Part shown: positions 1 to 64,000 of the stretch, piece after piece
Numbering within the stretch: the first letter of the stretch is position 1
Layout of the letters: the number at the start of each line of letters is the position of its first letter
Assembly (NCBI GenBank): GCA_023444045.1
Contig: JAEZRQ010000006.1
Span: forward strand, 113,786 to 177,785
Source: Candidatus Parcubacteria bacterium
Lineage (GTDB): Bacteria; Patescibacteriota; Patescibacteriia; Patescibacteriales; UBA12465
Length of the DNA: 64,000 nucleotides
Direction of reading: 5' to 3'
Translations under genes and position numbers: made by a program
Notes under the pieces: generated by a model
The model's database searches: none
The model's input: the letters and a program-made list of their open reading frames with translations, nothing else
Told to the model about the DNA's origin: nothing

Positions 1-498
1 GTTGAAGTTAAGTTTGATATTGATGCTAACGGGATTTTAAATGTTAGTGCGACTGATAAAGCGACTAACAAACAACAAAAGATTACTATTACCGCTTCAT
101 CAGGTCTTTCTAAGGAAGAGGTAGAAAAAATCAAAAAAGAAGCAGAAATGCACGCTGAAGAAGATAAAAAGAAAAAAGAAGAAGTGGAAATGGTTAATCA
201 AGCTGATGCAGTTATTTTTTCTACTGAAAAAATGATTAAAGAATCTGGTGATAAAATGAAGGCGGAAGATAAAACTGAGTTAGAAGCTAAAATTTCTGAC
301 CTTAAAAAAGCTAAAGAAGCTAATAATTTGGATGATATTAAAAAGGGGTTGGAAGCTGTTAATACTGTGGCACAGAAGATTGGTGCCGCGATGTATCAAG
401 CCGCTGATGCGGCTGGCCAAGCAGCTGGTGCTGGCTCTCAGACAACAGAAGAAAAAAAGGATGATGTGGTTGAGGGTGAAGTTGAAGAGAAAAAATAA
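1..498 (+). CDS. dnaK: Molecular chaperone DnaK (Hsp70), C-terminal fragment; gene begins upstream of the window
   Basis: Frame 1 is open from base 1 (VEVKFDIDANGILNVSATDKATNKQQKITITASSGLSKEEVEKIKKEAE...), matching the Hsp70 substrate-binding/lid region. Listed ORF 148..498 is only its Met-initiated tail. dnaJ follows. Confidence 0.95.
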   Translation, partial: VEVKFDIDANGILNVSATDKATNKQQKITITASSGLSKEEVEKIKKEAEMHAEEDKKKKEEVEMVNQADAVIFSTEKMIKESGDKMKAEDKTELEAKISDLKKAKEANNLDDIKKGLEAVNTVAQKIGAAMYQAADAAGQAAGAGSQTTEEKKDDVVEGEVEEKK

Positions 499-514
499 TT
501 TGTCTTTTTATAAA

Positions 515-538
515 CTGCCATTTTCATTTAAATGGCAG
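515..538 (+). other. Intercistronic stem-loop between dnaK and dnaJ
   Basis: Perfect 9-bp inverted repeat CTGCCATTT/AAATGGCAG with a 6-nt loop. No T-run follows, so it is more likely an mRNA stability or partial-termination element. Confidence 0.5.
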
Positions 539-558
539 TTAATTAAGAATATAAATTC

Positions 559-1632
559 ATGTCTAAAGACTATTACGATATATTAGGTGTTTCTAAGTCA
601 GCTTCTGCTGCTGAAATTAAAACTGCTTTTAGAAAAAAAGCTCACGAGTTTCATCCTGACAAAGGTGGTGATGAGGCGAAGTTCAAAGAGATCAATGAAG
701 CTTACCAAGTTTTAGGAAATGATCAGAAACGCAAACAATATGACCAGTTTGGTTCCGCCGCCTTCAGTGGTGGTTCTTCTGGTTTTAATCAAGGTGGCTT
801 TGGTGGTTTTGATTTCTCCGGTTTTCAAGGAGGAATTGATATGGATGACCTCTTTGGTGGTTTCGGTGATATTTTTGGTTTTGGTGGTTCAAGAAGCTCA
901 GCTAAAAGACAACAAAGAGGACGTGATTTAGAAATGGTTGTTAATCTATCCTTTTTAGAGGCTGCCTTTGGCTTAGAAAAGGAATTAACCTTTGTAAAAA
1001 ATATTAGCTGTAATCATTGTCACGGCCAAGGCCATGAGCCAGGAACAACAGTAGAAACTTGTTCCACTTGCGGTGGATCAGGGCAAGTTATTGGTGTGCA
1101 AAGGACTATTTTAGGAAATATTCAGACGAAGATGACTTGTTCTGTTTGTGCTGGAGAGGGTAGAATTTATAAAAATAAGTGTTCCAAATGTCAAGGTAAC
1201 GGGATTTTAAAAGATGAGGTTAAACTTAAGGTAAAAGTTCCGGCTGGGATTAATGATGGTGAGTCAATTAGGTTAAGTGGTCAAGGAGAAGCTGGTTTAA
1301 AAGGGGCAGCTGCCGGAGATTTATATCTAAGAGTGAGAGTAGAAAAGCATAAGCTGTTTACAAGAGAGGGGTATGATATTCACACAGAGGAAGAAATAAG
1401 CGTTAAACAAGCTATTTTGGGCGATAAGATAGAAGTAAAGACTATTTATGGTGATTTAACCTTAAAAATCCCCGAAGGCACTCAATCTGGTACTATTTTT
1501 AAGTTGAAGGAGAAGGGGATAACTAAACTACATAATAAAGGGATTGGTGACCACTATGTTCGTGTGATTGTCAAGATTCCAAGCGGGCTTAATCGTAAAC
1601 AGAAACAATTATTAGAAGAGCTGGCTATCTAA
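559..1632 (+). CDS. dnaJ: Co-chaperone DnaJ (Hsp40)
   Basis: J-domain with HPD (EFHPDKGGD), G/F-rich linker, four CxxCxGxG zinc repeats (CNHCHGQG, CSTCGGSG, CSVCAGEG, CSKCQGNG). Confidence 0.97.
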   Translation: MSKDYYDILGVSKSASAAEIKTAFRKKAHEFHPDKGGDEAKFKEINEAYQVLGNDQKRKQYDQFGSAAFSGGSSGFNQGGFGGFDFSGFQGGIDMDDLFGGFGDIFGFGGSRSSAKRQQRGRDLEMVVNLSFLEAAFGLEKELTFVKNISCNHCHGQGHEPGTTVETCSTCGGSGQVIGVQRTILGNIQTKMTCSVCAGEGRIYKNKCSKCQGNGILKDEVKLKVKVPAGINDGESIRLSGQGEAGLKGAAAGDLYLRVRVEKHKLFTREGYDIHTEEEISVKQAILGDKIEVKTIYGDLTLKIPEGTQSGTIFKLKEKGITKLHNKGIGDHYVRVIVKIPSGLNRKQKQLLEELAI

Positions 1633-1665
1633 CGCTTTTTGTTGTTAATTTATTACTACTTTAGC

Positions 1666-1694
1666 TTGACTTTTTAAGTCCCTTAGTCTATATA
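1666..1694 (+). promoter_or_regulatory. Putative sigma70-type promoter of the atp operon
   Basis: TTGACT (1666-1671), 17-nt spacer, TATATA (1689-1694), about 30 nt upstream of the first atp ORF. Confidence 0.5.
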
Positions 1695-1726
1695 ATATAG
1701 AGTTGGTAATTAATAATTTTTAAAAA

Positions 1727-1996
1727 ATGGATAAGAAAGCGATTAGGGAAATTGCTATGGCTAGTGCCATGTATAGCCTAGGATCTATTATTGGTCCTTT
1801 GCTAGCTTTTGGTGGTCTGGGCTTATTATTGGATAGAATTTTTAAGACCCATCCCTGGTTATTACTTATTAGTATTTTATTGGCTTTTATAACTACCAAC
1901 ATTCTTTTATTTAAAAAAATTAAGAAGATAAACCAGATGATGGATGCTTATCGGCAAGAGGCTTTGACTAAGAAAGAAGAGGTCTCGGTTGATTAA
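1727..1996 (+). CDS. Small 2-TM protein preceding atpB (AtpZ/AtpI-like ATP synthase accessory protein)
   Basis: 89 aa with two hydrophobic helices. Its position directly upstream of atpB is typical for AtpI/AtpZ. Confidence 0.6.
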   Translation: MDKKAIREIAMASAMYSLGSIIGPLLAFGGLGLLLDRIFKTHPWLLLISILLAFITTNILLFKKIKKINQMMDAYRQEALTKKEEVSVD

Positions 1997-1999
1997 TAT

Positions 2000-2746
2000 A
2001 TGGGATTAAATATTTCATTAGCACCAGAGGTGCTTTTTTATGTCGGCTCTTGGCCTATAACTAACGCTTTTTTTTGGTTTTTTTGTTTGTGGCTCTTTTT
2101 TATTATAGGAGTTTTTTTGTTAAGTAAAAATCTTAAAATAATCCCTGGAAAAATTCAAAACCTAGTTGAAATGCTTATTAGTGGTGCCTACGATTTTACT
2201 GAGTCAATTATTGGTCAAGGGAAGAAAGCTAAAAGAGTGTTTCCCTTAGTGGCTACCATTTTCTTCTTTGTTTTGATCTCTAATCTTCTGACATTTATCC
2301 CTGGTCAAGCCGCCCTGACTTTAAACCGTGGAGATGAAGTAGTTCCTGTCTTTAGAGCAATTATAGCTGATTATGGCCTAGTTTTCATGATTACTTTTGT
2401 AGTTGTCTTATTAATTCAGATAGTTGCCATTGCTGTTAGTGGACCACTGGCTTATATTGGTCGTTTTATTAACCTGCGCAGTCCTTTAAAGTTCTTTTTA
2501 GGAATTATGGATTTAATTGGCGAAGTAGCTAAAGTAGTATCCCTGTCTTTTCGTTTATTTGGTAATATTTTTGCTGGAGAAGTGTTGGGCGCAGTAATGC
2601 TATTTTTAGCTCCTTTCTTCCTGCCGCTGCCTTTTCAATTTCTAGGTTTACTAACAGCAGTGGTTCAGGCTTTTGTTTTTTCTGTGCTAACTCTAGTTTT
2701 TATTTCAATGGCCTCAGAAGAAACCGCCGAAGAAGTTAATGAATAA
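2000..2746 (+). CDS. atpB: F-type ATP synthase subunit a
   Basis: Polytopic membrane protein with the conserved a-subunit motif LSFRLFGNIFAGE; operon context. Confidence 0.95.
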   Translation: MGLNISLAPEVLFYVGSWPITNAFFWFFCLWLFFIIGVFLLSKNLKIIPGKIQNLVEMLISGAYDFTESIIGQGKKAKRVFPLVATIFFFVLISNLLTFIPGQAALTLNRGDEVVPVFRAIIADYGLVFMITFVVVLLIQIVAIAVSGPLAYIGRFINLRSPLKFFLGIMDLIGEVAKVVSLSFRLFGNIFAGEVLGAVMLFLAPFFLPLPFQFLGLLTAVVQAFVFSVLTLVFISMASEETAEEVNE

Positions 2747-2751
2747 TATAA

Positions 2752-3003
<252 letters not shown>

Positions 3004-3077
3004 TTAAACGTCAAAGCTTTCCGTCTCTTTTTTAAAGGGGCGGATTACTTTGTTTTTTAATTATTTTTTTATTGTTT

Positions 3078-3572
3078 ATGAATAGCTTAATACAAGCTTT
3101 AGGCTTAGACCTTAAGATTTTACTAGCTCAATTTATCAATTTTTCAGTTTTAATTTTTGTCTTATGGCGTTTTGCCTACAAGCCAGTTTTTAATATTCTA
3201 GAAGAAAGAAGAAAAAAAATCGCTAAAGGCATTCAAGATAGCGAAGAGGCCGAAATTAAGTTACAAGAAGCAGAGAGCCATAAGAAAGAGATTATTACTG
3301 AAGCTAGACGAGAGGCCAATTTAATTATTGAAGAAGCTAAATTAAAAGCGGAAACTCGTTATCAAGAAATCGTTGGCAGATCAAAAGAGGATGTTCGAGG
3401 GATTATTGCTGAAGAGAGATCTAAAATTGAAACAGAGAAAAATTTAGCAATTGCAGAAATTAAAAAAAGAATTGCCGAATTAACTATTCTAGCGGTAGAG
3501 AAAATTTTGGCTGAAAAAATCGATGATAAAAAAGATGCTGACTTAATTACTAAAGTGATTAAAGAGCTGTAA
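3078..3572 (+). CDS. atpF: F-type ATP synthase subunit b
   Basis: N-terminal TM helix followed by a long charged coiled coil. ATG at 3078 preferred over the TTG at 3072. Confidence 0.9.
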   Translation: MNSLIQALGLDLKILLAQFINFSVLIFVLWRFAYKPVFNILEERRKKIAKGIQDSEEAEIKLQEAESHKKEIITEARREANLIIEEAKLKAETRYQEIVGRSKEDVRGIIAEERSKIETEKNLAIAEIKKRIAELTILAVEKILAEKIDDKKDADLITKVIKEL

Positions 3573-3575
3573 CTT

Positions 3576-3977
3576 ATGAAAATCAAACCAGAACAATATG
3601 CTAGGGCCCTGTTTGAATTAACTAAAGATAAAAATAAAACAGAGCTTAAAGAAACTATTACTAATTTTGCCAAGTTTTTATTTAAAAATAATGATGCTTT
3701 TAAATTAGATAAAATTTTGCAAGAATTTTCTATTCTTTGCAACAAGGAACTCTTAATTCTAGAAGCAGAAATTAGCAGCGCTCACCCATTAAGCCAAGAA
3801 ATAGAAGAATTGTTAAAAGAGTATTTAAAGAAAGAGTCAACGGCTAAAGAAATAAAAACTGATTTGAAAGTAAATAAAGATATCTTAGGTGGAGTAATTA
3901 TCAAATATGGCGATAAGATTTTTGACGCTAGTATAAAAAATCGTTTAAATAAATTAAAACAATCTTTATTAAGTTAA
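3576..3977 (+). CDS. atpH: F-type ATP synthase subunit delta (OSCP), short form
   Basis: Sits between atpF and atpA. OSCP-like C-terminus [25 protein letters not shown]. Only 133 aa. Confidence 0.75.
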
Positions 3978-3994
3978 TTATTGAAGATAAAAAT

Positions 3995-5524
3995 ATGTCT
4001 AGTAACACAAAGGATTTCATTATTGAGGAGTTAAAAAAACAAATTACTGATTTTAAGGAAAGTGCTAGTGAGCAAAACTTTGGTCACGTTATTGAAGCTG
4101 GTGACGGTATTGCTACTGTCTCTGGATTATCTGAAGCGATGATGTCGGAGATGTTGGAGTTTAAAACAAGCGCTGGTTCTGTTTATGGTGTAGTTCTAAA
4201 CCTGAACGAAGGTAGCGTTGGTTCAATTATTTTAGGCGACTCCTTGCAGATTAAAGAAGGTGATGAGGTAATTGCCACCAAGAGAATTTTAGAAGTCCCT
4301 GTTGGAGAGGCTTTAACTGGTCGAGTTGTTAGTCCTTTAGGAGTACCACTGGACAATAAAGGTGAAATTAAAACTGATAAAAAATATCCAATTGAGAAAA
4401 TTGCTCCAGGGGTTATTACCCGTGAATCAGTTAAACAGCCTGTTCAAACTGGCATTAAGGCGATTGATGCTATGATTCCAATTGGCCGAGGGCAAAGAGA
4501 ATTAATTATTGGTGATCGTCAGATTGGGAAAACAGCAATTGCTATTGATGCCATCATTAATCAAAAGGGGCAGAACATGAAGTGTATTTATGTTGCGATT
4601 GGCCAGAAAGAATCTAAGGTTGCTAACATTGTTGCTAAACTTGAAGAAAGTGGAGCGATGGATTACACCACTGTAGTTCTTGCTGGTGCTAGTAGTCCGG
4701 CTCCTTTGCTTTATATTGCCCCTTATGCTGGAACAGCCATGGCTGAATACTTTCTAGACAAGGGTGAAGATGTTTTAATTGTTTATGATGATTTATCTAA
4801 ACACGCAGTTTCTTATCGTGAAATTTCTTTATTACTAAAAAGATCTCCAGGCAGAGAAGCTTATCCTGGTGACGTCTTTTATTTACATTCCCGTTTACTT
4901 GAGAGATCTTGTAAATTAAATAAGGAATATGGTGGTGGTTCTATTACCTCACTGCCAATTATTGAAACTCAAGCCGGTGACGTTTCTGCTTACATCCCAA
5001 CAAACGTTATTTCTATCACCGATGGTCAGATTTATCTTGATCCAGATTTATTCTATCAAGGTAATCGTCCGGCAATTAATGTTGGTATTTCAGTTTCTCG
5101 TGTTGGTTCATCAGCTCAAATTAAAGCTATGAAGAAGGTGGCTGGTAAAATTAAATTAGAGGCCGCTCAATATCGAGAGTTAGCTGCTTTTGCGCAGTTT
5201 GGTTCAGATTTAGATAATGAAACTAAAAAGAAGTTAGAAAGAGGTAAGAGATTATTTGAAATTTTTAAGCAGGGTCAATATGAGCCGGTTGAAGTAGAAG
5301 AACAAGTATTAATTTATTATGCAGTTTCAAATGGCTATATGGATGACGTACCAGCAGAAGAGATAAGTAAGTTTGAAAAAGATTTGCTCAGCTACGCCAG
5401 GAATAATGCTAATGAAGTTTTAGGCCGTATCAGAACCAGCGGCGCTTTAGACGAAAATGATGAACAAGTAGTGGTTAAAATAATTAATAATTGTAAAGAA
5501 TCTTTAGATTATTTAAGTAAATAA
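3995..5524 (+). CDS. atpA: F-type ATP synthase subunit alpha
   Basis: Walker [20 protein letters not shown], full-length alpha-subunit architecture. Confidence 0.98.
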
Positions 5525-5525
5525 A

Positions 5526-7884
<2,359 letters not shown>

Positions 7885-7894
7885 GAATAAGCTT

Positions 7895-8335
7895 ATGTCT
7901 TTAAAGACAATTACATTTGAAATTGTAACTCCAGAGCAGTTAGTTTTAAGGGAAGAGGTGTTACGAGCAACTATTCCTACCACTTCCGGGGAGCTTACTA
8001 TTTTGCCAGATCACATTCCATTAATTTCGGTTTTAAAGCCTGGAGTGATTGAAATTCAAAAAGCGGATAAAGAGATAGATTTAATGGCTACTTCTGGGGG
8101 CTTTTTGGAGGTTTTAAGGGGCAAAATTGTGATTTTAGCTGATTATGCCCAAAGAGCCGATGATTTAGATGAAGAAGTAATTGAAAACGCCAGATTACAA
8201 GCAGAAAAAGCTAAACAAGAGGCTGAAAATAGGGATGATATTGATTTTACCGATATTGCTGCTAAGTTGGAAATGGAGCTTTTCAAAACAAAAGCCTTAA
8301 ATCGTTGGCGTAAAATCAAGAAATTAAATAATTAA
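7895..8335 (+). CDS. atpC: F-type ATP synthase subunit epsilon
   Basis: Beta-sandwich N-domain (FEIVTPEQLV...GELTILPDHIPLIS) plus helical tail. ATG 7895 chosen over the upstream in-frame start that overlaps atpD. Confidence 0.93.
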   Translation: MSLKTITFEIVTPEQLVLREEVLRATIPTTSGELTILPDHIPLISVLKPGVIEIQKADKEIDLMATSGGFLEVLRGKIVILADYAQRADDLDEEVIENARLQAEKAKQEAENRDDIDFTDIAAKLEMELFKTKALNRWRKIKKLNN

Positions 8336-8345
8336 GTTTTGTCAA

Positions 8346-8373
8346 TTGACATGAGGTCCTGCCATGCTAAAAT
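8346..8373 (+). promoter_or_regulatory. Putative promoter of the Cys-rich small ORF
   Basis: TTGACA (8346-8351), 16-nt spacer ending in TGc, TAAAAT (8368-8373). Confidence 0.5.
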
Positions 8374-8400
8374 TAGAAGGTAATAATTAACCTTAATTTT

Positions 8401-8610
8401 ATGAGTAATTGCAAATTATGTTCTTGGCTTAAAGGCTTATTTGCTAAAAAATGCCACTGCGAAGAGAAGGGATGTGATTGTCAGACTGAGGAGTCAGTGG
8501 TAAATCAAGAAACTTCTTCAGTTGTTGAAAATCAGGAGCAGGAGACAGTTGGTACCGAAGAAGCAACAGTTCAAGAAAATCCCATTACAGAAAGTACCGA
8601 AGAAAATTAA
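8401..8610 (+). CDS. Small Cys-rich protein with acidic disordered tail (hypothetical)
   Basis: 69 aa. Six Cys in the first 27 residues (CxxC...CxC...CxC), then an E/Q/T-rich tail. Own promoter and terminator. Confidence 0.55.
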   Translation: MSNCKLCSWLKGLFAKKCHCEEKGCDCQTEESVVNQETSSVVENQEQETVGTEEATVQENPITESTEEN

Positions 8611-8619
8611 TAATCAAAT

Positions 8620-8644
8620 AAAAAACACGCTGAGCGTGTTTTTT
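8620..8644 (+). terminator. Rho-independent terminator
   Basis: ACACGC-tga-GCGTGT stem flanked by an A-run and followed by TTTTTT. Confidence 0.8.
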
Positions 8645-8654
8645 AAGGCCCCTT

Positions 8655-9506
8655 ATGTTTATTGATACCCATTGCCACCTTAATTTTAATGATTTCAGAG
8701 ATGATGCCGACGGAGTAATTCGCCGGGCTTTAGATAATGATACTTGGATGATTATGGTTGGCTCTGAATATAAAACATCTACTAGAGCCTTAAAATATGC
8801 TAATAAGTATCAGAAGGGTGTTTATGCGGCTGTGGGTTTGCATCCTATCCATCTAGAAGAATTAAGGGCGGAAAATAATAACGATGATGGCAATTATAAT
8901 TTTGTGACTAGGGCAGAGGACTTCTATTATGATAATTACGAAAAATTAGCTAAATTTGAGAAAGTAGTAGCTATTGGGGAAGTTGGCCTGGATTATTATC
9001 ACATTGACCCGACAAAAGATGTTAGGGCGATTAAACAAAAACAACAGCAAGTATTACTGCAGCAATTATTATTAGCTAGGCAACTAGATTTGCCAGTTAT
9101 TATTCACTGTCGCCAGGCTCATGATGATTTACTGGAGTTATTACAGGATTTTAAAAAGGTTTATGCTAACATCATTCCTAGTGATAGACCTTGGGGGGTA
9201 GTGCATTGTTTTTCCGGCAATGAGGACTTGGCTTGGAAGTATTTTAATTTAGGACTACTCATTTCATTTACTGGACTTATCACCTTTAGTCAGACTTGGG
9301 ATGATCTAATTCGCAAGGTGCCAATTGACAAGATTATGATTGAAACAGACTCACCTTATATGACTCCTGAACCGTATAGAGGACACCGTAATGAGCCAGT
9401 TTTGGTCCAATACGTGGCCCAGAGGATTGCTGAGATAAAGAATATGAAGATTGAACGGGTAGCCGAAATTACTAGCGAGACCGCCCGAAAACTATTTAGA
9501 ATATAG
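8655..9506 (+). CDS. tatD: TatD-family metal-dependent hydrolase/DNase
   Basis: N-terminal FIDTHCHLN, plus GEVGLDYY, IIHCR, ETDSPY motifs. Confidence 0.9.
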   Translation: MFIDTHCHLNFNDFRDDADGVIRRALDNDTWMIMVGSEYKTSTRALKYANKYQKGVYAAVGLHPIHLEELRAENNNDDGNYNFVTRAEDFYYDNYEKLAKFEKVVAIGEVGLDYYHIDPTKDVRAIKQKQQQVLLQQLLLARQLDLPVIIHCRQAHDDLLELLQDFKKVYANIIPSDRPWGVVHCFSGNEDLAWKYFNLGLLISFTGLITFSQTWDDLIRKVPIDKIMIETDSPYMTPEPYRGHRNEPVLVQYVAQRIAEIKNMKIERVAEITSETARKLFRI

Positions 9507-9520
9507 GCTATTTTTAAACA

Positions 9521-9553
9521 AAAAAAGACTCTAATATCTCTGGAGTCTTTTTA
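9521..9553 (+). terminator. Rho-independent terminator after tatD
   Basis: AGACTC...GAGTCT stem preceded by A6 and followed by TTTTT. Confidence 0.7.
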
Positions 9554-9556
9554 TTA

Positions 9557-9585
9557 TTGACAAAAATATTTAAATATGCTATAAT
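9557..9585 (+). promoter_or_regulatory. Consensus sigma70-type promoter
   Basis: TTGACA (9557-9562), 17-nt spacer ending in TGc, TATAAT (9580-9585). Confidence 0.65.
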
Positions 9586-9624
9586 TTGGGCATAGTAAAA
9601 CGTATTTTAAAAAAATAAAGAACC

Positions 9625-10068
9625 ATGAGAAAATTAATTGCTTTTTCTATCGCCAACATTACCTGTGTAATTCTGGCATTTTTTATGATTTTTCTGGGGG
9701 TTAAATTTTATAACTCAATACCCGTCCCGGAAGGAATCGTCCCCGTTTGGAGTTTGATTGTGTTTATCCTCACGGCAGTGGGTATAATGAAGATATTTTA
9801 TTTCATAGTTAACAAAGCTTGCTCTTTTTCTACAATAGAGGGCGCCACTTATGAAATTCTCAAGAAAAAGTTTCCTTACTGGTCGGATGTTACAATAAGA
9901 GATGGTTATCTCTTCATTAGCTGGAAAAGCCTCAGCAAAAATATAATTCATAATTATGAGTTTGACTTTAATCAGAATAAGGCTAAATTCTATGACGAAG
10001 GGGAAGTGGCAAAAATAGTTTTCGAGGGTGACATTAAAAAAGCTGTCTCTAAAATGAGACAGTCTTAA
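9625..10068 (+). CDS. Hypothetical 2-TM membrane protein
   Basis: 147 aa with two hydrophobic helices then a soluble domain. Flanked by a consensus promoter and a terminator. The overlapping minus ORF 9715..10125 looks like an antisense artefact. Confidence 0.6.
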   Translation: MRKLIAFSIANITCVILAFFMIFLGVKFYNSIPVPEGIVPVWSLIVFILTAVGIMKIFYFIVNKACSFSTIEGATYEILKKKFPYWSDVTIRDGYLFISWKSLSKNIIHNYEFDFNQNKAKFYDEGEVAKIVFEGDIKKAVSKMRQS

Positions 10069-10082
10069 AACAATATAAAAAT

Positions 10083-10117
10083 GACCTTGTAGCATAATGC
10101 TGACAAGGTCTTTTTTT
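10083..10117. terminator. Bidirectional Rho-independent terminator
   Basis: GACCTTGT...ACAAGGTC 8-bp stem, A-run upstream and T7 downstream. Lies between the convergent genes 9625..10068 (+) and uppP (-). Confidence 0.8.
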
Positions 10118-10129
10118 ATTCTCAAGAGT

Positions 10130-10915
10130 TTAAATAAAGAGGAAGCCTAAGATAATTAAGCCTAAGATAACACGGTACCAAGCAAAGATTTTAAAATCAT
10201 TTTTTTGAACGTATTTAATTAGGAACTTAACGCCAATAATAGCCGTAATAAAAGAAACCACAAAACCAATTAACCAAACCACCAAAGTATCACTACTAAT
10301 AATATTAGGATTTTTGTAAATATCTAGAACAGTTGCTCCTAGCATGGTCGGAATAGCTAGGAGAAAAGAAAATTCTACAATTGTTTTTCGCTTAATCCCT
10401 TGTGCTAAACCGCCAACTATAGTGGCACCAGAGCGGGAAACACCAGGAATCATCGCAATTGCTTGTACGGCCCCTAAAATAGCGGCTTGTTTGTAAGTAA
10501 TTTTCTCTAAATCTAAATCACTGGCATCTTCTTTGATATTTTTTTTGGCATACCAGTTTTCAAACAGAAAAATAATAATACCGCCAATAATTAGAGTAAT
10601 AGCAATTACTAACAGGCTCTCCATTAAATAATTCTTTACTATTTTATAAAAAATTAAACCAATAATTGAAGTGGGGATAAAGGCGGCCGCTATTTTCCAA
10701 ACAATATTTACATTTTGCCAAACTCGCTTCCAGTACAAAATCACAACGGAAAATATTGCTCCTAATTGAATAGAAATCATGAAGCTTTTTAAAAATTCGC
10801 TACTAGGGATTTTTAAGAGTTCGCCCGTAATAATTAAATGAGCGGTTGAAGAGATTGGTAGAAATTCGGTTAAACCTTCAACAACACCCATGATTAAGCT
10901 TTGGATAATGGTCAT
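10130..10915 (-). CDS. uppP: Undecaprenyl-diphosphate phosphatase
   Basis: Polytopic membrane protein with BacA/UppP motifs (EFLPISSTAHL, PGVSRSGATI). Confidence 0.93.
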   Translation of the reverse strand: MTIIQSLIMGVVEGLTEFLPISSTAHLIITGELLKIPSSEFLKSFMISIQLGAIFSVVILYWKRVWQNVNIVWKIAAAFIPTSIIGLIFYKIVKNYLMESLLVIAITLIIGGIIIFLFENWYAKKNIKEDASDLDLEKITYKQAAILGAVQAIAMIPGVSRSGATIVGGLAQGIKRKTIVEFSFLLAIPTMLGATVLDIYKNPNIISSDTLVVWLIGFVVSFITAIIGVKFLIKYVQKNDFKIFAWYRVILGLIILGFLFI

Positions 10916-10969
10916 ATAGTAAAAGTTACTATTTCATTTTATATCACTTTAGTAAATAAATAAACCACT

Positions 10970-10997
10970 TTGAATTAAGGCTTATTTTTGCTATAAT
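10970..10997 (+). promoter_or_regulatory. Putative promoter
   Basis: TTGAAT (10970-10975), 16-nt spacer ending in TGc, TATAAT (10992-10997). Confidence 0.5.
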
Positions 10998-11027
10998 AAA
11001 CTTACTAAAATATCTAATTTTTATTTT

Positions 11028-11498
11028 ATGATTTCTAAAAAAACCGAAAAATCAAAGAAAAAGAAGAATGTTGTTGTCGCTGTTTCTGGCTATTTTAACC
11101 CATTGCACGTTGGTCATTTAGAAATGATTGAACGAGCAAAAAAATTAGGTAATAAATTAGTGGTCATTATCAATAATGATTATCAGGTTAAACTAAAGGG
11201 CAGTGTTCCTTTTATGTCCCTAGCTGACAGGGTAAAAATAATCAGCGCTTTAAGGGCAGTTGATGAGGTATTTATTTCTATTGATCGCGATAAAACTGTC
11301 TGTAAATCACTAGCCAAAGTTAAACCAAATATTTTTGCCAATGGCGGTGATCGTAAAAGTTTAGGTGATGTGCCCGAGTTTCCGATTTGTCAAAAATTAG
11401 GAATTGAAATGGTTGATGGTTTAGGAAAAAAGATTCGGGCTAGTTCTGAATTAATTAAGAAGGCAGCAGAGGCAAAAATTATTGCTGTTAAAAAATAA
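11028..11498 (+). CDS. Cytidylyl/adenylyltransferase-family nucleotidyltransferase (TagD/RfaE domain II-like)
   Basis: HxGH nucleotidyltransferase motif (SGYFNPLHVGHLEMIERAKK). Size about 150 aa. Confidence 0.8.
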   Translation: MISKKTEKSKKKKNVVVAVSGYFNPLHVGHLEMIERAKKLGNKLVVIINNDYQVKLKGSVPFMSLADRVKIISALRAVDEVFISIDRDKTVCKSLAKVKPNIFANGGDRKSLGDVPEFPICQKLGIEMVDGLGKKIRASSELIKKAAEAKIIAVKK

Positions 11499-11501
11499 TT
11501 T

Positions 11502-12368
11502 ATGTTTAAAGGTTTAAAATATTGTGCATTAGCTTTAATATTACTGGTAGTAATTATCTTTTTTGTGATTAAGTCGGCTCTTAGTGATAATAGCACCTCA
11601 TCTTTACTGGATAGGGTTTTAAAACGAGAACCAAAACCCAGTCCGATTGTCTACAAGGAAGAGAAGACAATCAAAATTGTTGAAGGGTGGCGTAATGGAG
11701 AAATTATTAAGTTACTTGAAGAAAATAGTTTAAGTTCCAAGGAAGATTTTATTCAGGCTCAAAAAGATTATGACTTAAGTAAATTTTCTTTTCTAGCTGA
11801 TAAACCAAAGGGATTTGATTTAGAAGGTTATTTATATCCTGATACTTATCGCGTATTTGCTTCAACCACGGCAACGGAAATTATTGACCGGATGTTGTCT
11901 AATTTAGATAAAAAATTAACTCCTAAGATGAGAGAGGATATTAAGGCTCAAGGAAAAACTATTTTTCAGATTTTAACGATGGCGTCTTTAATTGAAAAAG
12001 AGGCGCCAATTTCTTACTCTAAGGGTGACAATCATGATGCGAAAATTATTGCTGGTATTTTTTGGAATCGGATTAAATCCGGCCAGGCATTACAGTCTTG
12101 CGCTACTTTGGCTTATATTCTGGGAGTCAATAAAGCGCAGTATACCGAGGCGGATACTAAAATAAAATCTCCATACAACACTTATCAAAATCCAGGTTTG
12201 CCACCGGGGCCAATTTCTAATCCTGGTATTTTAGCTATTGAGGCGGCTATTTACCCAATCGCAACTAATTATAATTATTTTTTAACGCCCTCTGGTAGTA
12301 AAGATATAGTTTATGCGAGTACTTATGCAGAGCATTTAAGAAACAAAAACAAATATCTTGTTGATTAA
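11502..12368 (+). CDS. mltG: Endolytic murein transglycosylase MltG (YceG-like)
   Basis: N-terminal TM anchor plus YceG motifs (EGYLYPDTY, ASLIEKEA, SPYNTYQNPGLPPGPISNPG). Confidence 0.9.
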   Translation: MFKGLKYCALALILLVVIIFFVIKSALSDNSTSSLLDRVLKREPKPSPIVYKEEKTIKIVEGWRNGEIIKLLEENSLSSKEDFIQAQKDYDLSKFSFLADKPKGFDLEGYLYPDTYRVFASTTATEIIDRMLSNLDKKLTPKMREDIKAQGKTIFQILTMASLIEKEAPISYSKGDNHDAKIIAGIFWNRIKSGQALQSCATLAYILGVNKAQYTEADTKIKSPYNTYQNPGLPPGPISNPGILAIEAAIYPIATNYNYFLTPSGSKDIVYASTYAEHLRNKNKYLVD

Positions 12369-12371
12369 TCT

Positions 12372-14693
12372 ATGTTTCAAGAGGAAGAAAAATCAGCGAC
12401 AATTAATAAACCACAAGGAAGTGTGTTGTCTGGTTTTGTCTCTCAAAATAAACTAGTAGTTTTTATCGCTGCTGGGCTGTTTGTTCTTATTGGGGCCGCG
12501 GTCTTGTTTTTTTCTTTTTATTTAAAGTCACAAGCTAATCCACCATCTAGCGCTGTTGAGCCAGAAATTATAGAGACCGCCACTAATACCCCTCAATCAT
12601 TTTTACCTAGTGAAGATGAAAATAATACTAACAACATTGAAGAAAAGATTATCTTCTCTGATTTAGAAAAATATAATTTTAGTGATTTCTATTTAGAACC
12701 ATTGAGCACTCCCGACTTTGATTTTAAAGATTACGCTTTGCCGCTTAACACTAAAATTGATGTCTTAAACTATTATGATTTATCAAGAAAAATTAATTTG
12801 GATGATTCTTTAAATGACTTAAATGATAACGGTTTTGCTGTTTTATCTCTACCAGATAAGAGCATTAATGATTTTTATAGCACTTATCATTGGCTAAATG
12901 AGAAAGAAGTTCCTTTGCTTATTACCTCTGATTTTTTGGTCCATTATCATCAAAATAATATCAAAAAGATCTTTAAAGATATTGAAGAAGGGCTATTCTA
13001 TGATAACCTGCATTATATCTGCCAAAAGCTTTATGAAAGTTCAAGAATTAGATATGAGAATCGTTTAGCTAAAATTGGTAATATTAATGATCAAATACTG
13101 GAAGGTGAGCGTTTAGCGATGGCTTATTTTGCGGTGGCCTTAAAGTTACTGGAGCCAGAAGTGCAACAAATAGATAGCACGGGTAAGGATAGTGCTAAGT
13201 TTTCCAAGCAGGAAGCTGATAATTTATACTTTAATATTTTGCCATATCTTCAGGGTGATACCGGAGAAGAAATAAAACTTATCAAGTCAGCTCAGGGCAT
13301 TAAAAAATCACCGGTGCTTCTTTATCAAAAAAATTATGCAGATTTTGTTGTTCCAACTGAGTATCGTCGTACTGAAAAGTTATATAATTTTTATTTAGCT
13401 AGTACTTGGCTTAACTCCATTTTTCCTCTGGTGACTAAAGATAGTAATTGCCCGGATTGTCTTTTAGATAAAGAAGATGCTCGGCTGAGTTTAATCGCGA
13501 CGAGCTTAATTACTCAGGATTTTACTGCCAATCAAGATTTAAAAAATCGCTGGGCCTTAATCTATAAATTAATCTCTTACTCTAAGGGCTTAAGAGATGG
13601 TTTAACTTATTTACAGTATAATACAGCTATTACAGAATTATTCGGCGAGCAACCTGATTTGGAAAATATTTTTTCTGGAGACAATGAGGAGGCTGACAAA
13701 AACTTAGAAAAGCTGAGAAATAAACTATTATCTTTTTCCTTTAATAAAATTCAGGGCGGACTGGATGTAAAAAATAATAAAACTAAAATAGGCTTTAAAC
13801 TTTTATCAGACTATTATTTACCTAATGATTATATATTTAATCGTCTATCTGGAGACTCTGTTGGTGATTATCTCGGCGATAAAATTGAGCCTTCTAATAT
13901 AACTGTCTGCCAGGATGGTAAAAAGAAGTGTAATGGTTTTAGTTTAGATATTGTTGGTTTAGTGGCAGACAGGATAGAGTCATCACCAATGTGGCAGAGT
14001 AATACTAATTTTTCTAATTATCTCAATACCTTTTTATCTCTTCAGGCAGAATTAAAATCATCGACGATTTGGCAAACTAATAATTTTTGGTCTACTTTAG
14101 GGGTTATTGATGATATTTTTGAGAATAATAATGAGCAAATGCAGATTTATCACAAAAGCGAACCCTGGTCACAAAGGCTGATTAATTCAGCTGTCTCTGC
14201 TTGGATTGATTTGCAGTTGCCACTTGAGCAATTATCTTTGTCAGGAACTAATAACCAAAAAACTGGTTTAAGTAGCGGAGTTGCCTTTAATGAAAATTTT
14301 TATATTGAACCAAACTATAACTTAACGCAGAAACTTATTGCGGACAATGAGATGATTCTTGGCATGTTAGATACTTTAGGGGTAACAGAGCACTTAACCT
14401 CAGTTTCTTTAGCGTTAAAAGATGAAAACGCTAAATTAAAGCAGGTTGTAGAAATTATAAGAAAAGAGATTAACGGCGAATCCCTTAGCTTAGAGGATAA
14501 CAATTTTATTGGTTCTTTGGCTGGTCAGTATCAGATATCACAAAAACCAAATAATCAGCTTTATTTAAAAACAGGTGGAGCCAATCTATATGAAGCCTTA
14601 GAGGTTAAGTTAATGGCTTTGGTTTATGAAAATAATGAAGGTAAATTCTTGGTTGTCGGACCTATTTTTTTCTATCAAGAAAAACGTCAGTAA
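12372..14693 (+). CDS. Large N-terminally anchored extracytoplasmic protein, function unknown
   Basis: 773 aa with a single N-terminal TM helix (LVVFIAAGLFVLIGAAVLFFSFYL). No catalytic motif recognised by eye. Confidence 0.7.
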   Translation: MFQEEEKSATINKPQGSVLSGFVSQNKLVVFIAAGLFVLIGAAVLFFSFYLKSQANPPSSAVEPEIIETATNTPQSFLPSEDENNTNNIEEKIIFSDLEKYNFSDFYLEPLSTPDFDFKDYALPLNTKIDVLNYYDLSRKINLDDSLNDLNDNGFAVLSLPDKSINDFYSTYHWLNEKEVPLLITSDFLVHYHQNNIKKIFKDIEEGLFYDNLHYICQKLYESSRIRYENRLAKIGNINDQILEGERLAMAYFAVALKLLEPEVQQIDSTGKDSAKFSKQEADNLYFNILPYLQGDTGEEIKLIKSAQGIKKSPVLLYQKNYADFVVPTEYRRTEKLYNFYLASTWLNSIFPLVTKDSNCPDCLLDKEDARLSLIATSLITQDFTANQDLKNRWALIYKLISYSKGLRDGLTYLQYNTAITELFGEQPDLENIFSGDNEEADKNLEKLRNKLLSFSFNKIQGGLDVKNNKTKIGFKLLSDYYLPNDYIFNRLSGDSVGDYLGDKIEPSNITVCQDGKKKCNGFSLDIVGLVADRIESSPMWQSNTNFSNYLNTFLSLQAELKSSTIWQTNNFWSTLGVIDDIFENNNEQMQIYHKSEPWSQRLINSAVSAWIDLQLPLEQLSLSGTNNQKTGLSSGVAFNENFYIEPNYNLTQKLIADNEMILGMLDTLGVTEHLTSVSLALKDENAKLKQVVEIIRKEINGESLSLEDNNFIGSLAGQYQISQKPNNQLYLKTGGANLYEALEVKLMALVYENNEGKFLVVGPIFFYQEKRQ

Positions 14694-16606
14694 CTGTATT
14701 TAAAAATGTAAATATTGTTGTCACTTGTTTTGAAGTAATCATCGGCACTTAGTTTCGCAGCAGCAATGATTCTATCACTAAGCCACCAGTATTTATTTAC
14801 CACTAAATAAGATTCCTTAACACCGACTAAATCCATTGCTTCTCTCATTATTTCTTTTTTAGGCTCTTCGTTGACCATCTTTAAGTAATACGAATAGAGT
14901 TTACCCCCGGTTGGTATTGGGTAAAAAAATATTTTTTCTTCGGGGGTTTCAAAATATTTACTAAAACCAAATTCTTTTAATGAAGCAACACTTGTTTGCT
15001 GATTGGCGAGGACAATATACGGCTCCTCGTTTTTTGTGTTAATTTGTCTAACTGCCTCAATATCTGACGCCGAGACACTATAGCCTTTAGAATTATGATA
15101 AGCATCTAAGCGAGGATAAGATAAGTACAATGAGGAATTTATTAATACAACTACTAAAAATAATCCCCCAAAAATTTCCACTCTTGTTTTTTTAAATACT
15201 TTTAAAACCAGATAATCAAAGCTCAAAAGTAATGCTGGGAGAGAAAATAATGCAATAATAATTGGTAGTCGCGAAACATAGGCCTCTCTTTCATAATCAA
15301 TTAGGAAGGAGAATTCTAAAGAAGCGCTTAAGATTAAGCCTACAATCAAGGCACTGATAATCTTTATAAAATTAGATAAACTTTCTTTATTCCTCTTAAA
15401 CCAGATAATAAAACCAATAATACTTAAAACAATAAAAATTGGTAACCATAAATTATTAAACAGATATGGTAAATTTAAGAAAACATCGGCAATATTGTCT
15501 CCAACGCTGCTATCTTTAAAAAGCTTTAGTAAATTTTTGAGATCAAAAGTAAGGTCTTTAAATGATCCGCCGCCAACATAGATAAAAGCCAGTGGTAGAG
15601 CCAGAGCGCTTATTAGCCAAAAAACAATATTTATCACTCTATAGAACAATAGATTAACACTACTCTTTATTTTTTTAACATAGGGCCAGGCGACAAAAAA
15701 CATAGCTGGTAGTCCGCTTAGTGGGTGAATTGCTAAGGTCGCTAAAGCAAAGATAAAGGGCATTATTATTGGGGCGCCATTTAGAGAATAAAAGATTGTT
15801 AGCAGCAACCAAATATAAGTTAAATTTTGTGGAGTGCTTAAAATAAAAAGATTAAATGGCAGTGCCAGGGCGATTAGAGTAATAATTAAGTATTTTTGGG
15901 ATATTCCTCTATTTTTTAAAAATAAGAATAGGGCTTTGGGCAGAAAGATCGCTGCTAGGACCGGCACCAAAAATTTATTTAACCAATAAATTGGCAGAGC
16001 AGTAAGCTTATGGATGATAACAATTAAAGAATACTCTCCAAGGTAATAAAAAGTTTTTGGTGTCACTACCCCCTGAGAATCAATTAACTCCATGGTTGCT
16101 CCGTGGATGAAAGGATCAAAGCCATAACCAATTTTGTAGATAATGGCGGCGACTGAGAAGGAAAGCAAATAGTGAAGCTTAAGAAAAAGTAGTGTCTTTT
16201 TATTTAAGGACCATTCTATAATAAAAAAGAGAATAGTTGTGGCTGCAAAATAAAGAAAGAAAAATATTTTTGGTACTTTCTGCCAAGGGGAAATAAGTGC
16301 TTCGTCGCTAGCATTTTTAATTAACAAGAAGAGAAGTACTAGAATTATAAATAGATATAAACCTTTTAATATAAAAATTAACTTCTTATTTTTGCTCGGT
16401 AATTCCTGAGCACTAACTATTTCTGCGGTTTTATTTTGTTTTATGCTTCTGTAAATAAAAAAAGCCGTCACCAAGCTAAGCGCTAGACTTAATATAATTC
16501 CTGGCCAGTTAAGAGCATAAATAAAATAAACACCCGATCCGAAGATCATGATTAAGCTCAGAAAAATTAAAGTTTTTTCTTCTAATTTTAGCCTTATTTT
16601 ACTCAT
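14687..16606 (-). CDS. Polytopic membrane protein (12 or more predicted TM helices) with C-terminal soluble domain, function unknown
   Basis: 639 aa, very hydrophobic over about 480 aa followed by a globular tail. Convergent 7-nt overlap with the upstream gene. Confidence 0.75.
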   Translation of the reverse strand: MSKIRLKLEEKTLIFLSLIMIFGSGVYFIYALNWPGIILSLALSLVTAFFIYRSIKQNKTAEIVSAQELPSKNKKLIFILKGLYLFIILVLLFLLIKNASDEALISPWQKVPKIFFFLYFAATTILFFIIEWSLNKKTLLFLKLHYLLSFSVAAIIYKIGYGFDPFIHGATMELIDSQGVVTPKTFYYLGEYSLIVIIHKLTALPIYWLNKFLVPVLAAIFLPKALFLFLKNRGISQKYLIITLIALALPFNLFILSTPQNLTYIWLLLTIFYSLNGAPIIMPFIFALATLAIHPLSGLPAMFFVAWPYVKKIKSSVNLLFYRVINIVFWLISALALPLAFIYVGGGSFKDLTFDLKNLLKLFKDSSVGDNIADVFLNLPYLFNNLWLPIFIVLSIIGFIIWFKRNKESLSNFIKIISALIVGLILSASLEFSFLIDYEREAYVSRLPIIIALFSLPALLLSFDYLVLKVFKKTRVEIFGGLFLVVVLINSSLYLSYPRLDAYHNSKGYSVSASDIEAVRQINTKNEEPYIVLANQQTSVASLKEFGFSKYFETPEEKIFFYPIPTGGKLYSYYLKMVNEEPKKEIMREAMDLVGVKESYLVVNKYWWLSDRIIAAAKLSADDYFKTSDNNIYIFKYSY

Positions 16607-16696
16607 TTGTGGTATTTGCGTTAAATAGTCCGAAGGACTTACTCTAAATATAGCAAATTCTTGCTAAAAATGGTATTTTTCTATACTATTATTACT

Positions 16697-18469
16697 ATGA
16701 AAGAACTAAAAATCAAGTTTAATTTTGGTGTTTTGGCAGTTATTTTTATTGCTCTGTCTTTTTTTGTGGCGACCTCCAGCTATAACTTCATTACCCAGAA
16801 AGATGGTTTGATTAAATGGAATTCGCCTGATGAAACCGCTAATTATTATTTTGCCAACAGTTATGCTAGGGGAGATGACTTGATTAAATTTGATCATGCC
16901 AGCGCGGTGGCTAGCGATTTAGTTATTCCTAGAAGTCTTAGAAGTGATCACGGCTGGCTTAAACCGGTTAGTTTTTTAGGTATAATTTTAATTTATGGCA
17001 AGATTGGCGCCTTAACGTCCCCATTAGTAATTCCTTATTTAACACCATTTTTTGGGGCACTAGGCATTATCTTTTTCTATTTTTTAATTAGACGCTTATT
17101 TAGTCCCAGAATTGCTCTTATTTCCGCGGCTTTGTTAGCTGTTTTCCCAGTTTATTTATATTATTCCATCAGAAGCATGTTTCATAACGTGCTCTTTTTA
17201 GTTCTCCTGATTATTGCTTTTTATTTTATTGTAAGAGCACTTGATAAAAAGTATTTACACCAGGTAAAACTCAAAATTTTTAGTTTTAGTTTACCAAAAA
17301 ATGTCCTAAGCGGTTGGTTCTTTATATTTATTGGTGGTTTTTTTATTGGTTTAGCGATTATTACCAGATCATCAGAGTTGTTGTGGCTTCTACCGGTGCT
17401 AGCTATTTTAATTTTATGTTATGCTAAACGACTTGGTTCTTTGCGTATATTACTGTTTTTATCAGGCATTGGTTTAGGTTTATTGCCAGCTCTTTACTAC
17501 AACCAGATTCTTTATCAATCTCCTTTTTATGGTGGTTATGGAGAAATGAATCGCACCCTAACTGATATTTCTTTAGCTGGTTCGGAGATGATAAAAAGTA
17601 CCTTTGGTTCACAGATTGCCAGTTATGGAGAATCTATTAATAAGATTTTTAAAAATATTTTCTTCTTCGGCTTTCACCCAGGACAGTCAAAAGAAATGTT
17701 TGGCCACTATGTTGTGAAGATGTTTCCTTGGTTAACTTATCTTGCGGGAGTCGGTGTTCTTGGTCTGATAATTTTAAATATTACCAAACCAAAAAAGAAA
17801 TATTTTGTCTATCTTTTAATTTGGGTAGTTTTATCAGTTATTTTAGTTTTATATTATGGCTCCTGGCGTTTTACCGACAATCCCAATGCTGGTAGTCATA
17901 CTATTGGCAATTCCTATACCCGGTATTGGCTGCCAATGTATTTAATGGCACTACCTTTAGTAGCGCTAGCAATTGAATTATTCTTAAAGCTATTATTCTT
18001 TTTATTTAGAAAAACTAGCGCTTATAGAGCCTTAATTAGCGGCGGCGCAACCGTAATCGTCTTTTTAATATCTCTTTATTCTTTTAATTTCTTACTATTC
18101 GGTTCAGAAGAAGGGATTTTTAACCTCTATTATAATACCCAAGAGGATAAAAGACTGGGTAGGGTAGTTTTAGAAAATACGCCACCGGAAGCAGTTGTTA
18201 TGACGCAGTACCATGATAAAGTCTTATTTCCTGAAAGAAGGATTATTATGGGTCGTTTGGAAGAAGAGCAGTATTACCCTTATCTTGGTAGAATATTAGA
18301 TTATTATCCGGTCTACTACTTTAATTTTAAATACGATCAGGCTACAGTTGATTATTTAAATAATGGTAGGTTAGCTAAGAGTGGCTTGAAAATGGAGTTA
18401 GTTAAAAAGGTTAGTGGACAATTTTCATTATATAAAATTTCTAAGATTGAAAATAAAGATGAAAAGTAA
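16697..18469 (+). CDS. GT-C-like polytopic membrane glycosyltransferase (ArnT/PMT-like)
   Basis: Many TM helices with an early extracytoplasmic loop containing an acidic motif (NSPDETANYYFANSYARGDD), followed by a C-terminal soluble domain. ATG 16697 preferred to TTG 16661. Confidence 0.65.
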   Translation: MKELKIKFNFGVLAVIFIALSFFVATSSYNFITQKDGLIKWNSPDETANYYFANSYARGDDLIKFDHASAVASDLVIPRSLRSDHGWLKPVSFLGIILIYGKIGALTSPLVIPYLTPFFGALGIIFFYFLIRRLFSPRIALISAALLAVFPVYLYYSIRSMFHNVLFLVLLIIAFYFIVRALDKKYLHQVKLKIFSFSLPKNVLSGWFFIFIGGFFIGLAIITRSSELLWLLPVLAILILCYAKRLGSLRILLFLSGIGLGLLPALYYNQILYQSPFYGGYGEMNRTLTDISLAGSEMIKSTFGSQIASYGESINKIFKNIFFFGFHPGQSKEMFGHYVVKMFPWLTYLAGVGVLGLIILNITKPKKKYFVYLLIWVVLSVILVLYYGSWRFTDNPNAGSHTIGNSYTRYWLPMYLMALPLVALAIELFLKLLFFLFRKTSAYRALISGGATVIVFLISLYSFNFLLFGSEEGIFNLYYNTQEDKRLGRVVLENTPPEAVVMTQYHDKVLFPERRIIMGRLEEEQYYPYLGRILDYYPVYYFNFKYDQATVDYLNNGRLAKSGLKMELVKKVSGQFSLYKISKIENKDEK

Positions 18470-19775
18470 AAAATATTATCATTTAATTACTATTGGTTGT
18501 GCCATGAATAAATCAGATAGCGAGCGGGTTGCTAATTTTTTAGAAGGAGAAGGGTATGAAGAAAAGAAAGATTGGCTAGGAGTGCAGTTAGTAATTTTAA
18601 CTACTTGCGGCATTAGGCAATCAGCCGAAGATCGGGTTTATGGTTTAGTGAACCAAATTAGGAAAGTTAATAAAAAAGCAGCTGTTGTAATTACTGGTTG
18701 TTTGGCTAAAAGGAAAGATGTAATGCGTCGTTTAATTGGTCAGGTTGATTTGTTTATGCCAATTAATGAACTGCCTAATCTTTTTACTCTTTTATCTCAA
18801 GCTAGACCTGAGAAAGTTTTAAGTCTAGAGAAGTTAAGGGAACTGGGCGGTGAAAAATATTTAGCAATTACCCCAAAATATGAGAGCAGTTATATTGCCT
18901 ACGTTCCGATTGGTAATGGTTGTAATAATTTTTGCTCCTATTGTGTAGTGCCTTATGCAAGAGGCAGGGAAGTATATCGCCCCGCTAAAGAAATAGTTGC
19001 TGAAGTTAAGTCACTAGCCGCTAAGGGGTATAAAGAAATAGTTTTAATTGCTCAAAACGTTAATAGTTATCAGAGTGATAAGTATAATTTTCCTAAACTA
19101 TTACTTAAGTTAAGTAAAATTACTGGTAATTTTTGGATCCGTTTTTCTTCTAGTCACCCTAAAGATCTTAGTGATGAGTTAATTAAAGTAATTAGCACAT
19201 CTAATAAAATTGCTAATCATCTCCACTTAGCTGTTCAGTCAGGCGATGATAAAATACTGGCCGCCATGAATCGTAAGTATAGCGTCGCTCATTATCGGGA
19301 CTTAATTACTAAAATGAGAGAAGCCAGGCCAAAAATTGCTATTACCACTGATGTGATTGTTGGTTTTCCGGGAGAAACTAAGAAGCAGTTTGCCGGATCG
19401 GTAAAACTTTTTAAAGATTTAAAATTTGAAATGGCTTATATCTCTCAATATAGTCCGCGGCCAGGAACCGTTTCTTGGAATATGAAAGATAATGTTAGTA
19501 GAGAAGAGAAAAAGAGAAGAGAAAAGGTTTTAAACGAAATCATGAGTCAAACATCACTTGAAGCTCATCAAAAATTAATTGGACAAACGATGACAGTCTT
19601 AGTTGATGGTGTTAATGCGAGAGGAAAATTCTATGGCAAAACGTCTGAATCAAAAATGATTTTATTTGTTGATCCTCAAAAAAGAAAAGATTTAAAAATA
19701 ATTGGTGAATTTGTGCTAGTTAAAATAAAAAAAGCCATGACTTTTGGCTTAGAAGGGGAATTAGTTTTGGGGTAA
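18459..19775 (+). CDS. miaB: tRNA-2-methylthio-N6-dimethylallyladenosine synthase (radical SAM methylthiotransferase)
   Basis: UPF0004 N-domain (TIGCAMNKSDSE), radical SAM CxxxCxxC (CNNFCSYCVVP), C-terminal TRAM-like region. ATG 18459 overlaps the previous stop (ATGAAAAGTAA). Confidence 0.92.
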   Translation: MKSKKYYHLITIGCAMNKSDSERVANFLEGEGYEEKKDWLGVQLVILTTCGIRQSAEDRVYGLVNQIRKVNKKAAVVITGCLAKRKDVMRRLIGQVDLFMPINELPNLFTLLSQARPEKVLSLEKLRELGGEKYLAITPKYESSYIAYVPIGNGCNNFCSYCVVPYARGREVYRPAKEIVAEVKSLAAKGYKEIVLIAQNVNSYQSDKYNFPKLLLKLSKITGNFWIRFSSSHPKDLSDELIKVISTSNKIANHLHLAVQSGDDKILAAMNRKYSVAHYRDLITKMREARPKIAITTDVIVGFPGETKKQFAGSVKLFKDLKFEMAYISQYSPRPGTVSWNMKDNVSREEKKRREKVLNEIMSQTSLEAHQKLIGQTMTVLVDGVNARGKFYGKTSESKMILFVDPQKRKDLKIIGEFVLVKIKKAMTFGLEGELVLG

Positions 19776-19930
19776 GAAAAAGGAGAGGATGCGTATACGA
19801 CTTATAACCCCTCCTACTACTAACCATTATGGCTAGTTCAAGTTGTTTGATTGTCACGGCGCCCAAGTTAGGGTCGTTTGTGTAGAACAGCTTCTTCTAC
19901 ACTGTGACTATGCTGTCATCAAACAACGGC
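19774..19930 (-). ncRNA. Unclassified structured small RNA (about 155 nt)
   Basis: Minus-strand consensus promoter upstream. Multi-helix fold: 10-bp GUUGUUUGAU/AUCAAACAAC; GUCAC/GUGAC; 8-bp GUGUAGAA/UUCUACAC; CUAGCC/GGUUAG. Terminal hairpin AGGAGGGG/CCUCUCCU followed by UUUUUCUU. G-U pairs exist only in the minus-strand reading. Region is visibly GC-richer than its flanks. Confidence 0.55.
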
Positions 19931-19936
19931 ATGAAT

Positions 19937-19965
19937 ATATTAGCATTATTTTTTGTATATGTCAA
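19937..19965 (-). promoter_or_regulatory. Consensus promoter driving the small RNA
   Basis: On the minus strand: TTGACA (19965-19960), 17-nt spacer ending in TGc, TAATAT (19942-19937). The -35 box overlaps the miaA ATG on the other strand. Confidence 0.55.
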
Positions 19966-20882
19966 TAGAAGTTATCCACAATCAAAAAGTACTAGTTATC
20001 TTGGGCCCCACCGCCTCAGGAAAGACTTCTTTAGCTGTAAAATTAGCTAAAAAGTATCATGGTGAGATTATTTCGGCGGATAGCCGTCAGGTTTATCGCG
20101 GTCTTGATATTGGCACTGGTAAAGATTTAGGCGAATACGGCCAAGTTCCATATCACTTAATTGATGTGGCTAGTCCAATGGAAGAGTTTAATCTAGCTAA
20201 GTATCAGAAACTAGCTTTGAAGGCGATTAAGGATATTATCTCTCGGGGTAAGTTGCCAATTATTACTGGCGGCACTGGTTTGTATTTACAGGCCATTGTT
20301 GATGGTTATCGTCTGACCCCTTACACCCCTAATCCAAAACGTCGGGCTGAACTTGAAAAACTGTCACCTGTAAAACTATATTCCTTATTATCTAAGGAGA
20401 AACCAGAGTTTGCCGCTAATTTAAATAATAGCGACAAGAATAATCCCAGACGTTTAATTCGTTACATTGAGATTATGGAGTCAGGCGAGAAGAAAAAGCC
20501 GACTAAGAAAAAAATGCCTTACGATTTTCTCTTACTTGGTTTAGAGCAGGATGACGAAGAGATGAGAAAAAGAATTATAAAAAGAATTAAGGACCGCTTA
20601 GATAATGAAGATATGTTGGGAGAAGTGGAGCGTTTAATTGACGCCGGTGTCTCTGTTTCTTGGCTTAATTCTCTCGGTCTAGAATATCGCCATCTGACTT
20701 GGTATCTACAAGATAAATTAAATTATGAAGAAATGCTTGAGCGCTTAGGTGCCGCCACCTATCGTTTTGCTAAGCGTCAAAAAACTTGGTTTAAAAGATG
20801 GCAGAAGCAGGGACGAGAGATTAGTTGGATTAGCAATTTTAGTGAAGCTAATTATAAAATAAAAGCTTGGTTAAAAAAATGA
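19959..20882 (+). CDS. miaA: tRNA dimethylallyltransferase
   Basis: P-loop GPTASGKTS, ISADSRQVYRGLDIGTGK, RYAKRQKTWF-like C-terminus (RFAKRQKTWFKRW). Confidence 0.93.
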   Translation: MSIEVIHNQKVLVILGPTASGKTSLAVKLAKKYHGEIISADSRQVYRGLDIGTGKDLGEYGQVPYHLIDVASPMEEFNLAKYQKLALKAIKDIISRGKLPIITGGTGLYLQAIVDGYRLTPYTPNPKRRAELEKLSPVKLYSLLSKEKPEFAANLNNSDKNNPRRLIRYIEIMESGEKKKPTKKKMPYDFLLLGLEQDDEEMRKRIIKRIKDRLDNEDMLGEVERLIDAGVSVSWLNSLGLEYRHLTWYLQDKLNYEEMLERLGAATYRFAKRQKTWFKRWQKQGREISWISNFSEANYKIKAWLKK

Positions 20883-20900
20883 GCCATTTAGGCCCATTTT

Positions 20901-22406
20901 TTATTTTAACTTTTCCTCTAGTATTTTTCTCAATATTTCTGGATTAGCTTTACCTTTCGTCTCAGCCATTGCTTTGCCGATAAAGAATTGGATGAGTGGT
21001 GTTTTTCCTTTTTTATATTCTTCATGTTGTTTGGGATTATCTGTGATTACTTTAGCAATTACAGTTTCTAATTCTTCTTGATTATCAATTTGTTCTAAGC
21101 CTAACTCTTCTAAAATGTTGCTTGGATCGCCGCCTTTTTGATACATCACTTCTAAAATTGTTTGAGCAGCGCTGGAATTTATTTTTCCTTGATAAATTAG
21201 ATGTATTAGTTCAGCAAAATTTTCTGGCGTGATATGCAAATCTTCAATATCTTTGTGGTCAGTCTTAAGGTGTTTTAGTAATTCGCTGGAGATCCAATTG
21301 ACCGCTATTTGGGCTAATTTTTTATCTTGGCGTTCTAAAGAATCGCCACTGGCAGTTGTCCAAGCTCCTAATTCAGAAATCACCTGTTCGGTCCAATTAG
21401 CTAATTTTTTGTCATAGGTAATTAAATCAACTAAATCTTTTTTAAGATGATATTGCCTAATAAAGCGAATACTTTTTTCTTCCGGCATTTCGCCAATCTC
21501 TGTCATAATATCAGCGATCATATCATCAGAAATGTTAAGTGGCGGAATGTCTGGTTCTGGAAAATAACGGTAGTCAGCGCTACTTTCTTTAATTCTTTGG
21601 CTTTTTGTTTCGTTTTTATTGTCATCCCAACCTCTAGTTTCAGCCATAACCACTCCGTCATTTTCTAGTAGTTCAGTTTGTCTTTTTATTTCAAAGTTAA
21701 TCGCTTTTTCCAGTGACTTAAAGGAATTAATATTTTTAACCTCTACCTTAGGGTTTAATTGATATTTTTTTAGCGGTTTTATCTGACCATCTTCATATTT
21801 CCATTTGCCACTTTCTTGTAAACTAACATTAGCCTCACAGCGCATTTGGCCTTTTTCCATTTCAGCATCAGAGATATCTAGGTATCTTAGAAGTTGTTGG
21901 AATTTTTGACAGAATTTCTTGGCTGTCGCTGCATCTTTAATAACCGGTTCAGTAACCATTTCCAATAGTGGTGTGCCGGCACGATTAAAATCAATTAAGG
22001 TGTGGTCGCTATTTTTGGGATGAAAAGATTTACCAGTATCTTCTTCTAGGTGGATTCTGGTAATTAAGATTTTTTCCTCATCAATTTCTAAATACCCTTG
22101 ATAGCATAGAGGTAAGTCATATTGAGATATCTGGTAACCTTTTGGTAAATCAGGGTAGAAATAATTTTTACGGTCAAATTTAGAAGTTCTGTTGATGGTA
22201 CAATTAGTAGCTAGTCCCGCTAGAATAACCAGCTCAATAGCTCTTTTATTGGGTACTGGCAAAGTTCCTGGGTGGCCTAAGCAAATAGGGCAAACAGTTG
22301 TATTAGCCTCTTTTTCTTCGCTATCATTATCACAAGCGCAGAACATTTTGCTTTTAGTTTTTATTTCAGCGTGGATTTCCAAGCCGATAATAGCATCATA
22401 TGTCAT
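20901..22406 (-). CDS. gatB: Asp/Glu-tRNA(Asn/Gln) amidotransferase subunit B
   Basis: Full-length GatB: N-terminal YDAIIGLEIHAE, CPICLGHPGTLP, C-terminal YqeY/GatB tail (FFIGKAMAETKGKANP). Confidence 0.97.
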   Translation of the reverse strand: MTYDAIIGLEIHAEIKTKSKMFCACDNDSEEKEANTTVCPICLGHPGTLPVPNKRAIELVILAGLATNCTINRTSKFDRKNYFYPDLPKGYQISQYDLPLCYQGYLEIDEEKILITRIHLEEDTGKSFHPKNSDHTLIDFNRAGTPLLEMVTEPVIKDAATAKKFCQKFQQLLRYLDISDAEMEKGQMRCEANVSLQESGKWKYEDGQIKPLKKYQLNPKVEVKNINSFKSLEKAINFEIKRQTELLENDGVVMAETRGWDDNKNETKSQRIKESSADYRYFPEPDIPPLNISDDMIADIMTEIGEMPEEKSIRFIRQYHLKKDLVDLITYDKKLANWTEQVISELGAWTTASGDSLERQDKKLAQIAVNWISSELLKHLKTDHKDIEDLHITPENFAELIHLIYQGKINSSAAQTILEVMYQKGGDPSNILEELGLEQIDNQEELETVIAKVITDNPKQHEEYKKGKTPLIQFFIGKAMAETKGKANPEILRKILEEKLK

Positions 22407-22472
22407 ATATTATGATTTTATAGGAAAATATGGTTTAGGGGAAGAGGCGGTAATTGAAGATTGCAGTATCTA

Positions 22473-22529
22473 GGGTTAATATTGACGGGTTAATATTCAC
22501 CTGCTATTATAGTTAATAATATTAACTAT
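22473..22529 (+). promoter_or_regulatory. Promoter with operator-like repeats upstream of the wHTH-PRT gene
   Basis: Tandem 14-mers GGGTTAATATTGAC (22473-22486) and GGGTTAATATTCAC (22487-22500). Embedded TTGACG (22482-22487), 17-nt spacer ending in TGc, TATTAT (22505-22510). This is followed by the inverted repeat TAGTTAAT-n3-ATTAACTA, which abuts the ATG. Confidence 0.5.
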
Positions 22530-23507
22530 ATGAATTTATCAAACGAAACAAACAATGTTTTAGACGCCATTAAAAAACACGGCCATATTCGGTCATCTGA
22601 AATTGTAAAAATACTTAATATTTCGTTAAAAACTGTTTATAAGCATTTAGTGAAGCTGTTAGATGAAGATTTAGTTGTTAAAACCGGCTCAACACCTATG
22701 GTTTACTATTCTATTAAAACAGAAAGCAAAAATAGTTTAATGATTTTTGATAAAGATGATTCGTTAATTAATGACAATTATATTTATGTTTCCCCAAGTG
22801 GTGAGCTTAGTCGAGGGGTCGCAGGATTTCAAGATTGGTGCCAAAAAAATAAACTTGAGTATGAGAAAGAAAAAAAGATTTTCGTTGAAAAATTTAAAAC
22901 ATTTAATAATTTGAAGAAAAATGGCGTAGTATTTGCCAAAAAGTATATTTTATCAGTAAAAAGTAAAATATATCTAGATAATATATTCTTTAGTGACTTT
23001 TATAATATTGGACATTATGGAAAAACAAAACTAGGACAATTAGTTTATCTTGGAAAAACTTCACAAAATAAGACGATAATAAAAGAAATAGTAAAATTAG
23101 TTTACCCAGCAGTTTTAAATATTATAAAGAAGTATGATATTAAGTTAATCTGTTTTATACCACCAACAATGGATCGCAAGATTCAGTTTATGGAAGTCTT
23201 TAAGAAAGGTTTAAAATTAAATTTGTCAGAAATTATTGCAACAAAAATTCCTAGTCTAACTAAAGTGCCTCAAAAAACATTAAGGAAGTTAGAAGACAGA
23301 ATTGATAACGCCACTAAAACAATTGCTATTAACCCTAGCCAAGAAATTAATGGGAACGTTTTAATAATTGATGATGCTACTGGGTCTGGCGCTACCTTAA
23401 ACGAAACAGCTAGAAAAATTAAAAATATTTCTAAAAATGATATAAAAGTTATTGGATACTCAGTTGTTGGCAGTTATAAAGGGTTTGATGTTATTAGTGA
23501 GGTTTAG
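22530..23507 (+). CDS. Winged-helix DNA-binding domain fused to a ComF/PurR-type phosphoribosyltransferase domain
   Basis: N-terminal wHTH-like segment (IRSSEIVKILNISLKTVYKHLVKLLDEDLVV). C-terminal PRPP-binding motif VLIIDDATGSGATLNETARKI. Confidence 0.75.
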   Translation: MNLSNETNNVLDAIKKHGHIRSSEIVKILNISLKTVYKHLVKLLDEDLVVKTGSTPMVYYSIKTESKNSLMIFDKDDSLINDNYIYVSPSGELSRGVAGFQDWCQKNKLEYEKEKKIFVEKFKTFNNLKKNGVVFAKKYILSVKSKIYLDNIFFSDFYNIGHYGKTKLGQLVYLGKTSQNKTIIKEIVKLVYPAVLNIIKKYDIKLICFIPPTMDRKIQFMEVFKKGLKLNLSEIIATKIPSLTKVPQKTLRKLEDRIDNATKTIAINPSQEINGNVLIIDDATGSGATLNETARKIKNISKNDIKVIGYSVVGSYKGFDVISEV

Positions 23508-23553
23508 TAAGCTAATATATGGTGATTATTGAGATGCAACAGTTAAATAATAC

Positions 23554-23586
23554 AAAAAAGCGCTAAACTTATGTTTGGCGCTTTTT
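23554..23586. terminator. Bidirectional Rho-independent terminator
   Basis: AGCGCTAAAC...GTTTGGCGCT stem flanked by A6 and T5, between convergent genes. Confidence 0.8.
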
Positions 23587-23601
23587 CAATTTGCTATTAT
23601 T

Positions 23602-24900
23602 TTAAAACTTGCCGCTACTACCAAATCCGCCCGCTTGTCTTTCTGTTTCATCATCTACAGCACCCTCTTCAATTCCTAATAATTCAACTTTTTGAATCAG
23701 TAACTGGGCAATCTTCATTCCTGGTTCAATATTGTAAATATCTTCACTTAAATTTTTAAAAACTATTTTAATTTCGCCACGATAACCAGCATCAATAACA
23801 CCACCCATAGTAGTAAACCCTTGGTTAGCTAAACCACTTTTATCCCAAATTAAGCCGGCGTAGCCATAAGGGATGGCAATTTTAATTCCAGTTGATATCA
23901 GCGCTTGTCCGTAAGGAGCGATTGAATAATAGTCGTTGGCGTATAGATCCAGTCCAGCATCGCCACTATGAGCCCGAGTAGGCAATTTAGCGCTATCACT
24001 TATTTTTTCAACTTTGATAAAATTATTATCCTGTATTTCTACTTCAGGAGTAATTTTCTCTGGTTGATAATTATTTTCCTCTTTTTTAAATAATAAATCT
24101 TTATTACTAATAATCTGTTTATTGCCACTAATTATCTCGGAAATCGCCTGTAAGCCACTGGCGGTTTTTTGATTACGGCCGCCAAGAATTTGATTGGTAT
24201 AAATCCAAACAAGTTCATGAATTTCTTCACGGCTCATAATTTGTCCTTCTCTAGTACATTTAATCAACTTAAAGTCAGGGAAACTGCTGGCAATTTCTAA
24301 ATAAACTTGTTCCGCCTTTTTTAGATGATCTAAATTTTCTTCATGAATATCACGAGTTTTTCCGGTCCAATCTTCACGGTGTCTGTTTTTAGCCAAATCT
24401 TGGGAGATTTCTGCTTCAACATGCAAAATTAAGGATAAATCTGGCTTAGGAATATTAAATAATTTGTATTCTAATTCATAGAGCCAATTAAAGAAGACTT
24501 TTCTCTCTAGGTGATTATCAATCTTTCCTCCCTGGTGCCCCATGCTGGCGGAGACATAGCGATTAGACACCACAATTTTACCTTCTCTGAGCCACTGTCT
24601 GATTTTAAAACTGGCGTCAAAGCGATCAACGGCGTAAAAAATAGATGATTGATATGGAGTTACATCATCAGCTCCGCCATATTTACCAGATAAATATTCT
24701 TCTACTAGTCCGGCTGATTTAGTATTGTATTGAGGGAAGTCAGCTATTTCCACAATAAAACCCTCGGCTTTTAGTTTTTCAACCAGCAGATTAAACTGAG
24801 TGGTCTTGCCAGACCCGTCAGTACCATCTATGACAATAAATTTTCCTGGGTATAAAGACATGAGCTTTAACTTATTTTTAACTATTTTGTATCTTTTCAA
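23602..24900 (-). CDS. Fusion protein: dTMP kinase (N-terminal) and dUTP diphosphatase (C-terminal)
   Basis: N-terminal half has the Tmk P-loop IVIDGTDGSGKTTQ. C-terminal ~140 aa has dUTPase motifs (AHSGDAGLDLYA, GVIDAGYRGEI, GGFGSSGKF). True start may be the internal Met at 24861. Confidence 0.9.
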   Translation of the reverse strand: MKRYKIVKNKLKLMSLYPGKFIVIDGTDGSGKTTQFNLLVEKLKAEGFIVEIADFPQYNTKSAGLVEEYLSGKYGGADDVTPYQSSIFYAVDRFDASFKIRQWLREGKIVVSNRYVSASMGHQGGKIDNHLERKVFFNWLYELEYKLFNIPKPDLSLILHVEAEISQDLAKNRHREDWTGKTRDIHEENLDHLKKAEQVYLEIASSFPDFKLIKCTREGQIMSREEIHELVWIYTNQILGGRNQKTASGLQAISEIISGNKQIISNKDLLFKKEENNYQPEKITPEVEIQDNNFIKVEKISDSAKLPTRAHSGDAGLDLYANDYYSIAPYGQALISTGIKIAIPYGYAGLIWDKSGLANQGFTTMGGVIDAGYRGEIKIVFKNLSEDIYNIEPGMKIAQLLIQKVELLGIEEGAVDDETERQAGGFGSSGKF

Positions 24901-25435
24901 TTATTGTGTCAATTTTCTTTTTTAAGTCCTCTAGATTACCATTATTATCAATATGGTACTTAGCTTGAGCCATCGTTTCCGGAATAGTAACTTCAGTTTC
25001 TCTTTGGTGGTCACTAAGAAACTCCTCATAACTTTTTTCAGCATCACCGGCATTTTCATTTCGCAGAATTGATCTTTCATACCTAGTTTCAGGACTAGCG
25101 TCAATAGCGATTAGATTAAAGCCAGGAACGTCTTTTAGATAAGTAATATCTGCCAATCTTCTAATACCGTCTACCACAATTATTTCTGCCGCTGAATCAG
25201 TGACCATTTTGGCCATGGCTTTAGCTAGGGTATCTTCACCATATTCTTGGCGCAGAAAAGTTGATAGGGCAATTATATTATGTCGGTTATTTTCAACATC
25301 AATAGAGTTTAGAATATTTCTTAAAATATCAGAAAATTTAAAGCTTACGGCTCCATAATTATTCTCTATATATTCTTTAGCTGCCCCTTTACCACTAGCG
25401 ATTAAGCCGGTAAAACCTAAAATTAGTTTAGTCAT
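24878..25435 (-). CDS. P-loop nucleotide kinase (CoaE/dNMP-kinase-like)
   Basis: 185 aa with N-terminal GFTGLIASGKGA P-loop (Gly instead of Ser/Thr after Lys). Kinase-like size. Embedded in the dTMP cluster. Confidence 0.65.
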   Translation of the reverse strand: MTKLILGFTGLIASGKGAAKEYIENNYGAVSFKFSDILRNILNSIDVENNRHNIIALSTFLRQEYGEDTLAKAMAKMVTDSAAEIIVVDGIRRLADITYLKDVPGFNLIAIDASPETRYERSILRNENAGDAEKSYEEFLSDHQRETEVTIPETMAQAKYHIDNNGNLEDLKKKIDTIIEKIQNS

Positions 25436-25943
25436 TTTTGTTATGATATTTTACAGCGTATCTAACTGCAAAAGTGTTTCTATTTAATGTCTCCAGTGTT
25501 TTTAATTCTAGTTGAGCTTCGTTGTCGGTGTCAAATAAAGATAGGCCAGAACCAAAAATTCTTGGCTCTATAGTTAGGACTATCTCAGAAATTAATTTAT
25601 TTTTTAAAAATAGGGAATTAAGAAAACAGCCGCCACCAAGTAAAGCGGATTTATAGCCCATTTGTTCCAGTTCTTCTAAAACTTTCTCTGGTTCACCGCT
25701 AACGTATTTTACGTTATCGTAATCTGTTTTAGGGTTTTCAGAAAAGACCACGTTGAGTCTATTTGGTAGAGGTGAGGGGAAGGTATTAAAAGTATTTTCA
25801 CCCATCATAACTACCCCGTGTTTTTTTGACTCGGCGACAAATAGTTTTTTATCTTCTGGGCTAGTCCAATTAGCAAATTGATTTTTATCTTTAGCAATTT
25901 TACCATCAACGGAAATTGCCATCATAAGAGTAACTGGTATCAT
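25428..25943 (-). CDS. Dihydrofolate reductase-like protein (RibD C-terminal domain family)
   Basis: MMAISVDGKIA...GENTF...LLGGG pattern of the RibD_C/DHFR-like fold. Directly downstream of thyA. Confidence 0.8.
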   Translation of the reverse strand: MIPVTLMMAISVDGKIAKDKNQFANWTSPEDKKLFVAESKKHGVVMMGENTFNTFPSPLPNRLNVVFSENPKTDYDNVKYVSGEPEKVLEELEQMGYKSALLGGGCFLNSLFLKNKLISEIVLTIEPRIFGSGLSLFDTDNEAQLELKTLETLNRNTFAVRYAVKYHNKND

Positions 25944-25956
25944 AGTATTATTATAA

Positions 25957-25994
25957 GAAAAGCCCGTCCTATATTAATATAGAATCGGGCTTTT
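25957..25994 (-). terminator. Rho-independent terminator after thyA
   Basis: On the minus strand: AAAGCCCG...CGGGCTTTT hairpin followed by a T-rich run. Confidence 0.6.
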
Positions 25995-25997
25995 ATT

Positions 25998-26792
25998 TTA
26001 AACGGCAATCGGTGCTTTGATTGTTGGGTATGGGTTATACTCTGTGAGTTCAAAGTCTTCATATTTGAAGCCGAAAATGTCTTTAACCTCTGGGTTAATT
26101 TTCATTTTTGGTAAGGCTCGTGGCTCACGGGATAACTGCTCTTTGACTTGCTCAAAGTGATTACTGTAAATATGTAAATCACCATAAGTATGGATGAACT
26201 CGCCTGGTTCTAAGTCACAAACCTGAGCCACCATCATGGTAAGTAATGCATATGAAGCAATATTAAAGGGCACCCCTAAAAAAGTATCGCAACTTCTTTG
26301 GTAGAGCTGACAGGAAAGCTTTCCGTTAGCTACATAGTACTGAAATAAGCAGTGACATGGTGGCAGCGCCATGTTATTAACATCGGCTACATTCCAAGCA
26401 GAAACAATAATTCTTCTGGAATTTGGGTTGTTTTTGATGGTTTTGATAATATCCGCTATTTGGTCAATGCTTCCACCATCAGGAGTTGGCCAAGAGCGCC
26501 ACTGATGTCCATACACAGGACCAAGTTCCCCTTTTTCATCGGCCCATTCATTCCAGATGCTAACGCCGTTATCCACTAAGTATTTAATATTGGTACTACC
26601 TTGTAAGAACCACAAAAGTTCATGAATAATTGATTTCAAATGAAGTTTCTTGGTTGTAAGTAGCGGGAAACCTTCACTTAAATCAAATCTGGTCTGATAG
26701 CCAAAGACACTACGAGTGCCAGTGCCGGTACGATCACCTTTGTCAACGCCATTTTCCATGATGTGACGCAACATGTCTAAATACTGCTTCAT
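25998..26792 (-). CDS. thyA: Thymidylate synthase (ThyA type)
   Basis: Collinear with E. coli ThyA over the full length (MKQYL..., [18 protein letters not shown], catalytic [14 protein letters not shown], ...KAPIAV). Confidence 0.98.
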
Positions 26793-26867
26793 ACTATTAT
26801 ATTTTATTGGTTAATATTTTTAAAAAACTGCTATTAAACTACCATAAAAAACTTTAATAGTCAATTT

Positions 26868-27350
26868 CTAATACTCCATCACCTTGTTGTCTAAAATAAC
26901 TAGTTCAACCCCAGCTTCTTTAAATATTTCTTTACTTCTAGAGGAAGCATGGTAGTCTTGAGCACAGACAACGCGTTTAATACCAGCGTTGATAATCATT
27001 TTAGCGCAAGTGTAGCAGGGAGCCATTTTAACATAAATAGTGCCGCCATCTAAAGCGATACCAAATCTAGCTGCTTGGCAAATAGCGTTTTGTTCAGCGT
27101 GAGTAGTTCTGATGCAGTGGTCACTCTTACTACCATCCTCATGAATTATGGTATGCATCTCATGACCTAAGTCGTCACAATGACCGCAACCGCAAGGAGA
27201 ACCGGCATAACCAGTGGAAACAATTCTCTTTTCTTTAGTGACTAAAGCTCCACATTGTCCACGGTCGCAAGTGCCGCGTTCACCAACTAAGTTAGCGAGA
27301 TGGATAAAATATTCATCCCAGGAAGGTCGCACCTTTTTTTCTTCGCTCAT
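26868..27350 (-). CDS. dCMP deaminase (ComEB/DCTD family)
   Basis: Zinc-dependent CDA motifs HAEQNAI and PCYTCAKMI. Has the extra Cys/His-rich insert typical of dCMP deaminases. Confidence 0.92.
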   Translation of the reverse strand: MSEEKKVRPSWDEYFIHLANLVGERGTCDRGQCGALVTKEKRIVSTGYAGSPCGCGHCDDLGHEMHTIIHEDGSKSDHCIRTTHAEQNAICQAARFGIALDGGTIYVKMAPCYTCAKMIINAGIKRVVCAQDYHASSRSKEIFKEAGVELVILDNKVMEY

Positions 27351-27539
27351 AAAATTAAAATTAGCGGTTTGGGGGCTAATTTATAAATAATAAAAAGAAA
27401 GTTGTGCTTTAAGTATAGGCTAATTTTAAATATTTTTAAAGTTGACGAAAGATTGATATTTTGTCGTTTGTTTTTTGAAAAAATCGTTTGATTTTCCCCA
27501 TAAAAGGGGCTAAACTATAAGGAACTGAGGTTTTAAAAT

Positions 27540-27803
27540 ATGTTTGAAGAAATTTTAGCAAAAATAAAAAATGAAGATGTTTATTTACGGATTAAAGTTT
27601 GTCCGGGGAGTCGTCTAACTGAGTTTAAGGAAAAGATGGCAGATGATACGTATAAGATAAACATTGCCGCTCCAGCTGAAAAGGGAAAAGCTAATCAAAG
27701 TCTGTTGAAATTTTTGGCTTCTGGTTTAGAAATTAGTCAAAACAAAGTTTCTATTATTAGTGGCGCTGGTGATCGGGTTAAGTTAATAAAAATAAGTAAG
27801 TAA
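27540..27803 (+). CDS. DUF167/YggU-family small protein
   Basis: 87 aa with the YggU-like pattern (LRIKVCPGSR...INIAAPAEKGKANQSLLKFLA...V.IISG...R.K.I.I). Confidence 0.75.
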   Translation: MFEEILAKIKNEDVYLRIKVCPGSRLTEFKEKMADDTYKINIAAPAEKGKANQSLLKFLASGLEISQNKVSIISGAGDRVKLIKISK

Positions 27804-27804
27804 T

Positions 27805-28653
27805 ATGGATTTATCAGTAATCATTGTTTCTTGGCAGTCTAGGGAAAAATTAAGAGCAAATCTTAAGGCTTTGTTTAATTCTCAAGGAGATTTTACCTAT
27901 GAAGTCTTTGTTGTGGATAATAATTCTAACGATGGAACGGTTGCCATGGTACAAACAGAATTTTCTCAAGTTCATTTAATTTCTAACTTAGAAAACTTAG
28001 GTTTTGCTAAAGCTAATAATCAAGCTATTTCAAAGACTAAAGGGGACTACATTCTATTATTTAATCCGGATATGCTTGTCGGTGGTGATACATTATTTAA
28101 GGCGCTTTCTTGGGCAAAAAATAATCAACAGGCAGTTGTTTCCGGCTTTAAATTAACTGATCAAAATCAAAATATTATTAAACAGGTTAGAAAATTTCCT
28201 ACACTTCTAGATCAGTTAGCGGTGGTTTTAAAAATTCCGCATTTTCTGCCTTCGGTTTTAGATAAATATTTGGTGAAAAATTTTGATTATGAGAAAACAG
28301 CTAAGGTTGATTCCATTAGGGGCGCCTTCTTTTTAATCAATAAAAAACGTTGGCAGGAAATATCCGGCGAAAATTTTCCACTTCTTGATGAGAGATATTT
28401 TATTTGGTTTGAGGAGGTTGATTTTTGTAAACAGGTTTATCAGAGGGGTGGGGAGGTTTGGTATAGTCCGGAGGCTACCTGTGTTGACTATGTCGGTTTT
28501 AGTTTTAATCAAGTGAGTATTAAGACTAAACAAATTTATATTAGAGACTCAATGTTAAAATATTTTAGGAAGTGGCATAAAACATGGGAGTATAATCTAC
28601 TTAAAGTAGCTTGGTGTTTGGTAACTTCAGTTATTAAAATTTTTGTTAAATAA
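27805..28653 (+). CDS. Family 2 glycosyltransferase
   Basis: GT-A N-terminus (LSVIIVSW...VVDNNSNDGT...NLGFAKANNQA...FNPD) and a D/ExD-like EEVDFC. Confidence 0.88.
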   Translation: MDLSVIIVSWQSREKLRANLKALFNSQGDFTYEVFVVDNNSNDGTVAMVQTEFSQVHLISNLENLGFAKANNQAISKTKGDYILLFNPDMLVGGDTLFKALSWAKNNQQAVVSGFKLTDQNQNIIKQVRKFPTLLDQLAVVLKIPHFLPSVLDKYLVKNFDYEKTAKVDSIRGAFFLINKKRWQEISGENFPLLDERYFIWFEEVDFCKQVYQRGGEVWYSPEATCVDYVGFSFNQVSIKTKQIYIRDSMLKYFRKWHKTWEYNLLKVAWCLVTSVIKIFVK

Positions 28654-28654
28654 A

Positions 28655-29716
28655 ATGTCTAAAGTTGGAATCATCTTAGTTAATTATAAAGATTACGCCA
28701 AGAAATATTTAGCGGCTTGCCGGACTTCTTTGCTTACTCAAAAATATTCTGATTTTACAGTTTATTTAATTGATAACGCTTCTTCGCCTGAGTCCCTTTC
28801 TTATCTAAGAGAGCTTTATCCGGAGGCAATAATTTTGCCTCGTGAAGATGGTAATTACTGTGCGGCTAATAATTTAGGTATGGAGAGGGCGATTCTAGAT
28901 GGTTGCGAATATCTAGTCGCCGCTAACATGGATACCGAATTTGAGCCTGATTGGCTTAAGCACCTGGTCTTAGCCCTAGAGAACAATAAAGATGCCGGTA
29001 TTGCTCAGTCTCTAATATTACTTTACCCAAAAAACGAGGTAGAAAAAAATAATCCCAAAATTAATACTACCGGTAATTTAATCCATTTTTTATTTTTTGG
29101 TTTTACTAATCACTATAATCTTGATAGAGCAAAGGTAAAGATAGAAGAATATTCAGATATCAGCTATGCTTCTGGTTGTTCGTTTATTGTTAGAGCTAAA
29201 ATTTTTAAAGAAATCGGTGGTTATGATGAGGATCTCTACATGTACCATGATGACCTGGATTTTAGTTTAAGGGCTAAATTAGCCGGTTACCGCGTTATTA
29301 TTGCCCCTCAGTCGCTTGTCTGGCATAAGTATGAGTTTGAAAGGAGCGTCAGGATGCTCTATTATATGGAGCGAAACAGGGGGCTGACTTTTTTTAGTTT
29401 TTACCCGTTAAAAACAATTATATTTTTATTCCCAACTTTTTTATTAATGAGTTTAGGGATGACTATTTTTGCCTTAAAATCCGGCTGGTTAAAAACAAAA
29501 ATAAAAGTAGATTTATATTTTTTAAAACCAAGCACCTGGAAACTAATTAAAGAAAACAGAAAAAAGTACCAAAGATTAGGGGCAAATAAATTATCTGAGA
29601 TTGGCCAGTCTTTTTTAGGAAAAATTAATTTTCAGGAGATTGATAATCCCATCCTAAAATATTTTGTTAACCCAACCTTTAACCTTTATTGGTGGTTAAT
29701 TAAAAAAATTATTTAA
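28655..29716 (+). CDS. Family 2 glycosyltransferase with C-terminal TM segments
   Basis: VGIILVNYK...LIDNASS...HDDLDFSLR motifs, C-terminal hydrophobic helices. ATG 28655 chosen. Confidence 0.88.
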   Translation: MSKVGIILVNYKDYAKKYLAACRTSLLTQKYSDFTVYLIDNASSPESLSYLRELYPEAIILPREDGNYCAANNLGMERAILDGCEYLVAANMDTEFEPDWLKHLVLALENNKDAGIAQSLILLYPKNEVEKNNPKINTTGNLIHFLFFGFTNHYNLDRAKVKIEEYSDISYASGCSFIVRAKIFKEIGGYDEDLYMYHDDLDFSLRAKLAGYRVIIAPQSLVWHKYEFERSVRMLYYMERNRGLTFFSFYPLKTIIFLFPTFLLMSLGMTIFALKSGWLKTKIKVDLYFLKPSTWKLIKENRKKYQRLGANKLSEIGQSFLGKINFQEIDNPILKYFVNPTFNLYWWLIKKII

Positions 29717-29719
29717 TTT

Positions 29720-30499
29720 ATGGATTTATCTATTATTATAGTTAATTACAAAAGTAAAGATAAACTAATTTCTTGCTTAGAATCAATTAAGCAAGTTGAT
29801 TTAGGAAACCTAAAATATGAGGTGGTAGTGGTTGAAAATAATTCTGGTGATGATTTAAGTGATTTGTCTTATCCTAATTTCAAAACTATCATTAGTGCCG
29901 TTAATTTAGGTATGGGTGGCGGTAATAATTTAGGTATTAAGAATTCCGCTGGTGAATTTATTCTAATTTCTAATCCAGACATTGTTTTTACTAAAGATAG
30001 TATTTTGGCTTTATATAATTATCTAAAAAATAATAAACAAGTTGGTTTAATTGGCCCTAAACTTGTTTATCCAGATGGTTCTTTGCAATATTCCTGTGTC
30101 CGTTTCCCTAAGTTTTATACTCCGCTTTTAAGAAGAACGGCTATTGGTGAATTATTTCCTGGATTAATAGATCACTATTTAATGAAGCATGATGGGCATG
30201 AAGAGATTAAAAAAGTAGATTGGCTTTTGGGAGCCTGTTTTATGGTTAGACGCTCTGATATAGAAGATCAGCTTTTTGATGAACGTTATTTTATGTATTT
30301 TGAAGATGTGGATCTTTGTCGTCAAATTAATATGAGGGGTCAAGAGGTTGTTTACTATCCCTTAGTTAAGGTAATTCATAATCATGCCAGACAAAGTGCA
30401 CTGCTTCCTTGGTACACATCCTTAATAAAAAATAAAATTGCTAGAGAACATTTAAAATCAGCCTTCAGATATTTTAATAAGTGGCGCAAAATAAAATAA
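29720..30499 (+). CDS. Family 2 glycosyltransferase
   Basis: LSIIIVNYKS...VVVENNSGDD...NLGMGGGNNLG...SNPD...FEDVDLC. Confidence 0.88.
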   Translation: MDLSIIIVNYKSKDKLISCLESIKQVDLGNLKYEVVVVENNSGDDLSDLSYPNFKTIISAVNLGMGGGNNLGIKNSAGEFILISNPDIVFTKDSILALYNYLKNNKQVGLIGPKLVYPDGSLQYSCVRFPKFYTPLLRRTAIGELFPGLIDHYLMKHDGHEEIKKVDWLLGACFMVRRSDIEDQLFDERYFMYFEDVDLCRQINMRGQEVVYYPLVKVIHNHARQSALLPWYTSLIKNKIAREHLKSAFRYFNKWRKIK

Positions 30500-30503
30500 A
30501 TAT

Positions 30504-31382
30504 ATGAGAGAAGTAAAAAAAGTTATTATGCCGGTTGCTGGTTTTGGTACTAGGTTTTTACCAGCTACTAAAGCCCAACCTAAAGAAATGCTTCCAGTGG
30601 TTGATAAGCCGGTTATTCAATATTTAGTAGAACAAGCTTCTGAGGCAGGAATTAGTGAGGTTATTTTTGTGACTGGGCGAGGGAAGAGGGCGATTGAAGA
30701 CCATTTTGATTATTCTTTTGAGCTATCTAAAACACTGGTTGAAAAAAATAAATTAGATTTAGTTAAAAAAGTAGAGGCGATTGAGCGCTTGGCGAAGTTT
30801 TCTTATGTCAGGCAAAGTATTCCGCTTGGCGATGGCCATGCTATTAACTGTGCTGCTCATCTTGTCCACGAAGACGAACCGGTATTAATCATGTTTGGTG
30901 ATACCTTATATGATGCTGAGGTTTCACCAGTTAAACAATTACTAGAGGCTTATAATAAATATAAGTCACCAATAATAGGTTTAGCTGAAGTTGATATTAA
31001 TGAATTAAGTAAATTCGGTGTTATTGATGGCGTAGAGGTTGAAGAGAATGCTTTTAAAATAAATAAATTTGTTGAAAAACCATTAGCTGACGAGGCTCCG
31101 TCTAATTTAGTAGCCGTTGGTCTTTATATAATTACTCCAGAGATTTTAAGTATTTTAAGGAACATGCACCATGGTAAAAGTGGTGAAATTAGATTAGCGG
31201 ATGCTTTTGATGAGTTTCTCTCATCGGGCGGCTCTATTTATGGTTTAAAGTTAAAAGGGGAGTGGCTTGATACCGGTAACAAATTTAATTTTATTAAAGC
31301 GACTTTAAAGTTAGGAATTAAAGATCGGGAAATTGGTGGTGATTTAAAAAAACTAATTAAAGACTTAGCTTCTAAAATATAA
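30504..31382 (+). CDS. galU: UTP--glucose-1-phosphate uridylyltransferase
   Basis: N-terminal VIMPVAGFGTRFLPATKAQPKEMLPVVDKP signature. Confidence 0.92.
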   Translation: MREVKKVIMPVAGFGTRFLPATKAQPKEMLPVVDKPVIQYLVEQASEAGISEVIFVTGRGKRAIEDHFDYSFELSKTLVEKNKLDLVKKVEAIERLAKFSYVRQSIPLGDGHAINCAAHLVHEDEPVLIMFGDTLYDAEVSPVKQLLEAYNKYKSPIIGLAEVDINELSKFGVIDGVEVEENAFKINKFVEKPLADEAPSNLVAVGLYIITPEILSILRNMHHGKSGEIRLADAFDEFLSSGGSIYGLKLKGEWLDTGNKFNFIKATLKLGIKDREIGGDLKKLIKDLASKI

Positions 31383-31384
31383 TT

Positions 31385-31411
31385 AAAAAAAGCCTCGTTA
31401 GGGGCTTTTTT
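31385..31411. terminator. Bidirectional Rho-independent terminator
   Basis: A7-AGCCTC-gtta-GGGGCT-T6 between convergent galU and the PEGA protein gene. Confidence 0.8.
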
Positions 31412-31426
31412 GTAAGAATCGTTTTT

Positions 31427-32746
31427 TTATTTTAAATACATCTTATATAGTCCGCTTTGTTGGCCGATGGCCCCAGAAAAATACAGCAGGTTGTTTTTAT
31501 TATTAAAATAAAGAGATGATAAATTATTACCACTCCAAATGATAGTGATATCGTTTCCTTCATTAGTAATATTAATAATACCAATATTATTTTCGGTAGC
31601 GTAAATCAGGTAATTATCATCACTCCAGGCCAGTGACTTAATTTGTTCGCCTAAACGAGTAATTAGAGTTGATTTAAGTTGCTCTCGATTGTAAAGATAA
31701 ATTTCTGATTTGGTGGCATAAAGAAGCCTATTTTGATCAATCCATTTAAAGACAGATGTGTTACGGATAATGTCATCAATTATCTTTGAGGTATTGCCAA
31801 TAATATAAATAATTTGGTGCTCATTGTCTAAGAGTGTTAGATTTTGGTTAAGCTCTTTTGTAAATGCATAGTTGCTAGCAGCAAGTAGCTGGGTACTGCT
31901 TATCAGCTTTCCCTTAAAGTCAAAAACTTTTATTTCGGTTTTATCAGAACCACTGTCTATAATAAATAAGTTATTATTAGCTACTTCGTAAGCTAGTATT
32001 TTATTAGTACCATTTAGCAGGGAAATGCTGTTAGTGTTAATATCCAAAATTCCCAACTTTTTATCTTTTAAATAAAACAAGTAATTGTCAAATACTTTAA
32101 TATCCTCTACCTGGCCAATTATATCTTGGTAGTTAGAAAAAGAACTTTTTTCTAGATTAAATATTTTATCCCCAATATATACTTGTCTATCATCATCACT
32201 CCAAGATATTCTTTCACTATTGTTATTTTCAAAAACCGTCTGTTCATTTGTTAGGTTGATAATCTTTTTAGTTTCACTTAAGTAAGCATAGCCTCCATTT
32301 TTGGAATATAATATTTTTTGAGGATTCGCCATGATAACATTTAGGGGCAAGCTTTTTTTGAATAGAATCACATCTTCCAAGAAAGTAGTTTGTTCTGGAT
32401 AAATCGTTACCTTTTTCTCGTAAGGCCAATAATTTTCCATTGAAAAAGAAATTTTATAGTCTCCCGGCAAAAGATTTTTGACCTTGTATGGAGTAATTTT
32501 TTCTTTTTTAGAATTTAAAAAGGGAACCAAAGAGCTAATTCTAGTTTCACTTTCAATTTCTATTAGAGCCCCCTTTGGTTCAGTATTTAAAGCCAAAATG
32601 CCGGTCTTGATAAGTAGTTGATCAAACTTTAATGGCCAACTTAAATTAAAGCGATAGCCGGTGGCATGTAGGGAGAGGATGGTGGTGATGGTAATAAAGA
32701 GAAAGACAAAAATTCTAAACAACCAATCACGGGTTTTTTTAGTCAT
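31427..32746 (-). CDS. Membrane-anchored PEGA-domain protein with WD40/TolB-like repeat region
   Basis: N-terminal TM helix. PEGA pattern (LNTEPKGALIEI...TPYKVKNLLPGDYKISF). Repetitive beta-strand-rich C-terminal two thirds. Confidence 0.7.
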   Translation of the reverse strand: MTKKTRDWLFRIFVFLFITITTILSLHATGYRFNLSWPLKFDQLLIKTGILALNTEPKGALIEIESETRISSLVPFLNSKKEKITPYKVKNLLPGDYKISFSMENYWPYEKKVTIYPEQTTFLEDVILFKKSLPLNVIMANPQKILYSKNGGYAYLSETKKIINLTNEQTVFENNNSERISWSDDDRQVYIGDKIFNLEKSSFSNYQDIIGQVEDIKVFDNYLFYLKDKKLGILDINTNSISLLNGTNKILAYEVANNNLFIIDSGSDKTEIKVFDFKGKLISSTQLLAASNYAFTKELNQNLTLLDNEHQIIYIIGNTSKIIDDIIRNTSVFKWIDQNRLLYATKSEIYLYNREQLKSTLITRLGEQIKSLAWSDDNYLIYATENNIGIINITNEGNDITIIWSGNNLSSLYFNNKNNLLYFSGAIGQQSGLYKMYLK

Positions 32747-32751
32747 ACAGT

Positions 32752-34014
32752 TTAATCTATTCTTTGAATTTTGGCCCCAATTTTTTGTAATCTAGACTCT
32801 AACTGTTCATAACCGCGGTCTATTTGATAAATATTATCAATTTCCGTCACTCCATCAGCGATTAATCCGGCAATAACTAGGGCAATTCCCGCTCTTAAGT
32901 CGGGACTGATTAGGCGCTTACCCTGTAGTTTACTGGGCCCTTGAATAAGAATACGATGAGGGTCACACATTGTAATGTTAGCACCCATTTGTGAAAGCAT
33001 ATCAGTCCAAATTAAACGGCGGTCATAAATAGTCTCGTGAATTAGTGAAGCTCCTTGTGCTTGAGTCATCAAGACTACATAAGGTGATTGTAAATCAGTA
33101 GCGAAACCGGGATATTCATGGGTTTTGATGCTTTGAGCTTTTAGTACTCCACTTTTTTTTACTTGAATCCAGTTTTTACCCCATTCCAAGTTAACCCCCA
33201 CCTTCTTCAAAATAGTTAAAAGGGTCATGACATGTTCAGGATTGCAGTTGGTAATTTTGAGTTCGGCTTTAGCAGCAGCTGCCATGATGACAAACGATCC
33301 AGTTTCAATGCGGTCAGGGATAACTGTAAAAGTTCCAGCATTTAATTTTTTACAACCTTCAATGGTAATTGTTGGTGAGCCAGCGCCTTTGATTTTGGCT
33401 CCTTGTTTATTTAAATATTCAGCTAGTGCTTCAATTTCTGGTTCCATGGCGCAGTTTTTAAGAGTGGTCTTCCCGGGAATTAGGGAAGCGGTCATTAACA
33501 TACTTTCAGTGGCAGTAACACTAACTAAAGGGAAAAAATAGGTTGCTGGTTTTAGTTTCTGGGCTTTAATGTGGTAATACTGACCAGATTTTTCAGTTAC
33601 TTCAGCACCGAAGGCTTTATAACCATCAATAAAAAGATCAATTGGTCGCCCACCAGCACCAATAACACAACCTCCGGGGTGGGGAAACTTTACTTCCTTA
33701 AATCTAGCTAACATCGGACCAACAAACATAATAGAGCCCCGGAATTTATCTGCTAATTTTCTTTCTAGTTCAGTGGTCTTTATTTTTTTAGTATCAATTA
33801 TGGCGACATTTTTGTGACGAGTAACACTAGCGCCCATTGATTCCAGCAACTCTAAAGAGCGATCTACGTCTTCAATTAGGGGTAGATTTTTAATAGTGAT
33901 TGGTTTTTCAGATAAAATTGCTGCAGGGATTATCTTGATAGCAGAATTTTTAGCTCCCTTAACAGTAATTTCACCAGATAGTGGGGCTCCGCCAGTAATT
34001 AGGAATTTAGGCAT
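32752..34014 (-). CDS. murA: UDP-N-acetylglucosamine 1-carboxyvinyltransferase
   Basis: Full-length MurA (GGAPLSGEITVKGAKNSA...; active-site loop HPGGCVIGAGGRPIDL). Confidence 0.97.
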   Translation of the reverse strand: MPKFLITGGAPLSGEITVKGAKNSAIKIIPAAILSEKPITIKNLPLIEDVDRSLELLESMGASVTRHKNVAIIDTKKIKTTELERKLADKFRGSIMFVGPMLARFKEVKFPHPGGCVIGAGGRPIDLFIDGYKAFGAEVTEKSGQYYHIKAQKLKPATYFFPLVSVTATESMLMTASLIPGKTTLKNCAMEPEIEALAEYLNKQGAKIKGAGSPTITIEGCKKLNAGTFTVIPDRIETGSFVIMAAAAKAELKITNCNPEHVMTLLTILKKVGVNLEWGKNWIQVKKSGVLKAQSIKTHEYPGFATDLQSPYVVLMTQAQGASLIHETIYDRRLIWTDMLSQMGANITMCDPHRILIQGPSKLQGKRLISPDLRAGIALVIAGLIADGVTEIDNIYQIDRGYEQLESRLQKIGAKIQRID

Positions 34015-34060
34015 ATTTATTTTTTATTTAAATTTAAGTACTTTCACTATAATCTATTTA

Positions 34061-34088
34061 TTGACATTTTTCAAATATTTGGTAATAT
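34061..34088 (+). promoter_or_regulatory. Putative rplU promoter
   Basis: TTGACA (34061-34066), 16-nt spacer ending in TGg, TAATAT (34083-34088). Confidence 0.55.
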
Positions 34089-34102
34089 AAGAACGTATCT
34101 TA

Positions 34103-34142
34103 AGCCAAGCGTGGCAGCGCCCTTTGCCTATTGGCTGTTTTT
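34103..34142 (+). promoter_or_regulatory. Terminator-like hairpin in the rplU 5' leader (possible r-protein autoregulatory attenuator)
   Basis: AGCCAA...TTGGCT outer stem enclosing GGC-agc-GCC, followed by GTTTTT. Located between the promoter and the rplU ATG. Confidence 0.4.
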
Positions 34143-34167
34143 ATTCTTAAATTAGTAAAATTATCCT

Positions 34168-34479
34168 ATGAAAATCGCCATTATCAAGACCGGAGGCAAA
34201 CAATATCGCGTCAAAGAAGGTCAAATCCTTAAAGTTGAAAAATTAACCGCTGAAGCCGGTAGCACTGTTAAGTTTGACACTTTACTAGTATCTGATGAAG
34301 AGGCTAATAACCTAGAATTAGGTGCTCCATCTTTAGGAGAAAAGGTTAGCGCTGAAGTAATTAAAACTGCTAAAGACGATAAGGTAACGGTTGTAAAATA
34401 TAAAAGCAAGACTCGTTATAAAAAAACAGTTGGTCACAGACAACTTAAAACCGCTGTTAAAATTACTGCTATTGCTTAA
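34168..34479 (+). CDS. rplU: 50S ribosomal protein L21
   Basis: MKIAIIKTGGKQYRVKEGQ...KYKSKTRYKKTVGHRQ: canonical bL21. Confidence 0.95.
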   Translation: MKIAIIKTGGKQYRVKEGQILKVEKLTAEAGSTVKFDTLLVSDEEANNLELGAPSLGEKVSAEVIKTAKDDKVTVVKYKSKTRYKKTVGHRQLKTAVKITAIA

Positions 34480-34494
34480 TACTTCAAATAAAAT

Positions 34495-34529
34495 AAAAAA
34501 TCCGTATTCATCTGAAGCGGATTTTTTTT
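34495..34529. terminator. Bidirectional Rho-independent terminator
   Basis: A6-TCCG...CGGA-T8. Serves rplU (+) and the dnaB-ybaB-recR-small ORF unit (-). Confidence 0.75.
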
Positions 34530-34684
34530 ATTTTTGACTTAATTAAATTTGCCAAGTCTCGCTCTTGAAAGACTAACCAGATAGCAAAATTTTTAAGCCA
34601 TTTAACTTTCGGTTGCTTTTTGTGTATTCTAATTATTAGAATAACAAACAGGGAAACAGTTACGTACATTGTGATCCAAAACAT
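34508..34684 (-). CDS. Unlisted small membrane protein (58 aa), hypothetical
   Basis: My own translation: MFWITMYVTVSLFVILIIRIHKKQPKVKWLKNFAIWLVFQERDLANLIKSKIKKIRFR. GGAGG (34695-34691) lies 6 nt upstream of the ATG and directly after the recR stop. The stop codon is embedded in the terminator hairpin. Confidence 0.45.
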   Translation of the reverse strand: MFWITMYVTVSLFVILIIRIHKKQPKVKWLKNFAIWLVFQERDLANLIKSKIKKIRFR

Positions 34685-34695
34685 TCTATACCTCC

Positions 34696-35295
34696 TTATT
34701 TTATTTCGTTACGATATTTAAGCGCTGTTGCTAGGGTCATTTCATCGGCATATTCTAAATCAGAACCAGCCGGTAAACCTTTAGCTAAGCGGGTTATTTT
34801 TAAATTGCTGTTTTCTAGAACTTTTTTTAAGTAAAGCGCGGTACTCTCTCCTTCTAAAGTAAAGTTAAGGGCAATAATTATTTCTTGATAGTTTTCTTGT
34901 CTAATTTTCTTTAGTAATCTTTCAATATTCAAATCCTCCGGTTTAATATTTTCAATGGTGTTAACCAGGCCGCCTAGAATAAAGTATTGTCCTTTAAATT
35001 GTTTGGTTGCTTCAAGGGACAACATATCTTGAGTATTCTCAACTAAACAAAGAGTATTATTTTTTCGGTTTTCATCCTGGCAGATAGAGCAGGGGCTGCT
35101 TTCAGAAACCGCTAAACAACTACTGCAGATAGTCGTGTTTTGTTTTAATTCACTTAAAGACTTAGCTAGGCTTTCTAGTTTTTCTGGGGAGCTTTTAAGT
35201 AAATGAAAAACATAGCGTTCAGCCGTTTTTGGACCGACACTTGGTAATTGGCAAAAAGCCTCTATTAAATTAGCAATCGCGCGAGGAAAGCGCAT
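34696..35295 (-). CDS. recR: Recombination protein RecR
   Basis: HhH (LPSVGPKTAERY), C4 zinc finger (CSSC...CSIC), Toprim domain. Confidence 0.95.
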   Translation of the reverse strand: MRFPRAIANLIEAFCQLPSVGPKTAERYVFHLLKSSPEKLESLAKSLSELKQNTTICSSCLAVSESSPCSICQDENRKNNTLCLVENTQDMLSLEATKQFKGQYFILGGLVNTIENIKPEDLNIERLLKKIRQENYQEIIIALNFTLEGESTALYLKKVLENSNLKITRLAKGLPAGSDLEYADEMTLATALKYRNEIK

Positions 35296-35305
35296 GTTGT
35301 TCTAA

Positions 35306-35581
35306 TTAATTTAAACCAGGAAAACCGCCCATGTCTTGTAATTTTTTAGCCATTAAGCGCTGGGTTCTTTTAATTGCTTCGTTTAAACAATTTTTGGTAT
35401 CACTTTCAATTGAAGCTTTAGTTTGTCCGTCAGCAATAACCACCGACATAATTTCCATGTTACCATTCATAGTAATTTTGACACCACCTTTTTCTTCGGT
35501 AATTGTTTCTTGGGATAAGGCGTCTTGCATGGTTTTAGCCTGGGTTCTTAAGTCTTTAAATTGTTTTAATTTGTTAAACAT
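35306..35581 (-). CDS. ybaB: Nucleoid-associated protein YbaB/EbfC
   Basis: About 90 aa with the YbaB pattern (GGVKITMNGNMEI...I). Classic position upstream of recR. Confidence 0.9.
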   Translation of the reverse strand: MFNKLKQFKDLRTQAKTMQDALSQETITEEKGGVKITMNGNMEIMSVVIADGQTKASIESDTKNCLNEAIKRTQRLMAKKLQDMGGFPGLN

Positions 35582-35602
35582 ATTTTAATATTTATTAATT
35601 TT

Positions 35603-37006
35603 TTAAAATTCTACTGGTTGATCATGACCGCCTTTGGCCATGTTTCTAAAACTGGCAGTATTTTCATCAAAGAATAAATTAATTTGTCCGGTTGGTCCGT
35701 TGCGGTGTTTGGCGATATGAATCTCCGCTTTATACCTTTCATCCATTGGTAGGTCAGCTGGGTTGAAGTTACGATCAGCCGCTTTACGGTAAATAAACAT
35801 TACAATATCAGCATCTTGTTCAATAGAACCAGAGTCACGCAAGTGAGATAATTTTGGAATTGCGGGATTCATCGCTTCAACAGCACGTGATAACTGAGCT
35901 AAAGCTAAAACAGGGACGTTTAACTCACGAGCAATTGATTTTAAGCCACGACTAATTTCGGCAATCTCCTGAACTCGGTTTTCGCCATATTTACCTTTAC
36001 CTTCCATGAGCTGCAAGTAGTCAATTACAATTAAACCTAGCCCCTTTTCCATCTGTAGACGGCGGCATTTAGCTCTAATTTCCATAATTGATAGTGATCC
36101 AGAGTCATCAATATAAATCTGGGCTTCGGCTAATTTGCCCATAGCATCAGCAATCTTTACAAAATCATTATCATCATCTTTGTCGCTCAAGTTTCCGGTT
36201 CTCATTTTCCAAAGGTTTACCTGGGCCTGGGCGCAAAGCATACGATCAACTAATTGTTCTTTACTCATTTCCAAAGAGAAAATTCCAACCCCAACTTTAT
36301 TTCTGATGGCCGCTTGTCTAGCAATATCCAAAGCAAACGAAGTTTTTCCCACTGAAGGTCGAGCGGCTAAAATAAGTAAATCGGATTTTTGCAGACCGGC
36401 CAGTAGATTATCTAAATCGTTAAAGCCGGTAGACAAACCTCTTAAACCGCTGCCAGTTTTTTTATGTAAGTCATCAATTCTTTCAAAAGCTTCATTAAGT
36501 AGACTATCAATTGGCAAAAAAGCATTTTTTAAATATTTTCTGGAAACGGCAAAAATCTTTTTCTCAGTCTCATCAAGCACTTCATCAATTTCTCTTTCCT
36601 CGTCATAGCTAATAGTCATTATTTCTGAAGCCGCTTGTTGCAGTCTTCTTAGGGTGGCCTTACGCTGGATGATATTGGCGTAGTTAACAATGTTAGAGGA
36701 AGTGGCTACTAAATTAGAAAGATGCGCTAAGAAAGTACGGCCGCCAACAGTTGTTAGTTGTTTCTTTTCTTCTAAGCGGTTAGACAAGGTGATAATATCA
36801 ATCGGCTCCTGATTACTGTATAGTTCTTTAATTGTCTCAAAAACTATTTTATGGGCGTCTTTATAAAAATCCTGGGGTAGAATATTATCAACTACCCTAA
36901 TAATGGCGTCTTTATCAATCAAAAGACAGCCAAGTAAAGACTCTTCAGCTTCCAGGCTGTGAGGTGGTATCTTTTCTAAATTGTTTTTTTCGTTTTGACT
37001 GGCCAT
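35603..37006 (-). CDS. dnaB: Replicative DNA helicase DnaB
   Basis: PPHSLEAEESLLGCLL N-domain, Walker A ARPSVGKTSFAL, Walker B VIDYLQLM, no intein. Confidence 0.97.
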   Translation of the reverse strand: MASQNEKNNLEKIPPHSLEAEESLLGCLLIDKDAIIRVVDNILPQDFYKDAHKIVFETIKELYSNQEPIDIITLSNRLEEKKQLTTVGGRTFLAHLSNLVATSSNIVNYANIIQRKATLRRLQQAASEIMTISYDEEREIDEVLDETEKKIFAVSRKYLKNAFLPIDSLLNEAFERIDDLHKKTGSGLRGLSTGFNDLDNLLAGLQKSDLLILAARPSVGKTSFALDIARQAAIRNKVGVGIFSLEMSKEQLVDRMLCAQAQVNLWKMRTGNLSDKDDDNDFVKIADAMGKLAEAQIYIDDSGSLSIMEIRAKCRRLQMEKGLGLIVIDYLQLMEGKGKYGENRVQEIAEISRGLKSIARELNVPVLALAQLSRAVEAMNPAIPKLSHLRDSGSIEQDADIVMFIYRKAADRNFNPADLPMDERYKAEIHIAKHRNGPTGQINLFFDENTASFRNMAKGGHDQPVEF

Positions 37007-37095
37007 AGGGTTTTTGGTTTCTATATCTTAACCCAAGAACTAGGACTTTTCAAGGCTTGCTTATTAACAAATTATTAACCTCTTATCCACTATAT

Positions 37096-37130
37096 AAAAA
37101 ACCACTAATTCTAAAAATAGTGGTTTTTTC
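37096..37130 (-). terminator. Rho-independent terminator after the tRNA pair
   Basis: AACCACTA...TAGTGGTT stem flanked by A6/T6, immediately 3' of tRNA-Thr on the minus strand. Confidence 0.75.
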
Positions 37131-37206
37131 TGGAGCCGACTGTCGGGCTCGGACCGACGACCTGCTGTTTACAAGACAGCTGCTCTACCAGCTGAGCTAA
37201 GTCGGC
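37131..37206 (-). tRNA. tRNA-Thr (anticodon UGU), CCA encoded
   Basis: Hand-folded cloverleaf: acceptor GCCGACT/AGTCGGC, D arm GCTC-AGCTGGTA-GAGC, anticodon arm GCTGT-CTTGTAA-ACAGC, T arm GTCGG-TTCGAGC-CCGAC, discriminator T then CCA. Confidence 0.93.
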
Positions 37207-37219
37207 TTAAAAAACAATG

Positions 37220-37292
37220 TGCGCCCAGCAGGATTCGAACCTGCGACCTTCTCCTTAAAAGGGAGCTGCTCTACCAGCTGAGCTATGAGCGC
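37220..37292 (-). tRNA. tRNA-Lys (anticodon UUU), no encoded CCA
   Basis: Acceptor GCGCTCA/TGGGCGC, D arm GCTC-AGCTGGTA-GAGC, anticodon loop CTTTTAA (27-43 is G-A), T arm GCAGG-TTCGAAT-CCTGC. Confidence 0.9.
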
Positions 37293-37333
37293 ATTATACA
37301 AACTATGTTTGATACTAACAAAAAAAAATTCCT

Positions 37334-37362
37334 TTGACAAGAGGTAACAAGAAAATTATAAT
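37334..37362 (+). promoter_or_regulatory. Consensus sigma70-type promoter of the mtaB-like gene
   Basis: TTGACA (37334-37339), 17-nt spacer, TATAAT (37357-37362). Confidence 0.6.
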
Positions 37363-37405
37363 GTTTTATAATCCCTTTACTTAAAAATCTCAAAATATTC
37401 TAAAG

Positions 37406-38623
37406 ATGTCAAGACCAACTTTTTTAATTATTGCCTTGGGTTGCAAGGTTAGCCAATATGATGCCGCTGTTTTAAAACGTTCTTTACTTAGCAGCGGTTT
37501 TGTTTTTTCTAGCAAAAATCCCGATTTAGTAATTATTAATACTTGTTCGGTGACTAAAAATGCAATCACTAAAGATAGGCACACAATCAAAAAAATGCAG
37601 GCCAGTTTTCCTAAAGCAAAATTGGTAGTGATGGGCTGTTGGCCACAAACTGATGATCAAATTGAAATAGATAATGTTTTGCTTTGGGGGGTTGGCAAAT
37701 TAGACCGGTTGCAGAAAAAAATCTTAGCGCTATTTCCAAAAATAAAAAAACGGCCAATAGTTTTAGAAAGCGGCCTGATTGTGCCGTCTGATAAATCGCG
37801 TTATTTTCTTAAGGTTGGTGATGGTTGTAATCAGTTTTGCTCCTATTGCATTATTCCTCATGCCAGAGGGCCGATAGTCAGTCGTCCATCTGCTGAGCTA
37901 AAAAATGAGGTAGCAGCGGCAATTAAGGCCGGTTATCAAGAAATTGTTCTATCCGGTATCCACCTGGGTCGCTATGGTAATGATTTAAAAGATAAAAGCT
38001 CTTTAGTTTCTCTGCTAAAAGAGTTGCTCACGGTTCCTGGCCTTGGCCGCATTAGATTAAGTTCAATTGAAATAAATGAAGTAGATGATAAGCTAATTGA
38101 TCTAATGAAAAATAATGAAAAAATTTGTCAGCATTTACACATTTCTTTGCAATCTGGCTCTGATAAGATCTTAAAATTGATGAAGCGTCCTTATAATACT
38201 GATTTCTTTGAGAAGAGAGTTGCCAAGCTTCGCTCTGCTATGCCAAATATTGCTATCTCCACAGATATTATTGTCGGCTTTCCTGGAGAAAGCGGGGAAG
38301 ACTTCGCTGATACCTGTCGTTTCGCCGAAAGTATTGCTTTCAGCAAGATCCATGTCTTTGCTTTTTCGGCTCATGAAAAAACCCCAGCTTACAATCTGCC
38401 AGATAAAGTGGCTTATGATAAAATTAAACAAAGATCTAAGATTTTAAGAGAAATATCTACCCATCTGGAAAAAACTTATCAAGCAAAAACTTTAAAGGCT
38501 TTAGCCGGTTCTAAAATAAAAGTTTTATTGGAGAAAAAAGGCGCCGCTAAAACAGAATTTTATTTTGATATCCCTTTTGACAAGAAGGCTAAGGTTGGTA
38601 GTTTACAGGACATAGATATTTAA
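37406..38623 (+). CDS. mtaB: Radical SAM methylthiotransferase, MtaB-like
   Basis: UPF0004 N-domain with ALGCKVSQYD (MtaB-type), radical SAM CNQFCSYCIIP. Confidence 0.8.
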   Translation: MSRPTFLIIALGCKVSQYDAAVLKRSLLSSGFVFSSKNPDLVIINTCSVTKNAITKDRHTIKKMQASFPKAKLVVMGCWPQTDDQIEIDNVLLWGVGKLDRLQKKILALFPKIKKRPIVLESGLIVPSDKSRYFLKVGDGCNQFCSYCIIPHARGPIVSRPSAELKNEVAAAIKAGYQEIVLSGIHLGRYGNDLKDKSSLVSLLKELLTVPGLGRIRLSSIEINEVDDKLIDLMKNNEKICQHLHISLQSGSDKILKLMKRPYNTDFFEKRVAKLRSAMPNIAISTDIIVGFPGESGEDFADTCRFAESIAFSKIHVFAFSAHEKTPAYNLPDKVAYDKIKQRSKILREISTHLEKTYQAKTLKALAGSKIKVLLEKKGAAKTEFYFDIPFDKKAKVGSLQDIDI

Positions 38624-38627
38624 CGCG

Positions 38628-38654
38628 AACCCTCCGTCTAAGGAGGGTTTTTTG
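38628..38654 (+). terminator. Rho-independent terminator
   Basis: ACCCTCC-gtctaa-GGAGGGT followed by T6. Confidence 0.85.
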
Positions 38655-38735
38655 TTTTTATGGTAAAATAATATATAGCAAGTGTTACTTTTCTATAATC
38701 TCACCGTTATATATTATATAAGGCTATAGCAACTT

Positions 38736-39314
38736 ATGTTAGACAAACAAATTGAATTAGAATTAATTTCCAAGGCTCGTTTAGGCGATAAAAATGCTTT
38801 CGCTGCTCTTTATGATACTTATGTAAAGAAGATTTATGATTTTATTTATTTTAAGACCTTAAATAAAGAATTAGCGGAAGACTTAGTCAGTCAGGTATTT
38901 TTAAAAGCCTTAAAGAATATAAGTAAATCAAAAAATGATAACTTTAGCGCCTGGTTATTTTTAATTGCTAAAAGAACAATCATTGATCATTACCGCTCTT
39001 TTAAGGATTTAAAAAATATTGATGATTGTTGGGATTTAGCTGACGGTGGCGATTTAATATCAGCGGTTAATAATAATTTAGAATTTAAAAAAATAAAAAT
39101 AGCCTTAAATAAACTATCAACTAGTGATAGGGAGGTAATCATTATGAGGTTCTGGTTAGATTTATCATTTAAAGAGATTGCTGCTAATTTAGGTAAAAGT
39201 GAAGGAGCGGCTAAAATGTTATTTTTTAGGGCGCTGGAAAAATTACGCCAGAACATCTCACCGCTAATGTTTCTATTAATCTCTTTCTCAACTATATGCA
39301 AAAAAATAAATTAA
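38736..39314 (+). CDS. ECF-type RNA polymerase sigma factor
   Basis: Region 2 (FAALYDTYVKKIYDFIY...AEDLVSQVFLKAL...FSAWLFLIAKRTIIDHYR) and region 4 HTH (SFKEIAANLGKSEGAAKMLFFRALEKLR). Confidence 0.88.
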   Translation: MLDKQIELELISKARLGDKNAFAALYDTYVKKIYDFIYFKTLNKELAEDLVSQVFLKALKNISKSKNDNFSAWLFLIAKRTIIDHYRSFKDLKNIDDCWDLADGGDLISAVNNNLEFKKIKIALNKLSTSDREVIIMRFWLDLSFKEIAANLGKSEGAAKMLFFRALEKLRQNISPLMFLLISFSTICKKIN

Positions 39315-40855
39315 CGCCGATTTTAGAAGAGCTTTATGCTTGGAATCCCAGTTTAAGGAATAAAGAGGCGGAGCTTGTTAAATTAATAAAAGCCATGTTA
39401 AAAAATAAGCCGGAGACAAATTTTGACTCAGAATTTGCCGAGGCTCTTAAAAAGGATCTTCTCAGCCATCAAATATTATTAGATAGTGATGATGGATTAA
39501 GGGAATCTAAATTTACTTTTAATTTTATGAAACCAAATCAAAAAATTTTTGTTGGCTTTGGGTCTTTAGCGGTTCTTGGACTCTTAGCTTTAATAATTGT
39601 TCCTAATTTTATTGGTAGTAGTTATCAAGATGAATCTCTTATTGTGAAGAAAAATCCGGGCGCTTTTGGATCACTGGCCACTCTCAGTGGGGCAGGTAGT
39701 GAAAATAAAGATCTTGCTGCCGCTTCCGGACAAGGGGAATTACTGGCTGCCGTTCCAACAGTTCAAACAGCGGAAAGAGGAATTGCTTCTGCTAATGATT
39801 CTTCTGTTACCAGTGTTTCAGCGGTTGCTTTTGGTGCCGGAGGAGGGAGTGATTTAGTGGCTTCTAAAATGATTTTGCCAATGTATTCTTTTGAATATAT
39901 TTATCGTGGTGATTCTTTAGATCTCAGTGAAGAAAGCGGTACTGTCTATCGTCGTTTAAAAGGTGGTGCTGGTTTTTCTTCCAGTCTGGATAATGTTATT
40001 AAGGATAAATCATTCGGGCCATTAAACCTAAAATCATTTTCTAATTTAGAAACTAACAGTATTTCTTTAACAGAGAATAAAAAATTAGGACTAAGTTTAA
40101 CAGTTGATTTTAAGGAAGAAAATATTTATATCGGTGAAAACTGGATGTATTGGCAGAGTGAGAGAGATAAATGTGGTTCTGATCAGGCTTGTTGGGATTC
40201 ATACCGTTTAAAAATCTCTGATATTCCTGCTGATGATTTAATGATTGCTATGGCTGGTAAATTCTTAACAGACAGAGGGATTAATTTAAGTAATTACGGC
40301 GATCCAACCGTTGATAATGAATGGCGCACGAATTATGAAAATTCTCAAGATAAGGAAAATTACTACATTCCAGAATATGTCAGTGTAATTTATCCATTAA
40401 AAGTTGATAATCAGATAGTTTATAACCAAAGCGGCGGTTTGGAGGGGTTACGAGTAACTATTAATTTACTCCACACAGCTGTTTCCGGTGTTAGTAGTTT
40501 AAGTTCTAATCGTTACGAAGCTTCTGACTACACCTTTGAAACTGATGGCGAAAGAATTATTTCTGTAGCTGAAAAAGGTGGTTACGGCGGTTTCTCTTAT
40601 TACAGTGGCGAAGAAAAGAAAACAATGGTTGAATTAGGAACACCAACAAAATCTTTAGTTAAATTCTGGCGTTACACTAATGGTAATAGTGAGGAATTGT
40701 TAGTTCCAGCTCTAGTTTTCCCAGTAATTAACAACCCTGAAAATTATTATGGCTCAAAGTTTATCACCGTTCCTTTAGTAAAAGAAATGATAAATGAGGC
40801 TAATAGTACAACTAGTCCTGGTTGGGGCGGAGGAGTAATGCCAATGGTTAGATAA
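39296..40855 (+). CDS. Single-pass membrane protein with large extracytoplasmic domain; putative anti-sigma factor
   Basis: Overlaps the sigma gene by 19 nt. About 85-aa cytoplasmic N-terminus, one TM helix (IFVGFGSLAVLGLLALIIVPNFI), about 410-aa outer domain. Confidence 0.6.
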   Translation: MQKNKLTPILEELYAWNPSLRNKEAELVKLIKAMLKNKPETNFDSEFAEALKKDLLSHQILLDSDDGLRESKFTFNFMKPNQKIFVGFGSLAVLGLLALIIVPNFIGSSYQDESLIVKKNPGAFGSLATLSGAGSENKDLAAASGQGELLAAVPTVQTAERGIASANDSSVTSVSAVAFGAGGGSDLVASKMILPMYSFEYIYRGDSLDLSEESGTVYRRLKGGAGFSSSLDNVIKDKSFGPLNLKSFSNLETNSISLTENKKLGLSLTVDFKEENIYIGENWMYWQSERDKCGSDQACWDSYRLKISDIPADDLMIAMAGKFLTDRGINLSNYGDPTVDNEWRTNYENSQDKENYYIPEYVSVIYPLKVDNQIVYNQSGGLEGLRVTINLLHTAVSGVSSLSSNRYEASDYTFETDGERIISVAEKGGYGGFSYYSGEEKKTMVELGTPTKSLVKFWRYTNGNSEELLVPALVFPVINNPENYYGSKFITVPLVKEMINEANSTTSPGWGGGVMPMVR

Positions 40856-40863
40856 TATATAGT

Positions 40864-40892
40864 AAAACCTCTCAAAATCTGGGAGGTTTTTT
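40864..40892 (+). terminator. Rho-independent terminator
   Basis: CCTCTC-aaaatct-GGGAGG followed by T6. Confidence 0.8.
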
Positions 40893-40895
40893 GTA

Positions 40896-40924
40896 TTGAC
40901 AAAAAGATACTAAACTGGTAAAGT
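40896..40924 (+). promoter_or_regulatory. Putative promoter of the 163-aa orphan
   Basis: TTGACA (40896-40901), 17-nt spacer ending in TGg, TAAAGT (40919-40924). Confidence 0.55.
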
Positions 40925-40974
40925 TTTTAGAAATTAAAAAGTAAATTAACAATTAAAATAGGAGGGCAAAGAAT

Positions 40975-41466
40975 ATGGAAAAAATTTCGGTAATGGTCAA
41001 CAACCTGTATGCCAGGGTAGGGGCCACGATTTCAAGAAACATTTTAAGAACACAGGATATGTGTCTAATGGGTGTTAGTGTAACGCCCTGCGGCTGCCGG
41101 GTGAATCATGGTTCGGTTGATGGTTTCAGTGTTGAGCTCATTGATCCTGAAAAATTGGAGAAAAACCATTCACTTTATATCGCTCTGTTTTCTTACGGTA
41201 AGCCGGATGTAATAGTGGATTTAAGTTCCAATTCTTTTTTAAAAGACGAATTTCCAACTTTTCAACCACACATTTCTTTCATTTTATCAGAGGCTTTAGC
41301 TTCAGATGAATTAAATAAAAAGGCAGGAAAGGCGAACTTAAATATTGTGTTTTTGCCCGAAGATTCTTCTGAAGAAAAGATTATGCAGACCTTAAGATTT
41401 GTTAATCAAAAAGTAAAGGAAGATTCTTGGGGTAATGTTTTTACTGAGAGAGATGTAAAATTATAA
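40975..41466 (+). CDS. Hypothetical cytoplasmic protein (163 aa)
   Basis: Single-gene cassette with its own promoter, a rare strong SD (AGGAGGG 7 nt upstream of the ATG) and a terminator. No motif recognised. Confidence 0.6.
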   Translation: MEKISVMVNNLYARVGATISRNILRTQDMCLMGVSVTPCGCRVNHGSVDGFSVELIDPEKLEKNHSLYIALFSYGKPDVIVDLSSNSFLKDEFPTFQPHISFILSEALASDELNKKAGKANLNIVFLPEDSSEEKIMQTLRFVNQKVKEDSWGNVFTERDVKL

Positions 41467-41471
41467 AATAT

Positions 41472-41506
41472 AAAAAAAGATTAGTTCGTAACGACTAATC
41501 TTTTTT
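41472..41506. terminator. Bidirectional Rho-independent terminator
   Basis: A7-AGATTAGTT...GACTAATCT-T6 between convergent genes. Confidence 0.8.
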
Positions 41507-41510
41507 GTTT

Positions 41511-42887
41511 TTATAAGTTGAAGGTTTCGCCTAGTTTCGGAATAATAACTTCTAAATCCGGTCTTCTTTTTTTAACTAATTCCGCTAAGGCTGTTGTGGC
41601 TTCATTTTCACCATGGACTAAGAAAACTTTTTTAAGACCTTTGACGCTTTCAATATATTTAATTAGAGCATCTTGGTCAGCGTGAGCACTTAATTCTTCT
41701 AATTTTAGAATTTTAGCTCTTACAATGAATTCCTCGCCATATATTTTCACAATCTTATCACCATTTTCTACTTTTCGTCCTAGAGTATTTTCCGCTTGGT
41801 AGCCGGTTAAGAGGATTCTAGTTTTAGGATTACTAATATTATTTCTTAGGTGGTGCAAGACACGGCCACCTTCCATCATCCCAGATGAGGCAATAATCAT
41901 TAGCGGCCCCAACTTATTATTTAACATCTTTGATTCGGCTGTTGTTCTGACATAGTTTAATTTATTAAATGAGAAAGGGGATTTTCCTTGATTAATAAAT
42001 TCATCCCAAGTTTCTTCGTCAAAGTCTACTTTATATTTTTTAAAGACATCAGTGATGCTGTTGCTTAGTGGGCTGTCTACATAAATTGGAATTTCTGGTA
42101 TTTCTCCTTCTTTATGTAATTTGTGCAAAATATAAATTAATTCTTGAGTGCGACCAAGAGCAAAAGCGGGCACAATAATACGACTTTTTTCCTTAACAGT
42201 TTTTACAATTGCCTCTTTAATTATTTTATAAGCATCGCCGACCGGAGGGTGATTACGGTTGCCATAAGTTGATTCACAAATTAAAATCTCCGCTTCCTCT
42301 GGCACATGCTCTGGGTCAGGAAGAATTGGTAGTCCCACATTACCTAAATCGCCGGTATAAATAATATTTTTCTTGGCCGTTTTTATCAAAGTTACCGCTG
42401 AACCTAAAATATGGCCGGCATCATAGAACTTAAAGGAAAGTTGGTGGTTAATTTTGTATTCAGTATTATAATCAACGTCATGAAATAGATGAGCTGTTTT
42501 TTCTACTTCATATTCGCTATAAATCGGTGGATATGGGCTTTTAATGCCTTTTTTCTGTAACCAGCGATAATCATTCTCTTGAATCTTGGCCGCATCTAAC
42601 ATAATTAGTCTGGCAATGTCAGCCGTGGCTGGAGTGGTATAGATTGGTTGGTTGTAACCATTTTTAACAAGTAGCGGCAGGGAACAGCAGTGGTCAGCAT
42701 GGGCGTGTGACAAGATTACATTGTTCACCTGTTTTAATTTTTCTGGCAACTTAGAGTTGGCTTCGTACGACTGGGCTCTCCTTCCTTGAAAAAAGCCGCA
42801 ATCAAGTAAAACTTTTTGCTGCCCCACTTCTAATAAGTGTTTTGAACCGGTGACGCCACCGGCCGCGCCGAAGAAAGTTATTTTCAT
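41511..42887 (-). CDS. Metallo-beta-lactamase/beta-CASP family ribonuclease (CPSF/RNase J-like)
   Basis: HxHxDH motif (SHAHADHC), beta-CASP-length insert, C-terminal SAHADQ and LVHGE motifs. Confidence 0.85.
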   Translation of the reverse strand: MKITFFGAAGGVTGSKHLLEVGQQKVLLDCGFFQGRRAQSYEANSKLPEKLKQVNNVILSHAHADHCCSLPLLVKNGYNQPIYTTPATADIARLIMLDAAKIQENDYRWLQKKGIKSPYPPIYSEYEVEKTAHLFHDVDYNTEYKINHQLSFKFYDAGHILGSAVTLIKTAKKNIIYTGDLGNVGLPILPDPEHVPEEAEILICESTYGNRNHPPVGDAYKIIKEAIVKTVKEKSRIIVPAFALGRTQELIYILHKLHKEGEIPEIPIYVDSPLSNSITDVFKKYKVDFDEETWDEFINQGKSPFSFNKLNYVRTTAESKMLNNKLGPLMIIASSGMMEGGRVLHHLRNNISNPKTRILLTGYQAENTLGRKVENGDKIVKIYGEEFIVRAKILKLEELSAHADQDALIKYIESVKGLKKVFLVHGENEATTALAELVKKRRPDLEVIIPKLGETFNL

Positions 42888-42954
42888 ATGGTTTAAGGTT
42901 ATTAATTTATTATAGCATAAATCTTCTTTATATTTTTAAAAATGATAATAAACA

Positions 42955-42980
42955 AAAAACCTCCAATGATGGAGATTTTT
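42955..42980 (-). terminator. Rho-independent terminator after tRNA-Glu
   Basis: On the minus strand: CTCCA-tcat-TGGAG flanked by A/T runs (AAAAATCTCCATCATTGGAGGTTTTTT). Confidence 0.6.
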
Positions 42981-42985
42981 ATGAG

Positions 42986-43057
42986 TAGTCCCAAGGGGAA
43001 TCGAACCCCTATTACCAGGATGAGAACCTGGCGTCCTAACCATTAGACGATGAGACC
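42986..43057 (-). tRNA. tRNA-Glu (anticodon CUC), no encoded CCA
   Basis: Acceptor GGTCTCA/TGGGACT (G1-U72 and U5-G68 wobbles), D arm GTCT-AATGGTTA-GGAC, anticodon arm CCAGG-TTCTCAT-CCTGG, T arm AGGGG-TTCGATT-CCCCT. Confidence 0.88.
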
Positions 43058-43060
43058 AAT

Positions 43061-44002
43061 TTATTCAATTATTTTGCCAATAATATCTTGATGTCCGGCT
43101 AAAAAACTTTGTGAATCCATTACTTTTTTGCCTTCAAGTTGTAATTCTAATATAACTAAAGAATTTTGTCCACATTTAACTAATAATTCTTTATTTTCTT
43201 CAAATATTTCACCAATTTTCTTTTCTGGGTGCTCATTACTATCAACCTTAGCTCTTTTTATCTTGATTATTTTGCCATCTAACAAGCCATAAGCTCCTGG
43301 CCAAGGATTAAAGGCTCTAATTTTTCTGTCTATTTCTATCGCCCCCTCATTCCAATTAATCTTTCCATCCTTTTTATCAATCGTTTTAACGTAAGAACTT
43401 AAAGTATCATCTTGTTTCTGTGGCTTGATTTTTCCTTGAGCAAAACTATCCAAAGTATCAGCTAAAATAGAGGCCCCTAAATAGCTTAAAGTATCATGCA
43501 AAAATTCTAAAGTTTCATTGCCTTCTAAGTTAATTCTTTCTTGTTTCAATATATCGCCGGTATCAAGCCCCTCATCCATTAACATAATACTAACACCAGT
43601 TTCCTTATCACCATTTAAAATCGGTGCTTGGAGACATGAAGCACCCCGGTATTTTGGTAGTAGGGAAGCATGCACATTAACACAGGCAATTTTAGGAATT
43701 TCTAAAATGGATTTTTTAAGAATTTGACCATAAGCAATTACAACGATAAAATCTGGTTCTAGCTCGGCGATTTCCTTGGCAATATTATTAATCTTCTTTG
43801 GTTGTAGAACCTCAAGACCAAGCAACAAAGCCGCTTTTTTAACGGGCGTATTTATTAATTCTTGTTTGCGCCCTACTGGCTTATCTTCTTGAGTAATAAC
43901 GGCCTTAATTTCAAAACGTGGATCTTTAGATAAAGCCTGAAGGCCGGGCACAGCGAAGTCTGGTGTTCCGGCAAAAACTATTTTGTATCTTTTATTTAGC
44001 AT
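43061..44002 (-). CDS. fmt: Methionyl-tRNA formyltransferase
   Basis: IVFAGTPDFAVP..., HASLLPKYRGASCLQAPILNGD (formyltransferase SLLP motif), C-terminal Fmt domain. Confidence 0.95.
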   Translation of the reverse strand: MLNKRYKIVFAGTPDFAVPGLQALSKDPRFEIKAVITQEDKPVGRKQELINTPVKKAALLLGLEVLQPKKINNIAKEIAELEPDFIVVIAYGQILKKSILEIPKIACVNVHASLLPKYRGASCLQAPILNGDKETGVSIMLMDEGLDTGDILKQERINLEGNETLEFLHDTLSYLGASILADTLDSFAQGKIKPQKQDDTLSSYVKTIDKKDGKINWNEGAIEIDRKIRAFNPWPGAYGLLDGKIIKIKRAKVDSNEHPEKKIGEIFEENKELLVKCGQNSLVILELQLEGKKVMDSQSFLAGHQDIIGKIIE

Positions 44003-44017
44003 GTTATCATTATAAAT

Positions 44018-44653
44018 ATGTTTACTACATTTATCAATTGGGTATTATCTCTGGCCGAGGGACTCGGCTATGTTGGTGTTTTTGTTCTAATGGCTGTTGA
44101 AAGCTCTTTTTTACCATTTCCATCGGAATTAGCGATACCGCCAGCTGCTTGGCTAGCTAGCCAGGGGAAGATGAATCTATTTTTAATAATTTTTCTTGGT
44201 ACTTTAGGTAGTGTTATTGGCGCCGTATTTAATTATTTTCTCGCTCTCTGGTTAGGTAGGCCCTTAATTTATAAATTAATTGATACCAGGTTCGCTAGAT
44301 TACTAAGATTAAAAAAAGAGGATCTAGAACGAACTGAAAAAATGTTTTTGGAAAACGCCAATAAAGCGACATTTGTGGCGCGTTTAATTCCAGTTGTCAG
44401 ACAGTTAATTTCTATTCCTGCCGGATTTACAAAAATGCCCTTTACCCCCTTTATTCTACTAACAGCCTTAGGGTCATTTATCTGGGTGACAATTTTAGCT
44501 ATTTTGGGTTATACCCTAGGAGCTAATCAAGAATTACTTCACGTCTATTATGAAGAATTAACCTGGGCTTTATTAATTTTAGGTATACTTTGGATTCTTA
44601 ACTTCTTCCGTAAAAAAAGAAAGAAAAGATTAACAAAAGAAAATCGGGCTTAA
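44018..44653 (+). CDS. DedA-family membrane protein
   Basis: DedA/SNARE-associated signature (GYVGVFVLMAVESSFLPFPSE...RLIPVVRQLISIPAG). Confidence 0.9.
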   Translation: MFTTFINWVLSLAEGLGYVGVFVLMAVESSFLPFPSELAIPPAAWLASQGKMNLFLIIFLGTLGSVIGAVFNYFLALWLGRPLIYKLIDTRFARLLRLKKEDLERTEKMFLENANKATFVARLIPVVRQLISIPAGFTKMPFTPFILLTALGSFIWVTILAILGYTLGANQELLHVYYEELTWALLILGILWILNFFRKKRKKRLTKENRA

Positions 44654-44660
44654 CCCGATT

Positions 44661-45137
44661 TTATTTTATTAGGCGGTCAATGAATAAAACTCCGTCTAAG
44701 TGATCTATTTCGTGTTGAATGATTCTAGCTAGCATTTTTTCGGCTTGGATTTTTTTCTTATTACCGTGCTCATCAAAATAGTTACAAGTAACTTTTTTGT
44801 GGCGCGAAACTGGTCCGTAAATTATTTCTCCCTTATCATCAACCACGGATAGACAACCCTCATCTTCTATTTCTTGAGCCCAAGATTTTTTAGTAATTTT
44901 AGGATTTATCATGAATAAACTTTTCTTTGTTTTTTCATCATTAACAATAATTACTCTGATACTTTTTCCAATTTGCGGCGCTGCTAGTCCGGCACCATCA
45001 AGCTCCTTCATGGTTTTGTTCATGTCTTCAAGTAATTCTTTAATCTCTTTTTTTCTGAGCTGGTCAATAGGAAAATCTTTAGCCTTTTGTCTTAGAAAGC
45101 TATCGGGATATTTGATTATATTTAATATTTTGGCCAT
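44661..45137 (-). CDS. def: Peptide deformylase
   Basis: Three Def motifs: GAGLAAPQIG, EGCLSV, HEIDHLDG. ATG 45137 (MAKILNIIKYPD) chosen over the longer ORF-track start 45230. Confidence 0.93.
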   Translation of the reverse strand: MAKILNIIKYPDSFLRQKAKDFPIDQLRKKEIKELLEDMNKTMKELDGAGLAAPQIGKSIRVIIVNDEKTKKSLFMINPKITKKSWAQEIEDEGCLSVVDDKGEIIYGPVSRHKKVTCNYFDEHGNKKKIQAEKMLARIIQHEIDHLDGVLFIDRLIK

Positions 45138-45429
45138 ATTTTTTTGGTTTGTAGGGAGTGTTGGGGGCATCAATAACTTTAAAAAAGTATTTCCACTTTT
45201 CGCCACCCTGACAAAGCTCCTTAGTGTCATTGATTGCTCTAGTTACAACACCACTATCTTTTTCTTTACAGATTTTAAAAACAGATGAGCGTTTAAAATT
45301 AGGAATATCTAGTTCGGCAATAACCTTTAAGGCTAAATCTTGCCAAGGGTAGGCAGGGGCCTTTTTTTGCACCTGACTCTGCTTGGCTTTAAAGATATCA
45401 GCAAAAGCTGTCAGCTCGCTTTTAGGCAT
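45100..45429 (-). CDS. Hypothetical protein (109 aa)
   Basis: ORF tightly packed between the LigB-like gene (2-nt gap) and def (38-nt overlap). No motif recognised. Confidence 0.5.
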   Translation of the reverse strand: MPKSELTAFADIFKAKQSQVQKKAPAYPWQDLALKVIAELDIPNFKRSSVFKICKEKDSGVVTRAINDTKELCQGGEKWKYFFKVIDAPNTPYKPKKYGQNIKYNQISR

Positions 45430-45430
45430 A

Positions 45431-46225
45431 TTAATCTAACTTAAAGTTCATCGTCAAATAACCAATACCAAAATCAGTTTGGTAGGCTAAGACTTCTGGT
45501 TCATATTTTTTATCTTCAAGAACACCCAAGAGAACAACAATAGATTTTAAGCCGCATTCACTAGCATCTTTAATTAATTTATTATCAAAACCTAGAATGT
45601 TTGGCACGGCAGTTTCTGGATTATTTAGAAATTCAATTAACTTATTATCAAACTTAGCTCCTTTGGGAGAATAGCCTTCAGGGGAATTCTTCTTCAGGCG
45701 GTGTGATAAATCTCCGGAAGCAATCACTGCAATTTTTTTAGCCGAATCGCTGATGACTTCAGATATCTTTTTTCCTAAATTAATATGTTCTTCTAGATTT
45801 AAAGTTTCGGAATAATTAATTACTACTATTTTAACATCAGGCAGTTTTGCTGTTAGTAAATATAAAGGAATAGAAGCGCCATAATCTAGCTTATCACTAC
45901 TTATTAATCTAATATTTAAGTCTTCTTTGTTTTTTAATTCATCAATAAAAGATAGGTCGCTGTTAAATTTTTTATTAGCTCCTAAAAAACCAAAATCACT
46001 TAAATCTACTTTTAGTTCTGGGCCTAAATTAATCACAAAACTATCGCTGATATTTTGTCCATGAGGGGAAATGATGATAATCGTCTCAATGTCATTACCT
46101 TGAAGCTCTTGGGCAATTTCTTCATAAGCGGCAACCGTTTTTTTAAGCACTTGGCGGTTAAGCTTACCAATTTCTGGAATCAAGATAGGTGAGTGAGAGA
46201 CAATAGCAGCGTTAAGTAGTGGCAT
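45431..46225 (-). CDS. Class III extradiol dioxygenase (LigB/Memo-like) family protein
   Basis: N-terminus AAIVSHSPILIPE, IIISPHG and ASGDLSHRL His-containing motifs typical of the LigB-fold family. Confidence 0.7.
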   Translation of the reverse strand: MPLLNAAIVSHSPILIPEIGKLNRQVLKKTVAAYEEIAQELQGNDIETIIIISPHGQNISDSFVINLGPELKVDLSDFGFLGANKKFNSDLSFIDELKNKEDLNIRLISSDKLDYGASIPLYLLTAKLPDVKIVVINYSETLNLEEHINLGKKISEVISDSAKKIAVIASGDLSHRLKKNSPEGYSPKGAKFDNKLIEFLNNPETAVPNILGFDNKLIKDASECGLKSIVVLLGVLEDKKYEPEVLAYQTDFGIGYLTMNFKLD

Positions 46226-46226
46226 A

Positions 46227-47705
46227 TTAATTAGTAGTTTGAATAATCACCGGATCTCCAGTTGGATACATCGCTAGAAGTTGTGGTGACACTTTAATTA
46301 CGTTAGTGAATTTATAACCCAAGCTTTCAAAAATTTCGCCACTGGTGAAGGGCCTCTTTCTCCCTTGTGATATAAGGTAGACAGTTGGGGAACTCTCAGA
46401 CATCAATAATTCACCATCACCAAAGATAACCGGTGATCCTTTGGTATATTTTTCCAGCTCAGCTGTTGTTCCTTTATTAACTTTTTTCCCTTTAAATTTA
46501 GTGCTTAAAAATATTTTATCAATAATAGGATATTTATAGCCACTTTCTACATAGTAAACGCCACCACTTTTGGGATCTTGAACTAATCGACCTGTCGGAT
46601 ACGTTGATGTAGCAGTAATAACCCTTCCTTCGCTATAGGCAGCTAATTCTTCACTAGTTGCTTTAATAATCTCTTCTTTATTAAAACCAATCTGTTTAAA
46701 GACGTCTTGAGAGGCGATTAATCTTTTTTCAGTATCAACAATTAAATAAACTTTTTTATCTGGAGTTTCAATTAGGGAGTAATTAGGGAACTTTATTGGC
46801 TCACCTTTAGAATAAGCGTCTAAAACAGTCGCTTCAATATTAATTATTTTATTAGGATCAAAGCGGGAGATAAGGGCGCTATAACTAGTAAAGGGTCTTT
46901 TTTGACCGTTTTGAATAAGCCAAACTCCTGGCTCTCCGGCTACTTGTAACAGGGAACCGTCAGGGTAGTTTTGGATAACATCCGGAAAATATTTGTTATA
47001 CAAAATATAAAAATTATAATTTCCGTTAAATACATGCGGAGTGTAATTATATAAAGCGGCCGTAGCTTTATTCTCAGGAGTTACCACCATTGGCTCTTTA
47101 GAAATAGTGCCATAAGGGTTGGTAAAGGTATAAGTTTGTCCCATTTTATAAGGATAGCGCTGTTGTTCGTTCATGTAAGCAAGAAACTGTAGAGCAGCAC
47201 TGTTTATTTGTTTTCCTAAGCCTTTATAATAGGGGTTGCAAGCGGCACTATCAGGGCAGCCGTAACCAGTGGCCCAATCAAGTCTAGCTTGAGCTGGACT
47301 AGGATTTTCAATTAAACTAGATTCTTTTTGCAGTAAGGTGATAATAACTTTCGGTGAGATAGTGGTAATGCTGCGGCATTTAATGCGCCTCATCTCTTCG
47401 CTAGGATTGTCTCCAAGATCAACGCCAGAGCAATCATAGTTATTGTTAGCGGCATCATAAATTATCTCCGCCGCGCTTTTAACTGTTCCGTAAGCATTAA
47501 TAGTGGTATAAGAAGCCAGATAACTATTTTTGTTAGCTAAAAGTTGTTGAATTTGCGACACACTTAAGCTTTTAACATCCATCATTTCAGCGTCTTCAAT
47601 TATTCTATTAGGATTAAAAGTGGGGTCTATCTCTTGAGCGGCACTAGGAAAAAAGGGAATAAACAAACCCATTAAGAGTAAAGACGTTAAAATTTTCTTT
47701 GGCAT
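46227..47705 (-). CDS. Secreted protein with four C-terminal ~55-60-aa repeats; possible cell-wall-binding or hydrolase protein
   Basis: Signal peptide (MPKKILTSLLLMGLFIPFFPSAAQ). N-domain with LLQKESSL. Four repeats of the pattern VYLI..G.KRPF.S...F.S.G....I..V....L..Y..G.P. Confidence 0.7.
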   Translation of the reverse strand: MPKKILTSLLLMGLFIPFFPSAAQEIDPTFNPNRIIEDAEMMDVKSLSVSQIQQLLANKNSYLASYTTINAYGTVKSAAEIIYDAANNNYDCSGVDLGDNPSEEMRRIKCRSITTISPKVIITLLQKESSLIENPSPAQARLDWATGYGCPDSAACNPYYKGLGKQINSAALQFLAYMNEQQRYPYKMGQTYTFTNPYGTISKEPMVVTPENKATAALYNYTPHVFNGNYNFYILYNKYFPDVIQNYPDGSLLQVAGEPGVWLIQNGQKRPFTSYSALISRFDPNKIINIEATVLDAYSKGEPIKFPNYSLIETPDKKVYLIVDTEKRLIASQDVFKQIGFNKEEIIKATSEELAAYSEGRVITATSTYPTGRLVQDPKSGGVYYVESGYKYPIIDKIFLSTKFKGKKVNKGTTAELEKYTKGSPVIFGDGELLMSESSPTVYLISQGRKRPFTSGEIFESLGYKFTNVIKVSPQLLAMYPTGDPVIIQTTN

Positions 47706-47816
47706 ATAGTGATTTTCTTATTAATAAGTTAACCATCTTATTATAATATAAAAGGGCTCATTTGGCTACTAAAATTAAAAAAGACCCTTGCAAAAAGGCC
47801 TTTTTTAATTTTTAGC

Positions 47817-50456
47817 TTAAATAACACTAACTACCAACTCTTCTTCCTTTTCTTTATTAATTTCTATCTTTACCTTATCACCTTCTTTAACCTTACCCTC
47901 AATGATTTCTAAGGCTAGTTCATCAAGTAATAATGTTTGAATAACTCTCTTAAGCGGTCTGGCGCCATAGGTTGGGTCATAGCCTTTCTCGGCTAACATC
48001 TTTTTTACCTTAGGCCCTATTTTTAAAGTAATATTTTTATTATGAAGTCGGCTTTCTACTTTTCTAAGCTCCAAATCAACAATCTTTTCTAGCGCTTCCT
48101 TACTTAAGCTTTTAAATAAAACAATCTCATCAATTCTATTTAAGAACTCTAATTTAAAGTGATCACGTAAGATTTTATCAATCTTGTCTTTCATTTCTTC
48201 TTGGCGCAGATTGTTTTTGTCATCATTTTCCCCAACATTAAAGCCGATAGTATATTGCTTAATAATTTCGTTGCCTAAATTAGAGGTCATGATAATAATA
48301 GTATTTTTGAAGTTAACTGTTCGCCCCTTAGAATCTGTTAGCCGACCATCATCTAAAATCTGGAGTAGCATATTAAAGGTGTCTGGGTGAGCCTTTTCAA
48401 TTTCATCGAACAAGACCACAGAGTAAGGGTGACGTCTAACCCGATCAGTTAATTGTCCGCCGTCATCATGTCCGATATAGCCAGGAGGTGAACCGATTAA
48501 TTTAGCAACTGAGTGTTTTTCCATAAACTCACTCATATCAATTCTGATTAAAGAGTTTTCGTCATCAAAAATAAAACGAGCCATTGCTTTAGCTAATTCA
48601 GTTTTACCAACACCAGTCGGACCGACAAATAAAAATGAGCCAATTGGTCTTTTCTCCTCATTAATACCAGCCCGTGAGCGGCGAATAGCGTTAGAAATAG
48701 CTTTGATGGCTTCATCTTGGCCAATAACTTCGTTTGTTAAAACTTTTTCAGCTTCGCCTAATTTTTTGGCTTCGGAATCTAGCATTCGTTGAGCGGGAAT
48801 ACCAGTCCAACGAGCCACTACTTTGGCAACATCTTCTTCATCAACTTCTTCTTTAAGGATTCTTTGCCCTTTCTTCTGAATCTTAATTAATTCATCTTGA
48901 AGTTTGGTGATATTATTTTCTAATTCCGGAATCAAGCCATATTTTATTTTCGCTACTTCTGTTAAATCTGATCCCTGTCTTTGGATTATTTCGGCTTTTG
49001 TTTTTAATTCTTCTATTTCTTTTTTAGACTTTCTAATATCGGAAATAATATTTTTTTCATTACTCCAATGTAGTTCCAGCTGAGATGATCTCTCCTTAAG
49101 TTGAGCTAGTTCTTGGTTTAGAGTTCGCAATTTGCCAGTTTTTTTATCGGCGGTTAAAATCGCCGCCTTATTAATTTCTAGCTGTTTTATTTTTCTTTTT
49201 AACTGATCAAGTTCTTCTGGCATAGAATCAATTTCCATGCGTAGGGAAGAAGTAGCTTCATCAATTAAATCAACAGCTTTATCAGGTAAAAAGCGATCGC
49301 TGATATAGCGGTTTGATAATTTAGCGGCCGCAATTAAAGCATCATCAGTAATTCTCACGCCGTGATGTACTTCATATTTTTCTTTTAAACCACGGAGCAT
49401 ACTAACAGTATCTTCTACACTCGGTTCATTAACTAAAATCGGTTGGAAACGTCTTTCCAGGGCCGCATCTTTTTCAATATATTTCTGGTATTCTTTAGTG
49501 GTGGTGGCGCCAATTGTTCTCAGTTCTCCTCGAGCTAAAGCTGGTTTTAACATATTAGAGGCATCCATTGCTCCTTCGCTAGCTCCGGTTCCCACTAGAG
49601 TATGAAGCTCATCAATAAAGAGAATAATATTGCCGTTATGTGATTTCACTTCTCTAAGCACCGCTTTTAAACGGTCTTCAAATTCGCCACGGAATTTAGC
49701 TCCCGCTACCAAAGCCCCTAAATCAAGAGCAATTACTTCTTTATTTTTTAAATTCTCAGGAACATCACCGGTAATAATTCTCTGAGCCAAACCTTCAACA
49801 ATTGCTGTCTTTCCGGTTCCTGGTTCTCCAATTAAAACTGGATTGTTTTTAGTACGGCGGAGTAGGATTTGCATAATACGACGGATTTCTGTATCACGTC
49901 CAACTACTGGATCAAGCTTTTCCTGTCTGGCCAGTTCAGTGAGATTGCTAGTGTATTTTTCTAAAACATTTATTTTGTTTTCTTGGTGTTGATCGGTAAT
50001 TTTAGAATCCCCCCTTAACTCCTTTAAAACTTCTTTAACAACCTGATATTCAGCTTTAAAGTTAAGTAAGATTCTTTGAGCAGTTGATTCTACGCCAATT
50101 AAGCCCAACAGGATGTGTTCGGTAGAAATAAATTCGTCGCCCATACCATCAGCTTCTTTTTGAGCTCTTTCTAAAATCATCACTGTTTCATTGGTTCCAG
50201 ATACCGCTTGAATTGGCCCTTCACTCATTCTAACTTTTTCTTTAGGGAGTTTGTTTATTTCTCGGTTGGCAGCATCCTCAATCATGTCCGGATCAACCTT
50301 AATTTTTTCTAGTAGTGGCTTAATGAGACCCTCGTTTTGTTGGAGCAGGGCTAGTAAAATATGCACCGCCTCAATATTTTTTTGGCCATTGGTGGTAGCA
50401 ATAATTTGAGCATTGATAATAATTTCTTGTGACCTATCAGTTAATTTATTAAACAT
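47817..50456 (-). CDS. clpB: Hsp100/Clp disaggregase, ClpB-like (two AAA+ modules, long coiled-coil middle domain)
   Basis: Clp_N domain. D1 Walker A GEPGTGKT and Walker B ILFIDELH. About 125-aa coiled-coil M-domain. D2 Walker A GPTGVGKT and Walker [11 protein letters not shown]. Also carries an IGF tripeptide (48240-48248) in a ClpC-like insert. Confidence 0.93.
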
Positions 50457-50484
50457 AAATATTTATATTTGCTTATTTTTTTAT

Positions 50485-50511
50485 TTAGCACTCTAACATT
50501 ATGAGTGCTAA
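50485..50511. promoter_or_regulatory. CIRCE operator (HrcA binding site)
   Basis: Perfect match to TTAGCACTC-N9-GAGTGCTAA (TTAGCACTCtaacattatGAGTGCTAA), 4 nt downstream of the clpB -10 box. Confidence 0.9.
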
Positions 50512-50515
50512 TTTC

Positions 50516-50544
50516 ATCATACTATAGCTATTTAACTATGTCAA
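50516..50544 (-). promoter_or_regulatory. clpB promoter
   Basis: On the minus strand: TTGACA (50544-50539), 17-nt spacer, TATGAT (50521-50516). CIRCE lies just downstream of the -10 box and would cover the predicted start site. Confidence 0.65.
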
Positions 50545-50586
50545 TCCCCACTTTTTGTGATATACTTAAATAAATTAATTAAAATT

Positions 50587-50949
50587 ATGGATTATAATTT
50601 TCTTACTCATTTTGGGAAGGTTTTGTGGCAGGTAATCTGGGACTTTATTTACTTTCCGTTGTGGTGGTATAGCGCTGGTCTTTTAAGAATAATTAAAAAA
50701 ATTAGTAATTTTTATCGCCACCGTGAAGAATCTTTAGCTCTGACTATCTGGCTGAAAAATATCTTTACTCCAATGTATGGACAGTGTGATTTTTCTGGTC
50801 GTCTAATCTCGTTTCTTATTCGCTTCGTTCAGATAATTTGTAGAGGTTTTTTAATGTTGTTAAACATACTTTTAGGCTTAGCTTTTTTAATTTTTTATCT
50901 ATTACTACCACCAGCAATTCTACTGGGTATTTGGAAACAAATTTTTTAA
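50587..50949 (+). CDS. Small polytopic membrane protein, hypothetical
   Basis: About 120 aa with 3-4 hydrophobic/aromatic helices. Ends 3 nt before the membrane-anchored Clp paralogue. ATG 50587 preferred to GTG 50557. Confidence 0.6.
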   Translation: MDYNFLTHFGKVLWQVIWDFIYFPLWWYSAGLLRIIKKISNFYRHREESLALTIWLKNIFTPMYGQCDFSGRLISFLIRFVQIICRGFLMLLNILLGLAFLIFYLLLPPAILLGIWKQIF

Positions 50950-50952
50950 AAT

Positions 50953-53631
50953 ATGAATGAGGAAAAATTAACTTTTGAATATAATGAAAAAATAAAGAGA
51001 ACAGGCCTCTGGTATTTAGGTTGTTTTTTATTTTTTAGTCTTACTTTAAAAAAATCGCTGATTACTTTAAATAAGACCTTAAAATTAATTAGAAAAGTAG
51101 TTGATTTTATTGCTTTTTTTATTGCCGCTTTAGGGTTGGTGGCCCTTGTCTGGTTTATTTATGAGCAGCGTTTACTTATTATTAGTACGCCGCTTTATTT
51201 ATTAAAACCGGAGTATTACCAGCACCCCTTGTTATTAGTTTTTTTGCTCAGTCTAATCTTTGATTTATTTTTATACTATCGTTTCAGTTTAAGAAACGAT
51301 CAGAAACAAAAACTGGATTATAATAAATTAAAGATTGATGAAACCAGTGGCCAATTTAAGAAAGTAAAACAATTTAATTTTGCTAACGCTTTAGATGAAG
51401 AGTCTCTAGGTGTTATTGAAGAAGCTTATATTTTAGCCGTTAAATTAAAACAAGCCGAGGTGACCCCGCGCCACATTTTTCGGGTGTTGTTAAAGAATAG
51501 AAAAATCCAAGCTTTATTTATTCGTTTGGGAGTAAATATTAATTCTCTAGTTGAGAAGCTAGATCGTAATTTATTAAATGATAGTAGTTTTTCTAAAAAA
51601 CCAGTGCTATCTGCTAAGACAAAAGAGCTAATTGTTTTAGCGGGACTAGAAGCTTATAAAAGAAAGCAGGAGGCAATTAGGGTACTTGATTTAACTTGGC
51701 CTTGTTATTCCCAAGATGAGGTTTTAGCTGAGGTTTTATATGATTCAGAAGTAGATGAAAATAAAATAAAAAATGTTATCGCTTGGTTTAGGGTCAACGA
51801 AGAATTACTTAAGAATTATCAAGAATATCACCGGGCGGCTATTTTAAAGCCTTGGGGCAATATGAATAGGGCTTATACGGCGGTGGCCACTCCAACCCTT
51901 GATCATTTTTCTAGTGATCTAACAATGTTAGCTCGGGCTGGAAGATTGGATTTATGTATTGATAGAGTTAAAGAATTTACCGCCATTTTTGATGCCTACT
52001 CCGGAGGGCAATCTGGTGTTTTATTAATTGGTCCTACGGGTGTTGGTAAAAGAACTATTGTTGAGGGACTGGCACAAATGATGGTTAAAGAAAGTGTGCC
52101 AAAATTTTTGCAAGACAAGCGTTTAGTGGAGCTTGATGTGGCGGCCTTGGTTTCTGGTGTTTCGCCGGCTGAAGCTCAGGAACGTCTGCTTATTTGTATC
52201 AATGAAGTTAATCGTGCTGAAAATATTGTGCTCTATATTCCTAATATTGAAAATCTCATGGGTATTACTTCCGGTAGTGAAGAAAGCTTAGAACTATCTG
52301 AAGTATTATCAAGTGCTCTTAACAAACAGGCTCTATTTTGTATTTCCACCACTACTACCGAAAATTATTCTCGTTTTATTGAGGGCAAGTCTCTGGGTGA
52401 AGCAATGACAGCGATTGGCGTAGCTGAACCTAACTTTAATCAAACTATTCAGATTCTTGAAAGTAAAGCTGGCTCTTTTGAAGCGCAATACGGTATTTAT
52501 TTAACCTATGACGCTTTAGAAAAAACCGTCACCTTATCCAACAAGTATCTAAGGGAGAGCAGTAATCCTCTTAAGGCAATAAATTTATTACAAAAAGCGG
52601 CCGCTATTTCTAATAAGGAGGCTCGCAATAATCCTGATAAAGTGATTTGTGACGGTGAAGTGGTAGCATCAGCTATTGAAGATTTAACCGGTATCCCCGC
52701 CAGCAAAGTTTCAGAAAACGAAAGACAAAAATTAATCAACTTAGAAGCTAGTATTCATGCCCGCATGATTGGACAGGAGGAGGCAGTTAAGGTTGTTTCC
52801 GCTTCACTGCGCCGAGCTAGGGCTGATCTTAAAGATAGTTCCAGGCCGATTGCTAGTTTTTTATTTTTAGGGCCAACTGGTGTTGGTAAAACGGAACTGG
52901 CAAAAAGCGTTTCGGAAATTTACTTTGGTTCAGAGGATTATATGATCCGTTTGGATATGAGTGAATACCAAGAAGCAAATAGTGTGACAAAAATGATTGG
53001 TGGTGTCGATGGTACTCTTGGGTATTTAACTGAAGCAGTGCGTAAAAAACCATTCGCTTTGATTTTGCTTGATGAAATTGAAAAGGCTAATCCGGATATC
53101 TTAAATCTATTTTTACAATTGCTTGATGATGGCCGTTTAACCGATGGGCAGGGGAGAACGATTAATTTTTCTCAATCAATTATTATTGCGACTTCTAATA
53201 TCGGCTCTATTTTAATTCAGGATGGTATTAAGCAGAATTTAGATATTAATATTATTAAACAGGAACTAATTGATAATCAGTTAAACAAGTACATGCGGCC
53301 GGAGCTTATCAATCGTTTTGACGGCATCGTGGTCTTTAAACCATTAACGGAAGAAAACCTTATGGCAATTGCTACTTTAATGCTGAAAAAAATCAAGAAA
53401 AGTTTGGAGAGTAAAGGTATTAGTTTAAAAGCTGATAAAGAAGGGGTCGCGATTTTAGCTCGGGCTGGTTATGACCCAAAGTTTGGCGCTAGACCGCTAC
53501 GAAGACTTTTACAAGAAAGAGTGGAAGATGAAATTGCTAATTTACTTTTAGCTAATAAATTAAAGAGGAGAGATACGGTTTTAATAAATTCTGATGGTAG
53601 TATAGGTGTAGAAAAGGGTCGGGAGTTATAA
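50953..53631 (+). CDS. Membrane-anchored Clp/Hsp100-family AAA+ protein with degenerate first ATPase module
   Basis: About 115-aa N-terminal region with three TM helices, then Clp_N repeats. D1 has GPTGVGKR but VLYIPNIENL in place of Walker B hhhhDE (IPN at 52237-52245), and lacks the ERRF Arg motif. No coiled-coil M-domain. D2 is intact ([29 protein letters not shown]). Confidence 0.85.
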   Translation: MNEEKLTFEYNEKIKRTGLWYLGCFLFFSLTLKKSLITLNKTLKLIRKVVDFIAFFIAALGLVALVWFIYEQRLLIISTPLYLLKPEYYQHPLLLVFLLSLIFDLFLYYRFSLRNDQKQKLDYNKLKIDETSGQFKKVKQFNFANALDEESLGVIEEAYILAVKLKQAEVTPRHIFRVLLKNRKIQALFIRLGVNINSLVEKLDRNLLNDSSFSKKPVLSAKTKELIVLAGLEAYKRKQEAIRVLDLTWPCYSQDEVLAEVLYDSEVDENKIKNVIAWFRVNEELLKNYQEYHRAAILKPWGNMNRAYTAVATPTLDHFSSDLTMLARAGRLDLCIDRVKEFTAIFDAYSGGQSGVLLIGPTGVGKRTIVEGLAQMMVKESVPKFLQDKRLVELDVAALVSGVSPAEAQERLLICINEVNRAENIVLYIPNIENLMGITSGSEESLELSEVLSSALNKQALFCISTTTTENYSRFIEGKSLGEAMTAIGVAEPNFNQTIQILESKAGSFEAQYGIYLTYDALEKTVTLSNKYLRESSNPLKAINLLQKAAAISNKEARNNPDKVICDGEVVASAIEDLTGIPASKVSENERQKLINLEASIHARMIGQEEAVKVVSASLRRARADLKDSSRPIASFLFLGPTGVGKTELAKSVSEIYFGSEDYMIRLDMSEYQEANSVTKMIGGVDGTLGYLTEAVRKKPFALILLDEIEKANPDILNLFLQLLDDGRLTDGQGRTINFSQSIIIATSNIGSILIQDGIKQNLDINIIKQELIDNQLNKYMRPELINRFDGIVVFKPLTEENLMAIATLMLKKIKKSLESKGISLKADKEGVAILARAGYDPKFGARPLRRLLQERVEDEIANLLLANKLKRRDTVLINSDGSIGVEKGREL

Positions 53632-53649
53632 ATTTATTTTTAAAAAGTT

Positions 53650-55212
53650 ATGGTTTTTTTGGCAGCATTTTTGCTATCTTTGTTTTTAACAATCGCTCTT
53701 ATCCCAGTCTTAAAAAAGATAGCGCTTAAATATCAGATTGTAGATCAGCCTGATTTTGTAAGGAAAATTCATTCTAAAACAATCCCACTCTTAGGTGGAG
53801 TTGCGATTTTTATTGCCTTTTTTGCCGTCATCTTTTTATTTTCTGATCAGATTTTGCAAGGTGATTTAAGACTATCTCACTGGCTTGGCTTCTTGATCGG
53901 CGGTCTTTTTTTGATTGTCGGCGGTATTTTTGATGATAAATATAATTTAAGTCCAAAAATCCAAATTATTTTTCCCATTCTAGCAGTCATTTCTGTTTTG
54001 TTGGGTGGAGTGGAAATAGCCAAACTTTCTAATCCGGCCGGTGGTACTTTTAATTTATCGGCAATCAGTTGGTTTTCGCCACTTTTTATTTCTTTGTGGT
54101 TGCTGGGGATGATGTATACCACTAAACTGCTTGATGGGGTTGATGGTTTAGTCGGCGGCGTTTCCTCTATTGGTGCTTTAGTGATTTTCTTATTTACTCT
54201 AACCACAAAATATTATCAACCAGATATTGCTTTTGCTTCTTTGGTTTTGGCCGGAGCAATTTTAGGTTTTTTGATTTTTAATTTTAATCCGGCTTCTATT
54301 TTCTTGGGAGAGGGCGGGGCTTTATTTTTGGGTTATACCCTGGGGGTGTTAGCGATTATCTCTGGCGGCAAAATCGCTATTGCTCTACTTGTGATGGGGG
54401 TGCCAATCTTAGATGTCGCCTGGACAATTATTCGTCGTCTACTGGCAGGAAAAAACCCTTTTAAAGCAGCTGACAAAAAACACCTGCATCATCGCTTACT
54501 TGATTCTGGTCTAAGCCAAAAACAAACAGTCTTTGTCTTTTATTTTTTAGCGGCTGTTTTTGGGGTTTCCGGTTTATTCTTGCAGAGCCAAGGGAAGATT
54601 ATTTTTTTAGGGGGCATTGTGGTGCTAATGTTTTTACTGGTTATCTTTTTGTCACTTGTTGTTAATAAGAAAAAAAATAAACCAACCCTTTTACTCCATG
54701 TCTGTTGTGCTCCTTGTAGTGCTTATATAATCAAGGAAATTTTAAGCAAAGATTTTAAAGTAACAATTTATTTTTATAATTCTAATTTGTCTTCAGAAGA
54801 GGAATATGACGCTCGTTTAAAATGGGTACGTTTTATAGCTGATATTTACCAGCTAGATTTAATCATTGAACCGTATCAGCATTCTAATTGGTTAAGTAGA
54901 GTAAAGGGCCACGAAACTGACCCAGAAAAGGGAACTCGTTGCTTAATTTGCTATGAGGACCGTTTAGAAAAAACCGCTTTACTAGCCAAAGAAAAAAACT
55001 TTAATTATTTTTCTACTAGTCTATTAGTTTCCCCCTATAAGGATAGGGAGGCATTATTAAGAATTTCTAAACAACTGGCCGTAAAACATCAAGTTAATTT
55101 TTTAAATGAAGATTTTAGTTCCGAGGGCTTATACCGTAAGTCGCAAGATTTAGCTAAAGAACTTGGTGTTTATCGCCAAAAGTTCTGTGGCTGCGAATTT
55201 AGTAAACGTTAA
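53650..55212 (+). CDS. Fusion: MraY/WecA-type polyprenyl-phosphate sugar-1-phosphate transferase (GT4) plus QueH-like epoxyqueuosine reductase (DUF208)
   Basis: N-terminal ~335 aa are polytopic with MraY/WecA-like motifs (IFDDKYNLSP, LLDGVDGL, NPASIFLGEGGALFLGY). C-terminal ~180 aa carry QueH signatures LLLHVCCAPCS, RCLICYEDRLEKTA, YRQKFCGCEFS. Junction at an A8 run (54670-54677). Confidence 0.85.
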   Translation: MVFLAAFLLSLFLTIALIPVLKKIALKYQIVDQPDFVRKIHSKTIPLLGGVAIFIAFFAVIFLFSDQILQGDLRLSHWLGFLIGGLFLIVGGIFDDKYNLSPKIQIIFPILAVISVLLGGVEIAKLSNPAGGTFNLSAISWFSPLFISLWLLGMMYTTKLLDGVDGLVGGVSSIGALVIFLFTLTTKYYQPDIAFASLVLAGAILGFLIFNFNPASIFLGEGGALFLGYTLGVLAIISGGKIAIALLVMGVPILDVAWTIIRRLLAGKNPFKAADKKHLHHRLLDSGLSQKQTVFVFYFLAAVFGVSGLFLQSQGKIIFLGGIVVLMFLLVIFLSLVVNKKKNKPTLLLHVCCAPCSAYIIKEILSKDFKVTIYFYNSNLSSEEEYDARLKWVRFIADIYQLDLIIEPYQHSNWLSRVKGHETDPEKGTRCLICYEDRLEKTALLAKEKNFNYFSTSLLVSPYKDREALLRISKQLAVKHQVNFLNEDFSSEGLYRKSQDLAKELGVYRQKFCGCEFSKR

Positions 55213-55215
55213 ACT

Positions 55216-55800
55216 ATGAAGAAAAAAGTTTTAATTCTTTTAATTTTATTCTTAATCGTTCTTCCTGTTTTAACAAAGGCGGAAAGTGTTGATACGGATA
55301 ATGATGGTCTAAGTGATGACTTGGAATTAATTTTTAAAACTGACCCAAATAATCCTGATACTGATGGTGATGGTTTTTTAGATGGCCTAGAAGTAGATTG
55401 GGGTTACGACCCTCTCTCTGATTCTAAAATTAAGTTACCCCAAAAGATAGAAATAGACTTAAAAAAACAAAAAATGTATTATTTTGTTTCTGGCGTTAAA
55501 TGGAAAGAATTTATTGTTTCTACTGGTAAAATTAGTATGCCCACCCCTAAAGGAACATTTTCTATTAAAAATAAAATTCCTAAGGCTTGGTCAAGAACTT
55601 ATGGTTTATGGATGCCTTATTGGATGGCTATTAATGGCCCAATAGGAATTCATGAGTTGCCAATTTGGCCCGGTGGTTATCGTGAAGGTGAGAATCATTT
55701 AGGCAAGGCCGTTTCCCATGGCTGTATTCGTCTGGGAACCCAAGCTGCCCCTTATTTGTTTGACCGAGTAATCGTGGGGACGCCGGTAGTTGTCTATTAA
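55216..55800 (+). CDS. Secreted L,D-transpeptidase (YkuD domain) with thrombospondin type-3-like Ca-binding repeats
   Basis: Signal peptide. DTDNDGLSDDLE and DPNNPDTDGDGFLDGLE repeats. YkuD catalytic motif SHGCIRL. Confidence 0.88.
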   Translation: MKKKVLILLILFLIVLPVLTKAESVDTDNDGLSDDLELIFKTDPNNPDTDGDGFLDGLEVDWGYDPLSDSKIKLPQKIEIDLKKQKMYYFVSGVKWKEFIVSTGKISMPTPKGTFSIKNKIPKAWSRTYGLWMPYWMAINGPIGIHELPIWPGGYREGENHLGKAVSHGCIRLGTQAAPYLFDRVIVGTPVVVY

Positions 55801-55810
55801 ATAAAAATAA

Positions 55811-55839
55811 TTGTGAGAAGCGTGGTTTAATGCTATAAT
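55811..55839 (+). promoter_or_regulatory. Putative promoter
   Basis: TTGTGA (55811-55816), 17-nt spacer ending in TGc, TATAAT (55834-55839). Confidence 0.5.
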
Positions 55840-55871
55840 AATAGCGTTAATTTTATGTGATCTCTATTTTT

Positions 55872-58232
55872 ATGCGCCATAAAAATTATTTAATTTTAGC
55901 CTTTTTAATTTTATCTGTGGCTTTTTTATCAGCTTGTTCTTTCCCTTGGCAAAAAAAGAAGCCAGTTACTCAAACTCCAGTAGATAATAATCAAACTATT
56001 TCAGAAGATGATAAGAGTGAGGTGGAAGAGCAAAAATCAGGCGATATAAAGAAATTTAAAGACCTTGAAGATTTACAAGCTTTTTTAGTTAAAAACAGCT
56101 CCGGAGAAGGTGGTTCTTTAATGGGAAGGGCCATACAAACACTAGGTCTTGGTACTCCAGAGCTGGCAGTTGATTCGGCTAATAAAGTAATGGCTGATAC
56201 CGCGGCCGCCCCAACAGCATCTACTCCTGGTTCGGATTATTCTACCACCAACGTTCAAGTAGCTGGTGTTGATGAAGCAGATATTATCAAAACCGATGGT
56301 AATTATGTTTATTTATTAGATTATAATGATCTTTATATAATCTCTGCTAAACCTTTTGAATTAGCTTCCGTTATTACTAAGATTACTTTTAAATCTCGTC
56401 CCCAAGAATTTTATATTAGTGGCGATCGCTTGGTTGTTTTTGGTCAGGATACTAATATTTACAATGATAAAACTTATCAAAGCTTTAAACGTCGTAGTTC
56501 TTATATCTATTTAAAAATATTTGACATCAGTGATCCTAAAAATCCGAAGCAAATTAAAGATTTAAATTTGGAAGGTAATTACAGTAACTCTCGTTTAGTG
56601 GGTGACTATCTTTATTTTGTAACTACCAATTATCAGAGCTATGTAGCTGGTGAGCCAGTGTTGCCAAGAGTTTTTGATAGCGGGCAATTATTGCCAGAAA
56701 AATGCAGCCTATCGGCTAAATGCTACACGCCCGATGTTTTCTATTTTGATATTCCTTACGACAGCTTTAACTTTACTTCAGTGATGGCTTTAAATATTAA
56801 AAATGTAAGTGAGTCTTTATCTGGGGATGTTTATTTATTGTCTGGCAATCAAAACATGTATGTTTCGCCAAATAATATTTATATTACCTATACGGAGTAC
56901 TTAAACGAATATGAAATCAAAAGAGATTTAATAATAGATTTGATTAAATCAAAATTAAGCTCTAGCAGCCAGGAAAAAATTACTAAAATTGAAGCAGCCG
57001 ATACTTTTATTTTATCTGATAGAGAAAAGAAGGAAAAAATTTATTCCCTGATTCAAAATTATCTAAGCAATTTAAATTCTACCGAACAAAATACCATCAA
57101 CAAAGAAATTGAGGAGGCCCTGAAAAAAACCTTATCCGAGAAACTAAAAGACATGGAGAAAACTGCTATTCATAAAATTTCATTTAATGGTTCTAAGTTA
57201 GAATACAAAAATAGTGGTTCGGTTTCTGGATATGTCTTAAATCAATTTGCGATGGATGAAAAGGATGGTTATTTCAGAATTGCCACTACTCGCAGCCGTT
57301 CTTGGTCTGACTATCTAGACGAAAAGTCACAGGAGTCATATAGTAATGTTTTTGTGCTTAATGACAACATGGAAACGGTTGGTGTTTTAGAAAATTTAGC
57401 ACCAGGGGAGAGAATTTATTCGGTCAGATTTATGGGCAATCGTGCTTACCTGGTAACCTATAAGCAAGTTGATCCACTCTTTGCGATTGATTTAACTAAT
57501 CCTAAGAATCCGAAAGTTTTAGGTGAATTAAAGATTCCTGGCTATTCAAACTATTTACATCCTTATAGTGAAAATATTTTAATTGGTTTTGGACGTGATA
57601 CTGAGCTTAATTCATCTGGCGCTAGTGTTAACAAGGGCCTTAAAATATCTTTGTTTGATGTTGAAAATCCTAACGCCCCTAAGGAGCTAGATACTTTCAT
57701 CACCGGTGATCGCTTTAGTGATTCTATTGCTCTTTATGATCATAAGGCCTTTTTAGCTTCAAAATCAAAGAATCTTTTGTCTTTACCGGTAGTGTTAAGG
57801 AATGGTAATTATGGCGAAAACCTAGAATTTAGTGGCGCCCTTGTTTTTAGTTTAAATGACAATAAAATTAATTTAAGAGGTCGCATTGACCATAGTGATA
57901 GTGGAAATTATACTAATAAGGATTATTGGGGTGGGGTTAATTATTTTGACAATTCTGTAAAACGCAGCTTATATATAGATAACGCCTTATTTACTTTTTC
58001 TAATAAATATTTAAAGATTAATGATTTGGACAGTAAAAATGACTTAGAATCAATTAAAGTTATTGATCTGCTGCCTAATTTAGAAAAGGATTTTGAGGTT
58101 AAGCCAGTTACCCCAACACCGAAGCCAGTAGTAGAGGTTTCAACATCAACTTCTTCTATTGAAACTAGTACTTCAAGCAGTCCTGTTATGACAGAAGAGG
58201 ACTCCTCTAATGAATCAGAAGATAATCAATAA
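55872..58232 (+). CDS. Lipoprotein with beta-propeller domain (Beta_propel-like), function unknown
   Basis: Lipobox LSAC after a signal sequence. TNVQVAGVDEADIIKTDGNYVYLL motif typical of the bacterial/archaeal beta-propeller family. S/T/E-rich tail. ATG 55872 preferred to GTG 55857. Confidence 0.8.
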   Translation: MRHKNYLILAFLILSVAFLSACSFPWQKKKPVTQTPVDNNQTISEDDKSEVEEQKSGDIKKFKDLEDLQAFLVKNSSGEGGSLMGRAIQTLGLGTPELAVDSANKVMADTAAAPTASTPGSDYSTTNVQVAGVDEADIIKTDGNYVYLLDYNDLYIISAKPFELASVITKITFKSRPQEFYISGDRLVVFGQDTNIYNDKTYQSFKRRSSYIYLKIFDISDPKNPKQIKDLNLEGNYSNSRLVGDYLYFVTTNYQSYVAGEPVLPRVFDSGQLLPEKCSLSAKCYTPDVFYFDIPYDSFNFTSVMALNIKNVSESLSGDVYLLSGNQNMYVSPNNIYITYTEYLNEYEIKRDLIIDLIKSKLSSSSQEKITKIEAADTFILSDREKKEKIYSLIQNYLSNLNSTEQNTINKEIEEALKKTLSEKLKDMEKTAIHKISFNGSKLEYKNSGSVSGYVLNQFAMDEKDGYFRIATTRSRSWSDYLDEKSQESYSNVFVLNDNMETVGVLENLAPGERIYSVRFMGNRAYLVTYKQVDPLFAIDLTNPKNPKVLGELKIPGYSNYLHPYSENILIGFGRDTELNSSGASVNKGLKISLFDVENPNAPKELDTFITGDRFSDSIALYDHKAFLASKSKNLLSLPVVLRNGNYGENLEFSGALVFSLNDNKINLRGRIDHSDSGNYTNKDYWGGVNYFDNSVKRSLYIDNALFTFSNKYLKINDLDSKNDLESIKVIDLLPNLEKDFEVKPVTPTPKPVVEVSTSTSSIETSTSSSPVMTEEDSSNESEDNQ

Positions 58233-58239
58233 ACTAATT

Positions 58240-59001
58240 ATGAGAATATCGCGTTTTGCTGTTATTATTTACCCTTTTCTAGTTTGGCTGTTAGCCCAGG
58301 CTTACTTTTTTAATCCGGAATTATTTTATATTTCACTAATTATTTCTACAGCTCTTACCATAGTCTTAGCCTTTATATTAAAAAAACCGGAGAGGGAAGT
58401 AGCTTGGTGGACTCTTGCGATTTTGCCGCTAACTTTTTTGATAGCGATCAGTGTCTTTACTTCGCTACAAAGTAGCGGTCTACTTGTTCAAGCTTTATTT
58501 GTAGCATTGTTTATCTTTTTGTTTAGTTACTTTAAGAATCTTTATTATTTTTGGAGCCGCCCTGATTTATATAGGGAAGAAGATTTTAATGTTATTAAGT
58601 CTTATGGCGGTTTTTTGGTGGTATTTTTCGCGGCGGCTAGTTTATATGGTTTACAGTCTTTTCTTAATTTAACTGTTTGGCCAATGATGATGATTTTTGC
58701 AGCGGTGGTTTTAGCTTTATCTTATCTTAATTTGGATGTGGCTGATGCTAATCCAAAAACTGTCTGGCAATTTTCGGTCATTATGACTTTGGTAATTACG
58801 GAAGTAGCTCTAGTCTTTACTCTCTTGCCACTAACCTATAGTGTTTCAGCGATGTCGGTGGGTATTTTGTATTACCTTTTAATTAATCTAACCAGGCTCT
58901 ATTTGCAGAAATCCTTAACAAGTAAAAAAATTAAATTATATCTTTTAATAAGTAGTGCTGGTTTAGCAATTATGCTGCTTACCGCTCGCTGGATAAATTA
59001 A
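58240..59001 (+). CDS. Polytopic membrane protein, hypothetical
   Basis: About 250 aa with 7-8 hydrophobic helices. Tightly packed between the beta-propeller and PDZ genes. Confidence 0.65.
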   Translation: MRISRFAVIIYPFLVWLLAQAYFFNPELFYISLIISTALTIVLAFILKKPEREVAWWTLAILPLTFLIAISVFTSLQSSGLLVQALFVALFIFLFSYFKNLYYFWSRPDLYREEDFNVIKSYGGFLVVFFAAASLYGLQSFLNLTVWPMMMIFAAVVLALSYLNLDVADANPKTVWQFSVIMTLVITEVALVFTLLPLTYSVSAMSVGILYYLLINLTRLYLQKSLTSKKIKLYLLISSAGLAIMLLTARWIN

Positions 59002-59002
59002 T

Positions 59003-60124
59003 ATGAAAAAACCAACCAATTCTTTTATTGTTACTTTAATCGCTCTGTTTTTTGGTATCATCGCCGGATCCTTAGCTTCTATTACCACTACCGCCTACTT
59101 AGATGAAAACATTTCGTCAATTATTAAATCTCAAGAAGTAGATTTAGCTAATTCTATTTATGATAAGGCCAGTTTAGTGATTAGAGATGCAAAAAAGGTT
59201 GTTGTTAATCAGGATGTGAAAATAGAAGAGACAGCCTCTTCTTTACAGCCAGTTTTAGTCTCCGCTTTTAAAAAGAGCAGCAATGATTATTATGTTTTGG
59301 CAGAAGCCGATGCTTTTGGTTTGATTCTTTCAAGTGATGGCTGGGCACTGCTTAATGGTCTTAAGGAAACCAGTGATCAAAATATTATTAAAAACTACTC
59401 CATAATTTCTTATGACAAAAAAATCTATGAGATTGATAAGGCTTTTGTTGTGAAAGTGACTGGTGATGGTAATATTTTCTTAGTCCACCTAAAAGGGGCC
59501 TCTAATTTACCAGTTAGACAAATTGCTCAGGCTGCTAATTTAAAACCAGGTGTTTCCGTTATTTTAATGTCTTCAGATGGCCGGACTTTGCTTAGTTCAA
59601 TTATTTCTAAAAAAAGACCAGGTATTATTTTGGACTCTGACAGGCCGGATATTTCTTTATCAATAGCTAACTCTATTAGCGATGATTTTGCTAATGCTTT
59701 AGTTTTTAATTTAGGCGGTGATTTCATCGGTTGGGTGGATAGTAATAATGAGGTGAGACCAAATTATGTTTTTACTCCGGCTTGGAAGGCCTTTATCGCC
59801 AAACAAAAAGCGAGTTTTCCTTCACTGGGCGTTAATTATTTAGACTTATCTTCTATTAAAGCCCCTAATTTAAAGATTGAAAAAGGCGCTTGGCTTAAAA
59901 CTGATGACAAGAATCAACCAGCTATTATTGTTGGCGGGGCAGCCGCTAAGGCCGGTCTAAAAGAAGGGGATGTGATTACCAGAATTAATAATCAAGAGCT
60001 GGATAGAAATAATGATTTAGCAGAAGTGCTATCATCATATTTGGCTGGTGACAAGATTATTTTAACTTATGACCGTGATGGTGTTTTACAAGATTTAGAA
60101 GTTACTTTAGAAGAAGCTAAATAA
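59003..60124 (+). CDS. Membrane-anchored HtrA-like protein with PDZ domain, catalytic triad apparently lost
   Basis: N-terminal TM. Trypsin-fold remnants (FGLILSSDGWALLNGL vs G.G.IIS.DGYIVTNNHV; SDDFANALVFNLGGDFIGWV vs GNSGGPLVNL.GEVIGIN). C-terminal PDZ (AAKAGLKEGDVITRINNQEL). Confidence 0.75.
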   Translation: MKKPTNSFIVTLIALFFGIIAGSLASITTTAYLDENISSIIKSQEVDLANSIYDKASLVIRDAKKVVVNQDVKIEETASSLQPVLVSAFKKSSNDYYVLAEADAFGLILSSDGWALLNGLKETSDQNIIKNYSIISYDKKIYEIDKAFVVKVTGDGNIFLVHLKGASNLPVRQIAQAANLKPGVSVILMSSDGRTLLSSIISKKRPGIILDSDRPDISLSIANSISDDFANALVFNLGGDFIGWVDSNNEVRPNYVFTPAWKAFIAKQKASFPSLGVNYLDLSSIKAPNLKIEKGAWLKTDDKNQPAIIVGGAAAKAGLKEGDVITRINNQELDRNNDLAEVLSSYLAGDKIILTYDRDGVLQDLEVTLEEAK

Positions 60125-60135
60125 TTTTAATTTTT

Positions 60136-61299
60136 ATGAAATTAAATTCTATTGAGAAAGCTAAAGGCTTAAAAAATAAAAAAGTTTTAGTAAGGGTTGA
60201 TTTTAATGTGCCGCTTGATGGTGTCAAGATTAAAGATGATTACCGCATTAAAGCAGCGCTGCCAACTATCAATTTTCTTATTAAAAGTGAGGCTAAAGTT
60301 ATTTTAATTGCTCATCTTGGTGATCCTAAGGGGCAAGTAGTACCGGCTTTATCACTGAAACCAGTAGCCAAAAGACTTGGTCAGTTAATTAAAAAATCAG
60401 TTCGCTTTGTTCCGGAAACTTTTGGTTACAAAGCTGATGCGGAGATTGCTAAGATGGAAAGCGGTGATGTCGTCTTTTTAGAAAACTTACGTTTCCACGA
60501 GGGAGAACTTAAAAATGATTTAAAATTTGCTAAACGTCTAGCTGCTAATGCTGATCTATATGTCAATGAAGCATTTTCCGTTTGTCACCGTGCCCAAGCT
60601 TCGGTAAGTGCCATTAGGAAAGCGCTGCCAGTATATTATGGTTTGCAATTAGTTGAAGAAGTAAAAGCTTTAGATAAAATTCTAAAACCAGTTAAACCTT
60701 TAATAGTGATTATGGGCGGTGCTAAGATAAGTACTAAAGCGCCAATCATAAAAAAACTTTATAGTTTGGCGGATCAGATTTTGCTTGGCGGCGGACTAGC
60801 TAATAATTTCTTTAAATACTTAAAATTAGAAATCGGCCAGTCTTTGGTTGATGAGGAAATAAAAGCAGAACTCAAAGGTTTTTTTCAAAGAGGAAAGTTA
60901 GCTAAAAAAATAATTTTACCAACGGATGTGGTTGTTAAAGAAAAAAATGGTCAGGCGAAAATAAAAAATGTTGATCATGTTCTAAAAACTGATGCTATCT
61001 TAGATATTGGTCCAGAGACCATCGCTTTATTTTCAGAATATATCCGTCAGGCACAAACGATTGTTTGGAATGGGCCGCTAGGTAAGTTTGAAGAAAATTC
61101 TTATAAGTACGGCACTTTAGCAATTGCTACCGCGGTTGCTGCTCGTTCAACCGGCAAAGCCTATGGTTTAGTTGGTGGTGGCGAAACAGTTGAGGCTTTA
61201 AAACAAACTAAAATGGAAGTCTATGTTGATTTTGTCTCTACCGCTGGCGGGGCAATGCTTTCATATCTTGGCGGCGAGAAAATGCCCGGTTTAAAATAA
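60136..61299 (+). CDS. pgk: Phosphoglycerate kinase
   Basis: VLVRVDFNVP, AHLGDPKG, FLENLRFHEGE, GGGLANNF (GGGMAYTF-like), STAGGAMLSYLGG. Confidence 0.96.
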   Translation: MKLNSIEKAKGLKNKKVLVRVDFNVPLDGVKIKDDYRIKAALPTINFLIKSEAKVILIAHLGDPKGQVVPALSLKPVAKRLGQLIKKSVRFVPETFGYKADAEIAKMESGDVVFLENLRFHEGELKNDLKFAKRLAANADLYVNEAFSVCHRAQASVSAIRKALPVYYGLQLVEEVKALDKILKPVKPLIVIMGGAKISTKAPIIKKLYSLADQILLGGGLANNFFKYLKLEIGQSLVDEEIKAELKGFFQRGKLAKKIILPTDVVVKEKNGQAKIKNVDHVLKTDAILDIGPETIALFSEYIRQAQTIVWNGPLGKFEENSYKYGTLAIATAVAARSTGKAYGLVGGGETVEALKQTKMEVYVDFVSTAGGAMLSYLGGEKMPGLK

Positions 61300-61303
61300 A
61301 ATT

Positions 61304-61588
61304 ATGTTAACTAAAGAACAGATTAAACATATTGCTAATTTAGCTCGTCTGGAGCTAACAGCTGAGGAAGAGGATCTCTACCGAGAGCAACTGTCAGCGA
61401 TTTTAGATTATGTTGATAAATTAGCTAAGGTAAAAACTGATAAGGTAAGTTCACTTAATAAAACAGAGCTGGTAAATGTTTGGCGTGAGGATGAAGTTCA
61501 TTTCTGGGATCAAGCAGAAATAGAAATGGCTCTATCTCAGGGGGATACCGAAAGCAGAAAAATAAGAGTAAAAAGAGTGCTTAATTAA
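61304..61588 (+). CDS. gatC: Asp/Glu-tRNA amidotransferase subunit C
   Basis: 94 aa, IKHIANLARLELTAEEE...ILDYVDKL signature. Directly upstream of gatA. Confidence 0.93.
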   Translation: MLTKEQIKHIANLARLELTAEEEDLYREQLSAILDYVDKLAKVKTDKVSSLNKTELVNVWREDEVHFWDQAEIEMALSQGDTESRKIRVKRVLN

Positions 61589-61593
61589 AATTT

Positions 61594-63051
61594 ATGGAAC
61601 TTAATCGTTTAACTATACAAGAAGCTAGAGAAAAATTAGATAATGGGGAAATTAGCGCCCTGTCTTTAACAGAGGCTTGTTTAAATCAAATTGCTGCTAC
61701 TAATGATAGGTTAAATGTAGTTTTAACTTTGTGTTCTGAAAGTGCCAGAAAAGACGCAATTGAAGCCGACCGTCGTTTAAAAAATGGTGAGCGTGGTCCG
61801 TTGCTGGGTATTCCTTATTTATGTAAGGATAACATCATGACTAAAGGGGTAAGAACTACAGCGGCTTCTAAAATTTTAGAAAACTATATTGCTCCTTATG
61901 ATGCTACTGTTATTAAAAAGTTAAAAGAAGCTGGGGCAATCTTACTTGGTAAAACGAATTTAGATGAATTTGCTCATGGTGCTTCTACCGAAAATTCTGC
62001 TTATGGTGTGACTAAAAATCCTTGTGATTTAGATCGTGTTCCTGGCGGTTCATCAGGGGGCAGCGCTGCCGCTGTGGCCGCTGATATGTGTTTGTTTGCT
62101 TTAGGGTCAGATACCGGCGGTTCGGTGAGATGTCCGGCAGCTTTCTGTGGGGTGGTTGGTTATAAATCAGCCTATGGGGCGGTGTCTCGCCACGGACTCT
62201 TATCCATGACTTCATCAACTGATGTTATCGGCCCATTAACAAAAAATATTGCTGATGCCGCTTTAGTATATCAGGTTATTGCTGGTGAGGATCAGTATGA
62301 TGCTACTACTTATCCCGGAGAGAGAAGTTTTATATTAGACAGTGGAGATTTAAAAGGTTTGAAGATTGCTTTACCAAAAGAATATTTTGCCAAAGGTTTA
62401 AATCAGGAAATTAGAGCGGCGCTAGAAAACGTCAAGACAGAATTTGAGAAAGCGGGGGCAATTTTTAAAGAATGTAGTTTGCCACATACAGAATACGGTG
62501 TTCCAGTATATTATATCCTGACACCATCAGAAATCAGTTCCAACTTAGCTCGTTTTGATGGTATTGCTTGGGGACTCAAGTCTCAAGAAGCTAAGGATTT
62601 GCAAGAATTTTATAAAAAAAGTCGTGGTCTTGGTTTTGGGGCAGAGGCTAAAAGGAGAATCATGCTTGGCACCTTCGCTTTATCAGCTGGTTATTTTGAT
62701 GCCTACTATAAAAAAGCGCAGGCGGTTAGAAATTTAATTAGAGAAGATTTTGAAAAAGTTTTTAAAGATTTTGATTTAATCCTAACACCAACCGCACCGC
62801 ATCCAGCCTTTAAGATTGGTGAGAAAAATAATGACCCCCTTTCAATGTACTTAGAAGATATTTATGTTACTGGTGCTAGTTTAGCCGGACTACCGGCCAT
62901 CTCTATTCCTAGCGGTTTGGTAGAAGTTGATGGTAAAAATTTACCAGTAGCGGGGCAGTTAATTGCTTGTAAGGGGGCAGAAGAAAAACTTTTTAGAGCC
63001 GCTTTGTTGTGGGAGGAAAAAATTAAAATAGCAAAAAATAATTTTATTTAA
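61594..63051 (+). CDS. gatA: Asp/Glu-tRNA amidotransferase subunit A
   Basis: Amidase signature GGSSGGSAAAVA...GSDTGGSVR; full length. Confidence 0.97.
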   Translation: MELNRLTIQEAREKLDNGEISALSLTEACLNQIAATNDRLNVVLTLCSESARKDAIEADRRLKNGERGPLLGIPYLCKDNIMTKGVRTTAASKILENYIAPYDATVIKKLKEAGAILLGKTNLDEFAHGASTENSAYGVTKNPCDLDRVPGGSSGGSAAAVAADMCLFALGSDTGGSVRCPAAFCGVVGYKSAYGAVSRHGLLSMTSSTDVIGPLTKNIADAALVYQVIAGEDQYDATTYPGERSFILDSGDLKGLKIALPKEYFAKGLNQEIRAALENVKTEFEKAGAIFKECSLPHTEYGVPVYYILTPSEISSNLARFDGIAWGLKSQEAKDLQEFYKKSRGLGFGAEAKRRIMLGTFALSAGYFDAYYKKAQAVRNLIREDFEKVFKDFDLILTPTAPHPAFKIGEKNNDPLSMYLEDIYVTGASLAGLPAISIPSGLVEVDGKNLPVAGQLIACKGAEEKLFRAALLWEEKIKIAKNNFI

Positions 63052-63055
63052 AAAT

Positions 63056-63757
63056 ATGAAAAAATCATCTCTTTGGTTGGTAGTAGCTGTTTTGTTTGTT
63101 GTAGCTATTATCTTATTAGTATTAAAACTTTCTTGGCACAACAACCCAGAAAAGGCTAGTTCAGATTTAGGCTCTTTGGCTAAAGCAGAAAGTTTCGCCC
63201 CCTCTTCTTTACCAGAGTTATCAGCAGGGGAAAAGGTTAGTGGTTCGGTAAAAGCACCGGTAAAAATCATCGTTTATGAAGATTATTCTAATATTTTTTC
63301 CGCTGATAACGCCGCTAATTTAGATAAGCTAACTCAAGATTTTGATAAGAAGGTTGTTTTTGCTTTTAGGCCTTTTGCCAGTAGAGAAAAATCACTATCC
63401 TTAGAGTCGGCGATGGCGGTTGAATGTGCTTTAGAACAAGATAAATGGGAGGAAATGAGAGCAGAAATTTTTAATGCTACTAAAGAGGATAATCTAAATT
63501 CAGATAAAATAACCGAGCTAGCTCAGCAATTAGGTTTAGATGTTCCCAAGTTTTCTAAATGCTTGACCGATGCGCAAAAACAGGGAATAATATTACAGGT
63601 TGCCCAAGATGCTCAGAAATTTTCTGTCTATGGCGCCCCAACAATATTTATTAATGATGAGTTAATTGTTGGCGCTAGACCATATGATGATTATACCGAT
63701 GACTTAGGACAACAAGTTGAGGGTTTGAAGGATCTCGTTGCCAGAAAAATACAATAA
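63056..63757 (+). CDS. Membrane-anchored DsbA-like thioredoxin-fold protein lacking the CxxC active site
   Basis: N-terminal TM. DsbA/BdbD-like layout (APVKIIVYEDY...FAFRPF...VYGAPTIFIND), but SNIFS (63287-63301) replaces the expected C-P-x-C. Confidence 0.7.
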   Translation: MKKSSLWLVVAVLFVVAIILLVLKLSWHNNPEKASSDLGSLAKAESFAPSSLPELSAGEKVSGSVKAPVKIIVYEDYSNIFSADNAANLDKLTQDFDKKVVFAFRPFASREKSLSLESAMAVECALEQDKWEEMRAEIFNATKEDNLNSDKITELAQQLGLDVPKFSKCLTDAQKQGIILQVAQDAQKFSVYGAPTIFINDELIVGARPYDDYTDDLGQQVEGLKDLVARKIQ

Positions 63758-63778
63758 GTGAGGCCTTAGGCCTCTTGA

Positions 63779-63865
63779 GGAGAGTTCGCATAGTGGTCGA
63801 GTGCGCTCGCTTGGAAAGCGAGTAAACCCTAACCGGTTTCAAGGGTTCGAATCCCTTACTCTCCG
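63779..63865 (+). tRNA. tRNA-Ser (anticodon GGA), long variable arm, no encoded CCA
   Basis: Acceptor GGAGAGT/ACTCTCC, anticodon arm CTCGC-TTGGAAA-GCGAG, long variable arm, T arm AAGGG-TTCGAAT-CCCTT, discriminator G. Confidence 0.92.
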
Positions 63866-63874
63866 CACTTTTTA

Positions 63875-63903
63875 AGAGACGAGTTAAAAACTCGTTTCTT
63901 TTG
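63875..63903 (+). terminator. Rho-independent terminator after tRNA-Ser
   Basis: 10-bp stem AGAGACGAGT/ACTCGTTTCT (one G-U) with 5-nt loop, followed by TTTTGTATTT. Confidence 0.75.
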
Positions 63904-63972
63904 TATTTATGGGGGTAAAATTGATTTTTTGAGCTAGAAAATTGACCTCTAAATTTTCTCTGAAATTGCTGG

Positions 63973-63994
63973 TTGTGACGGGATTGTGACGGGA
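63973..63994 (+). repeat. Tandem 11-nt direct repeat TTGTGACGGGA x2
   Basis: Read directly: 63973-63983 and 63984-63994 are identical. Located about 110 nt downstream of tRNA-Ser at the window edge. Confidence 0.8.
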
Positions 63995-64000
63995 ATTTTT

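Follow-up and report, generated by a model that had tools for sequence, protein, structure and literature searches.

The window analysed here is a stretch of 64 kb from an uncultured CPR bacterium, a Falkowbacteria-like member of the Patescibacteria. On its plus strand, miaB (18459..19775; a radical-SAM methylthiotransferase gene with the Pfam domains UPF0004, Radical_SAM and TRAM) is followed by miaA (19959..20882; a tRNA dimethylallyltransferase gene with the Pfam domain IPPT). The miaB stop codon occupies 19773-19775 and the miaA ATG lies at 19959, which gives the 183-nt spacer described in a first-pass annotation of this DNA. That annotation had proposed that the spacer holds a structured RNA gene on the minus strand, and had called the spacer visibly GC-richer than its flanks. 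The latter description holds weakly: GC is 0.40-0.43 against a window mean of ~0.35, but miaA just downstream reaches 0.46. No plus-strand terminator was found in the spacer after miaB, so read-through from miaB into miaA is to be expected.

A minus-strand promoter, fold and terminator in the spacer

The promoter scan placed a -35 hexamer TTGACA at 19960..19965 and an extended -10 (TGC + TAATAT) at 19937..19945, both on the minus strand and spaced as TTGACA-17-TAATAT, with a score of 10/12 including the TG. This is the promoter read by the first-pass annotation, and judged on sequence evidence only it is of sigma-70 type with correct spacing. In miaA, the -35 hexamer takes in the TG of the start ATG, the whole of the Ser codon and the opening base of codon 3; the coordinates thus bear out the claimed overlap between the sRNA promoter and the miaA start codon. 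At 19913..19941 of the plus strand the scan also returned a weaker promoter-like site, CTGTCA-17-TATATT, which scores 9/12 purely as a match to the consensus. This site is a candidate promoter for miaA, and its -10 overlaps that of the minus-strand promoter. Within the 64 kb, no orphan unit other than the one at 19930-19774 on the minus strand combines a perfect -35 promoter with a terminator.

From the position of the -10, transcription would start near G19930, and we place the RNA 3' end in the U-tract at 19780-19774. This predicts a non-coding RNA of ~155 nt (19774..19930, minus strand), which we refer to as the B-type cargo of this spacer. The minimum free energy (MFE) of the minus strand from 19930 to 19774 is -49.9 kcal/mol (z -3.86; 0 of 200 shuffles equally stable), and the plus-strand fold of the spacer reaches -42.3 kcal/mol (z -1.78). 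All helices named beforehand were reproduced in the MFE fold. A closed domain, P1-P2-P3 (19842..19927), is built from P1 (10 bp; 19927-19918 with 19851-19842), a 9-nt 5' bulge that contains GCAU (19917-19909), P2 (5 bp, GUCAC/GUGAC; 19908-19904 with 19857-19853), the 8-bp hairpin P3 (19902-19880) and a small hairpin, P3b (19876-19860). Outside this domain stands the P4 hairpin, ACUAGCCA / UGGUUAGU, with one G-U pair (19819..19837). MFE and centroid structures both consist of a closed three-way domain plus two hairpins, in agreement with the earlier description of the fold as multi-branched and not a 6S rod. The assignment to the minus strand was likewise upheld: T-tracts lie on the minus strand only, here and in all related units, the fold is asymmetric, and the two G-U pairs of the minus-strand MFE structure turn into A-C mismatches on the plus strand.

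The predicted transcript ends in an intrinsic terminator (19774..19815, minus strand) with a G+C-rich stem of 8 bp, AGGAGGGG/CCUCUCCU (19815-19808 / 19788-19781), a 19-nt loop and the tract UUUUUCUU (19780-19774); there is no T-tract on the plus strand at this place. Stem and U-tract are where the first reading had put a canonical terminator, but the loop is large and atypical, and the terminator was not called by a simple scan with a loop limit of 8 for this reason. A Rho-independent terminator stands on the same strand as the promoter. Its U-tract runs into the miaB stop codon, and the last bases of that codon, beneath the U-tract, are the only coding sequence that the sRNA overlaps. The spacer terminator was also considered as a stop for read-through from gatB and was rejected, as the miaA/gatB junction has its own bidirectional terminator (A7-hairpin-T7).

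Known families and coding potential

We performed cmscan with Rfam 15 across the whole window and found only four tRNAs at the gathering threshold, with no match on the RNA. At E <= 10, the window gave chance-level matches only, none of them on the RNA body. Rfam searches of the copy at the related locus L026 gave no match, and those of 12 related loci gave 0 matches. The RNA had been described as unclassified, and it remains so against Rfam. It had also been set apart from SRP RNA and tmRNA; there was no SRP match at E <= 10, ARAGORN found neither a tRNA nor a tmRNA in 19500-20200, and 6S RNA gave no Rfam match at the gathering threshold or at E <= 10. The Rfam models for RNase P, Y RNA/YrlA, GadY, ribozymes and riboswitches likewise gave no match on the RNA at the gathering threshold. 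No second copy of the RNA that would point to a repeat or mobile element (MITE / REP / PATE) was found within the 64 kb. Blastn against phages and plasmids gave no match, blastn and nhmmer found no sequence homologues at 19 GTDB genome loci, and the conserved terminator-loop pattern described below had 0 matches in JGI metagenomes. Scans of IMG/VR also gave 0 matches.

The small-ORF test found no ORF with a Shine-Dalgarno sequence in the spacer and none common to the window and L026. A 48-aa ORF with a TTG start (19866-19720, minus strand) is present; it lacks a Shine-Dalgarno sequence and continues past the terminator into antisense miaB. An AGGAGG at 19815-19810 belongs to the terminator stem and is followed by no start codon, and a short ORF from the ATG at 19932 encodes 11 aa and is absent from L026.

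The spacer in related genomes

Among more distant relatives, miaB and miaA mostly abut without a spacer, and many overlap. Within the clade at 54-100% MiaA identity, the spacer is variable (91-703 nt) and always carries minus-strand units with TTGACA-17-TGnTAnnnT promoters and hairpin + T6-8 terminators. Such a promoter stands at the miaA start in about 10 related lineages, with a -35 of TTGACA (or TTGTCA/TTTACC) in all spacer-bearing relatives, and in each unit the closing hairpin with its T6-8 is confined to the minus strand. Loci without a spacer are also without the promoter; at two of them, L014 and L002, ATGTCAA (= TTGACAT) is still present and no -10 follows. From these relatives, the promoter and terminator position appears to be a conserved slot in the Falkowbacteria-like clade.

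The cargo of the slot changes. We found at least 4 unrelated RNA types and one family of 43-50 aa ORFs, which have ribosome-binding sites in L007, L009 and L051; the shortest version of the slot is ~65 nt. Stacked internal units in L026, L023, L030, L038 and L060 have their own TTGACA-17-TAnnnT promoters, which overlap no start codon. The A-type cargo motif is conserved among relatives at 74-88% MiaA identity, the D2 cargo blocks show internal conservation and the small-ORF family is likewise conserved within itself, which suggests that the cargos are genes and not filler. Degenerate remnants of the miaA 5' end lie between stacked units in L026 and L023 and point to illegitimate recombination. 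No relocated A-type sRNA was found elsewhere in the window. The window RNA and the D2 units resemble each other in places (ACTAACCAT; GCCGTTGTTTGATG against GCCGTCGTTTCATG), in our judgement no more than chance would allow.

Only two copies of the B-type RNA are known, those of the window and of L026 (81% MiaA identity). The L026 promoter and terminator, loop included, are 83-90% identical to those of the window, whereas identity at the 4-fold codon sites of the flanking genes is 45-53%, which argues for purifying selection on promoter and terminator. Terminator stem, loop and tail agree at 33/40 positions; the loop sequence UUAUAAGUCGUAUACGCAU is conserved and carries the motif GGGGUUAUAAG..UCGnAUACGCA. 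The RNA body is essentially unalignable, with 30-38% identity even in a structure-fitted alignment, and has diverged beyond the neutral 4-fold sites. Its unpaired regions are 30% identical and its apical loops wholly different; non-conserved unpaired regions are unusual for a ligand- or protein-binding RNA. The architecture is closer than the sequence: the tree-edit distance is 44 vs 76 +/- 9.9 for shuffles, with 1/1000 as close, and L026 has P1, the GCAU bulge, P2 and P3 in the same order at an equal distance from the -10, with many double changes. The structure-fitted alignment contains 15 double and 5 single compensated pairs and 1 broken pair, counted against one homologue only, and a P1-like helix arises in 31/1000 shuffles. 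In the Infernal alignment, P1, the GCAU bulge, P2, P4 and the terminator of the two copies line up with one another, although P3b is missing in L026 and the hairpin at the P4 position is a different one (GGGUG/CACCU).

A full-length covariance model (CM; R2) recovered L026 at 2838-2972(-) with an E value of 1.8e-6 (31.7 bits) and found no further B-type copies at 11 related loci. A body-only model built from a single sequence (R1) did not recover L026 and returned only unrelated matches with E > 1, so most of the 31.7 bits come from the terminator. In L026 neither strand folds better than the other (plus-strand z -2.63). The bodies in the window and L026 may have entered as inserts with no common origin and only resemble one another. 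Evidence for the conservation on which the first-pass annotation had made its proposal depend is divided: most relatives are without the B-type RNA, but promoter, terminator loop and architecture are kept in L026.

The first codons of miaA hold a further conserved element. A perfect DnaA-box-like 9-mer, TTATCCACA, spans miaA codons 5-8 (GTT ATC CAC A; 19972..19980, plus strand); its minus-strand sequence is TGTGGATAA, which precedes the -35 by 6 nt. The divergent promoter thus has both its -35 and its DnaA-box-like motif within the first 8 codons of miaA. The window, L030, L060, L061, L009 and L051 all have the 9-mer at +14..+22 of miaA, and its distance to the -35 is 5-6 nt in these six lineages, so that by sequence a consensus DnaA box stands beside the promoter at a conserved position. 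It uses disfavoured codons: in the window, ATC accounts for 15% of Ile codons and CAC for 40% of His codons. The L026 variant, TTATTAATA, has 3 mismatches. DnaA boxes in the window as a whole are not enriched (17 observed vs 16.8 expected with <= 1 mismatch) and GC skew in the window is without a switch; we rejected the spacer as a part of oriC on these grounds.

It is possible, though we hold it only tentatively, that the unit that matters is the slot and not the B-type RNA: a divergent extended -10 promoter with a DnaA box, embedded in miaA codons 1-8 and kept to 54% MiaA identity, would drive swappable cassettes of structured RNA or ~45-aa peptides that end at the miaB stop. If DnaA binds there, initiator status would be coupled to the expression of a tRNA-modification gene and/or of swappable small genes in minimal-genome bacteria, and the MiaA N-terminus MSxxVIH[KN] would be dictated by a regulatory sequence at the DNA level and not by protein function.

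Explanations for the spacer unit

The explanation we favour, with about an even chance of being right, is that the spacer contains an independent, lineage-specific non-coding sRNA gene on the minus strand, one occupant of a slot whose divergent promoter is conserved. Transcription from this sigma-70-type promoter with extended -10 would begin near 19930 and lead away from miaA; the transcript of ~155 nt would fold into the closed P1-P2-P3 domain and the P4 hairpin and would stop at the intrinsic terminator, whose U-tract adjoins the miaB stop. The product would be a stable structured sRNA that acts as RNA, probably through a protein partner or a trans target, and the 19-nt conserved terminator loop would be its most likely recognition surface. 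Two side effects on miaA would then be unavoidable. RNA polymerase on the strong minus-strand promoter would cover the miaA start and the overlapping candidate miaA -10, and a miaB-to-miaA read-through transcript would be fully complementary to the sRNA. The sRNA would overlap an opposite-strand transcript only if miaB transcripts read through, as is likely with no plus-strand terminator, and a regulatory effect of the sRNA on miaA is possible. The B-type RNA cannot be a conserved regulator of miaA, because the slot holds unrelated cargos, small ORFs included, in sister lineages.

The same turnover of cargo is what a cis-acting device would produce, in which divergent transcription from the miaA-start promoter is itself selected, possibly gated by DnaA, and stopped before miaB, with the RNA irrelevant and free to drift or be swapped. 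Such a device could act by promoter occlusion, transcriptional interference or a GadY-like, antisense-directed processing of the read-through transcript. About 10 lineages keep the promoter, place it on the miaA start and have a terminator at the miaB stop, while their cargo is replaced wholesale; the overlapping -10 elements, the expected read-through from miaB and a B-type body that evolves faster than neutral sites fit as well. We nevertheless consider this account rather unlikely, if worth keeping in view. Perfect promoters are also retained by stacked units at a long distance from the miaA start (L026-A, L030-D2, L038-D2 and L060-D2), a fact that interference at miaA fails to explain. Cargos are individually conserved, one would expect a GC-rich insert of 155 nt to dwindle in a streamlined CPR genome if it were irrelevant, and many relatives have overlapping miaB and miaA with no device at all. 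Lower still in probability is a neutral by-product of a recombination or insertion scar, in which miaA ATGTCAA and AT-rich DNA form a promoter by chance, the transcript is spurious and the terminator shields miaB. ATGTCAA is indeed present at loci without a spacer, miaA 5'-end remnants lie between the stacked units of L026 and L023, and ~4-5 sites with a perfect -35 plus TAnnnT are expected by chance in 64 kb, where 10 were found. What makes this account improbable is that conservation of promoter and terminator far exceeds that of 4-fold codon sites, that the extended -10 TGn is kept in 10 lineages, that internal units retain consensus promoters of their own, and that the stable fold (z -3.86) has an architecture common to L026.

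The remaining readings concern the nature of the product. With no plus-strand terminator, transcription of the region in the plus direction is probable as well, and the plus strand could serve as an intercistronic structure or miaA leader (a processing site, an mRNA stabiliser or a riboswitch-like element) in a miaB-miaA operon transcript. The plus strand folds as well, in the window and in L026, and Watson-Crick compensatory changes do not separate the strands; still, the plus-strand fold is the weaker one in the window, minus-strand G-U pairs become A-C mismatches there, all units in all lineages have their T-tracts and promoters on the minus strand, no Rfam cis-regulatory family matched and most relatives lack the element, which makes this quite improbable. 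CPR RNAs are often atypical, and the size, stability and own promoter and terminator of the unit would suit a divergent housekeeping RNA (SRP, 6S, Y-RNA-like or similar) missed by the Rfam models. This is very improbable for an RNA found in only two of the lineages examined, with unrelated cargos in sister lineages, no conserved loop sequence in its body, no Rfam match even at E <= 10 and a multi-branched fold that is neither a 6S rod nor an SRP hairpin. A small protein-coding gene like those of L007, L009 and L051, or a type I toxin gene, would match the 43-50 aa ORFs of sister lineages, and the window has its 48-aa TTG ORF; this ORF has no L026 counterpart in addition to the defects noted above, and neither AGGAGG within the terminator stem nor the 11-aa ATG ORF offers a substitute, so that a coding product is hardly credible.

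The independent sRNA gene has partial parallels in known systems. GadY (E. coli gadX-gadW; Rfam RF00122) is a cis-encoded sRNA at an operon junction. Like it, the window RNA lies on the opposite strand in the spacer of two co-directional genes, with its own promoter and intrinsic terminator, and is fully complementary to intercistronic read-through mRNA, which could allow it to guide processing or to uncouple the two genes. It differs in having no sequence or structure similarity to GadY and no Rfam match, in being longer and multi-branched, and in a promoter that overlaps the start codon of the downstream gene; we know of no interchangeable cargos at gadY in relatives. Trans-acting bacterial sRNA genes resemble it in the extended -10 promoter, the length of ~155 nt, the stem-loops and the terminal hairpin with U-tract, and in being intergenic, lineage-restricted and fast-evolving. 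No conserved single-stranded seed was identified in the body of the window RNA; conservation of unpaired sequence is confined to the large terminator loop. As with overlapping or face-to-face promoters, a strong promoter would fire away from its neighbour and across the neighbour's regulatory region, with overlapping -10 elements, but unlike in an excludon the predicted antisense transcript is short and terminated before the miaB coding sequence.

DnaA boxes control promoters of small genes such as B. subtilis sda and also E. coli nrdAB/dnaA. The slot shares with these a perfect TTATCCACA immediately upstream of the -35 of a small-product promoter, in six lineages. The differences are that the window has a single box inside coding sequence, with no cluster and no enrichment of boxes, and that L026, the only other B-type locus, has 3 mismatches.

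Almost nothing is known of non-coding RNAs and promoter architecture in CPR/Patescibacteria. The literature searched held nothing relevant on CPR sRNAs, miaA antisense RNA or a DnaA box with miaA, and described no sRNA biology in CPR hosts; the slot units found here are absent from Rfam. If transcribed, the window RNA would be among the first sRNA candidates in CPR with comparative support. The B-type RNA itself is of modest significance, being confined to two known metagenomic lineages, and looks like a modest new sRNA candidate, not like a conserved regulator. The slot indicates that small genes can turn over fast between a fixed promoter and terminator, even in streamlined genomes, and the conserved DnaA-box-like motif in the miaA start gives a testable hint of replication-linked control of tRNA modification.

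The minus-strand unit between miaB and miaA

In the window, miaB (start at 18459, as called in relatives) ends at 19775 and miaA starts at 19959, and both these positions and the intervening sequence agree with the first-pass annotation. That annotation had also proposed a minus-strand promoter, and a consensus scan found it at the same coordinates: −35 TTGACA (19965-19960), a 17-nt spacer ending in TGC and −10 TAATAT (19942-19937); the match scores 10/12 and includes the extended −10 TG. The −35 sits over the miaA start codon, and the −10 overlaps a weaker promoter-like site on the plus strand. The predicted transcript (19930 to 19774, minus) folds at −49.9 kcal/mol (z −3.86), a stability matched in 0 of 200 dinucleotide shuffles, and its MFE structure is also the centroid. 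This MFE fold recovers every helix named earlier, with P1 pairing 19927-19918 with 19851-19842, P2 pairing 19908-19904 with 19857-19853, the P3 hairpin at 19902-19880, a small hairpin P3b at 19876-19860 and P4 at 19837-19819 (all minus). The terminator is likewise present (19815-19781, minus): a stem of 19815-19808 with 19788-19781, then UUUUUCUU running into the miaB stop codon, though its 19-nt loop is larger than usual. The plus-strand fold of the spacer is poorer (−42.3 kcal/mol, z −1.78), and we found no plus-strand terminator 3' of miaB in the spacer. The spacer had been described as visibly GC-richer than its surroundings; this difference is weak (0.40-0.43 versus a window mean of ~0.35).

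The window spacer contains no ORF with a ribosome-binding site; AGGAGG at 19815 was considered as such a site and rejected, as it is the terminator stem. Using Rfam 15 at the gathering threshold, only four tRNAs were found in the whole window, and at E ≤ 10 there was no meaningful match in the spacer region, where ARAGORN also found no gene. There was no second copy of the RNA within the 64-kb window and no match to it in phage and plasmid collections, and the conserved terminator-loop pattern had 0 matches in IMG/VR or JGI metagenomes. The window RNA is outside all described families and lineage-restricted, with two known copies.

We also scanned the window for a perfect −35 promoter followed by a hairpin and T-run, which returned four pairs. 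One ends a protein gene, one is a leader that precedes an rplU-like gene, one is the window RNA unit and the fourth lies at 9557-9686 (plus); of the first three, which were inspected, the window RNA unit is the only orphan. The leader (34061-34167, plus) consists of TTGACA-17-TAATAT and a hairpin with a T-run ahead of the rplU-like ORF (MKIAIIKTGGKQYR, 34168); it looks like an L21-leader-like attenuator and was not detected by Rfam. A second terminator-like hairpin and T-run (AAGCCAAAAGTCATGGCTT TTTTTATTTT) lies in the last codons of miaB (19732-19750, minus), ~25 nt past the sRNA terminator. A similar hairpin occurs in L014 (L numbers denote miaB-miaA loci of related genomes), and it may be a simple consequence of the conserved KKA[ML]TFG codons.

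A spacer slot with exchangeable cargos

The nearest MiaA relatives are Patescibacteria/CPR MAGs, several labelled Candidatus Falkowbacteria, and they keep miaB and miaA adjacent. Overlapping or abutting genes are the usual arrangement in more distant relatives (≤~64% MiaA identity to the window) and in L014 (77%); the clade nearest the window has a spacer of 91-703 nt, as do a few deeper lineages. These spacers were collected through exact-protein look-ups and a single metagenome scan. Each holds one or two minus-strand units, built of TTGACA-17-TAnnnT, usually with TGn, and ending in a G/A-rich hairpin and T6-8, and plus-strand T-tracts are absent from all units in the recovered spacers. In ~10 lineages the miaA-start promoter shares one architecture, and it is missing in loci with no spacer, which lends strong comparative support to the promoter and terminator being real and to the minus-strand assignment, already favored by the fold z-scores, being right.

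The small units carried between promoter and terminator sort into unrelated types. The commonest, A-type (65-140 nt, minus; AAYCCRATCTTTTTT...AAATCAC), occurs in relatives at 74-88% MiaA identity (L022, L023, L025-L029, L034-L037 and L038-L041), for example at 2909-3000 in L022, 2728-2827 in L026 and 2862-3000 in L034; it is the second unit in L023, the first in L038/L040/L039, and is also placed in L025, L027 and L029. This sRNA candidate has a conserved motif at its 5' end, AAYCCRAUCUUUUUU...AAAUCAC, and terminates in GAGAGACAnnAUGUCUCUC plus U6-8; it was not found in the window and has no Rfam match. B-type comprises the window RNA and L026 only, C-type L023, L024 and L028, and D1-type L030 and L061. 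D2-type (~250 nt, minus), which may be either an RNA or a peptide gene, is found in L030 (~2297-2590), L038, L039 (partly), L041 and L060; in L038/L041 and L060 it is the second unit. Its blocks UAUACUAGUUUCAACAAAAUGUUGA, AAUUCUAGUGCUUAA and CGACGGCAAAGUAU are strongly conserved, and in L030, L038 and L039 it contains a 13-20-aa ORF starting MK(K)RRQ. Deeper lineages carry ORFs of 43-50 aa with good Shine-Dalgarno sequences (minus; L007 2617-2956, L009 2639-2950, L051 1186-1487), which share the N-terminal pattern M[KR]N.Q[FI].P..F..[KR][KQ]NA[NL] and have no Pfam match.

Between stacked units we observed degenerate remnants of a miaA 5' end (its first ~20 nt; GTGTCAATGGCTTGTTAAGAG; ATGTCAAAATAAAAAGAG) in L026 (2790-2830) and L023 (~2775-2800). 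These remnants suggest that cassettes were exchanged by recombination and moved along with the miaA 5' end.

Conservation and possible roles of the window RNA

In L026 (81% MiaA identity), an A-type unit is followed by a B-type unit adjoining miaA. This B-type unit closely resembles the window RNA unit in promoter region and terminator (33/40 identical in terminator and tail), and the two share the terminator-loop motif GGGGUUAUAAG..UCGnAUACGCA. As four-fold degenerate sites are only 53% (miaA) and 45% (miaB) identical, the two ends of the unit are under purifying selection. The body has diverged beyond neutral sites: a structure-fitted alignment gives 38% identity for paired columns and 30% for unpaired ones. 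For helix conservation in relatives the outcome is mixed, with similarity in element order and shape and divergence in body sequence. The order P1, 5' bulge, P2, P3 hairpin, P4 hairpin, terminator is shared, with equal distances from the −10 and the terminator, a P1 of 9-10 bp starting GUUG, a 9-10-nt bulge with GCAU and a 5-bp P2. A tree-edit distance of 44 separates the two MFE structures, versus 76 ± 9.9 when the L026 body is dinucleotide-shuffled 1000 times (1/1000 as close), and a P1-like closing helix formed in 31/1000 shuffles. In the structure-fitted alignment we counted 15 two-sided pair changes, 5 one-sided changes and 1 broken pair, a tally that the fitting itself tilts towards the structure. 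L026 is matched by a full-length single-sequence covariance model (E 1.8e-6), and Infernal aligns P1, bulge, P2, P4 and terminator in the same register; a body-only model does not recover L026, so the full-length score is carried by the terminator. Structural conservation of the body, judged from two sequences, is suggestive, and the two bodies may instead be independent inserts of like shape.

By kind, the window RNA is an ordinary-looking bacterial sRNA gene, having like others a sigma-70 promoter, stem-loops and an intrinsic terminator; more unusual are the swappable cargos of the slot and the DnaA-box-like motif within the first codons of miaA. What sequence and comparison show is a stable non-coding fold flanked by a minus-strand promoter and terminator, each under selection. 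The RNA would be made and stable, and the unit is probably, with moderate confidence, a real, lineage-specific structured sRNA gene. The original observation holds, and its interpretation is supported in part. Transcription of both strands, if it occurs, would make promoter occlusion and antisense pairing with miaB-to-miaA read-through unavoidable, and the slot may have been selected for these effects. GadY, at gadX-gadW, pairs antisense with a read-through transcript; the window RNA has a GadY-like position and could pair similarly, with a possible role in miaA control. We rank this explanation, a cis-only device, second and favor an independent small gene, because each sister cargo shows conservation of its own and stacked inner units retain perfect promoters that lie away from miaA and overlap no start codon. 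For such a gene, the terminator loop would be the likeliest recognition surface, as it is the only conserved unpaired sequence of the B-type RNA. Blocking of gatB read-through was rejected as a purpose of the spacer terminator, since the convergent miaA/gatB junction (18-nt spacer) has its own compact A7-hairpin-T7 bidirectional terminator (20876-20906).

A DnaA-box-like motif in the miaA start

A perfect DnaA-box 9-mer, TTATCCACA, lies at 19972-19980 (plus), +14 to +22 of miaA. A replication origin was rejected, as the window has neither DnaA-box enrichment nor a GC-skew switch. The 9-mer is missing from A-type loci, and the second B-type locus, L026, departs from it at three positions; it is a putative DnaA-binding site. 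The perfect 9-mer occupies miaA codons 5-8 (V/F-I-H-K/N), 5-6 nt upstream of the divergent −35 (6 in the window), at an identical position in the window, L030 (3014-3022), L060, L061, L009 and L051, spanning 54-100% MiaA identity. Its codons are always ATC and CAC, which are disfavored in the window genome (15% of Ile and 40% of His codons), a V-to-F substitution in L060 retains the motif, and of the 120 nearest MiaA homologues about one third start MSxxVIH[KN]. Together with the fixed position, these features argue for a DNA-level constraint.

Follow-up and report, generated by a model that had tools for sequence, protein, structure and literature searches.

The gene pair described here lies in a 64,000-nucleotide stretch of DNA (the window) and consists of a small gene for a predicted membrane protein of 120 residues and, directly downstream, a gene for an 892-residue membrane-anchored Clp/Hsp100 paralogue, hereafter TM-Clp. 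The ORF listing and the sequence bear out the two reading frames and the 3-nt spacing given in the initial annotation; the small gene ends with TAA (50947-50949). The features of the pair and of its surroundings are collected in Table 1.

Table 1. Positions in the window of the gene pair, its conserved motifs and the neighbouring features.
Feature	Position	Strand	Evidence or remark
Divergent ClpB-type Hsp100, full M-domain and IGF loop	47817..50456	-	Context; neighbour in one clade only
CIRCE operator, TTAGCACTC-N9-GAGTGCTAA	50485..50511	.	Context; perfect match; assigned to clpB rather than the pair
Small partner gene	50587..50949	+	ORF; 120 aa from ATG at 50587
Conserved partner tip, W55..N58.F60.PMYGQ.D68..GR72..S75F..R79..Q82...R86	50749..50844	+	Columns invariant or at least 90% conserved (A3, 54-sequence alignment)
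Spacer, small-gene stop to TM-Clp ATG	50950..50952	+	3 nt, AAT
TM-Clp	50953..53631	+	892 aa; ATG at 50953
N-terminal residues 8-27, three short beta strands	50974..51033	+	AF2 secondary structure
TM helix 1 (residues about 48-70)	51094..51162	+	Kyte-Doolittle; family hydropathy about 2.2; AF2 helix 34-71
TM helix 2 (residues about 91-110)	51223..51282	+	Hydropathy; conservation; AF2 helix 92-117
Clp_N-type helical N-domain and long connecting helix (residues about 143-298)	51379..51846	+	Pfam Clp_N; profile matches; AF2
D1 Walker A, GPTGVGKR, P-loop Lys kept	52030..52053	+	BLASTP/alignments
D1 pore-1 loop position, SGVS-PAEAQERL, aromatic lost relative to Clp	52153..52188	+	MAFFT; HMMER; distant representatives
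D1 Walker B, VLYIPN for hhhhDE	52228..52245	+	Alignments; aligned to ClpB ILFIDE
D1 arginine-finger position, GEAM for ERRF (ClpB)	52396..52407	+	Alignments
D2 Walker A, GPTGVGKT, canonical	52870..52893	+	Alignment
D2 pore-1 loop remnant, IGGVDGTL-----GYLTEA	52996..53037	+	MAFFT; HMMER against E. coli ClpB; distant representatives
D2 Walker B, LILLDE, canonical	53059..53076	+	Alignment
D2 sensor 1 (ATSN) to arginine finger (INRFD)	53188..53322	+	Alignments
D2 sensor 2, GARPLRR, canonical, in D2-small domain	53485..53505	+	Pfam; alignment
WecA/TagO-like polyprenyl-phosphate GlcNAc-1-P transferase (GT4) fused to QueH	53650..55212	+	Pfam; NCBIfam

The domain organization of TM-Clp was assigned with Pfam, which placed Clp_N at residues 158-205 (1.5e-4), AAA_lid_9 at 496-590 (6e-11), AAA_2 at 631-790 (2.7e-52) and ClpB_D2-small at 798-877 (2.4e-23). 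A profile of the N-terminal region matched N-domain structures of HSP101 and ClpC from the PDB (E about 1e-6). A Clp_N domain followed by a classical-AAA-type D1 with AAA_lid_9 and an AAA_2-type D2 with ClpB_D2-small is the two-ring arrangement of class I Hsp100/Clp proteins, and the Clp_N-D1-D2 layout proposed initially is upheld by the Pfam domains and by profile, PDB sequence and fold matches. BLASTP against the neighbouring ClpB gave 44% identity in D2 and 34% in D1, and both BLASTP and HMMER aligned the rings to ClpB as two separate blocks. The top sequence scores were to ClpB (HMMER, including the alignment to E. coli ClpB). In Foldseek searches with the AF2 model (pLDDT 80.5; the models of both proteins are monomers) ClpC and ClpB ranked first, with ClpC chains of ClpC-ClpP complexes as the best structural matches. 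Lid helix and TGIP motif are 36 aa apart in TM-Clp versus 155 aa apart in the neighbouring ClpB, so TM-Clp has no coiled-coil M-domain, as had been stated. The Pfam results contain no M41 peptidase domain and there are two rings, not one, which sets TM-Clp apart from FtsH-type proteins.

The NCBIfam ClpA model aligns with TM-Clp end to end (residues 154-878). TM-Clp nevertheless falls far under the cut-off of every NCBIfam Clp equivalog: 457 bits versus 993 for TIGR02639 (ClpA), 325 versus 1350 for PRK11034 and 552 bits versus 1232 for TIGR03346 (ClpB). No described system matching TM-Clp and its partner was found in the literature searched. These scores, the literature and a partner without family agree with the earlier view that the pair cannot be mapped to a described family; on sequence criteria, our best reading is that the two proteins represent an undescribed variant. 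The anti-phage defence ATPases DolB and PDC-M37B (PADLOC) were considered and rejected, since their matches span only the generic D2 (522-866, 584-758); the partner has no PADLOC match, and a housekeeping context that is syntenic across species further speaks against a defence role.

A membrane anchor of about 115 residues with three transmembrane helices had been proposed for the N-terminus. The anchor itself is retained, with two helices (a hairpin of residues 48-70 and 91-110) instead of three: in hydropathy averaged over 55 aligned homologues, the stretch at 17-31 that had been counted as the first helix scores weakly (the family mean stays below 0.7 over residues 8-27), and AF2 models it as beta strands. 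F8, G18, W20, G23 and F25 are conserved in the N-terminus, and at least one hydrophobic segment is present in the first 170 aa of 85/85 superfamily representatives. A K/R-rich segment (32-48) precedes TM helix 1. TM helix 2 contains D104, a residue that never varies among the 16 sequences of alignment A2 and reaches at least 90% conservation in A1. A strongly basic segment (111-140) follows this helix, from which an N-in/C-in topology is predicted. TM-Clp is thus predicted to be fixed to the cytoplasmic membrane via the N-terminal hairpin, and the predicted topology would put the N-domain/D1 face toward the membrane. Such an anchor sets the usual substrate-entry face at the membrane, which is what an extractase would need.

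The motifs of the two rings were followed in 120 close homologues and counted in 85 superfamily representatives. Alignment to ClpB confirms the changes reported for D1: the P-loop is kept, and PN and EA stand in place of the Walker B DE and the arginine-finger RR of a competent ring. Among the close homologues the D1 Walker B is mostly hhhhDN, with Asn predominant at the Glu position. The catalytic Glu is kept in one of the 85 distant representatives and RR in only eight; the P-loop Lys is present in 72 and replaced in 13, so nucleotide binding by D1 is not universal. The degenerate motifs differ among lineages. Loss of the catalytic Glu and of both arginine fingers supports the proposal that D1 is hydrolysis-dead, and by analogy with D2 of NSF or D1 of Pex1/Pex6 we infer a nucleotide-binding pseudo-ATPase that may hold the ring together.

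For D2, which had been called fully canonical, the description stands for Walker A and B, sensor 1, the arginine finger and sensor 2, all nearly invariant in the 120 close homologues (Walker A Lys in 85/85 and DE in 83/85 superfamily representatives). The contrast between a decayed D1 and a conserved D2 extends to 84 representatives whose N-terminal identity is 24-48%. The description fails at the pore-1 loop, which lacks 5 residues relative to ClpB and has GYVG deleted family-wide: GYVG aligns to DGTL, its Tyr to Thr, and the motif G[YFW][VIL]G is missing in 80 of the 85 representatives. The class I pore loops (KYRG in D1, GYVG in D2) are absent across the family. Within the window's clade, Leu-Gly-Tyr (L689, G690, Y691) is still conserved in the shortened D2 loop; in most distant members the loop is short and Gly-rich with no hydrophobic residue (e.g. 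IGGA------GEGGQLTEA). The pore-2 regions are conserved. Aromatic pore loops are conserved in canonical Clp/Hsp100 proteins and critical for their processive unfolding (PMC5425593). The loss of the pore-1 aromatics argues against canonical threading, without proving zero translocation, and judged by its motifs TM-Clp is probably not an unfoldase. In combining membrane association with the lack of aromatic pore loops, TM-Clp is Torsin-like, as a class of function and not of homology. From sensor 1 to the arginine finger, D2 lacks about 10 residues relative to the neighbouring ClpB. A ClpP-docking tripeptide of the IG(F/L)/VGF type ([ILVM]G[FLIM]) is absent from this segment in TM-Clp and in 73/75 orthologues, with IGF found in 55/55 neighbouring ClpB-type genes as positive control; the missing docking loop of the initial annotation is thereby confirmed.

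Homologues of the small partner form 53 clusters, mostly of 119-125 aa, and thus share its length of 120 aa. In the AF2 model (pLDDT 92) helices 5-57 and 69-119 form a hairpin, and family hydropathy locates the hydrophobic halves at 5-33 (aromatic-rich) and 87-119 (strong TM). The size and membrane nature first assigned to the protein hold, and its polytopic character does not: it is a two-helix hairpin (about 50 residues each) with one strong C-terminal TM segment. The conserved tip, which would be cytoplasmic, carries three arginines (R72, R79, R86) spaced i, i+7, i+14, and its motif is also present in distant partners from loci L087 and L088. Pfam, NCBIfam and PADLOC assign the partner to no family, and no fold in the PDB matches it. 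D1 is without an arginine finger and the partner carries three conserved arginines.

The TM-Clp family comprises 337 loci in a one-genome-per-species collection, or 227 clusters at 50% identity, and the informative titles of its records are Patescibacteria-type; the pair is a two-gene module found in hundreds of Patescibacteria (CPR) genomes. In 120 clusters the match covers 100% of the query (full length about 890 aa), and 55 aligned clusters of these show a mean column identity of 70%. The small gene lies directly upstream of TM-Clp in 75/75 testable loci. Across 80 related loci the gap has a median of 4 nt and is at most 15 nt in 82%, with a few overlaps; at L087 the genes overlap by 4 nt. 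The pairing is kept in loci L001-L006. It also survives in L087 and L088 at an identity of only 24-30% in the N-terminal region of TM-Clp. The tight coupling to a small membrane protein claimed for the window is upheld by these counts, and the arrangement suggests that the two genes are co-transcribed and translationally coupled. Conservation of the protein, the N-terminal anchor and the gene pair across hundreds of genomes is more than chance.

The pair and clpB are oriented divergently and a CIRCE operator is present, as first described; the operator is a perfect match. CIRCE lies at the 5' end of clpB, downstream of the best promoter-like site, which is on the minus strand (TTGACA-17-TATGAT, 50544..50516). 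Most of the 80 closest loci share with the window the divergent adjacency and its overlapping promoter-like sites. At L001-L004, L026, L027, L036, L037, L046, L048, L087 and L088 clpB is not next to the pair. CIRCE stays with clpB in 62 loci, even where clpB lies at a distance of 0.6-3 kb or shares the strand of the pair, and is absent from loci where the pair is without a clpB neighbour. Since CIRCE follows clpB in relatives and not the pair, the stress link suggested earlier is not borne out.

The gene downstream of TM-Clp encodes a GT4 enzyme with a higher NCBIfam score for WecA than for MraY. It follows TM-Clp in 76/80 loci, the other 4 being cut by contig ends, and is near TM-Clp in the distant loci L001-L005 and L087; in L088 it did not appear within the 5 kb downstream. 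GT4 is possibly in the same operon as TM-Clp, and the two may be functionally linked. A YkuD L,D-transpeptidase is also among the neighbours, and mraZ-rsmH with an FtsL-like ORF lies directly upstream of the pair in L004 and L088. Judged by gene neighbourhood only, the process served is most likely cell-envelope or division biogenesis. In the clade that holds the best 80 loci, the envelope synteny could be mere inherited gene order.

We tentatively favour a reading, by analogy, in which the two genes encode one dedicated membrane complex, a non-threading Torsin- or Pex1/6-like membrane ATPase with its partner. D2 would be the sole motor. With no aromatic loop in either ring to grip a substrate, polypeptides would not be threaded through the machine. 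ATP turnover in D2 would instead drive a conformational or assembly switch acting on the partner, or via the partner on other membrane proteins, and the arginine-lined tip of the partner may dock on the membrane-facing N-domain/D1 side. The mode of action would resemble Torsin with LAP1/LULL1, or membrane-recruited Pex1/Pex6, rather than FtsH. The oligomeric state, ATP binding by D1, the ATPase activity of D2 and the contact with the partner are deduced from sequence and models. Of the functions first proposed, remodelling is kept in this form, and extraction by threading and the stress link are not supported.

An FtsH- or Msp1-like extractase or quality-control unfoldase, that is, an anchored, D2-powered hexamer that pulls damaged or mislocalised membrane proteins from the bilayer through its central channel with the partner as adaptor or substrate-delivery factor, seems to us unlikely. 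It would fit the anchor that turns the N-domain/D1 entry face to the membrane, the complete D2 catalytic site, a Clp_N domain that could bind substrates or adaptors, and the Leu-Gly-Tyr of the D2 loop in the window's clade. However, the canonical aromatic is missing from both pore-1 loops, with GYVG deleted superfamily-wide, the D2 loop of most distant members is short and Gly-rich without a hydrophobic residue, the protein has no ClpP-docking loop, fused peptidase or M-domain for Hsp70 coupling, and no stress operator is tied to the pair. Extraction by threading is thus not supported. It is very improbable that TM-Clp serves as a membrane tether which co-assembles with or recruits the IGF-bearing ClpB, bringing disaggregase or ClpP activity to the membrane: the divergent adjacency with overlapping promoter-like sites and the similarity of the D2 domains would agree with this, but the adjacency is confined to one clade and the pair lives without clpB in L001-L004, L087, L088 and others.

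Source annotations name the protein an ATP-dependent Clp protease ATP-binding subunit, and the ClpC-ClpP complexes as best structural matches and the end-to-end ClpA alignment go with that name. An ordinary ClpC/ClpA that feeds ClpP and merely has an odd N-terminus is nonetheless hard to credit, given the ClpA and ClpB scores, the docking tripeptide missing in nearly all orthologues versus its presence in every neighbouring ClpB-type gene, the lack of pore tyrosines and the catalytically dead D1. The degenerate, lineage-variable D1 motifs might suggest a paralogue in decay that has lost its function, or else an N-terminal extension that results from faulty gene calling. We regard this as the least credible explanation, as the protein is conserved over its full length with nearly invariant D2 motifs, the anchor and N-terminal residues are conserved, and the family occupies 337 loci in genomes taken to be reduced.

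The tentatively favoured membrane complex can be set against known AAA+ systems. TM-Clp has the same Clp_N, D1, D1-lid, D2, D2-small order as ClpA/ClpC and, like ClpA, no long coiled-coil M-domain; unlike them, it has an N-terminal 2-TM anchor, has lost the D1 Walker B, arginine fingers and pore Tyr, has GYVG deleted from D2, lacks the IGF/VGF loop and scores less than half the family cut-offs. It shares the absence of a ClpP loop with E. coli ClpB, but differs from ClpB/Hsp104 in having no M-domain (and therefore no Hsp70 coupling site), no pore tyrosines, a dead D1 and a membrane anchor. FtsH and Msp1/ATAD1 are, like TM-Clp, ring AAA+ proteins with an N-terminal TM anchor and the entry face at the membrane. 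Both are single-ring proteins whose pore loops carry aromatics, and FtsH is in addition fused to a protease. In TM-Clp there are two rings, the pore aromatics are missing and a protease is absent. In Pex1/Pex6 the D1 ring binds ATP and does not hydrolyse it, and D2 is the motor. This two-ring AAA depends on a small membrane protein, Pex15/Pex26, for its recruitment to the membrane (PMC5762779, PMC9265785). It differs from TM-Clp in belonging to the classical AAA clade, in being a heterohexamer that is itself soluble, and in threading substrate through its central pore. ClpI of Actinomycetota is an Hsp100 class that was recognised by bioinformatics alone, with some sub-classes lacking the ClpP motif; unlike in TM-Clp, its ATPase modules and substrate-translocation motifs are intact and its M-domain is as long as that of ClpC, and a membrane anchor is not mentioned for it in the paper (PMC10149685). 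Torsin, from the ER and nuclear envelope of eukaryotes, is a Clp/Hsp100-related AAA+ protein without aromatic pore loops that associates with the membrane via an N-terminal hydrophobic segment and depends on the membrane-protein cofactors LAP1/LULL1 (PMC5425593). The likeness of TM-Clp to Torsin is meant as analogy and homology is not claimed: Torsin is a single AAA ring that has lost its own arginine finger and is supplied with one by its cofactor, whereas D2 of TM-Clp keeps its own (NRFD) and is accompanied by a degenerate D1, and the partner has the form of a 120-aa hairpin and not of a degenerate AAA+ fold.

TM-Clp is a conserved, membrane-anchored, two-ring class-I Hsp100. Pfam recognized a weak Clp_N domain (residues 158-205), AAA_lid_9 (496-590), AAA_2 (631-790) and ClpB_D2-small (798-877), and the NCBIfam Clp equivalogs all matched the protein, each far under its cut-off (552 bits vs 1232 for ClpB, 457 vs 993 for ClpA and 409 vs 885 for ClpV). 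TM-Clp aligned with the neighbouring ClpB, the product of the divergent Hsp100 gene, as two separate blocks (44% identity in D2 and 34% in D1). A profile made from residues 1-345 matched the N-domains of Plasmodium HSP101 and S. aureus ClpC (E ~1e-6), and the AF2 model (pLDDT 80.5, pTM 0.69) had ClpC and ClpB chains as its best fold matches. The stretch from the D1 lid helix to TGIP is 36 residues vs 155 in the neighbouring ClpB, in agreement with the initial annotation that the M-domain is absent. The database name 'ATP-dependent Clp protease ATP-binding subunit ClpC' is misleading for this family.

Features of the TM-Clp region of the window
Feature	Position	Strand	Description
492-aa protein	46227-47705	-	conserved; adjoins clpB and the Memo-like gene
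Neighbouring ClpB	47817-50456	-	879-aa ClpB-type gene, upstream of the pair and divergent
CIRCE	50485-50511		perfect TTAGCACTC-N9-GAGTGCTAA in the 130-nt intergenic region; ~0.02 chance matches expected
Small gene	50587-50949	+	ORF, 120 aa counted from ATG
TM-Clp gene	50953-53631	+	ORF, 892 aa
GT4-QueH	53650-55212	+	one ORF: WecA-like GT4 polyprenyl-phosphate sugar-phosphate transferase (~1-340) and epoxyqueuosine reductase QueH (347-520)
Beta_propel protein	55857-58232	+	791 aa, Beta_propel domain (PF09826); downstream of the pair

The first AAA+ ring, D1, had been described as dead, and its motifs bear this out: Walker A is retained (GPTGVGKR), but Walker B reads VLYIPN vs ILFIDE in ClpB and the double arginine finger GEAM vs ERRF. 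The D1 pore-1 loop (SGVS-PAEAQERL) has lost the aromatic residue of ClpB. The usual D1 Walker B in 120 close homologues is hhhhDN; the replacement of Glu by Asn is thus family-typical, and the additional change of Asp to Pro is a feature of a sub-clade. In a distant set of 84 full-length representatives (24-48% identical in the N-terminal region; counts per 85 sequences), the 'DE' position carries ED, EN, DN, PN or other combinations, with the catalytic Glu in 1/85. The arginine-finger RR is still present in 8/85 and the P-loop lysine in 72/85. D1 of TM-Clp is thus a predicted pseudo-ATPase.

The second ring, D2, was initially annotated as fully canonical, and here lies the main correction: the description holds for the catalytic motifs and fails for the pore-1 loop, from which GYVG is deleted. 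Walker A (GPTGVGKTE), Walker B (LILLDEIEKA), sensor 1 (ATSN), the arginine finger (INRFD) and sensor 2 (GARPLRR) are near-invariant in close and distant members, with the lysine present in 85/85 and the DE in 83/85 sequences. Unlike that of ClpB, the D2 pore-1 loop of TM-Clp reads IGGVDGTL-----GYLT; in the HMMER alignment with E. coli ClpB the tyrosine of GYVG stands opposite a Thr, and TM-Clp has a five-residue deletion. Distant members have a short Gly-rich stretch at this position (e.g. IGGA------GEGGQLTEA), and the G[YFW][VIL]G motif is missing in 80/85 sequences. One distant representative, P0264 (912 aa, TM-anchored), retains IGAPPGY in its D2 pore loop and RR in its D1 arginine-finger motif; it may represent an evolutionary step from canonical Clp to the family without pore loops. 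From sensor 1 to the arginine finger, D2 of TM-Clp is ~10 residues shorter than D2 of the neighbouring ClpB. The ClpP-docking loop, already noted as absent, is also missing from this segment in most orthologues (no IGF-type tripeptide in 73/75); IGF was present in 55/55 neighbouring ClpB-type genes, the positive control. Judged from the alignments, the catalytic site of D2 is intact, and both rings lack an aromatic residue in the pore-1 loop.

The membrane anchor is a 2-TM hairpin, and the three-TM topology of the initial annotation is rejected. Kyte-Doolittle analysis and hydropathy averaged over 55 homologues gave two robust hydrophobic segments (about residues 46-69 and 88-108), and AF2 modelled the N-terminus with helices at 34-71 and 92-117, the stretch that the initial annotation had counted as a first TM helix (8-27) being built as three short strands. 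The basic flanks at 32-48 (~5 K/R) and 111-140 (~9 K/R), separated from each other by the two segments and a short loop (70-90), predict an N-in/C-in topology by the positive-inside rule. With the anchor at the N-terminus, any ring would turn its N-domain/D1 face toward the membrane. All superfamily representatives (85/85) have at least one hydrophobic segment in the first 170 residues.

Loci were collected with family-specific peptide patterns from a one-genome-per-species collection, which yielded 337 confirmed TM-Clp loci; residues 1-320 as query gave 227 clusters at 50% identity. Informative record titles among the best 80 of the 337 loci were Falkowbacteria, Patescibacteria group or Parcubacteria. 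Many TPA MAG records (L007, L009, L010 and others) are titled 'uncultured Gammaproteobacteria bacterium', one 'Bacillota' and one 'Saccharimonadales'; their gene block matches that of the Falkowbacteria-titled loci, and on account of this shared synteny we read the titles as placeholders or wrong taxonomy. An HMM of the small protein placed the small gene directly upstream of TM-Clp, on the same strand, in 75 of the best 80 loci, and the remaining five have less than ~450 nt of upstream DNA. The tight link first seen in the window thus recurs in 75/75 testable loci. The median gap from the small gene to TM-Clp is 4 nt, and 82% of loci have 15 nt or fewer (in the window three bases, AAT, lie between the TAA stop and the TM-Clp ATG), a spacing consistent with co-transcription and coupled translation. 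The pairing is also kept in loci reached via distant small-protein homologues, one of them labelled Buchananbacteria. In L087 and L088, with no more than 30% and 24% identity in the N-terminal region of TM-Clp, the upstream ORF still fits the small-protein HMM at 1e-35. By gene order, the pair is obligate and widespread.

The small-protein family comprises 53 clusters, mostly of 119-125 aa with many members of exactly 120 aa, and the 120-aa start is for that reason preferred over an upstream GTG that would lengthen the product to 130 aa. In the window the small ORF and TM-Clp share one frame, with TAA AAT between them, and a ribosome that read through the stop would make a fusion of the two; this relation is not kept elsewhere (e.g. 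L001) and is probably incidental. No Pfam, NCBIfam or PADLOC model fits the small protein (46 members run against Pfam gave no meaningful E-value). AF2 (pLDDT 92) modelled a hairpin of two ~50-residue helices (5-57 and 69-119), in which residues 10-33 are rich in aromatics, with a conserved Y.P.WWY..G, and the C-terminal 34 residues are strongly hydrophobic and variable in sequence. Conservation is highest at the hairpin tip (W55..N58.F60.PMYGQ.D68..GR72..S75F..R79..Q82...R86), whose three arginines, at seven-residue spacing, we take to lie on one helix face; from the charge distribution, the tip would be cytoplasmic. Foldseek against the PDB gave no significant match (all E above 2), and the resemblances to the TM hairpins of MsbA and to the hairpins of Vipp1/PspA are weak and not significant.

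In the clade of the best 80 loci the pair lies in a conserved block, with a Memo-like gene, the gene of the uncharacterized 492-aa protein and clpB on the minus strand, and the small gene, TM-Clp, GT4 (with or without QueH) and YkuD on the plus strand. The 492-aa protein is syntenic in most related loci and fits no Pfam or NCBIfam family. GT4 follows TM-Clp in 76/80 loci, the other four ending at contig ends; it is also near the pair in L001-L005 and L087, and none was seen in the 5 kb downstream of the pair in L088. MraY was rejected as the identity of this GT4, as WecA scored above MraY in three lineages, with all scores under the curated cut-offs. GT4 and QueH, an odd functional pairing, are in separate frames in some relatives, and GT4 stands alone in distant ones. 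In two distant lineages, L004 (3506-6378) and L088 (2669-4898), the pair is found directly behind mraZ, rsmH and an FtsL-like ORF (single TM and coiled coil), an order that by gene content corresponds to the start of a dcw cluster, where ftsI and mur genes are expected next. On synteny alone, the neighbours suggest a link with the envelope or with cell division. A scan of ORFs from 29.7 to 64 kb of the window showed no ClpP gene. Membership of a defence system was rejected: the PADLOC matches of D2 to DolB (Dodola) and PDC-M37B (1e-35 to 1e-28) reflect generic AAA_2 similarity, and the pair has no defence context.

The pair had also been considered stress-linked, but control by HrcA/CIRCE is unsupported, because this operator tracks clpB. 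Within the intergenic region, the sequence that most resembles a promoter lies on the minus strand (TTGACA-17 nt-TATGAT, 50544..50516, 11/12 positions), which places CIRCE in the clpB leader. CIRCE adjoins the clpB start in 62 related loci, stays with clpB when the small gene is 0.6-3 kb off (L008, L011) or clpB is on the same strand (L079), and is absent from loci whose pair has no clpB neighbour. The -35-like hexamers of clpB (TTGACA, 50544-50539, minus strand) and of the small-gene operon (ATGTCA, 50538-50543, plus strand) stand back to back, which suggests tightly packed divergent promoters within 50516-50566. The neighbouring ClpB itself scored 1209 bits vs the ClpB cut-off of 1232; it has a full-length M-domain (lid to TGIP, 155 aa) and also a ClpC/ClpA-style ClpP-docking IGF (48240-48248), kept in 55/55 orthologues, in a region that resembles the ClpC loop YVGFNV. 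With a disaggregase M-domain and a ClpP loop in one protein, it resembles a naturally occurring version of the engineered 'BAP' ClpB.

Textbooks present Hsp100/Clp proteins as threading machines. Processive unfolding by Clp/Hsp100 depends critically on aromatic pore loops (PMC5425593), and TM-Clp is therefore most likely not threading polypeptides. D1 would act as an assembly ring and D2 as the sole motor, and TM-Clp would more likely switch or remodel one or more membrane partners. A live rival is that TM-Clp works as an extractase and pulls membrane proteins, one of the functions initially suggested; the geometry fits, but an extractase has to be reconciled with the absent gripping loops and with the lack of any protease or Hsp70 coupling. 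A switch or remodelling function can be put in more specific terms as a tentative proposal, which we consider rather unlikely as it stands: the pair would be a mechanistic, not ancestral, bacterial counterpart of the Torsin-cofactor system, a membrane-embedded, non-threading Hsp100 ring in which ATP turnover by D2 serves as a switch. Gating or transmission would fall to the obligate 2-TM partner, with its arginine-lined cytoplasmic finger docked on the pseudo-ATPase D1 ring, and in Patescibacteria the pair would have the task of assembling or regulating machinery of the envelope or of division (WecA-type glycopolymer initiation, dcw-linked functions). We regard the findings at the sequence level as solid; the function is what we infer from them.

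No curated family, structure or paper with the TM-Clp architecture was found in NCBIfam, the PDB or the full-text literature searched, and that literature yielded no membrane-anchored, pore-loop-less or D1-dead Clp for CPR or Parcubacteria. We class the family as an Hsp100 subfamily not described before, whose partner is obligate. A large family with an intact D2 ATPase, a deleted gripping loop, fixation in the membrane and a constant tiny partner would be a clear example of the motor put to a use other than unfolding. We take Patescibacteria to have small genomes, and their cell-envelope and division biology is, to our knowledge, poorly understood; the conservation across this group of an 892-aa ATPase near genes for a WecA-like enzyme and an L,D-transpeptidase, and in some lineages near mraZ-rsmH and FtsL-like genes, therefore offers a concrete lead.

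Among known systems, ClpI, a Clp class recognized bioinformatically in 2023, is different, as its modules are intact and the paper that describes it speaks of no membrane anchor. In function, TM-Clp comes closest to Pex1/Pex6 with Pex15 and to Torsin with LAP1/LULL1. Pex1/Pex6 is a AAA ATPase with two rings that a small membrane protein brings to the membrane; its D1 ring is silent. Torsin is related to Clp/Hsp100, has no pore aromatics, is membrane-associated and depends on its cofactors, and its mode of action is, according to the same review, still unknown (PMC5425593). A bacterial analogue, being simpler, could be useful as a model.

Follow-up and report, generated by a model that had tools for sequence, protein, structure and literature searches.

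A WecA-like membrane transferase carrying a QueH domain in one clade of Patescibacteria

In one Falkowbacteria-type clade of Patescibacteria, to which the arrangement is confined, a polytopic GT4 transferase and a QueH domain are encoded as one protein. This fusion is real and conserved, it is intact in both domains, it places QueH in the cytoplasm, and it goes back to genes that once stood side by side. The protein that we describe is encoded within the window, by which we mean the whole stretch of 64,000 nucleotides analysed, from a Candidatus Parcubacteria bacterium; by its genes and nearest relatives it belongs to a Patescibacteria (CPR) genome of the Falkowbacteria type. We hold with moderate confidence that it is a genuine and ancient GT4-QueH fusion in which a canonical epoxyqueuosine reductase is tethered to the membrane, its chemistry independent of that of the transferase. 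The features of the gene and of its two immediate neighbours, in coordinates of the window, are these:

50953 to 53631, + strand: Clp/Hsp100-type AAA+ ATPase with hydrophobic N-terminal segments (Pfam), a conserved neighbour of GT4 across Patescibacteria.
53650 to 55212, + strand: the whole fusion ORF, 520 aa, ATG start and TAA stop, with an identical CDS on three separately assembled contigs.
53650 to 54663, + strand: PNPT / GT4 (WecA-like) membrane domain, aa 1-338, with 11 predicted TM helices (PF00953, TIGR02380, AlphaFold2, Foldseek).
53932 to 53937, + strand: the DD motif, D95-D96, where TM3 meets the cytoplasm; it does not vary among 80 fusion proteins.
54133 to 54144, + strand: D162-G-V-D165, the DGxDG motif, invariant in 80 fusion proteins.
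54310 to 54312, + strand: E221 within IFLGEGG, an invariant Glu in the fusions and in the standalone relatives P0123, P0125, P0126 and P0141.
54481 to 54492, + strand: the HxHH motif, H278-L-H280-H281, within the final cytoplasmic loop; H278 and H280 are invariant and H281 is at least 90% conserved.
54664 to 54687, + strand: the Lys-rich linker NKKKNKPT, aa 339-346, variable among relatives.
54670 to 54677, + strand: an A8 homopolymer in the Lys codons of the linker, read from the sequence; the junction homopolymers of relatives are 3 to 8 nt long.
54688 to 55209, + strand: QueH (DUF208) domain, aa 347-520 (PF02677 over its full length; phmmer and Foldseek matches to 7lc5).
54703 to 54717, + strand: C352-C353-A-P-C356, the CCxxC metal-ligand motif, invariant in the fusions.
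54940 to 54951, + strand: C431-x-x-C434, invariant in the fusions.
55186 to 55194, + strand: C513-G-C515, invariant in the fusions.
55216 to 55800, + strand: TSP3 repeat and YkuD L,D-transpeptidase with a signal or anchor helix (Pfam), beginning 3 nt past the stop codon of the fusion.

The earlier note on this DNA had read one ORF spanning a GT4 polyprenyl-phosphate transferase and a QueH domain, and both Pfam domains are indeed found within these 520 residues. The profile PF00953 (Glycos_transf_4) matches aa 78-238 (E 2.6e-28, 99.5 bits against a cut-off of 27) and PF02677 (QueH) matches aa 347-520 over model positions 1-174 of 175 (E 2.1e-59, 201 bits against a cut-off of 23.5). Similarity to the NCBIfam WecA equivalog TIGR02380 extends over aa 9-335 and, together with PF00953, bears out the transferase assignment, yet its 134.9 bits fall short of the 326.05 cut-off; the MraY equivalog TIGR00445 reaches 66.8 bits, short of 192.05. 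We read the N-terminal half as a member of the PNPT superfamily that is nearer to WecA than to MraY, WecA-like rather than demonstrably WecA. The C-terminal part contains all three of the QueH signatures reported for it, LLLHVCCAPCS, RCLICYEDRL and YRQKFCGCEFS, and phmmer aligns the domain to PDB entry 7lc5 with E 6.8e-27 and 35% identity. Database naming of these proteins is inconsistent, with entries called 'QueH', 'GlcNAc-1-P transferase', 'VanZ family' or 'hypothetical'.

Is the reading frame genuine? The junction falls on the A8 run at 54670-54677, exactly as had been pointed out, within the Lys codons of the linker (AAT AAG AAA AAA AAT AAA, N339-K344), and with A7 the frame would end at aa 360 and with A9 at aa 344, so that a miscount could have merged a transferase gene with a separate queH. 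Against such an artefact, the exact 520-aa protein is recorded from five contigs, and all three of those examined, ERZ28596294 scaffold_4 (542 kb), ERZ24910825 NODE_16 (230 kb) and ERZ28597312 (2.5 kb), which are separate ENA assemblies with differing scaffold naming, carry an identical 1563-nt CDS, A8 included. Among 66 loci measured, the maximum homopolymer length over the 60 nt that precede the QueH motif is 3-8 nt, mostly 7 nt or less, and the linkers differ, so the frame does not depend on A8. Neither would a separate queH have a start codon: as in the earlier note, which saw none nearby, there is none, the sole in-frame Met upstream of the QueH domain being M327 in the last TM helix. We rejected M327 as an internal start, since it is part of TM11 and standalone GT4 proteins conserve it just as well. 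The A-run itself is the expected outcome of Lys codons, a positively charged cytoplasmic linker and an AT-rich genome (the window has 35% GC). Programmed slippage at A8 to give a transferase-only product was likewise rejected as a conserved mechanism, since the junction homopolymers of relatives vary in length over the range just given.

The same fusion was found when related genomes were searched. With one genome taken per GTDB species, 412 stretches encode relatives, and in 78 of the best 80 of these 412, GT4 and QueH lie in one uninterrupted ORF; the supposition that relatives always encode the two domains apart does not hold. Together with the three identical assemblies, the 78 fused species refute an assembly or frameshift artefact, the probability of which we put as negligible. 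Both domains are present at full coverage in more than 120 protein clusters, at 59-92% identity. In a library clustered at 50% identity (1.84 billion representatives), the only full-length fused entries are P0122 (535 aa) and P0121 (784 aa), and a third match covering both domains is one fragment. The next matches there are standalone GT4 proteins (340-370 aa, 36-60% identity), fragments of these and other GT4 fusions, along with one standalone QueH at 50% identity. With just two full-length representatives and one fragment, the fusion marks a single, fairly narrow clade. The two exceptions among the 80 species, L026 and L057, have split genes, in which one in-frame TAA is followed 2-3 codons on by an ATG; the genes abut, and their QueH products are complete. 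A neighbour-joining tree without bootstrap, for which L092 and L006 served as the root, puts both deep among the fused proteins, with fused proteins as their sisters. One ancient fusion with occasional secondary fission is the most economical reading.

Gene order shows where the fusion came from. In the window and in relatives, the block runs Clp - [GT4-QueH] - TSP3/YkuD - Beta_propel - DUF5656 - PDZ - PGK. Two outgroup Patescibacteria, L092 (a locus on a 1.27-Mb contig) and L006, have the genes in the row Clp-type ATPase - GT4 - VanZ - QueH, which in L006 contains two further genes and reads Clp - NifU - GT4 - DJ-1 - VanZ - QueH; in both outgroups the VanZ and QueH genes overlap by 20-32 nt in different frames. 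At the locus of the closest standalone GT4 (P0123, 60% identical, locus L003), GT4 is followed by VanZ, without QueH. The linker motif K-P-x-L-L-L-H is the N-terminus of standalone QueH proteins, and at the junction, then, the former start of QueH follows directly on the end of TM11. The fusion derived from neighbouring genes, the conserved row GT4 - VanZ - QueH collapsing through loss of VanZ and of the stop codon. The locus offers a clean example of stepwise change in streamlined genomes, from separate to overlapping, fused, triple-fused and re-split genes.

Both domains of the protein are intact. An AlphaFold2 model built on 80 sequences (mean pLDDT 86, pTM 0.69) runs through 11 long helices as far as residue 338 and then forms an alpha/beta domain. 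Foldseek comparison of this predicted structure gives TM 0.74-0.80 between the GT4 part and MraY structures and 0.65-0.66 to DPAGT1, and superposes the QueH part on Thermotoga maritima QueH (7lc5) with TM 0.89 and rmsd 1.6 A over 176 columns, with all seven ligand Cys kept; fold and full-length profile alignment agree on the QueH/DUF208 assignment made earlier. Across the 80 fusion proteins, D95, D96, D162, D165, H278 and H280 of the GT4 part and C352, C353, C356, C431, C434, C513 and C515 of QueH are invariant. The third catalytic Asp of the (F/L)xGDxG motif is missing, its place taken by Glu221 throughout the clade, standalone relatives included, a conservative change at a position that is Asp in MraY, WecA and TagO. 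Mean pairwise identity in the fusion proteins is 0.68 for GT4, 0.60 for QueH and 0.37 for the linker, and 29 columns of QueH, including all seven Cys, are invariant in the 80 proteins, as against none in the linker; both halves are, by this measure, under purifying selection. The Pfam score of the QueH domain, 201 bits, compares with 203-220 in standalone or VanZ-fused forms.

Could the QueH domain nonetheless be a relic that is carried along and no longer functions? Queuosine modification is dispensable in many bacteria, and a close lineage with a standalone GT4 (L003) has no QueH in the block. The difference between domain and linker (60% mean identity with 29 invariant columns, against 37% with none) speaks against a neutral passenger, as do the full-length Pfam match and the retention of the QueH domain in all 80 species, 78 of them fused and 2 split, and we regard this explanation as very improbable.

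The topology follows from the motifs and, separately, from larger fusions. The DD (95-96), DGxDG (162-165), E221 and HxHH (278-281) sites were placed on the cytoplasmic side, where we take them to be in WecA and MraY; the loops then hold 13 K+R inside against 5 outside, and the C-terminus is inside. In triple fusions, which continue from the QueH C-terminus into the TSP3-YkuD protein (P0059, P0064, P0087, P0101 and P0121), exactly one added hydrophobic helix lies between QueH and the TSP3-YkuD part, and one extra helix before a necessarily extracytoplasmic transpeptidase independently places QueH in the cytoplasm. QueH is cytoplasmic and sits directly at the membrane. The 7-residue linker keeps it very close to the cytoplasmic face of the transferase. 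A Rossmann-like sheet has the N-terminus of strand 1 at the end away from the active site, so the 7-residue tether should leave the QueH active site facing the cytoplasm, away from the membrane and accessible to tRNA.

Fusion at this locus does not end with QueH. The TSP3-YkuD L,D-transpeptidase gene is fused in 9 of 79 loci and is separate and adjacent in 47, the window among them, and the L038 fusion continues into a pilin-like N-terminus. Relatives of the GT4 half that are about 45% identical carry DUF192 or GT2 at the same C-terminus instead of QueH, and the GT4 C-terminus is thus a general fusion site. QueH, for its part, is also found standalone in Patescibacteria, and among the 120 clusters closest to one such standalone protein are 54 VanZ-QueH fusions of around 300 aa, with linkers that are equally short and K/R-rich. 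Judged by these architectures, polytopic membrane proteins have acquired QueH at their cytoplasmic C-terminus by at least two routes, one with VanZ and one with GT4. This recurrence suggests that tethering is, at the least, tolerated well and that it may have been selected. A literature search found no published description of GT4-QueH or VanZ-QueH architectures, nor of queuosine in Patescibacteria; the GT4-QueH architecture is common in public data and apparently undescribed, and the same applies to the wider pattern of membrane-attached QueH.

Of the three explanations offered by the earlier note, a membrane-anchoring device is the best supported, by the cytoplasmic topology and by the independent VanZ-QueH fusions in sister lineages; on a moonlighting DUF208 domain the evidence points neither way. 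Recurrent anchoring, to VanZ and to GT4, argues for adaptive tethering, whereas the re-split lineages, the standalone forms and the promiscuous GT4 C-terminus argue that the covalent link is not essential.

The queuosine pathway supplies the expected context for a canonical QueH. QueH or QueG completes queuosine synthesis, acting after Tgt and QueA (PMC10723273; PMC9508795). One survey found no instance in which tgt was lost and later genes were kept (PMC10723273), and DPANN archaea have Tgt co-localised with a bacterial-type QueA and a QueH-like protein (PMC8204110); on these grounds tgt would be expected in fusion-bearing genomes. With E. coli Tgt and QueA from NC_000913 as tblastn queries, no match to tgt or queA was found in 1.70 Mb consisting of the window, 10 kb beyond each of its ends on the source scaffold, and 96 loci of relatives with about 1.6 Mb of flanks, all of them fusion neighbourhoods that make up a small part of each genome; in control loci the same queries recover Tgt at 48-93% identity. 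QueG is not present in the window. Scans of viral contigs with Tgt or a Tgt motif returned ordinary bacterial Tgt genes only, none of them from CPR (= Patescibacteria), and so served as a positive control. Supplementary data of published work on DPANN archaea and on Bartonella list no Falkowbacteria.

The genes that persistently accompany QueH in Patescibacteria are those of the envelope and membrane (GT4, VanZ, YkuD) and not those of queuosine synthesis. This linkage could reflect a functional link, and were tgt absent it would point strongly to a new function. By a Rosetta-stone argument, the QueH-like Fe-S domain would serve the envelope machinery rather than, or besides, tRNA maturation; it might reduce a non-tRNA substrate tied to the lipid-linked glycan, or act as a redox or iron sensor that regulates the transferase. 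In favour of such coupling are the order GT4 - VanZ - QueH, kept across distant Patescibacteria, the independent fusion of QueH to two envelope-related membrane proteins, an L,D-transpeptidase as the next gene, at times also fused, the very short linker, and the count of loci with tgt or queA near QueH, which is 0 of 97. However, the same block also holds an unrelated Clp ATPase, a PDZ protease, PGK and GatCAB, so the synteny is not specific to function. The GT4 C-terminus takes DUF192 and GT2 as well, QueH also stands alone, and the fusion has been re-split in two lineages. Furthermore, by its score the QueH domain is an ordinary member of its family, it keeps every ligand, and we know of no alternative substrate for the QueH family. 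We consider a coupling of the two functions unlikely.

A bolder proposal along these lines would make the QueH-type Fe-S domain of Patescibacteria an obligate, membrane-associated partner of envelope-biogenesis proteins (VanZ, the WecA-like transferase and the L,D-transpeptidase), with a role beyond or instead of queuosine maturation, and this strikes us as quite unlikely. Examples of such a role would be action on a lipid-linked or other non-tRNA substrate, or the coupling of iron or redox status, or of the state of tRNA modification, to envelope synthesis. If fusion-bearing genomes lacked both tgt and queA, this would be the first member of the QueH family with a non-queuosine function.

We return to the tethered, canonical epoxyqueuosine reductase as our preferred reading. 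We infer both enzymatic activities. The QueH domain would most likely carry out the iron-dependent reduction of epoxyqueuosine to queuosine on tRNA at the inner face of the membrane, the transferase would most likely start a lipid-linked envelope glycan, and the two chemistries are probably independent of each other. To our knowledge, QueH has been described only as a small, soluble enzyme of tRNA modification. In the present case an entire clade of ultra-small, host-dependent bacteria has it attached to a membrane enzyme, and sister clades have it attached to VanZ. These clades are a natural system for two questions: does membrane location matter for QueH, through iron-sulfur assembly, reductant supply or local pools of tRNA, and does the family have another function besides?

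How does this protein compare with known systems? The QueH of T. maritima (7lc5, 7lc7, 9deu) shares with the fusion the same fold, the same CCxx(C/D), CxxC and CxC ligand motifs and the conserved blocks FYN.N, SP.K and YRQ..CGC. It differs at one ligand position, where the alignment to 7lc5 sets Cys356 of the fusion against Asp13 of the T. maritima enzyme, and in its setting: known QueH proteins are small and soluble, about 180-190 aa, whereas here the domain is bound through a 7-residue linker to an enzyme with 11 TM helices. With WecA, TagO and MraY (PF00953), the fusion has in common the polytopic fold and the DD, DGxDG and HxHH motifs, and its 11-helix layout is WecA-like; unlike them, it scores below the equivalog cut-offs, has Glu221 in place of a conserved Asp and carries a soluble enzyme domain at its C-terminus. 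The VanZ-QueH proteins of other Patescibacteria, such as P0272, P0329 and P0374, which are database entries only, come from the same syntenic block and likewise use a short K/R-rich linker (...KPKLLLHICC...) to attach QueH to the C-terminus of a polytopic membrane protein, but their anchor is a small VanZ-like protein of roughly four helices and not a transferase, and they represent a separate, independent fusion event. QueG, the cobalamin-dependent epoxyqueuosine reductase, performs the same last step of queuosine synthesis as QueH with an unrelated fold and cofactor set.

The C-terminus of the WecA-like transferase is a recurrent fusion site. Among relatives of the standalone type, five representatives carry DUF192/COG1430 at this end (protein clusters P0141, P0176, P0177, P0186 and P0232) and one carries a GT2 glycosyltransferase at the same position (P0208), the DUF192- or GT2-bearing proteins sharing about 38-46% identity with the transferase of the window. 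Domain accretion also continues past the end of QueH. In at least nine species the TSP3-YkuD module, which the window encodes as a separate gene, is fused onto GT4-QueH, giving GT4-QueH-TM-TSP3-YkuD proteins of 730-795 aa with one additional membrane crossing (the clusters listed for this extension are P0059, P0064, P0072, P0087, P0088, P0101, P0107 and P0121). The genes around the fusion in the window are as follows:

47817-50456, opposite strand to the 50953-53631 gene: second ClpB-like gene, canonical
50557-50949: unannotated ORF of 120-130 aa, preceding the Clp/Hsp100-type ATPase gene
50953-53631: Clp/Hsp100-type AAA+ ATPase, directly upstream of the fusion
55216-55800: TSP3-repeat/YkuD L,D-transpeptidase gene, starting 3 nt past the fusion stop

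The ATPase directly upstream and the unannotated ORF that precedes it are conserved neighbours of the GT4 gene across Patescibacteria; the ATPase has several hydrophobic, TM-like segments in its first ~120 residues and a weak score for its first AAA module.

Separately, in one relative (locus L038, 9980-11650) the fusion ORF does not stop after QueH but goes on, as far as the locus extends, with an N-terminus resembling that of a type-IV pilin (NPAFTLIELLVV...); its QueH ends in YRQKYCACEFS, with the last two Cys separated by Ala, not Gly.

The two domains can also be encoded apart. In two species that sit within the fused clade, a single in-frame TAA is followed 2-3 codons on by a new ATG (loci L026 11048-11062 and L057 1720-1731), leaving GT4 and QueH separate, in what looks like secondary gene fission.

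QueH has a membrane partner in other Patescibacteria as well, where an upstream VanZ-like membrane protein is either fused to QueH or overlaps it by 20-32 nt. VanZ-QueH fusions of ~300 aa account for 54 of the 120 clusters closest to a standalone Patescibacteria QueH query (P0272, P0329, P0374 and 51 further), and a literature search found no description of a VanZ-fused or VanZ-overlapping QueH. Three loci in relatives have this VanZ/QueH pairing:

L091, 10001-10918: VanZ/QueH locus
L006, 5727-6561: VanZ/QueH locus
L092, 9703-10558: VanZ/QueH locus

Several record titles sit oddly with their loci. Among loci L012-L090, many species-representative records (TPA assemblies) are titled 'uncultured Gammaproteobacteria bacterium', and L047 is titled Planctomycetota and L077 Bacillota, despite Patescibacteria-type loci; mislabelled taxonomy or mis-binning of the contigs is the probable cause.

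Elsewhere, the window contains the following features, the protein-coding ones called by eye from N-terminal sequences; for BacA alone, a Pfam match on the source scaffold bears out the call:

10130-10915: UppP/BacA gene
27805-31382: three apparent GT2-type glycosyltransferase ORFs in a row, then a GalU-like nucleotidyltransferase
32752-34014: MurA-like gene
63779-63865: long-arm tRNA, at the window end

After this tRNA, just past the end of the window, the source scaffold (L121, 10829-13001) encodes an integrase of phage type and a Rep-like protein, together with some ten ORFs that have no Pfam match; this is probably an integrated mobile element.

Both domains of the fusion depart from characterized relatives at active-site or ligand positions. 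E221 (window 54310-54312), the Glu of IFLGEGG, occupies the position of the catalytic Asp of MraY, WecA and TagO; Glu is found there throughout the Patescibacteria GT4 clade, fused and unfused alike. In QueH, the motif that holds the third ligand position reads CCAPC in the fusion clade (C356, window 54715-54717) and CC(A/V/I)GC in other Patescibacteria, as against CCAPD in T. maritima QueH, so that the third ligand position is Cys or Asp within the family.
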